Source of the DNA: Octopus vulgaris
Lineage: Eukaryota
Direction: 5' to 3'
DNA: 64,000 nucleotides
Assembly (NCBI GenBank): GCA_951406725.2
Contig: OX597814.1
Coordinates: 215,326,001-215,390,000, forward strand
The notes beneath the pieces were generated by a model. It made no database searches and was not told the DNA's origin. It worked only from the letters and a program-made list of their open reading frames with translations. Positions 1-64,000 of this stretch are shown here, piece after piece. The position numbers and the translations under genes are program-made. Within the stretch, counting starts at the first letter, position 1. Each line of letters begins with the position of its first letter.

Positions 1-75
1 TTGAGACTCGCACTCAGCTGTGCTCGTCTAATTTCTAACCGCCTAACCGCATATGCCTAAATACAAACTTACACA

Positions 76-173
76 TGTATGTATGTATGTATGTATGTAT
101 GTATGTATGTATGTATGTATGTATGTATGTATGTATGTATGTATGTATGTATGTATGTATGTATGTATGTATG

Positions 174-222
<49 letters not shown>

Positions 223-252
223 GTATATATATATATATATATGTGTGTGTGT
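76..252. repeat. Compound microsatellite (TATG)n-(TATC)n-(TA)n-(TG)n
   Basis: Directly visible; explains the MYVC/IYLS pseudo-ORFs. Confidence 0.97.
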
Positions 253-1100
253 GCATATAAGATAACCGAAATCATTTCTAAAATCGACAATTATCAATAG
301 TTTCCAAAAGAAACAGAAAATTAAGATGTCTGTATTCACCAACAGATATATAGATACTTTATTTCCAATCTAAAAATGTTTTTCACTTTTAACCCAGACT
401 TTGTTTATTTTCTGATAATTATTATGATAACTTAATAACACCAACTATTATGCAATCTCTCCATATTTATCTATGTGACAAGCATCACATTTCACTTGAT
501 TTCCCCCCTGTCAGCCATTGGCATTTTCTGTTCTATGTAATAAATTGTTTGTTTATATTTGTTTGACTACTGTGTAGATGTTTTAAAGAAACTATTGATT
601 CGTATATATCATCCAATGTATTCCATTTTGTCTTTTAATTTAGTAGAGTTTAATCTGAAGTTGGGTTGCTATTTCTAGCAGGTTCGCTATCAGATACGCG
701 CTTTCTTATTGGCTTCCCTCGTGTCCAAGTTATACCAAGTGAGGATGATTTACACGCTCGTCTGGAAAGTTATGAAAACATTCGTTAGTTATTGCAGTGC
801 TTTCAGGCTCATAGTTGTACCTATACACTTATTTGTGATATTTGCTTTAAGACTTATTGATTGAGCCAATAAATATCTTATTGCACTGGGTATGCCACAG
901 CAGTATACTAGTGACGGATTAACAACATTTCTGTTAATCTTCTGTTTTATCCGGCTGAACCTCGAATTAGAATTAAAAGTTCAGTATGTATTTCTTGAGA
1001 CGATATTCTCCAAAATCATTTGTTTTTTTGAGACGTGATTAGAAATAAGCTTACAGTGATATTTTATATTCTCATGCTATATGATTTTATCCAATAATGT

Positions 1101-1229
1101 GAAGGTGTGTGGCTTAGTTGTTAAGGTGCTATGCTCATGATCATATAAGATTGTGAGTTCTACTATAGCCTCAGGCCGACCAAAGCCTTGTGAGTGAATT
1201 TGGTAGACGGAAACTGAAAGAAGGCCGTC

Positions 1230-1312
<83 letters not shown>

Positions 1313-1522
1313 GTGTGTGTGTGTGTGTGTGTGTGTCTGTGTTTGTCCCCCCAACATCGCTTGACAACCGATGCTGGTGTGTTTACGTCCCTGTAACGTA
1401 GCGGGCCGATAGAACAAGTACTAGGCTTACAAAGAATAAGTCCTGGGGTCGATTTGCTCGACCAAAGGCGGTGCTCCAGCATGGCCACAGTCAAATGACT
1501 GAAACAAGTAAAAGAGTAAAGA
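1101..1522 (+). mobile_element. tRNA-derived SINE, family B body with internal (TA)n(TG)n, joined to a decayed tRNA-like head
   Basis: Body CTACTATAGCCTCAGGCCGACCAAAGCCTTGTGAGTG...GGTGCTCCAGCATGGCCACAGTCAAATGACTGAAACAAGT matches reverse-strand copies at 11355-11793 and 53496-53918. Confidence 0.88.
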
Positions 1523-1760
1523 GTGTGTGGATTTGTTGTTAAGGAACTGTTCTCATGATCATGTAAGATCGTGAGTTCACCTCCTGGTTCGTGCTTCACG
1601 CTATGACCTTGAACATGGCATTTCATTTTATGTTGCTCCAGTCTACTCAGCTAAAAACGAGTGCAAGCCAAATGCTGGTGAAGCCTTTTCAGCTGTTACA
1701 TCCAGAGTTTTCTACTGGACCAATGGTGGCAGGACCAAGTGTTTATCTGTATCCTTGCGA
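1523..1760 (+). mobile_element. Decayed SINE, family C
   Basis: tRNA-like head, then TTTCATTTTATGTTGCTCCAGTCTACTCAGCT similar to the 35347-35670 copy. Confidence 0.65.
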
Positions 1761-2059
1761 TAACGTAAGCATCTGTACATAAAAAAATTTAACGAAAACA
1801 TGAAAAATGTTACGAGGTCATTCTCGCTTACAGGTAACGGCTTTGCTTTAACTCTAAATTTGTAATGGGAAGACTGACTTGTACATTGTTAACCGCAATT
1901 TTTATAAATGATGTCACATACTTGCTACTTAGTTCATTGACAGACCAACATTAGTGCCATTACCTGATCACTTGTACCTTTCCCAGGGTTCCACTTTGTT
2001 GCAAATATTTGCCTGGGTCTCACAGTCATGGCGATTCATAGGTGGCGGAGTCGGAGAAA

Positions 2060-2470
2060 CTGCGATAGGGGAAGGCACGCCCCCTATCATTTGTGGGTGG
2101 GATGGGAAGAAGAAAAGCAAGGTAGGTGTGAGGGACTGTGGGACTGTAGAAAACAGAAATCATGAAGGTGAGGGTAGGATGGTCGAAAGACACAGTAATG
2201 TCGAGTAAAGTTAGGGAAATATCGGAGAAGAAGGAGGTGAAATGGAGAGAAGAGTGAAAAGAGCTGACAACGGGGATGAAACAGCTTTGCTCTTCGCGGG
2301 AGAGAGTGCCAGCATTGAAATATTTATCAATGCAACGGTTGTCTAGATCTAATTTGGGACCAGGGAGATGGGAAAAGATTTGGGACTCAGCGTAGCCAAC
2401 AAACAAGTTGGTGTAGTTGGGACACGTTCTCGTACACAAAGCTATTCTAATGTATTGCTCATAGACTTCG
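2060..2470 (-). pseudogene. Penelope-like element reverse transcriptase remnant
   Basis: Translation CPNYTNLFVGYAESQIF...LDNRCIDKYF...FHSSLHFT...LTLLDITV...VFYSPTVPHTYLAF follows the PLE RT pattern GPxYANLFVG...RYIDD...FHPxLxFT...FLD...YxKPTxxHxYL; catalytic YIDD has decayed to CIDK. Confidence 0.85.
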
Positions 2471-2850
2471 CTTGCGTAGGAGAAACAAATGTGCACGAGA
2501 ATAAGTTCTGCTAGACAGAAGAGGTAAAAGGGGAGGCAAATAGCAGTGTGGAGATCATGGGAGTGCTGGAAGGGATGGGCGCAATCGTCGTGAGAAACGA
2601 TGATGTATGTGTGTGTGTGTGTATGTGTGTGTTTGTTTGTGCATGGATTAGTATGTGCGTGGGTGTGTATGTGCATGTACATATGTATGTATAAATGGAG
2701 GACAGTTTTTCTGATACACATTTGATCAAATCATAGTCTAAACAAATTCTAGCAATAATGCCTACAACAATTGCATTTCACCCCCCCCCACACACACACA
2801 CACAAGTACGTATGTGTAAATAAAATAACCACTTGGATATATATGTGTGT

Positions 2851-2897
<47 letters not shown>

Positions 2898-5270
2898 CAC
2901 CTTAACATTGTGTAGTTACTACGTACTATAATGTTTATTGATTATCAAATCAATTTTTTCATGAAATATTAAACTTAGATGTTCAGTGATTTGAAATCAA
3001 ATTTCCAAACCTCTTCGTTGAATCTAAATTTCCAATCTAAAACAAACTATTTTGGCACCATAACACATTTAACACGTTTAATTTCAGCATACACCGAATG
3101 ATCTGTTTTCATAGTTAATCAGCTTAGCTCTACATCCAACATTTTAGAATGTTAGAAACAAGTAAGCCATTCATTCATCTAAATGTAACACATTTTCTCA
3201 CCGTTATATGCAGTCCAAGCCACATATAGAGAATCTAACTCCACATGCCTACATACGCTTGGGGAAAAATACAGATTTCTACGATAATGATCATACAAAC
3301 TTAATGCATCAACAAAATATAAAATGAAAAAAAAAATATACCAAGTATATACATTTAACTGCCTACTTCATTATCTCCACAACAGAATTATTTCATGTTA
3401 AACTGAAAGGATAATTGCAGAATTCAGGTATATTAAAATGAATCAAGATTTCTGGCATAATCTTTTTTTTAGCATCAATTAGGACTGTTCTTATAGTACG
3501 CTGCATCGCTGTTTTTTAAGTATGAACACAACACATTTTTCTTTAAATTTTGTTTCTGCAGATACCAATGTAGAATCAATTTTATATCACATAGTACACT
3601 AAAACATGTAAATAGGAATGATAAAGCAAAACGCTAAACCTCATCACGCAGTTATTTTGTTCCTTATTTCATAGGATACCCTTCATTCTATTAAATCACC
3701 TGCAATGAAAGGATTTATTTATAAATACAGAGACAGTCATCTAAAATAGGGAAAATATACTTTGCTTTGATTTCAGGTGGTTTTTTATTTAAAATTCATG
3801 ATAATTATTTGTAATTTTGGTAAAAAGCTGGCAGTTTTGAGGACAGAGAAAGTCGATTGCATCAACCCCAGCGCTCAATTCGTACATATTTTATGGAACC
3901 TGTACTAAACTGGTGCATTATTTATTGACATGTAAAGATGAAGGGCAAATTGGTTTCAGCGGATTTGAATGTAGAACACTGAGATCCATAACTAAGGCAT
4001 TCTGTGTGTCTCTTTACCGATTCGAACTATTTACCACCGTTTAAGTGGTTTTAACAGAATGTATCAAGTGAATTGATTTCAGCTAGGAAACAAAATAGGC
4101 GTCTCGAAATCAGATCACAAAAAGCCCATTCCTATTTTTAGCATTCACTATTGTGAGCTAGATTATATCTGGCTCTTTACTTACTCTCAGTCAAAAGACA
4201 GATAAATTAGTAGCTTATTGGTAATTATTTCTTCGATTCTAAAGATATTAGAGACCGGGTAGATGAGATTTGAACAGACAGCACACAAAAACGCAACTGA
4301 ATGACATAATGTATGTAGTCCGACTCTCAAATGTCTATAATGCTGATTTAATTTAGCACAATGTTAATTTCGGTACATCACGGATATAGTCAACTGAGCC
4401 GTCTCTGAAACACTTCGGGCATTTATTTGATCTATTCTTTAAGAGCAAAATGTATTTACTCCAGCGACAAAACTTGATACCGCAATGCAGGCGTTCGTAC
4501 CGTCGTTTTGCAGGCATTAGATAAACATTTTAATAAAATAATATCCCAGAATATAATTATTTACCGCAGCTAGGGAATCTTATTGCTTTTATAAAATCAT
4601 TTCTTTTTCAAGATGAACGTTTATTTTATTGTAATTTATTGCTTTGATAGAATATCTATCAAATATAAAAAACTCTCTCTTTTCTCCTTTAAATCCTTGG
4701 TAAAAGATTAAGTTTGATTTCTGACTTGAAGATTATAACGTTTTAAGTAATTAGAAATGAAACAATTATTCTTTATATTTCTTATTACTGGTAGTTTCCT
4801 TTTGTCTATAATCTTTGGATTACTGTTGCATTGTGTGAATCATTTCAAGATTTTGCATGTTCTGTCATCGTTTGAACAGAATTACTTCTAAGTTAAGCCA
4901 CAGAACAATAAATAACAAAGAACATTTTTATTTGAACAATGATGTAATAATGTTATTTAACTATAAATAATGAGGACGTGACTGCTTTCTTCTTATGAAT
5001 TAATTAAATAAAATGCTAAAAACTATCTTATTAGTGTAACAGACTGACTTAAATGCCACAAGATTTATTGTGAAACGTCTCGTAAAAGAAACGTAACCAC
5101 CAAGGAAACGACTAAGACGTGATTAAGTCAACAAATAACAATAAATTATTTTGAAAGAACCACGTTAAAGACGATTAAGGGTTTGGAACTATTTATCGAC
5201 GCATTTAATGGAAATGTCTGTTATGCTAGAACGGTATTATTATTACTGTAGAAATTGTTGACGTGCTTAC

Positions 5271-5344
5271 TGCCGTCATCGCTGATAAAAATAATAATAA
5301 ATAACTACAAGTAACAGCAGAATACTCCGAAAGAATTCTGTCAT
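5271..5344 (-). CDS. Candidate 74-nt exon (xDRILSEYSAVTCSYLLLFLSAMTA, or a 5'UTR exon with a terminal ATG)
   Basis: Minus-strand acceptor TTAATCTTGTTGCAG| and donor |GTAAGC; one open frame, phase 1 to phase 0; no homologue recognised. Confidence 0.35.
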
Positions 5345-5717
5345 CTGCAACAAGATTAACGACTGTAATAAAGCAATGAATTTATAACGAATTCTGGAAA
5401 TTTGAGAATTGTTCCTTCTATCACTGTTCTGGGTGGGAGAAGAAGAAGAAGAGGTAAAATTCTGCAAATAGCGCATAGTCAAATTATTTTAATTAGTTTG
5501 TAACTTAAGAAGAGACAATTCCGTGTTTTATAAATTTAAACATTTTGGAGAGTCAAAATCCAAGTCTTTCAATCTTTGTAAACATTTAAAAATACTCAGA
5601 TAACAAGTTTAGCAAACCGATACACGTCGGAGACAAAAGTGAGAACAATTCGAGGCAAAGAGCGATGAAAACGTTGTTTGTGATTAATGGAGTAGTAAAG
5701 CAACAACAACAACAACA

Positions 5718-5933
5718 ATCCTTTCTACTAAAGGCCCATGGCCTGAAATTTTGAGGGCGGGGACTAGTCGATTACATCGACCCCAGTGTTTCACTGGTAC
5801 TTAATTTATCGACTCCGAAGTAATGAAAGGCAAAGACGACCTCGGTGGAATTTGAACTCAGAACGTAAAGACGTTCGAAACGCCGCTAAGCATTTCGCTC
5901 GGCGTGCTAACGACTCTGCCAGCTCGCCGCCTT
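5718..5933 (-). mobile_element. SINE family A (tRNA head plus Meta-like central domain), tail type 1
   Basis: Reverse complement reads GGCGGCGAGCTGGCAGA...GTTCTGAGTTCAAATTCC...TTTGCCTTTCAT...GGGGTCGATGTAATCGAC; flanked by (AAC)n on both sides. Confidence 0.93.
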
Positions 5934-7564
5934 AACAACAACAACAATAACGTGTATGTATGCATGTATGTGTGTGTGTGTGTGTGCGTGTGTGTGGCTT
6001 TTAGTGTGTGTGTCTGTGGCTTCAAATGTATTCTTCAAATAATACATTTGAAGAATGTGTTTGCTCTAAATTAACATGTCTTTAAATTCCTGCCTGTGTT
6101 TGCCAAGTGGTATTGGAGTACACAGCGAATAAAGAAAGAAAAAAGAAAGAAGAAAGAAAGAAAAGGAGAATAAGATAGCGTGTGCGAGAAAGAGAGAGAG
6201 AAGTAGGGGGGAGTCTGATATGTTAGATGTCCATCTTCATGTGATTTCTGACAAGTGCGTCGTCTCCAGTAATTCATCTTTAAATGTGCACTGAGGTTGA
6301 TGTAATCGACTGGGCCCGCCTCCCACAAAATTTCGGGCCTTGTGCCTAGAGTAGAAGAGAATGAAAGTAGGATACGGTAGCATTTAATGTATTTTGAAAA
6401 GCTGAGTATTGCAAAGTAAGTATAGAGTTATTGGTAGTAATTGACAGTGGTTCATTGATAAAAAGGATGCAGGAAGTTAGTAAGAAGACAACATTTTGTA
6501 TTTGTGAATGGAGGGTAAACAGGGCAAAACCGACGTAATATGTTGAGATCTATAATAAAGCTTCAGTTTCGTTTATGGACGCATGGAGATGTGACGCGTT
6601 ATGAAACAAACACAAGATGAACTAGAATATAAGACACAACTAAAACTGATCTATCACTTGTATAAAGATGTCATAGATAGCTGTGGTAGTTCTTGATGAT
6701 GTTATTGATGTTGTTACTGTTGTTGTTGTTTAACTAAAAACCAACGACCCTCAGATGTAACCAAAAGCAGTGCAACAACAGTCACATCGTTTTGGGGGTT
6801 AGCAAGACTACACTCTAAGCTTCCCTTTCCCTCTTTAAGACGTAAGGTGCCATTTGAGAAATTATTGATTGTTATTTCTAGCAAATCGAGTGACAACGTA
6901 GCGTCCTTTTTTTAATTCATATTTGTTTAAACTCTGATCAAAATCACTTATAATCAAATGTATTCCGACCGTGACCATTTTGTTTTTTCTTAACGTGCAA
7001 GAAACTTAAGATTATATAATTTTCTGTCCTACGGTATGACGATAGGTGATGATTTGAAGAAAAGTCGACTACTGTTTCGAGCAGAAAGGCCTGATCGATG
7101 GCTCGTCCCAGCGATAGCTTTATGCTATGATAAAATTAAAGTTTGTGGTGCTTCTCTTTTAATTCAGTATATAAATATTAACACACTAGAAATAAACTGA
7201 AATAAATGAAAATATTTTGTCCATGTTGAAATGTGACAGAAAACTTTTTATATTAATGAAGATGTTTTAAAAGTAACTTGGCAACACCGTCTTTTTTTTC
7301 TATGAACCAAGTAGAGAGGTTTCTCTGGAGTGGCACAAGTTCAGTCTTTTGAGGAGTGTTGATATAGCTTATTCAATTACTATATACCAATTAAAGCTGA
7401 TAAAAACTAGATATGAGCCTAACATATAAGTATTTGAAATATTACAATATTTAGACACATTATAAATTTTTACATTAATTCGCCAGCATATTATTGGAAC
7501 TTATTTTATCGGCTGTCAACTCCGAAAGGATTTGAACTTATAAAGAAAGACAACTGAAAAATGA

Positions 7565-7770
7565 TTTCAAATTTTTGGTACGAGACCAGCACTTTCGGAG
7601 GAGGGAACAACTCGATTACATCGACCCCTAGAGCTGAATTGGTACTAATTTTATCGATCTCGGAAGGTAACGTCGACGTCGGCAGAATTTGAACTCAAGG
7701 CATAAAGACAGACAAAATACCGCTTAGCATTCTGTCCGGCGTGTTAACGATTCTGCCAGCTCGGCACCCT
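7565..7770 (-). mobile_element. SINE family A, diverged
   Basis: GATTACATCGACCCC...GAATTTGAACTC...GATTCTGCCAGCTCG. Confidence 0.8.
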
Positions 7771-8477
7771 GAGATAAATAGTTCAAGGAATTTAATTGTG
7801 ATTCTACCGTTTCTTTCCTACAACTGTCAGACAAATATTCAAACGAGATCGTCTTACATTTGGTATTTTAAATTTTATTTTACATATAATTTTTCTATTT
7901 ATCCAGCCAATATTACTGAGAAGTAAGTGACATATTAGTCCCTTAATGTTGATACCTGCTATTCAGGCTAATGCTTTATTTATCTTTATGTTCAATTTAT
8001 TAAAAAAGTCTTTGTTATGTACAAGTTGGTTGGCAAATTTTCATAATTTATCATCAAAGATTTATTCTTGTTTAAGATATCCATATTTATAGGCTTTGAA
8101 ATCACAGAGGAATTTTATTCGAAAAATATTTAAATATATGTAGTTATATATTTAGAAATCAATAATTTCTTAAATTCTTTTAAATTACGTAATGTCCAAT
8201 TCTGTTAGAAAGAAGCGTAACTCCTCTTCCTACAGTTGTGAGCTGAAACTGAGACGAATTAATATTTCTCTCACATTTCAATAAGTGTTTTTTTTCCTTT
8301 TTTTTTACAATTTGAGAATAACACGCCAGAGTTATTAAGTTTTTATAAAATATTTCAGTTATATTTCATCTGTGCCATATATAACTATAATATGAATGTT
8401 AGGAAAAGAATAAATATAGATGAACCTATAGATACTTGGGCTAAATCTTGTGTTTTGAATAACGGTATATTCCAATA

Positions 8478-8712
8478 AAGGCAGCATGCTGGCAGATGCG
8501 TTAGCACGACGGACAAAATGCTTCGCGGCATTTCGTCTGCCGCCACGTTCTGAGTTCAAATTTCGCCGAGGTCGACTTTGCCTTTCATCCTTTCGGGGTC
8601 GATTAAATAAGTACCAATTACGCACTGGGGTCGATATAATTGACTTAATCCATTTGTGTGTCCTTGTTTGTCTTCTCTGTGTTTAGCCCCTTGTGGGTAG
8701 TAAAGAAATAGG
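8478..8712 (+). mobile_element. SINE family A, tail type 2
   Basis: Full head and core; tail TTAATCCATTTGTGTGTCCTTGTTTG...TTTAGCCCCTTGTGGGTAGTAAAGAAATAG as in 51905-52136. Confidence 0.92.
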
Positions 8713-8734
8713 CATTTCTCTGGTTTTACGTTTT

Positions 8735-8860
8735 GAGGTCGCCTTTAACTTTATCCTTTCGGGGTCGATAAAGTAAGTTCCAGTTGTGCACTGAAATCGA
8801 TGTAATCGATTAGCCTCCTTCCCTAAAATTCCAGGTCTTGTGCCTATACTTGAAAGGATA
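8735..8860 (+). mobile_element. 5'-truncated SINE family A, tail type 1
   Basis: TCCTTTCGGGGTCGATAAAGTAAG...CTTGTGCCTATACTTGAAAGGAT. Confidence 0.75.
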
Positions 8861-9799
8861 ACATAACTTTCCAAATTAATTTGCTCTAAGAAACAAATTC
8901 TATAAATAGCACCCGGAATTAACATTTATAATTAAGTGGACATTTTCTATAATTTCTGTTTCCATCTAGATTAAACTGGTTCCTTTTGTTATGTTGCTTT
9001 ATCTTTCATCTGGAACTATTGAAGTTTCTCTGAACGGCTCATTAATGTCATGATATTTACTTTACGTTACTTTGGTCTTCTTTATATTTGGTCAGCTTAA
9101 GCCAGCAGTATTAAGTAAGTAATCATTGATATTTTATGTAAAAGCAGTTGCTTTCAGCCGTATCTTATGATACATTGGCTTTAAATTATTAGGAATTTTC
9201 GTGTTTCATCTCCATATCATACTATAACATTAAAAAAAAATTTGTTGCTATGGAATCCATCATTTAATCGTGTCTGCAATAACTTAGTTGTAGTCTAGAA
9301 TAATTTTCTTATGAATTTCTTTGAAGGTGTTCTAGAAGAATTTTCTTATTATAAATTCTTCGAAGGCAACGACCTGACAGAGCGTTAGAACGTCGGCAAC
9401 AAATAGTTATGGTGGTTCTTTTGGCTCTATATCTTTATGCCCTGAGGTCAAATCTTACCGAGTTCAACTCTGTTGTTCATCCCTCTGGAATCGATAAAAT
9501 AATGTTCTACTTTATTACTAGGCTCGATGGTATATTCTAAGTCCCTCACCCCCAAATTGCTGCTGTTGTTCCTAATGAAAATAAGTTCTTTTACTGCTGT
9601 TATGCCAGTTGAAAATAAGTTCTTTACTTTTATGAAAATCCCTGCCAGCGTTTATTCTCTTTCCCTGTCTTTCTTAATTATTCTGGATATAAGTCTCTTA
9701 TCAATTCAAAGTGCTTAAATAAGTTTTGGTAGTATTTTAGGGCAATTCAGAAGAATATCTTTAATTATCCAAAATATACATATTTTAGATAATACATAA

Positions 9800-10420
9800 C
9801 GTGTTCGCCCTCGGATGCTATGACACTTCAGATGAGTTAGATGGTCGGAGCTCCGTCTGTTTAATACTAACACTGCTAGCACAGTTCTTCATCAGATCCA
9901 TTAGAAAAAAACTAGATGCATAACAGAAGCTATTCTCTCAGATGTGTCCTTCCACAGCCCATAGACAGTAACAACTCTGTGCACTAGGATCTCATAAGGT
10001 TTCAATCAAAACTGTGCTACAACTGTTCAGGCAGAAAATACCAAGGCCTACAACACCTGGAGAATCTCTCCCAATCCTCGAAACCGACTGGAATTAACCC
10101 GACATCACAACTCTTTTAAGACAATTATATAGACTCCTTCTCCCCTCTTGTTTTCGCTCGCATTGTGTCCAAGACACAGACGCTGTACTAATCCTTTCCT
10201 CCCCCAGAACGTCAGCCCCTGGAATTCCTTCTCCGTTCCTGTCTGTGTCAACTGGAAAAGCATTAGAGAGTCCGTCTCTTCAATCCGCTCGTAGCGCCGC
10301 CTGCCTGATGTCCGTGACCAAAGAGGAGATAACTACTCCAAAATGTTTGCATCTCACGGTCAGCAAGCTGATCTAGGTGTATACACACCATCTGTCAACA
10401 AACGGGATATATTTTCCGTG
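9800..10420 (+). mobile_element. Decayed 3' end of a CR1/L2-type LINE
   Basis: TACTAATCCTTTCCTCCCCCAGAACGTCAGCCCCTGGAATTCCTTCTCC resembles the terminal SFFPRTxxxWNSLP motif; locally raised GC. Confidence 0.5.
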
Positions 10421-11354
10421 CCAAAACGCAGTGAGTAGCTTGTTCTCCAGTTCGAACTTGCCTCAAGCATATTTGGACTGATAATAACATTGCAATTTCA
10501 CTTATCACTGCTTAGCTCTCACCCGCCATTGTAACATCAGAGAATATATAACGTATGAGAGTAATATTATAAGACGATATAACCTTCATACGTTGAACAT
10601 ACATTTCCCCTATTTACAACAATCAACTTGATGTATTATTTGGTCAACGGTGCTATTGAAACTTGCTTTGACCAAACACAGCACCAGAACAAAAAGCTTA
10701 TTTAGGTTCCTACGCTACCTGACTACAACTCTTCGGGCGAAAAGAAGCCATTTCATATATATATGTGTGTATATGTGTGTGTGAGTGAGTGTGTGAGTGT
10801 GTGTGTGTGAATGTGTGTGTGTGAGTGTGTGTGTGTGTGAATGTGTGTGTGTGAGTGTGTGTGTGTGTGAATGTGTGTGTGTGAGCGTGTGTTCGAAATG
10901 TTAGCTATACTCATATATAAAGCGTATAACTTGTATGTTGTACATACTAGTAGGCGTAGCTGTGAATTCAAGTGCTTTCTGAGTCATATAACGAGATAAT
11001 TATCAATTCATTTTGGTTTATAACACAAATCTATAAATAATGGCCAATTAGCACATAAAAAAATGTTTACTCATCTTTGTGTGATCATGTATGTCAAATG
11101 GTTTAATTTTATATTACGTTTTATAATGCTCCTGTTGTCTATTAGACGTGATTATCTCATCTGTCAGTTTCTATTTCATCTTCGACATGCGCACAATGTT
11201 TAATTTGCTCCAAAATGCTTTGATAGGCTTCTTTTTGAGAATAAGGTTTCTTGAATAGTAAACGTTTTCAGTAAATGACAATTTCTAAAGTGCATAGAGG
11301 CTAGCAAAAAACAGAAACTGGAAGAAATAATTGAAGCCTTTATTACTTGTCAAC

Positions 11355-11585
11355 TCTTTTACTATTTTACTTGTTTCAGTCATTTGACTGCGGCCATGCT
11401 GGAGCACCACCTTTATAGTCGAGCAAATCGACCCCCCCCCCGAGCTTATTCTTTGTAAGCCTAGTACTTATTCTATCGGTCTCTTTTGCCGAAACGTTAA
11501 GTTACGAGACGTAAACACACCAGCATCGGTTGTCAAGCGATGTGGGGGGGAGACAAACAGACACATACACACACACACACGCACA

Positions 11586-11656
<71 letters not shown>

Positions 11657-11793
11657 CAAATCCACTCACAAGACTTTTGGTCGACCTGAGGCTATAGTAG
11701 AAGACACTTGCCCAAGGTGACACGCAGTGGGACTGAACCCGGGACCATGCGGCTGGTAAGCAAGCTACTTACCACAGAGCCACTCCTGTGCCT
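11355..11793 (-). mobile_element. SINE family B (tRNA head, CORE-like segment, internal microsatellite)
   Basis: Reverse complement reads GGCACAGGAGTGGCTCTGTGGTAAGTAGCTTGC...GGTTCAGTCCCACTGCGTGTCACCTTGGGCAAGTGTCTTCTACTATAGCC. Confidence 0.92.
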
Positions 11794-12278
11794 ACTGTTA
11801 ATAAATTTAGTGAAACTATTCCAAGTTAGGATCGAAACTAAACCACGGGTAAATTTTCCGTTAGTTCTAGCTTTGACTTTTTAAGGAATACAAAAGGGGA
11901 AAGCGATGACGTTTATGCCTGAAGTGAACGAAAGAGGTTGGTTGGTCTTTTATGTTTTACTGCATTCAATAAATATCAGAAAATGAAAATAAATAAACAA
12001 TGAAATGATTTTCAATCATTGTTAGTTGTTCCAAACAAACGAAGAACTATTACACTTTCAGATCATTTGAGGTCTTCAAATACTTGAAATCTGACAAGAA
12101 CTAAATAACGTTTTCCATTGCTTTTACAAACGATACTCTAATATTGTTTAGTGTCTCCTTTTCGGTAGAGGAAAGAAAATAATGGTTTTGACAAATCTAA
12201 ACATAAGCTGTATCGCCACATTATGTAAAAGCTGATTGAATTATTTAGCTAATTGTTTGAAGTTCTATAAATTGAGGC

Positions 12279-12482
12279 TAGTTCTTACAAAACAAGTCAG
12301 CGAATGAATAATCTATACTTATATCAGATCCAAGATTTGTTTAGAATCTACTTGGAAAAGTGGAAAAGAAAAGAATGAAGTTAGTTCTTACAAAAGCAGT
12401 CAGCGAATGAATAATCTATATTTACATTGGATTCAAGGTTTGTTAAGAATCTTTTGGGAAAAATGGAACCGAAAAAGAATGA
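12279..12482 (+). repeat. Diverged tandem duplication, about 103 bp x2
   Basis: TAGTTCTTACAAAA..AGTCAGCGAATGAATAATCTATA at 12279 and again at 12382. Confidence 0.85.
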
Positions 12483-13229
12483 TGCAATTACTTTACTAGT
12501 GAAAGGGTTATTGTACAATCTGATCTAAAGAGACCTAATAGCTTTTAAAAAGCTATTTGTATTTCTGACGCTTTTTCTACTGTGTAGAAAATGTTACAAT
12601 CCTATTATTGTGCAAACTTTCCAAAAGCTTTCTGACCATCTCCTTCAAAGAGAGATACGCCTGATGAAATTACTGCTATGATATTGGGAAAATATAACAA
12701 AGTAATCTGTTTAAAAAAAACAGCAACAAAAATCTTAGTAAATAAGCAAATACATATATAAAATTCTTCCAATTATGTATAAATACATTCTTTCATAATT
12801 ATTTTTATTATCTCTATCCAAAGGAAACGAAATCAACTAATAGTATTTGCATCATAGAAAAATAACAGTTAATTGTTTTTTTAATTTGAGTATATGTCTG
12901 GAGAGAGAGAGAGAGAGAGAGAGGGAGGGAGGCTGTCATAGAAATGGAAGACAAAGAAAGTGCCACTGTGACGGTAACAGACAAGTAGTCGAGGCGTCAG
13001 GAATTCGTATCCTATATAAGTTCACAGGCAATATTTAAATCTGGCAAGCTATCTTCAAGTATAATGCCTTGTCTAAATCTTTTGGAGGAATACAAATAAA
13101 TGTTTGTGATGAACCATTGTCTTATCCAGGAGGAGAATTGGCTCTCATCTAACGAAAGCTGAGATGAGCACGAAACATCACACAAGGAAACATTGTGTGT
13201 GCGTGTGTGTGTATATATGTATATACACG

Positions 13230-13660
13230 TGGTCATCTTTCTTTTCTTTCAGGACTGTCTTAAGGACAGCACGTATCCTACCCCTCCCTTCTATCTTTTC
13301 TCTTGTCAAAGAAATATTTCTCCAGTGTTCGCTATTTTACCCTCGTTCTGTTCTAACGACCCTCCATGTTTGTTTCCGTTCGGTTTCCTTCTATGTCTCC
13401 TCTGTCCTGTTTTTGTTCCCAACTTTGACCCTCCAAAAATCCCAAATTTTATTTTGGTACTTATGGGAGCAACTGTCTTCGAAGACTCATATTGTGGTTC
13501 AGTGCTCGAAATGAGGAGTAGATAGACAGCCAACAACTAATGAAGGGCTGTTCTTTATGTTACTTGTCCTATTTTCCATCTGTTTCTCTCGTTGTTTGCG
13601 TATTGAACTCATTTGCTTTCGTATTTCATGCTGTTTACTGTTGGTGACGTTCTGTACCCA
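13230..13660 (+). mobile_element. PLE-type non-coding terminal element ending in a (TA)n tract; carries a permuted HHR
   Basis: 3' end TTTCGTATTTCATGCTGTTTACTGTTGGTGACGTTCTGTACCCAT is related to ends at 44479-44621, 55601-55938 and 56071-56288. Confidence 0.75.
13473..13548 (+). ncRNA. Non-circularly permuted hammerhead ribozyme (Z-Y-X), G5A-mutated copy
   Basis: CTCAT-A-TTGT..GCTC-GAA-ATGAG..ACAA-CTAATGA-A-GGGC; stems III CTCAT/ATGAG, I TTGT/ACAA, II GCTC/GGGC; outer helix CTGTCT/AGACAG. Confidence 0.7.
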
Positions 13661-13670
13661 TATATACATG

Positions 13671-13746
<76 letters not shown>

Positions 13747-13842
13747 GTAATAAACATGTATATATATTATTTTATATTAATATTTGATGGAACGCCATGC
13801 ATCCATTTCCAAGTATATGTATATATACATGCATATACATAC

Positions 13843-13844
<2 letters not shown>

Positions 13845-13873
<29 letters not shown>

Positions 13874-13959
13874 CATACATACATACATACATACATACAT
13901 ACATACATACATACATACATACATACATACATACATACATACATACATACATACATACA

Positions 13960-13988
<29 letters not shown>
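13845..13988. repeat. (CATA)n microsatellite
   Basis: Directly visible. Confidence 0.97.
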
Positions 13989-13990
<2 letters not shown>

Positions 13991-15027
13991 GTGTGTGATG
14001 TGGTTTGTTAGTGTCGTATGATATAGATAATACTTCCTACTAATTTTGGAAAGCCTTTATCTATGTTAGTCGAAAGAATAAATAACCTTACCAGACATAA
14101 AAATAGACGGGTCAGTGAACGAAATGTTTATATTGAACAGAGTTACAAGAAGGATGCATAAAATGCAGTGAAGCTCATACACAGTTAATACTCCAGAAAT
14201 GGTTAGAATATATACAGTGATAGTATCATGTGGATAGCTTTATTTTGTCTTACGTATCAGAGTCCATTTGTTGTAAATAAATCAATGTTTTAACGAATAA
14301 TGTTTTAAAGGAAGATAACAATCTATGTTTTGAACATGTCGTGGAGCTTTGGCCAGGAAAAAAAGAACAAAAAAAAACTGAAGTTATTCGTTGTTAGAAC
14401 TTCTAAGTCACAGCTTGGTAAAGTGTAATGCACCTGGGCTTCAAGAAGGAAACTCAACAGGGTAACTCTTTTTGGGGTGATTCAACTTGCCAAAAGTGAT
14501 AGCCAAATCTCTTCAAATTACACCATATTCTTGAAAAAACAAAACGAAACAAAAAAACAAAACAAATAGAAATGCACAATAGATAAGGTAGCCTAAGATA
14601 AATAAAGGTGATGTTGCTATCGTTCTAACTTATTTTGCCTGGTGTTAAACAACAACAATAATGTCTGCGGATCGACTACAGCATCATTGGTTTTGGGTTG
14701 TAGCTGTCGTTCCTTTCTCTTTTGATTACTCGACTGGATCTGCTGCATCCGTTGGATCAGGAAGGAACTGTTAAAAGATATCTCATTGGAAACATTCCAC
14801 CATTGTCTTTTTATTTTAGCAAGTTTAGTTTCACTAATGTTAGTTATTATTGCAGTTTTAGTTACAGGGTCAATGGTTGGAACATATCGATAAGAAACAA
14901 TGTGGTCTTTGATGTAACGTGTTATTTTAACTATAAAACAATATTAGAGATGAGGAAAATGACAGAGATAAAAAAAAGCTTAGAGGGAAAGAGAGAACCT
15001 AAAAATATAGGAGAGTAGAAAAATTAC

Positions 15028-15066
<39 letters not shown>

Positions 15067-18000
15067 GGTGGGGAGAAATGTAAGGGAGAAAGATGCTTAC
15101 AGAGAAATAGTCATTGGAGTGAATATCTCAACACACATTAGCAAAGAAGGATAGAGAGAAAGAAAGAAAGAGAATGAGGAAGAAAGAAAGAGAAAACGAA
15201 AGAGAGGGTGATTAACATGAAAACGGGTAGAAAAAAATCACTGAAGGAGACTCCATTTTAATGAAGAGGAAGAAAAACTTTCGAGTATTGATTTGGATAG
15301 AGATTTAATAGGATAGTTATTAAGTTAAAACTCTGCACACAAGATTAGCCTGAATGGATGGCGATATTTATTCCACAAGAAATAGCGATGGTATAATGAT
15401 GTGATGCAACTTGCCCAGTTAACAGCGACTTAGTCTTCTCCTAAAAGTCTTCGTCCTGACAAACCTAAATATTTTAGAATCAAACATAATCTAGAATATG
15501 ATATATAAGGTTTAGATTCTCCTTTGCATAAATATTTGTGCTTTAAATAATTACGTACTTTGTAGTTATTTGTGGACGATTAAATATGTAAAGGTATGTG
15601 ATAGTAATAACCCATTAAATTGTAATACACCACTAATGTCAGTCTTCCGGTAATGTATCTGATATAAGTCAACATAGTACATTACCATACGACAACGATG
15701 TGATTTGGCCGCAGCATTACGAATGAACGAAAGTATACAGTACACCTGCTTAAAGTGCTTCTCTTTCTCATTTATCATCTACCTATTTATCTTATAGCAT
15801 CCATTTGCTGTTTAGTAAGCTGAATCATTCGTGTTCATTCTTATGGAAATTGTTCAGGTTATAAATAAAAATATAAATTAGGTAAAATTTAGTCGGTAGT
15901 TGGATACTGTATTCATTTGGTTCTCATGAAATTTATTTAGATATGATTGTAATTATACATGTTTTCTTTTAGACTAATATTAAGCTCTGTTAAAGCTGTT
16001 GCAAGCGTCATAAAGAAGATCAACAGGTGAACTCCTCGTCGACTAATACAATATAGCTTTATTTTCAGCAGAAGATGGCCCATGTCATTTTACGTCGTCA
16101 CTAGCAGAAGTAGACCTTACAGTTTCCTAAGTTCCACCTCTCTAAAGTATAGAGACTAGTTCCTCCACTGAAAATGATACTAAAATTTCGAACTCAGCTC
16201 CATTACGCTAACTCGAGAAAGGTTTAAAGACAACATTGTGTATAATTAAAAGAAACCAATATTTCAATATTAATGTAATAAGAGTCGTATAGGAAGAGGT
16301 AAGTTTCCAACAAGCATATATTGAGGCAGCATTTAAAGCAACATGTCAACTCAATAATTCCCTTCTGCGAATATAATTGTAATTTCCCTTTAAAGACAAT
16401 TCATTTTACGGTAGCCACTTATACCACAAGAAAATTCTATAAACGTTTCAATATATTAAAATATGTAACATTTCTGACGAGTAAAGTAAACAAATATTTC
16501 AATAAAAGGGTTTAATAAGTTCAACTGCTGCTAGAAGTGAAGACTAACATTTTGGTCTCTGGGTAGTCATGGCAGATAGAGGAAGATAAAGACTGTAATA
16601 TTGTGGCTTAACTGCTGTCATTTGAATAGCTTAACTATTGTCATATGAATAGGTTATAGTTAAAGTTACAACGCTACTTTCTGTATCACAGACTCTCTGG
16701 CGAAAGCTATTAGTCTGAAATATTAAATTTTTCACACTCCACGGCGGCAACTGTATTTACTGAACACATCTGAGAATTTTTATATAGAATTTTTATATAG
16801 AATTTTTTTATAGGTGTTGATACAGTCCAACATGACTTTCGTCGTATCTCATATATTTTACCCAATATTTCAATCACACATACAGAATATTTTCATTTAT
16901 TTTACTTAAAATCACAATCGTCATCAGGGACATCAAAATCAAGTCGGTAGTGAAGCGCGTAGCTCGGACTATCATGATAGATTTTCTATAATGAAAAACT
17001 AAAATCTCGGAGGACGTCGCCACTCTCCCTCTTGAAAATTCTATCGTAGTCATTTTTTACTAGCTACTGTAGTAGTCATTTTCCTTCTAAGTGGACAGGA
17101 GCGATACGAAATGAATCGTTGTATTCTCTGACACAACACAGGCAGTCTGGGAATCGATCACGTGATCTTATCGATCATGAGCACGATACTTAAACCTGTA
17201 GAACATGCGCCTTCAATAATTAAAGTAAAAGTAAAATAATGATTCATGGAAGTTGACATTCAAAACGGATTTATTAGTAATATAGGAAGCATACATTAGA
17301 CATTTCTTAAACGATTTCTCGTAATAAAAATTCTCTTTACAATAATGAATAACAATTTTAGCTTCACTAATTACACTACTCATCAGTGTTTTTACTGACA
17401 TTTTGGTCTTTCAGCTTTTTGCTTTTTTTTTTACAGATAATTACGAAATGTATTGAATCGAATATGTAAGAACATATGAATATTAGGAAATTATCATATG
17501 GCTATATGCTTTATATTCGTCTTATACTGTTGAATATCTCTGTACTTCCTCTGTTCAAAAACTGGCATGATGAAATTTGATTTTGATTTATAGGGATAAA
17601 TTAAATAGATAGGAATATACGTACTGAATTGAATCAATCATTTATATCCTTCCAATATTTTTCAATTTTTAATTCAATTTCCCTGTCCCCAGCATTTTCA
17701 TAAGTTTCTTCAAAACGTTCATTAATGCTATTAGATTTTCAGTTAGGCCTTGTTTCATACGTTCTGGGTAATATAAAGATTTCCTTTCATAAGTTCTGAA
17801 TTTCTCTGGAGTTGTAAAAAAATGGGAAATGTGTATCTTATATGATACAAGAACGCCATGAAAATGTGCCTTAATGTTTCACATGTGATACGCAGGAATG
17901 CCAAAGGTTAAGAAGTTTTTTTTATGAAATTGAATATATTCCTACAAATCTTTATTTGGGTATTTATACACCATTGACATGTTAGCAAGTAGCATAGAGC

Positions 18001-19177
18001 AAGAAGTATAGGCAAATTAATTCTAGTTAAAACCTTTTCACTTTGTTTTCACTGCCACTATACTTGAAATAGACTCAAGCTTCACAATGTCCTACTAAAA
18101 CCCCTTACAAATATGCAGTCATTCAGCTTGTAAAAAAGTATTTCCATTAATGTTAGGGTTATTCTCAATATATCTCTATTAAGACACTCATTCAAAGATA
18201 CGCATATAATTTATATTAATTTGACTTCGTGTTTTTCTTCCTAAATTATATTCCTTTATTTAATATTAGGGAATTCTTATCCCCCTTCATTATTTGAATA
18301 AGAAATTGCAAGTAATTAAGATAAATTGCAAGCAATTACGATAAAAACAAAACCTGAAAAGTACGAAATACTTATTTCAGTTTTTCCTGCATTTTACAAA
18401 TTTTATAATAGCTATAAACATAACATTGAACAAGTTAGTTTCAAATGACTATAGTAGTTTTTTTTGCTATCGAAATATTTTTACTAGCTTGATAGCAACC
18501 TCTGCATGCAACGGCGCTACACTCTCATTGTGAAAGGTTTGTATTCATAGCTGTAAATTGATAAGATTCATTGACTCATTTGAGAACCAGATGAAGGCAA
18601 AATGGCTGACATTATGAATGCATTCTCTTCTGTTTTCATGATTAGAATCGTATAAACTTCTGTCTTTAACATAAAAAAATGTCACCCTGGTTCATGTGAT
18701 AAAGCAAAATTAATTGGATTTTACTATCCAGCTCTTGAGCGCAAACTGAAGAGTTAAGATGAAAACATTTTACAAAGAAACAAAGAAAAACAAATGTATT
18801 CAATAAATATTTTTCATCATTGCAACTATAGGGATCTTCGTGCAGATCAATGTATCCATGTTAATGGTTGTGTGCAAGAAGACATGCATTTCAATTAACG
18901 AGTGCATGTCCACATGTACACACTGCACTATAGACGCATCCTCACACACACGGTTGATTTACGACAGCATATTTCAATAAACTAATAAAATTGCTGAAGC
19001 GGTGTAGAATGCGATATCAATAGAATACTTTGCGGAATGTCAGCAGCTGGATCAGGGATTAATATCCGCTGGTAAAACATTTAATCCAAGTAGCGAATAG
19101 TAAACAGCAGCACTACTGTGAAACGGGTCATAATTTATCCTTTCAACACTTAGTAATGTGGGAATTAAAATTTTACA

Positions 19178-19267
<90 letters not shown>

Positions 19268-19278
19268 TATATAGAAGG

Positions 19279-19329
19279 AGCTTCTACAGGACTAGTACTG
19301 TTTCATTCAAGAGAAATCTTCAGGAAGCT
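19279..19329 (-). ncRNA. Type I hammerhead ribozyme
   Basis: Minus strand AGCTTC-CTGAAGA-T-TTC tctt GAA-T-GAAA-CAG tactagtc CTG-TA^GAAGCT; 6-bp stem I; next to (TA)n and an AATAAA. Confidence 0.82.
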
Positions 19330-19712
19330 ATTTAACAAGAATTGTATTAGCATTTATACATTTAGTGAGGTTTAAAGGAGTGGTGGTGGGGGACTTTTTT
19401 GGGGGTAGGCATAGCGCAAAATATCATACTTGGGGGAGTGGTCAAGAGTCAGTGGTAAGTTAGATGAAAGAATAGATAAATAAAAAAATAAAAAAATAAA
19501 AAATAAATAATAAAAAATAAAAAAATAAAAAAATAAAAAAATTAAAAAATAAAATAAAAAAATAAAAAAATAAAAAATATATATAAAAAATATATATATA
19601 TAAATAAAAATATATATATATATATAAAAAAAGGGGGGATAGAGTTATAGGTAAATAAGGAGATCTCCTTATACCTATACACATATGTATACGTATCTAC
19701 ACACATATACAT

Positions 19713-19755
<43 letters not shown>

Positions 19756-19979
19756 CATATATACACACATACATACATATCTACATACACACATACATAC
19801 ACCCGCCCACATATACAAATTTATACACATGCACATGCATATACCTGTCTACACATACACACACGTATATATGCATACACTCACTCCCATGCATGCACGC
19901 ATATATAATAAATTAATTTTACTCTGCTATGTATTGAGTACCTTACTTACTGTGGTTAACCCCGAATCAACCCGGGACC

Positions 19980-20013
<34 letters not shown>

Positions 20014-20109
20014 GGAGTAAACACATAAATGTGAAACAAGGTGGGAAAAGAGTACTCAAATACCAGTGGTAGAATAATATGCTTTATTTAAAGCAGCAGA
20101 AAATTCAAC

Positions 20110-20157
20110 AAAACCTGTTACTCTGAGTTTCACGTTCCCGTTCGTCGGACAGTTTTT
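20110..20157 (-). ncRNA. Minimal type I hammerhead (CCGACGA core)
   Basis: Minus strand CTGT-CCGACGA-ACG ggaa CGT-GAAA-CTCAGAG-TA^ACAG. Confidence 0.85.
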
Positions 20158-20233
20158 GCTAGCAAGTAAAAAACAGGGCTAAGGGTAACAATACAGGAAA
20201 AAGGCATAAGGGAGTATACAAAGAGTAAACCGC

Positions 20234-20307
<74 letters not shown>

Positions 20308-20464
20308 TTTATTTAAAGCAGCAGAACAGGTTTTGTTGAATTTTCTGCGCTTTAAATAAAGTATGTTTATATATATATATATATATATATAGACTTTACT
20401 CTTTGTATACTCCCTTATGCATTTTTCCTGTATTGTTACCCTTAGCCCTGTTTTTCTTGCTAGC

Positions 20465-20512
20465 AAAAACTGTCCGACGAACGGCAACGTGAAACTCAGA
20501 GTAACAGGTTTT
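20465..20512 (+). ncRNA. Minimal type I hammerhead (CCGACGA core)
   Basis: CTGT-CCGACGA-ACG gcaa CGT-GAAA-CTCAGAG-TA^ACAG; GNRA loop kept (GCAA here, GGAA in the other copy). Confidence 0.85.
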
Positions 20513-20539
20513 GTTGAATTTTCTACTACTTTAAATAAA

Positions 20540-20585
<46 letters not shown>

Positions 20586-20992
20586 GCGGTTTACTCTTTG
20601 TATACTCCTTTATGCCTTTTTCCTGTATTGTTACCCTTAGCCCTGTTTTTTCTTGTGCTTGTGCGTATATAAACGTGTGTATGAACCTTTATGGTGCGCG
20701 TGTGTGTGTGTGTGGGGGGGTTGTATGTATATACATATATATTTGGCGAATGGTGAGAGTAGGGATGTGTACGTTTTCAAGTGAGGGTGGATGAATGTAT
20801 ACACTTAGGCGCACGCAAGTGGGTGTGCAGGCGCGCATGTGTAGGTATGAACATCCGCGCTTACGCGAATACTAATAAACATTTTTACCCCCTTACTTAG
20901 CGGTCATTCAAATAGCTCTTTTGTCTTAATAACGGTCAATCACACAGTAATTTCCCTTTGTATAACGGTCATTTTTCATAGCATTTTCCCGA

Positions 20993-21066
20993 TAGCCGGA
21001 TAACTGAAGAGATGGCGGCGTGGATTTCCACCTCGGCATACGAAACTCGGAGTTTAATCATGGCTA
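20993..21066 (+). ncRNA. Type I hammerhead with long stem II, partly decayed
   Basis: TAGCCGGATAA-CTGAAGA-GATG..GTGG attt CCAC..CATAC-GAAA-CTCGGAG-TT^TAATCATGGCTA. Confidence 0.72.
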
Positions 21067-21094
21067 CCGAATATTACACGTATTACATTTACAG

Positions 21095-21173
<79 letters not shown>

Positions 21174-21219
21174 CATGTATAGATGTATCTAGTGGAGTAG
21201 TGGAGTAGTGGAGTAGTGG

Positions 21220-21445
21220 AGGCACGTGGTATAGTGGTGTTGCACTCTTAATCATAAAATCATGGCTTCAGTTCCTGAACCGGCTGATGCGTTGTGTTCT
21301 TGCTCAAAACACTTCATTTCACTTTGCTCTCTGCTGGCGAAAATGAGCACCCCTGCGACGGGGTGTCGTCCCATCCAGGGTGGAGAATATATACACCTCT
21401 GAATCTGAGAATCAGGCCTTATGATCCCACAGTTAATCAAGGATC
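21220..21445 (+). mobile_element. Decayed SINE, family C-related
   Basis: GGAGGCACGTGGTATAGTGG head; GTTGTGTTCTTGCTCAAAACACTTCATTTCACTTTGCTC core. Confidence 0.65.
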
Positions 21446-23596
21446 TTTGATCCCTTTTTCTTTTGATATATGTTATATATGCTTGTGTGTTTAGGGATTT
21501 TCATCTATGTGTGTGTGTATAATTGCGCATGTTTGTATGCGTGTGTATGTATATATGTATGCATGCATATTTGTACGCATGCGTGCATTAAAGGGCAGTA
21601 AGCAATCTAAATAACAGAAGGCTATAATCATATAATCCGAGAATTGGATATTCTAAAATAATTGTAGACACCCTCCTAATTTTGAGTTACGAGTTGCGTC
21701 TTATGCCTAGAGACATTATATTTAATGTAACATAGAACGTCTCGCATATCGTTCAATTATTTTGGTACATCCATAGTGCTTTAATCAACTTATAAAATTG
21801 AAACTAGCTAACGGGGTAACCTCTGTGTAGTCTCTTGGATCACACTGTTATCTTAAAATAAATGTGGTGCACATTGGCTACTAATTAATTCTTAGTTGCA
21901 GGAGGCCTGACTAAAAAGAATATGGATCATTGGTTTGCTTAATACAAGGTGGCTTTTGGGCGAGGAGGAGAATAATTTGTAAAACTAAATAGTAATGATA
22001 ACCAAAAGAGATAAATAAATAAACGAATACAAAAATAAAATATATGTGTCTATAAAAATAAAATAAATCTCCGCTCGCTATAGTTAACTAGTAATTAGTC
22101 TCCTGTTTGAGAATACTTGCAAATAGGCTACATTTTTTCTTGTTCAGCTCTTGTGGCTATTTCCAGTAAAGTATGTATAATGTTTCTCAGAAACTATGCT
22201 GTATGTTTAAAAGTACACGATCTTTAAGAAAACCAAATAACATCGATTGCAAAAGTCTTAAAATTCTGTTGTGGTTTGTTTAACGTATGCAGATGAATGC
22301 CAATTCAAGGGATTGATTTTTCCTAAACCAGGGTTCTGAGAGAAAGTATACTTTACCATGCACAATTTGATTGACGCGAGATTAAGAACATAGTTATGAA
22401 ACGAATCGAAACCTCAGTGAGATCCGACTTACCGACAACGAAATTTTTTAGTGCTGGTCGTTTTAAATTTAATGTTTTCCCAACATTTTATGAGTATATT
22501 CTACAGTTGTTTTGCTATCTTTGATATAACCACGCCTTTGGCTAAGAAAATCTAGTCTATATGGATGGATCCTGTTCAAAGAAATTTGTTATCTTTGCTT
22601 GATGTATTGAGTAGTAAATAATTGTAAACAACCTGAGACAATACAAACAAATCGTACAAGAATTTCTGTCAGATAAATCGGTGTAAAAAATGCGATCATT
22701 TTATAAATTACTGTACAAAATAGTTGAATTTTTTTCTATACCTTACGAGTTAAAAAGAGATCCATGATAGTCGGGATAACAAAATTTCGCTAAAAATAGA
22801 GATTGTATTTGAATACAGTCTGAAATTTTAAGAAAAGTGAATATCTTTGATTTTTCTTTTCATATAACATTTCCTCTTTAGTTGACCATGTTTTTGTATC
22901 GACAAGACTTTAGTTTGTAAAATCGTCGATGGCGTCTGTAAAAGCACCTATGGAAACGTAATAGCAATGGAACATATTCTTACATAACGATACAAACTGT
23001 TCCTTTGAAACGTTGTTGACTATTCGACAGTGAAAAACATACACAACTTAAAACACTTGCAAAAAATTATTCGTTGATGTAATAATTCTTCCAAGAATTA
23101 CAAGGAAAATGTTTTCTCCAAATATTTAAAGGGAAGTCTACTGGTCATCCTTCGCTAAATTATACAGTGGTTAGTCTAACACTGGTATTTGTGGTGGATT
23201 CAGTAATTTTCTCTCAAACATTCACAGACATTTCGTGCTGAATCATCTCTAGTGAAGCTGCGATTACATGGAGTAGTGGTAAAAAGGCTTTAATACATTT
23301 CTCAGCTGTTACAACAGCAATGGATCTATAGCTGTGGTCCCATGTTTAAATAATTATTAGTCTCGACTTCTGGTTCTTCATAATGTGTAGAACAGAAAGA
23401 TACACTCATACATGTCTATTTATACATGCTAAAACATATACTCGTTCACGCACACGAATACATATATCTGAAGTAACTGACTGATCTGACATTTTGTAAA
23501 ATTTTAGAGAAAAGCGTTCTGTCACCCCGGAATTATATTATATACCTACTCTTACTTTTATTTCCTCAAACGCTCTACACGCAAACTATATGTATC

Positions 23597-23659
<63 letters not shown>

Positions 23660-23743
23660 TACACACACACACACACATATATATATATGTATGTATGTAT
23701 ATACGAGTATATGTTTATGTACATGTATGTATATATGCATGCA

Positions 23744-23784
<41 letters not shown>

Positions 23785-24429
23785 GAGCGTATAAAAAGAA
23801 TTGCAAGCTTCTAGGAAAGCCATTGAATTCAAAGAATGAAAAGTGATCCAAAAACCTGGTGGAATTGTTACTAGAGATCAATACTGTTATGGTATAACCC
23901 TGGGTAAGAGCTAATAGAGCTTATTCACAAAGGCATACCATCTATGACCATCATATCTAGTACGTATGAGTGTCGCTACATGGTTGGTCGACCAGATAGA
24001 AATCTCTCCGACACAACACACCATATTGTCTAATATAACTTATAAATTAAGGACATATTATGTAATACTGTCCTAACAACATTTTAAAATATCTGGATTT
24101 GCTTGACAGTGGTGGGCTTAAGTCTAAACAGAAATATTTTGTCCCTTTTGTTTATTAGGAGTACACTATCAACAACATTTAAAACCTTTTCGGAATCTTT
24201 AATTATACGACTACGCGACATTTTTTTTATAATGTAATATATAAATTTTATTTGATAATTTTTCTATGTTTTTAGAGGTTTTGGATGATCTCTAAAACAA
24301 CCTAGTATTGAATGATTTATTCAGATAATATTTTAATAGAATTACATCTTCAAACAATCAATTGAAACCGAATGGTACGAATTATGTTCAGATAGGACTA
24401 TCAACTCAAATGCCAAAGCAATTTGAATA

Positions 24430-24600
24430 TTGGTTTCAGATTTTGGCACAAGGCCAGAAAGTTCGGGGGAGGAGCTAAGTCGATTACACTGACCCAGTGT
24501 TCAACTGATACTTATTTTATCGACCCCGAAGGGATGAAACTCAAAGTCAACCTCGGGGGAGTTTGAACTCAGAACGTAAAAACAGTTTGAATATTGCCAT
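24430..24600 (-). mobile_element. SINE family A
   Basis: TTTTATCGACCCCGAAGGGATGAA...TTTGAACTCAGAACGTAAA. Confidence 0.8.
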
Positions 24601-24870
24601 CCTCCTCACTAACACGTTGCTATTCTCATCGTAAGAATATATTGCTCCACCCCAACCATTATTACACTAATCATTGTCTACTAAGGTTAAAGTTGTAACA
24701 GAAGTTCTTATATTCAGTGTCATACAAAATGCATCAATTTCAGAGAGAAAATGAAACTGCTGAATTCGACCTCCTGCTAACATTTAATAAGTGATCTAGA
24801 CTATAGCTTTCAGAAATAGGCAATAGATATCTATTTCAATTATCTTCACCCACGTTGAATTAAAGAAAGA

Positions 24871-24949
24871 AAAATTTTCTAATTTTTCTTCTCCAAAATT
24901 TTCTAATTTTTCTTCTCCAAAAATTTTCTAATTTTTCTTCTCCAAAATT
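24871..24949 (+). repeat. 24-bp tandem repeat x3.3 (AAAATTTTCTAATTTTTCTTCTCC)
   Basis: Exact copies at 24871, 24895 and 24919. Confidence 0.95.
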
Positions 24950-26254
24950 TGAAATCAATATAAAAATTATTCGTGTAAATTCGGTGGTAGAGAACAGAAT
25001 TATAATTTTGTTTTGTTTTTAATTTCGTTTCGTTTCTCGAATGTTCTAAAACGACACCGAGTTCAAATTGTATCGGAATTTACTTTACATTCTCTCGGCT
25101 TCGATAAATAAAATACCTGTAAATATACTGTACGTACTTGAAATCGATTATGCACTTTCTTCCACAAAAATTCGATCTGAAATCCAATTGAAAGATGACA
25201 ATGCAGATGAAGTTAAGCTCACAATGAACCACATCTAATTTGTCAGTGTGTCTGACATTTTATTATACTCCAAGATCCTTTTTTTTATACAAAATAAAAG
25301 CTCACAGAGTGAATCGGGGTTATTTAATCAATATTCTTCAGCTTGTACTAAGCTACCACTGACATTACCATAAAAAATATGTTCGCCGTTACGACGATAG
25401 TTCTTTTATATCGCCCATAAAACTCTGGTTTAATTGTTGAAAAATATCTTCGTTGTCATTGTCCTTTCCACCATCAATGCCAGTATTATCGTTGTCAACC
25501 TTCTGTTCCACCTCATTATCATCCTCGTTATTATTGTCGTTCCCCCCTCGACCATCAACAGCAATAACAACGTCCATGACGACTACGACTACGACTACGA
25601 CTACAAGAACGACAACATCGTGAGTGCTGCGGTTGTAGTTTTAATCATTGCGCTGTTGCTGTGGTTGCTGTTGTTGTTGTTGTTGTTGTTGTTTCTGCTG
25701 CTGTCATCGACAAATGACACCGTTCTATAAGTCTAGCTAATATCGGAATAAATACTGTCATGCAAAGCTGAGCACTCTTTGCACTTAAGTCCAATAAAGT
25801 ATTTCCCTTTTAAAATAGGCATTCTAGAGCGAAGAGAGTCAGATGTCAAACGTGTGTTAAGGTACCGTCTCAGTTTAATTTATTCTCAAAGTTTGAAATT
25901 GCACCTGATCTTTGAACATAAATTGATTAACAAAATTAATCCTAAATCTTCGCTGACATTAAATCTAGGTTTTATATTTGAATAAATTTCCATACGTACG
26001 TTTGCTTAACCCTTTACTATATTTTTACTCTTGTAATAACTAAAAATACTGGATTATTTTTTATTGCCCACGTTTGATTTTTATTACCACTCATCCAAAT
26101 TTTTATTCATGTACTCAAGGTTATTAGGCAATTTGTGAAAACGAATTTGCTGAAACATAAAATAAATTTATTCGAGGTTTCATGTTTGGAATAATGTTTT
26201 AACTTCACTGGTGAAGAAACAACGAAGCATAAAAGTTGGGCAAAATTATGTAAT

Positions 26255-26663
26255 ATTGGTTTCATATTTTGGAACTAGACAGAAATCCCAGACGCGGGAG
26301 TGAGTCATATACACTGGACCCAGTGCTCAACTGGTACTTATTTTATCAACCCTGATAAAGTCAACATCGGCAGAATTTGAACTCAGAACGCTAAGACAGA
26401 GGAGATCCTGCTAAGCAGTTTGCCCGGTGTACCTTATAGATATGTAATATCGGTTTCAAATTTTGGCACAAGACCAGCAATGTCGGGGGAGGAGCACATC
26501 GATTACATCGGCCTCATTGCTTGACTGATACTTATTTTATCGATTATAGGAGGATGAAAGGCAAAGTCAACCACAGCGGAGCTTGAACTCAGAACGTAAA
26601 GACGGACGTAATGCCGCTAAGCATTTTGCGCGGCGTGCTAACGATTCCGCCAGCTCACCGCGT
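26255..26663 (-). mobile_element. Two tandem SINE family A copies
   Basis: Copies at about 26255-26435 and 26447-26663, each with TTTTATC..AAAGTCAAC..TGAACTCAGAACG. Confidence 0.82.
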
Positions 26664-26886
26664 TATGAATATGTAATATTGATGCTTATCCTTAAAAGAT
26701 GATTTGGCGTTCACGTTTTTTTAAAGCATCCGTTACCTGGTTAAGTACCACTAACGTGAGTACCTTTTAGCAAAATTCACTGTTAAAATTATTCGAATCT
26801 GGTTTGAGTGAATAACTTCTTCCTTTCCTCTCACGATTACGGCGGTACTGATCACGAACGTTGTCCTTTTTTCTCAGAATAAACCT

Positions 26887-26944
<58 letters not shown>

Positions 26945-27317
26945 TAGGGAGAGGTGGAAGAACTAAGTTTTGAGATCGCTGGCAACTTATCTTTTGCTCT
27001 TTAACATTCACTCACAAGGTTGTATCATATTTGTTGTTTATGCCATGCAGTTACAATTGGTTGGAGTCATGTTAGAAAATTTGATTTTAAGTGGACGAAA
27101 GCATCTAGAATATATTCTTGGGTTTATCTTTTCTAAATCATGAATCTTCAGTTACTAAGAATTCAAGATGAACGAAAATACTTGAAAATAAAGTTACGTG
27201 TGGTTGCATTAGGAAGTGGAAAGAAAGAGTATAGTATAAGAAATGCATTAATATGTAGAGATATGGATCATGGAATTAGAAAAAAGGGAAGAGAAGAGTA
27301 ATATAACGATTAATATT

Positions 27318-27530
27318 AAAGGCAGCAAGCTGGCAGAATCATTAGCATGCCGGGCGAAAATGCTTAGCGACAATTCGTCGAAGTTTACGTTCTAAGCTCA
27401 AATTCCATTGAGGTCAAATTTGCCTTTCGTTCTTTCGGAGTCGATAAATTAAGTATCAGCTGAGTACTGGGGTCGATGTATTGACTTGCATCCTCCCACC
27501 GAATTTGCTGCCGTTGGGCCCAATGAAACC
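27318..27530 (+). mobile_element. SINE family A
   Basis: AAGGCAGCAAGCTGGCAGAATCATTAGC...GTCGATAAATTAAGTATCAG...GGGGTCGATGT. Confidence 0.85.
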
Positions 27531-27739
27531 AATATAACACAACGGTTACCTAATTATATATGTATGTCCTCTGTATCTAATTTTGCCTTGTTTAATAGCG
27601 TTAGGATTTTTATTTGCTTTGCTTTCCTACTTTTCTTTTTATGGTATCGCCTTTTATTATTTTGCGTTAGTCATTTACCGATATTAATTAGTTCAATTAT
27701 TTTAATTAAATTTAATTTACTTCATATTTATTTGAAATG

Positions 27740-30100
27740 TTTTCCAAGATTTCTCGAAAGTATTCATTGTCAACGAATCAAAGAGTCTCCGAAAGAGACC
27801 AACCAGTTGATGCTCGTCGATACCCAGATTTTACACGAAAATGTTGTCGCTCTCCACCAGTCATCTAAAAAAAGTTGAAGCGGAAATTTCATCGACACAT
27901 TGCCAGAGGACACCAAGTGTTGGTGTTCACATGAATCAGGGATGCAGTTCATCCAAGAGACGAGTCGCAGCAGAACAAGATCGATTACATTTGTTCACCG
28001 TCATCGTTATCCCGTAATTTCTGCAAATGTAACTTCAGTGTGTATCTGTGATTGCTCAGGCTTAGTGTTCTAAGTAAATTTTGAGTGAGTTTTACAAACA
28101 ATTAGAAGTGTTTGACCAGCAGGATCTGCCGGCTCTTTTACAGAAATCGAAACAGGATGCACTCCAGTTTGTTTATTGGGAAGCAATGAAGGAGTTAACC
28201 ACTTTTGCCTCGTATTTCAATGCCGACTTTCTCTCAACCCATTTATTAGTGAGACTTAACGCTCTACACACAGCCTTTTGCCACGTTTTATCCACCTGGA
28301 GGTCCTGACCGAACAAGACACCAAATATATTAATTGGATATTTTGTCCAGCGGCAGAAGCCTCCGTTACATGCTTACTGGAACCTCACTTGTTCTGGTTT
28401 ATCCACTACCTCACCCCGTTACCGCCAGATATCTCTTCAGTATGGTGTCGATCACCTCAATTTCCAGTATGTTCAACATCATCAGGGTGTCGTTGTGTGC
28501 ATGTACTGTGGATCAATTCCAGTGGCACCCTTAATCTAACTTTCACTGCAGAAGCTCCAGCGCCAAGACAAGAAAAGATTCGAGCGAAGGCATCCATAAT
28601 GAACTTGTCGGGTGATGCGACGATTTAGTTGCCTCCCTCCGAACAAATTTCATTGCATGTCGTTGCGAAAGCCTCTGAAAGTTCAGTTGCATTTACTACG
28701 ACTGCTAATTAATGATACTCAATCACGTTGGAGATTTTAGCCTGATTTAACTTGATTAGTGCTCCACTAAAAGCTAATCAATTCGAGAACGTCCTGTGAC
28801 ATCTTGCATTAGATGGAGGCTGTCGTGGATAATTATGTGGGTTTGTGTATCTCCGAGTATACTACAGTAAACAAGCGTCGACCTCTTAGTAAGCATCTTT
28901 GCTAAAATTTTAACTATGATATTAGCAAAATCTCGGACCTAAAACTATAAAGTATGTACTTTGCGTGAGTGCTTTCTTAGAAGCATCAGCATACCTTAGT
29001 GCTCAAAGGGAAGGTCCCCGTTTTGTTGTCATTTGCACTAGACAGTTGCCAAGACAAAGGTGCAGTAGTTTTAGCCTTGGTATACTTTTCGTAAAGCTGC
29101 CTAAAGTGTCGTTTTTACCGCCAAAATCGATTTTGCGATTTTTTTCCCCTTCTTAAGTCAGGAAGCGTGACAAAAACGTTCAGTTAAGAACCGAAACGTC
29201 AGCATCTCCAATGTGTCGTTCCACGTAAGTTGTTCAGCAAAGTCTTACCCATGCACTGCATAAATTCGCTGAGAATTGGATAACATGGACTCATGGTAGT
29301 TCGTCAAAACGAATGCAGTTGCTCTAACCGGGACCATCGAATTGATTTCAATTCCTTGTGTCTCGGAGCGTGCCCTTAGGTTGGGTGATCCAAGCTCATC
29401 CAGCGTAACCTCGTGATTCATATAGAAGAACTCATTCAGACGTCGTCATTGCTTGTACTTCGAATATATTGTCTTTCTTCTCACCTTTCGAAATTAGTGT
29501 TTTCTAGCACTAGTTTGTTATGAAAACAAACTCCTCTTTAATGTGACCTATCCCATGTTGTTGATTATTGTCCTCGTCAATGCTTGCTGAATTACTTCAT
29601 TTAACTCTGTGTTAATAAAGACGCGTTCAAGATTCCAGTAACCGGCTTTTTGTATATTTGACTGTTCTAGTCTGTGTAGCTAACCACCGGATATTATAGA
29701 TATCCTATACTGTCCCTATCTGCTAATGTGACGATAACTTCTATATAGAACTTGGAAGACTCGCTCCGTTTTCAGCGCATTAAAATATTTGAGAGGTTTT
29801 CGATATCTGTCACTGTCAATCGAAAATGCCTAAGAACGGCAGAAACTTTTTAACACCCACCATTCAGTTACTACAATACTCACAATTCTCACAACTGATA
29901 CGATATCAATGTCACTAGCACTACTGAACGAGGTGTAACTTGGAAATTTTCCAGACGCTTAGAGAATATGTTTGCCTAGTTTTTGTTGGGATACAAATGG
30001 CCATCTGCCGCAAAACATCACCCCTACTCTTTTACATCTCTAGGACAGCCGATGCAACGTCCGATTCTAGGAGGATCGAATTTACCTGGAGTTTTAGACC
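27740..30100 (-). mobile_element. Heavily decayed CR1/Jockey-type LINE ORF2
   Basis: About 2.3 kb of microsatellite-free, higher-GC sequence; minus-strand fragments resemble VVNSWNxLP (about 28170-28210), PYxxxDI and ERL (28350-28450) and GxxLG (about 29000); many stops and frameshifts. Confidence 0.55.
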
Positions 30101-30309
30101 ATACAGAACACTCCAATCAATCAGGTACAACTATACACGGTTTATATCTTGTAGAAGGATCGAAAATCATGATGATCTGAATGCATGGTTTAGCTTGTAG
30201 CTTCCACTGAGGTTAAACTTGTCATCCACTGTTTATATTATATCAGTTCAGTACTACGGTCGCTGGTTCTAATTCCTTCCTTTCTTTCTTTATTGTACCT
30301 ACAATTCAA

Positions 30310-30617
30310 GTGGAGGCACATGGCCTAGTGGTTAGAGCAGTAGACTCGCGGTCGAGGGATCGCTGGTTCGAATCTCAGACCGGGCGATATGTGTGTATTT
30401 ATGAGCGAAACACCTAAGCTCCACGCGGCTCCAGCAGAAGGTAATGGCGAACTTCTGCTGACTCATTCGCCACAACTTTCTCTAACTCTTTCTTCCTGCA
30501 TCTTGCAGTTCAACTGCGACGGGCCGGCGTCACGCCCGAGTAGGGAACTTATACGCCAAGAAACCGGGAAACCGGCCCTTATGAGCCATGCATGGCTCGA
30601 GAAGGAACAAAACAACA
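30310..30617 (+). mobile_element. SINE family D (tRNA-Arg-like head) with 13-bp target-site duplication
   Basis: A box TGGCCTAGTGG, anticodon-like CTCGCGG, B box GGTTCGAATC; TSD ACCTACAATTCAA at 30297-30309 and 30618-30630. Confidence 0.92.
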
Positions 30618-32464
30618 ACCTACAATTCAAAGGTCCATCCTAATCACTTTGTGAGACTCTATTTCAGCTTGGGGAAATAGAGTTAATGGTCCATGCGTCT
30701 GTAGAATACTCAACTGCTTACATTTTAATTTCTTGAGCAGGAATTCACTTGGATGAACAAATGAATGTTCCTTCTGGAACCCGACTAAAAAATCAACCAA
30801 CTCTTTTTCGTTTCACTGCTTGTTTGAAATTACATTACACAGCTAACACCTGCAAAATTATTATATTTTCCCAGCAAATCTTCTGATAAAGGCACATTTT
30901 TACTTTGGCAAAAAAACAAAAAAAAATTGCATAGCAGACGATAGCTTTAGCTTTACTAATTGCCACGGCTGTCATGGCTACTTCCAACCGCACCCCTCTC
31001 TTTATAAATGAAATTTGTTAACATTCAATAAAAATATTTGTCCGTTATCTGCAGATATATTTATATCTCCTATAATTAGTAGAGAGAATGGTAGTTTTCA
31101 AACACTCTTTCTTTCCCGAGAAAGTTCGAAACAATTATATTGATAAAAAATATAAAATTTCGTCAGAGAAATTTAGAAATACCTGTGTAAACTTGCTGAG
31201 CGTCTAGGTTTACAATCAGAACAATCCGAGATGATGATGATGATGATAATGATGGTGGTGGTAGTTGTGGTACAATTAATAACAGTTTCTAATTTAGACA
31301 CAAGAACGGAAATTTAGTGTGTGAATGGTGGTGGGTCAGACGATTACGTTATTCCAGTACATGACTGACAGAGACCTCAAACGACTATATAATAACGAAA
31401 ATTACGTAGACGGTAGCAATCTATCCATATTGTGTCTCTAAGATGATTATGTCCTAGATCAACCTTATCACCAATGAGTCTTAAAGTGAGCTTCGTATTC
31501 CTTCATCCTTAATTATTAGTCTGTGAGAAGGCGTGGTGGATTAGATGAGTTTGTCTTTGCGTTTTCCATTAAACGAGTTTGTCAAATGTAACACTAACAT
31601 GTATTGTGATCAATACCCTTCCTAGCCTAATGTAAGGGAACACACTTCACATATCGACTAGAATTCTCTGCGATTGCTATTTCGAGAGCATAAAAAAAAA
31701 AGAAAAAAACCTGTGTCTTTCTAGATACAGAGGTATTTCCTTTTTTCCTGCTGCTTGAAAAGGGGCTTAGGTGTTGATGCGTTTACCTTTGTCACCCAGC
31801 ACTCTAAGGCCAGACATTTTCACCGCTGGATAATTCAGATCTAAGGCTCATCTGTTTGAGATAGCTCCAACGAAAAAAGAATGATTACAAACGCATTTTT
31901 GTTTCCCCGCTTCGAACTTTCTTTTCATTTTAATGTCATTTTCAATATTTATTCGCCTGACAAGCATGGACATTGTTTTTATTTTATGCCATGTAAATTT
32001 GCATTTGTGGATATTTAATTGCAGCTGGTTGCATTAGGTGTATCGTTTTGTGTTTTTTTTGTAACATTTATTCTGTTAATCTCATTTTTTTCTCCTATGA
32101 AATCTGTTATCTTTGTTGTATTGGTTTTCGTTTGTTCGAACATTAAATGAACACTCTGTTTCAAATGGGGATGCATAATCTATTCTACTCTCTTTCTTGA
32201 AATTAGCTCTCACTGTTCCTCTGATGGAGAAAGCCACATTGAAAATTTCTGTAAAATACAAAATTCTGGGAAAATAATTAAAATATTATTTGAAGCAGAC
32301 GTTTGGATGAATATGCTAGCTTTGCAACGTCACCTGTTGGTAAAATAATTGAAAAAAGGAATAATTTTCATCCAGTTAAACTTGTTCTTTATCCAAAAAT
32401 TCTTGGGAAGATTTATAACGTCAACTTACACGACAGCACACTCATAATAATAATAACAACAATA

Positions 32465-32935
32465 GGTATGAACATGAGCCTAGTAAAGTAATAGACAGTA
32501 AGAAATATAAAATATTGTGGGACCTTAGCATTCAGACGGACAGAGTAATAGAACCTAGAGGATCTGATTTAGTAGTGGTAGATGTGAATAATAGAAAATG
32601 CCAGATAATTGACTTTACAGTCCAAAATGATGAGAAAGTCAATATGAGAAAAATAGAAAAATATCAAAGTACCAGGACCTAGACATTGAGTTACAGAGAC
32701 TATAGAAAGCGCAGGTAAAATGTTTCCCTGTAGTTACAGACGTATTAGGAACTATCCCTAAAGATTTGAACAGATTGGTAGAGGAAATTGGCATAAAATC
32801 CAGTTTAGTACAGCTCCAGTGTTATTTGGGGCAGCTAGGATACTTAGGAGGGCTCTTGGCATCTGAAGTTACTCGTTGTAACCCGATGTGAAGAATTTTT
32901 CATTTCCAACAGACTAATCTGTTGGGCGTATATGA
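32465..32935 (+). mobile_element. 3' end of an R4/Dong-clade non-LTR retrotransposon (restriction-like endonuclease), decayed
   Basis: KILWDLSIQTDRVIEPRGSDLVVVD...CQIIDF...KYQDL...PVVTDVLGTIPKDL...ARILRRALG; flanked by (TAA)/(CAA) repeats. Confidence 0.88.
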
Positions 32936-33015
32936 AATAACAACAACAACAACAACAACAACTATAATAATAATAATAATAATAATAATAGTAGTAGTAG
33001 TAATAATAATAATAA

Positions 33016-33077
<62 letters not shown>

Positions 33078-33291
33078 ATCCTTTCTACTATAGGCACATG
33101 GCCTGAAATTTGGTGGAAGGGGACTAGTCGATTACATCGACCCCAGTACTTAACTGGTACTTAATTCATCGACCCCGAAAGGATGAAAGGCAAAGTCAAC
33201 CTCGGCGGAATTTGAACTCAGAACGCAACGGCAGGCGACATACCGCTAAGCATTTCGCCCGGCGTGCTAACGATTCTGCCAGCTCGCCGCC

Positions 33292-33292
<1 letters not shown>
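33078..33292 (-). mobile_element. Young SINE family A, tail type 1
   Basis: Full-length copy closely matching 5718-5933, between (TAG)n and (TAA)n. Confidence 0.93.
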
Positions 33293-33322
<30 letters not shown>

Positions 33323-33874
33323 CCTGATGCAGTACCAGGCAGTGGCTCTCGTGGCTTCTGATCTTAACTGATTGGAAGTGTTATCATGTACATTGTTTTG
33401 TCTTGGTATAAAAGATGGGCTACAGCAAATATTCTGCTCAATACCACAGATTTGCTTGTCAGTTGTTTGACCTTAACCAGTTGAGCATGTCCCTTAGTGG
33501 CTGACGATATGTGCATCTCTGATCACGAGCAGAAGTAGTGGGGGAGCATCATAGCCATGTGTTGAGAAGGATTCTTTGGGGTTTGAATAATTCACCTCTG
33601 GAAACATGGGTGTTTCGTTCAACGTCCTTAAACAACCCTTATTCAGGGACCTTTTGAGCGGGATGGGTTACTCGATCTGAAGAAAATTCTAACTGGGCTC
33701 CACCTGCAAGGTCATGTGCTGTTTATCTTGATATGAGATCACCATGTCGCGCACATATGGTTGTGATGCATGTGCCTGGTGTACCCTTATCAGACGGGTA
33801 GTCATGATGGGTATACTGGGCTTCGTATATTTTACCCCAGTGTCACTTTGATGGCATGCCCTGCTCGCTCACTC
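33323..33874. mobile_element. 552-bp non-coding element inserted in (AAT)n
   Basis: Sharp boundaries with pure (AAT)n on both sides; GC well above background; no ORF. Confidence 0.7.
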
Positions 33875-33921
33875 AATAATAATAATAATAATAATAATGA
33901 AAATAATAATAATGAATAATG

Positions 33922-34000
<79 letters not shown>

Positions 34001-34004
<4 letters not shown>

Positions 34005-34172
34005 CCTTTCTGCTATAAGCACATGGCCTGAAGTTTGGGGGAGGGGGTCTAGTCGATTACAACAACCCCAGTACTCAACTGGTACTTATTTCATCGAACT
34101 CAGAACGTGAATATATGAAACACCATTAAGCATTTCGCCCAACGTATTCACGATTCTGCCAGTTCGCAGCCT
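34001..34172 (-). mobile_element. SINE family A with internal deletion
   Basis: Same tail and head as 33078-33292; central part of the core missing. Confidence 0.8.
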
Positions 34173-34964
34173 TGATGATGATGACGATGATGATGACGAT
34201 GATGATGACAATGATGATGATGATGAGGATGATGATGATCACTTCTTTATTTCTCATCAGCTCGATAGGAATGATTGGCGAAGAATGTTGGAGAGTGGCT
34301 ACGCAGGAGCAGACAATTAAGCAGTATGGAGTTATATCAAAAACTATTCGCTGGCTTTTATGTAACGCTTACGCTAGATCTCAGCTTCTGTAGTTTTAGC
34401 ACAATCTACTAACAGACTCTGTTTGTCTCTACCTGTGAGATTTGCCTGTATAAATGCTGCTCTCTCTCTTCAGCAGCCTCTGTCGCTATGACAGCAACTG
34501 GTAAACTAGAACATCTGCTTTCGCTTTTATGTTTGCTTTTGTATTCTCTTTAATTTGTTGGTTATACAGCAATAAAGATAACGTTCTCTTTCTCTCTCTC
34601 CTTCTTTCTCTTTCTTTCTCTCTGTTCCCTCCTCTCTCTCTCTCTCTCTCTCTCCTCTCTCCTTCTATGTCTCTGTTCCCAGCTCGCCCTCTCTGTACCG
34701 TGTATATAATATACACAAGCACATTCACACACCAACACAAGAACAAGCAGCAAAGAGAAGAATGTGAATACACATACTCCGACACTTTCTTTTTAAACAC
34801 ACACACACACACACACACACGTTTCCAAATATACACGGATATATGAACAAAGTGCACACACACACGTTCACATATACTACTCAGCAACCACGTAGCAACA
34901 TAAATGTATATCTTTGTATATACACACACACACACACACACATCTATATATATATATATATATA

Positions 34965-35314
34965 TAATTAATCAATATAGGGTGGCAAAAAAAATTTTGT
35001 AGAATTCTTTTGCCACCAGCGGCCTAGTAGGAAAAAATTAAATAGTCATAGACCATTTTTAAGTTCAACATCAACAATCAAGGAACGGCCATAATAGGCC
35101 ATTCACCCACTAGAAATAACAGCCAAAGCTTCAACTGCAAATAAAAGTTAATTCTGTAAACCAGGAGAAAATTTAAAAATTTTTAAAAATTTAAAAAAGG
35201 GTAAATGTTTTTTAAATTTTCTCCTGGTTTACAGAATTAACTTTTATTTGCGGTTGAAGCTTTGGCTGTTATTTCTAGTGGGTGAATGGCCTATTATGGC
35301 CGTTCCTTGATTGT

Positions 35315-35318
<4 letters not shown>
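34965..35318 (-). mobile_element. PLE-type terminal element with a 110-bp inverted duplication
   Basis: Arms 35070-35179 and 35209-35318 are reverse complements with one mismatch; related to 56325-56760; flanked by (TA)n. Confidence 0.85.
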
Positions 35319-35346
<28 letters not shown>

Positions 35347-35349
<3 letters not shown>

Positions 35350-35670
35350 TCAGTGGTTAGAGCGTCGAGCTTACGATCGTGAGGTTGTGAGCTCGAATCC
35401 CGGACCGGGCTGCGTGTTGTGTTCTTGAGCAAGGCACTTTATTTCACGTTGCTCCAGTTCACTCAGCTGTAAAAATGAGTTGCGACGTCACAGGTGCCAA
35501 GCTGTATCGACCTTTGTCTTTCCCTTGGATAACACTGGTGGCGTGGAGAGGGGAGGCTGGTATGCATGGGCGACTGCTGGCCTTCCATAAACAACCTTGC
35601 CCAGACTTGTGTCTAGGAGGGTAACTTTCTAGGTGCAATCCCATGGTCATTCATGACCGAAGGGGGTCTT
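35347..35670 (+). mobile_element. SINE family C (tRNA-derived)
   Basis: GGCTCAGTGGTTAGAGCG A box and GCTCGAATCCC B box; 3' half repeated at 40107-40303. Confidence 0.9.
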
Positions 35671-35768
35671 TTATATATATATATATATATAATTAGATGC
35701 ATGAACTTAACAAATAAGCAGACTAGTATATATGCACACACCGAATTATCACGTGTGTGTGTGTATGT

Positions 35769-35808
<40 letters not shown>

Positions 35809-36041
35809 AAGTGCGTGCGTATGCGAGCGTGCGTGTGTGTGTGTATTACACATATTCAAGTATTCACAAGACATAGTAGGAGCCGCTAAGTGGGCGCTGA
35901 ACCTGCGAGAGATGGCAGCAAAATTTCCCTCAATTATACTTCTTCATCTTAAAAAAAAAAAAAACGGGGGACAAAATGAATAATGAAGTTCTAGATTTTC
36001 AATAACTGCAAGAAAAAGAAAAAAAATGAGATGATTTAAAT

Positions 36042-36170
36042 CAGTGGTTCTCATCCGGGGTCCATATTTTCCATGGAGGTCCAAGTAAAATTTTGTTGTG
36101 AAAATTTATCTGCAATGAAATAGTTATACTTCTACAATACTCACAATAACTTGGAACTTTTTTCGTATAA
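36042..36170 (+). mobile_element. Left end of a hAT-type MITE
   Basis: CAGTGGTTCTCATCCGGGGTCCAT resembles a hAT TIR; interrupted by the Helitron. Confidence 0.55.
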
Positions 36171-36565
36171 TCTTTATATATAAAAGTCAAGTTGTGTGTC
36201 TGTCTCCTACGATTTAGATTCCTAACTACTCCCACATTTTGCGGTGCAGTTTAACCAAAACCGGGTATCTTATCGTCGTGATTCATATTGAGCCCTTCTG
36301 GGTATTAGCGCGCGTCTACGATGAGTCTACGATTAAAAAAAAAATTACCATCAATTTTTCCCATTTTAATGCTTTTTTGGCATATATAAGGGAAGTAACT
36401 CTCTAAAAATTTATTATTAAATTTCAGAACGTAAAAAGTTACAGTAACACCCCCCCCTCCTTTGTGGTTAGCCATTTTGCGATGGCTATTATACTTTACA
36501 TCTCTAAAAATGCTTATATAGTTATTTCCCTTACAAACCCGAGCAACGCCGGGCGATACTGCTAG
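36171..36565 (+). mobile_element. Non-autonomous Helitron
   Basis: 5' TC, 3' CTAG, subterminal hairpin CCCG-agcaacgc-CGGG, inserted in A|T with no TSD; second copy at 45556-45922. Confidence 0.9.
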
Positions 36566-36754
36566 TAAGTATATAAGCAGAAAATTGTTCATATAGATAT
36601 ATGCATATGTATAACCACAAGCACGTTTAAAGTGTATATGCAAAGAATTTACACTCACATATATTACCAAAGTATGTACTTGCACCTACACATACATTAG
36701 TACAGACAGCAACAGATAAATATGCGCCCGCAATAATTGGATAGTGAAAGCAAA

Positions 36755-36800
<46 letters not shown>

Positions 36801-36825
36801 CATTTCCCCCTACACTAACTCTCTC

Positions 36826-36899
<74 letters not shown>

Positions 36900-37034
36900 T
36901 ACACACATATTTACGTATATATATATGTGTGTGTGTGTGTCAATGTTTTAAAATACCGTATAAACAAACTTACGTTGTCATAGAAATGTTGCGTGTGTGT
37001 GCATGCATAAATCAATATATATATATATATATAT

Positions 37035-37129
<95 letters not shown>

Positions 37130-37253
37130 CACATGTATATTCATACAGATGCATACGAAACTCACCGAAACTGAAATACATGTATATGCATATTTTGGCA
37201 TACAACCGCACACTGACAGTGGCATTTACATACATTCAGTCAACCCCCACCGC

Positions 37254-37323
<70 letters not shown>

Positions 37324-37768
37324 AAATAATGCTTCATATGCTCAGCAAACGTGTTCCTATTTCTAGACAAAAGAAGGTGAAAAAAACAAGGAGGTAAGGA
37401 AAGAATGAAAACGTATAAAATAAACCATTGGGACGAAGTTTCCGTTTCAGGAAATTAACGAGAAATTCGTTTAGATTCTATCTGTATTACTTGACACAGT
37501 ATGGAAATTTCTGCAATTAGATGTTACCTTGTTGTATTGATATATCTCAACAACTGATTCTTTGTCACTAGAATTCTTTTATACTAATACACCAGATGCA
37601 AGAGAAACACGTAGCACAACAGATAAGCTCCCAAGTAAATCCGATTTAAATCTCTTACTTTACTGCTAACCTCTCAGTAAGACATATATATGACATAATT
37701 TAATAATACTACCTTATAAATTTATGGTCTTATATCTAGTTAAGAAAGCAATATGTTTCTTCTCTAGT

Positions 37769-37930
37769 TGGCGCAGGTTTGACTGTGTGGTAAGAAGTTT
37801 GCTTCCCAACCATGTGATTTCGGGTTCAGTCCCACTGCGTGGTGCATTGGACAAGGGTTTTCTACAATACAACCGGTTAACCAGAGTCTTATGAGTGGAT
37901 TTGGTAGACGAAAACAGAAATAAGGCAGTC
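37769..37930 (+). mobile_element. 5' part of SINE family B
   Basis: GGCGCAGG..CTGTGTGGTAAGAAGTTTGCTTCCCAACC..GGGTTCAGTCCCACTGCGTGG; runs into (CTAT)n. Confidence 0.82.
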
Positions 37931-37938
37931 ATCTATCC

Positions 37939-37995
<57 letters not shown>

Positions 37996-39919
37996 CCATA
38001 GATAACGAAAAAGATGTCATCTAATGGAATAAACGTGTTCTTTCACTTTCTTTTCTTTGGTCAATATCCATCCATCAATCTGTCTGTCTGTCTGCCTGTC
38101 TGTCTGTCTGTCTGTCTGCCTGTCTGTCTGTCTGTCTGTCTGTCTGTCAATCTATCAATCTATATAGATAGTTAGATAGATATTTTTTATATTAAGGGCA
38201 TTACTATACATAAATGCCTCACGCTAAGAGGGACTCTTAAAGTCAAAACTACCATAATAATTAAACACATTGTACCGAACGCGAGGGAATGCAACACTCG
38301 AAGCTAGCCTTTTAAAACTAGATTCAGCAGCAGATCATATGATTTCATAATTAGTGCACAAAATGCACTTTTTAATCGTCAGTGCAAGCATATTCATGAC
38401 ACATAAAAATGTGGGAGTCAGATGTTCTTAGAAGCATTAGTACACATGATGCATTCGAATGCAGGTCGGTGAAGATAGTCATATGAATATTTTAGAATAG
38501 GCTTTCCATGCTTTATGGCAAAATATTTTTAAAAATCTTGCTGTAACATACAATAACACTTAATCAATATTCTAATTGACTTCTATTTAAAACTGAAATG
38601 TGATTTTCTCGGACTACTAACGATCAATGAAGAGACTAAAAAAAAAATCTCATGAATGCCTTTTAAAATTGTAAATTATTTTATCCCCATTGAAATTGTT
38701 TAGCTCTGTAAAACGCTTAAGTTAGCGTAATTTATTTGCCTGGGGTTATAAAATGCTGAAGATTTCAAAAAAGAATGAAATACTACCATACTTGGCTACC
38801 AACGAATAGAAATTTAAGGAACTTTATAATGTGTACGAAAAAGAAATACAAAAAGCGTATTCTCCGTACATCTTTACTTTTTGATTAAAAACTCAAACTT
38901 CCAACCCCGTCTTAATTTAACCGAGAAACAATTATCTCCACTATGATTAGCTGACTACCAGGTGCACAAAACGGGCAATACCACCGCTTTCATGAAAAAC
39001 CTTCAAATACAGACAGTACCGAACGTACTCATAAAAGGAAAACAACATATGATCGGGAATGCATTCAGGAATAATAGGGATACGATATAGCAGTAGAGCA
39101 CATAGTGTTTTCCCCCCGTCTCTCTCTCTCTGACTCTCTCTCTCTCATATACGCACATAGACACTCAAAAGCAAAGAAACAAAAAAGTCTGTTGACTTCA
39201 CATTCACGTTGGCATTTACTTCTGACCCGAGAATAGAACTGAGAAAATGAAAGGAGTGGGGAAATTATGTCGAATGGGACGAAGTGTACGAATGAATTTA
39301 GTATCAAAATCGACTTTTGTTGAACTGGTACCCATACAAAGATGAAAGCAAGGCTATAAGTGGATAGTGTTAGCAAGAATATTTATAACAAAGGAAAACA
39401 AAATGGGAGAGGGAGAGGGTTATAGCTTGAGGAGAAAAAAAATTAAAGAACCGAATTGGTAGGCTATAAATAACGAAAGATACAAAGAATGAAGGTTGGA
39501 AATATTGGGAATAATGGCGCAGCGTATTAAGATATCACACGAAACATATTGCGTATTACTCTAAAATATACGTTTTATACATATGCATGAATTACGACTT
39601 GAGTTTTATCAAAATTTATTCAAATTTCTATCATCTTTACAGGAGATATGAGTTTGAATCCCACTGGCGACCTTTTGACTTTTTCTATCCAGAGGGATTT
39701 ACACGCTTTTATTTGTATCTCATCTACTTCGAGATCCAACGTTCCAAAACAGTATTATTACATTTTAAACTGAAGTTTATACATTCTTATGGTGTCAACA
39801 ACATACAAATCTTTGCTGGTAAAGTTTCTAAAATAGATAGAAAAAAATTTGAGGATTGCTTTCCTCCAGTAGTAGAACGACTGTGAAGATTACAGATGTA
39901 AGTCCAAGTCCCGCGCGAA

Positions 39920-40300
39920 GCTGGAGTGGTGATGATCCCTGCTGTACTCTTTCACCACAACTTTCTCTTACTCTTTCATCCTGTTTCTGTTGTACCTGTA
40001 TTTCAAAGGGCCAACCTTGTCATACTTTGTGTCATGCTTATTTTCCCCTGAGAACTACGTTATGGGTACACGTGTCTGTAGAGTGCTCAGCCACTTGCAC
40101 GTTAATAAATGAGCTGTGATGTCACTGGTGCCAAGCTGTATTAGCCTTTGCCTTTCCTTTGGATAATATTGGTGGCGTGGAGAAAGGAGGCCAGTATGCA
40201 TGGGCAACTGCTGATCTTCCATAAACAACCTTGCCCAGATTTGTGCCTCGGAGGGTTACTTTCTAGGTGCAATCCCATGGTCATTCATGACCGAAGGGGG

Positions 40301-40303
<3 letters not shown>
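39920..40303 (+). mobile_element. Chimeric SINE remnant (family D core plus family C 3' half)
   Basis: CACCACAACTTTCTCTTACTCTTTC (D core) followed by GGTGCCAAGCTGTA...TCATTCATGACCGAAGGGGGTC (C tail). Confidence 0.75.
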
Positions 40304-40332
<29 letters not shown>

Positions 40333-40429
40333 ACGGGAAGGTTTACGAAAATAAACAAAAGACGAAGGCAGGTGGAGTACAAACAGACAATTGTATTAGT
40401 ATGGCGCTCAGGAATATAAATAAAACAAG

Positions 40430-40467
40430 TCTTTTACGTTTCGAGCCTACGCTCTTCAACAGAAAGA
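40430..40467 (-). ncRNA. Minimal hammerhead (CTGTTGA variant core) in the 190-bp element 40332-40521
   Basis: Minus strand TCTTT-CTGTTGA-A-GAGC gtag GCTC-GAAA-CG-TA^AAAGA; element bounded by (TA)n. Confidence 0.78.
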
Positions 40468-40517
40468 TACACAGAAAAGAAACAAGGAGAGAAAAATGCG
40501 TGCAGGAGCTAACGATT

Positions 40518-40556
<39 letters not shown>

Positions 40557-40759
40557 TATGTACAGATATATGTGTGTATATGCTTACGTGTGTACTCACA
40601 TACACACATGAAAGTGGCGTTAGGCTTAGTTCGGCTTCGCACGCTTTCCCACGAGTCGTAGAAGACAATGAAAATATTGTTACAACTGATGAAAATCATT
40701 TAAAGCCAGACTTAAAATTGTTAAACATTGAACTTCTATTTGCGTCAATAGCTTATTTC

Positions 40760-64000: not shown

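Follow-up and report, generated by a model that had tools for sequence, protein, structure and literature searches.

A putative non-circular hammerhead with a predicted helix insertion in its core, near the 3' end of a likely Naiad-type Penelope-like repeat

Within the window (the whole stretch of DNA analyzed, 64,000 nt), a dispersed repeat carries a hammerhead motif whose strands follow the non-circular order S-G-C. We read its first copy as an S-G-C hammerhead mutated at G5 (G5A) and likely dead, lying ~120 nt from the 3' end of a likely Naiad-type repeat and having two further helices, IV and V, in its core, a reading to which we give a probability of roughly 80%. It also seems fairly probable that Naiads across invertebrate phyla carry active non-circular hammerheads, of type CSG in nematodes and, for corals, jellyfish, acanthocephalans, crustaceans and cephalopods, of a new topology in which a stacked helix pair closes a core opened between A9 and G10.1 (five-way junction), and that their in vivo cuts are fossilized as the 5' ends of short insertions.

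The window is AT-rich, microsatellite-laden, non-coding animal DNA, and holds five copies of the repeat:

13229..13660, + strand: copy 1 insertion, the 5'-truncated 3' end of the dispersed repeat, between (TG)/(TA) microsatellites; boundaries approximate
55598..55905, - strand: copy 2 insertion, covered by contigs over its whole span and extending slightly beyond 55905
44479..44625, + strand: 5'-truncated family copy that begins at the stem I 3' strand, with core CUGAAGA and tail, between (TA)n runs
56073..56209, - strand: 5'-truncated family copy starting just upstream of CUGAUGA
56216..56290, + strand: inverted, shorter tail copy adjoining the 5' end of the 56073..56209 copy, a Penelope-like inverted arrangement

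The ribozyme motifs of copies 1 and 2 stand directly 5' of a common ~120-nt tail that ends at (TA)n. When contigs from four public sequencing runs were aligned to the copy 2 stretch, 234-1853 contigs per run matched it, showing that this stretch is a multi-copy repeat. The contigs also contain, at the 55711-55715 region, a large sister subfamily with the same tail and divergence at the core; it has CUGAAGA and an upstream stretch resembling the purine-rich loop of copy 1, and the copy at 44479 is a member. Aligned contigs do not reveal RNA ends or expression, and no accumulation of starts was listed among them. A pattern derived from the tail in the window had no match in a metagenome scan. 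Other dispersed SINE-like repeats ending in microsatellites occur at 1179-1271, 37880-37972, 36166-36359/45734-45927 and 33126-33292/51905-52071, and are ordinary for genomes of the kind seen here; the SINE-like repeats of the window appear similar to octopus ones.

Naiad elements are described as having a (TA)n insertion bias, 5' truncation and inverted truncated copies (Craig et al., 2021, PMC8557442). Among the five window copies there are (TA)n flanks, truncated 5' ends and one copy that is both inverted and truncated, a combination that fits this description and is not unique to Naiads among Penelope-like elements (PLEs). The ORF expected of a Naiad joins an N-terminal GIY-YIG endonuclease to an RT. 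All window copies are short 3' ends, and of the 159 open frames of at least 55 aa, the 148 scanned with Pfam contained no GIY-YIG or RT remnant, giving only six sub-cutoff matches (E 0.003-0.007). Compared by eye with the published octopus Naiads, the window family showed no homology and has a different tail from Naiad_Obim and Naiad_Ovul. Membership is something we infer: the repeat carrying copy 1 is likely a Naiad-type Penelope-like retrotransposon. The first-pass annotation of this DNA had missed that the motif forms the end, on the 3' side, of a Penelope-like repeat, a position that links it with the Naiad clade.

Eckert et al. (2023, PMC10085705) defined the hammerhead blocks S, G and C and validated type SGC, which they drew from metagenomes and metatranscriptomes and reported from no genome of a known organism; block C (stem I-CUGAnGA-stem II) was assumed to be uninterruptible. 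The Z-Y-X order recognized in the first-pass annotation is this published type SGC and is not new in itself. It is present in both long window copies, laid out as follows:

13429..13432, + strand: 5' strand of helix IV (CCCU), partner 13544-13547
13433..13466, + strand: hairpin V, 5 of 6 outer pairs with one A.A mismatch, partly decayed; abuts stem II
13467..13471, + strand: 5' strand of stem II (GAGCA, its first G being G10.1), partner 13503-13507
13473..13485, + strand: 5' strand of the outer helix (13473-80) and purine-rich loop GAAGA
13486..13497, + strand: block S, with stem III strand, U16.1 (13490), H17 (A13491) and stem I strand; predicted cut 13491/13492
13503..13515, + strand: block G, with stem II 3' strand, G12-A13-A14 and stem III strand
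13516..13529, + strand: loop GAGUA and 3' strand of the outer helix
13530..13547, + strand: stem I 3' strand with one bulged A, core CUAAUGA (13537-43, G5A) and helix IV 3' strand (13544-47)
13548..13660, + strand: pyrimidine-rich 3' tail of copy 1, common to the family, stopping before a (TA)n run
55711..55829, - strand: copy 2 ribozyme, intact core CUGAUGA (55723-17), H17 = C55766
Copy 2, - strand: helices I (55765-61/55728-24), II (55791-87/55757-53), III (55771-67/55749-45) and an outer helix of 11 bp
Copy 2, - strand: helices IV (55829-25/55715-11) and V (55824-18/55798-92)

In copy 1, stem III is CUCAU/AUGAG (13486-90/13511-15), stem I is UUGU+GG/CC+ACAA with a single bulged A, GAA lies at 13508-10 and the outer helix is CUGUCU/AGACAG. 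We take AGUA opposite GAA in the 13516..13529 loop to resemble a loop E / bulged-G module. Copy 2 (55711-55786, - strand) has the same order, other stem sequences and a perfect core; all stems differ in sequence between the two copies and pairing is kept in each, as had been pointed out for stems I and III and the outer helix. CUGANGA, GAAA and UH are in register with stems I-III in copy 2 and its relatives, with G5A in copy 1. With a descriptor that allowed any of the six block orders, the window gave two matches and no more, both S-G-C (13486-13548, +; 55771-55711, -) and both at the equal position in the repeat; 12 shuffled windows gave no S-G-C match and two of other orders. The window motif had no Rfam match at gathering score, the Rfam hammerhead models having the circular order; nested folding gave non-significant z-scores (-0.08 to -0.81) and minimum-energy folds from which the hammerhead was absent in every case, with programs that are blind to pseudoknots. 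A dimeric type-I reading was rejected, as stem III is not palindromic and the block order is wrong for it.

For the hammerhead first annotated at 13473..13548, the order, stems I and III, core, outer helix and predicted cut after 13491 (H17 being A13491) stand; the stem II drawn there was not confirmed and is probably wrong, and the motif starts farther upstream. The suggestion that copy 1 is inactive through G5A also fits published data, since the M1 mutation of Eckert et al. (2023, PMC10085705), at the same G, abolished visible cleavage; with G5A and a bulged stem I, copy 1 is likely a dead insertion.

We further investigated the partner of stem II. The strand preceding GAAA forms five Watson-Crick pairs with the strand just upstream of the outer helix in both copies (GAGCA/UGCUC in copy 1; GAAGG/CCUUC in copy 2, with GAAGG at 55791-87). 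The post-core strand pairs farther upstream as helix IV (CCCU/AGGG and CCCCU/AGGGG, respectively), and hairpin V occupies the gap between the 5' strands of helix IV and stem II in both. Helix energies for II and IV together are -17.7 and -20.2 kcal/mol, versus -7.0 and -4.1 for the stem II first proposed. Stem II is probably formed with the upstream strand and not with the post-core strand, and five helices are predicted to meet in the core, which would be open between A9 and G10.1; the inserted helices IV and V were probably missed in the first-pass annotation. As the 5' strands of stem II and helix IV and the whole of hairpin V lie upstream, the motif starts at 13429, outside the interval previously given. 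When the 60 upstream bases were shuffled, in a post hoc test designed once the pattern had been seen, the stem II partner arose in 15/20000 and 164/20000 trials and the whole II+V+IV arrangement in 1/20000 and 10/20000; a looser full descriptor, run window-wide, gave 13 matches in 100 shuffles versus 2 in the window.

In the contigs aligned to copy 2, listed substitutions fall on 0 of the 40 positions of the core and stems I, II and III versus 22 of the 79 others in 55711-55829, a contrast significant among the variants listed (Fisher p = 8e-5) and gone (p = 0.26) if seven further variant entries beyond those listed are all placed in the core; reads with core changes plus other differences may also escape alignment to copy 2. 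The sole variation at H17 among the listed variants is C to U. An A-U pair of the copy 2 outer helix is by majority C-G at both positions in the contigs, as frequencies and not as linkage. Within helix V, no compensating change in the partner strand is listed for those at 55818, 55820 (about 30-39% of depth) and 55822, with the exception of a minority change at 55798.

Naiads have been reported to be without a canonical hammerhead, eight elements carrying the label 'HHR_half_core' (PMC8557442). For 52 of the 54 File S5 consensi of that study (all but Bfor and Cmel), we inspected the final ~420-480 nt by eye. The full architecture of IV, V, II and outer helix with blocks S-G-C was present in nine of these 3' ends (Amil, Aacu, Anas, 3_Chem, 2_Movir, Plae, EuTe, Obim and Ovul). 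They represent six independent lineages: three Acropora, Clytia 3, Morbakka 2, Pomphorhynchus, Eulimnadia and two Octopus. Their post-core strands vary (ACAGUUGC, ACAGAUAA, CCACG, CCUCU, CCCC, UGG, AGGG), and an upstream complement is present for each. The Pomphorhynchus IV and V strands were read only once the model was fixed, and helix IV of the octopus elements (Obim, Ovul) is weak, with just three Watson-Crick pairs. In Naiad_Ovul and Naiad_Obim, the loop that separates stem III from the outer helix fits a standard kink-turn by eye (3-nt bulge, tandem G.A, U.U); a kink-turn as a general feature was rejected, being a misfit in copy 1 and a loose fit in copy 2.

Other consensi depart from this architecture. 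Judging from its sequence, Esco looks like a decayed member of the group. Smim and Ptep have, by eye, the S-G-C order with perfect stems I and III and a stem II that was not assigned; the Smim post-core strand may pair with one just before a local stem II hairpin, tentatively a second way to insert helix IV. Six nematode Naiads (1-3_Nbra, Hcon, Hpol, Asuum) carry, by eye, clean type-CSG folds at the 3' end, in which a long helix joins the flanks of block C; the type-CSG sequences in Eckert et al. (2023, PMC10085705) number only two. SGC or CSG folds account for five of the eight 'HHR_half_core' Naiads, and no such fold was seen by eye within the last ~420-480 nt of the other 34 of the 52. Eleven Naiads (CGi, Sglo, Olur, Tgra, Pmar, 1_Chem, 2_Chem, 1/2_Skow and 1/2_Pfla) have another conserved, base-paired 3' UTR motif at the equal position, with no hammerhead core within the part surveyed; this motif may be another kind of ribozyme or serve as a signal for RT. 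The 3' UTR motifs of the Mgal, Bpla, Mphi, Scon and Mmer Naiads resemble, we presume, twister ribozymes.

A short motif from the Acropora Naiad fetched at least 120 loci with at least 121 matches, most of the loci coming from one assembly; animal genes flank these coral-type loci. Among 29 of 100 long frames in them, Pfam found one LINE-type endonuclease and genes of the host, and no Naiad RT. Second copies, partial and either in tandem or close by, lie at L003:766-952 (-) and L012:4001-4411 and start 3' of the predicted cut. At L040:113-1518 (-), the element is followed immediately on its 3' side by a disrupted LINE-type endonuclease/RT region that is not related to the Naiad ORF. In an alignment of 22 copies extending beyond helix IV, 92.5% of cells pair, with one stem III pair unpaired in 19 of the 22. 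Double changes occur in 5 of 48 pairs (three in IV, one in the outer helix, one in I), resting mostly on two related sequences of a second subfamily, and the search motif itself fixed the stem II 3' strand; in a slid control, 7 pairs were double-changed versus the 5 real ones. Covariation support from this alignment is modest and partly confounded. CUGANGA is kept in 72 of 108 copies.

We then analyzed where the coral-type copies begin, using the 113 of 121 listed matches with at least 60 nt upstream, 111 of them distinct, all ascertained through the motif and belonging to one family. Counting upstream from the motif, with the predicted cut at position 8, 67/111 copies have their 5' end at 0-8 nt, eight of them exactly at the cut; with three ending at 9-10, as expected from chance extension, 70/111 begin at or just 3' of the cut. 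The 5' ends of the remaining 41 are spread over 184 nt, and the sequence common to long copies stops within about 300 nt upstream. The hazard of 5' ends is 8.9% per nt up to position 10 versus 0.75% per nt beyond, and a single change point is best placed at position 8, the predicted cut. Such a step is the pattern that self-cleavage in vivo would give. In the window family, three truncated copies begin 3' of the cut and two long copies extend past it.

Three other explanations bear on these data. In one, the fold with helices IV and V and the upstream stem II is an off state, or makes up one side of a switch that works as a dimer or with the help of protein, and the RNA would have to refold or find a partner molecule to cleave. 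Slow cleavage, aided by dimerization or protein, has been reported for PLE hammerheads, minimal ones working as dimers, and ~37% of the coral-type copies (41/111) derive from templates reaching past the cut; against it, the strand preceding GAAA has no alternative partner in the relatives, and the helices are all intramolecular and mutually compatible, with I and II short (4-7 bp) as suits a pseudoknotted monomer. We consider this explanation unlikely. Slightly less credit goes to an ordinary type-SGC hammerhead, in which the strand that directly follows CUGANGA is the partner in stem II and the complements upstream arise by coincidence. Such a pairing would agree with the intact block C of Eckert et al., and a 4-bp version is possible in both long window copies, the only two to allow this weak downstream stem. 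It needs one or two G.U pairs, however, and is 10-16 kcal/mol weaker than II and IV together; by eye it is impossible in the Acropora, Clytia 3, Morbakka 2, Pomphorhynchus and Eulimnadia Naiads, the coral-type copies that were fetched do not allow it either, and shuffling seldom produces the upstream complements. The GGGC/GCUC stem II of the first-pass annotation is this same pairing, and is probably wrong on the same grounds. A non-catalytic structured 3' signal (RT binding or pausing) or decayed relic, with the pile-up due to RT stalling at helices, is very improbable: truncation 3' of the motif is also common (3 of 5 motif-independent copies) and the core is lost in many copies, but CUGANGA, GAAA and UH are in register across six lineages, and the hazard is high through the linker and the stem I 5' strand, whose partner strands RT has by then copied, and drops exactly at the predicted cut; stalling fits this less well, as the final segment ahead of the cut would have no partner left after RT has moved beyond the 3' strand of stem II.

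We return to the S-G-C hammerhead with helices IV and V in its core, whose three-dimensional fold, catalysis and role we infer from the sequences, the pairings and the pile-up of 5' ends. The predicted fold would run, 5' to 3', as IV5', V, II5', outer5', III-UH^-I, linker, II3'-GAA-III, outer3', I-CUGANGA, IV3' (^, cut). Helices IV and V abut without a spacer and may stack end to end, and this stack would hold A9 (before IV3') beside G10.1 (after V3') across a nick, so that the usual core would form as a five-way junction. The crossing stems I and II have 4-7 bp in all examples, and III with the outer helix makes a long arm broken by a bulge, internal loop or side hairpin; stem III and the kinked outer helix may bend back so that a second junction joins the distal ends of stems I and II, which would replace the loop I-loop II contact. 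Folding would be incomplete until IV3' is transcribed. Hammerheads cleave after H17, and intact copies are predicted to do so. Cleavage of tandem transcripts would release unit RNAs, a putative role in processing the element transcript; RT priming at the tail would copy as far as the 5' end left by cleavage and fall off there, yielding short insertions that start at the cut, and uncut or re-circularized RNA would give longer or tandem insertions. Internal priming has been shown for another PLE, for which insertion in vitro did not need the ribozyme and RNA ends did not map to its cut (PMC11167929).

If the reading is correct, non-circular permutations go from a few hundred environmental sequences to high-copy animal retroelements, hammerhead topology goes beyond the six thought possible, and the statement that Naiads spread without hammerheads is overturned. 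In the published CSG search pattern, stem II has to adjoin CUGANGA (Eckert et al., 2023, PMC10085705), and descriptors of this sort would miss such a topology. The role of PLE ribozymes in vivo becomes testable, because genomic 5' ends step down at the predicted cut, and RNA ends placed in the core instead of a stem may be useful for engineering.

Literature searches, with most subscription papers outside their scope, returned neither non-circular Naiad hammerheads nor a helix pair at A9/G10.1, and main-text passages of a 2026 retrozyme preprint (bioRxiv 10.64898/2026.07.22.740005) make no mention of either. Hammerhead variants with extra helices are attributed to Weinberg 2015 (cited in PMC13725137), in which helix insertion in the core may have its precedent. 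In the core-insertion variants of Perreault 2011 (PMC3088659) the core likewise tolerates insertions there, of 1-2 nt. Canonical PLE type-I hammerheads and animal retrozymes (PMC6765202, PMC11167929, bioRxiv 10.64898/2026.07.22.740005) share with the present family a terminal-repeat hammerhead of a Penelope-like element and a proposed cutting of tandem transcripts, but they have the circular type-I order and minimal stems, often act as dimers and are without helices IV and V. With the Naiads (PMC8557442) the window family has in common (TA)n insertion, 5' truncation, inverted truncated copies and the predicted ribozyme architecture, seen in nine Naiad 3' UTRs; it has no ORF here and a tail unlike that of Naiad_Obim and Naiad_Ovul. 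Closest in fold is type SGC (HRIMA-1 and its variants; Eckert et al., 2023, PMC10085705), with the same S-G-C order, three mutually crossing stems, a short I-II linker and the core nucleotides. There, CUGANGA is joined to stem II and a fourth helix joins the flanks of block C in environmental sequences, while in the fold predicted for the window family helices IV and V interrupt block C, the stem II 5' strand lies upstream, the outer helix extends stem III instead, and the host is an animal retroelement.
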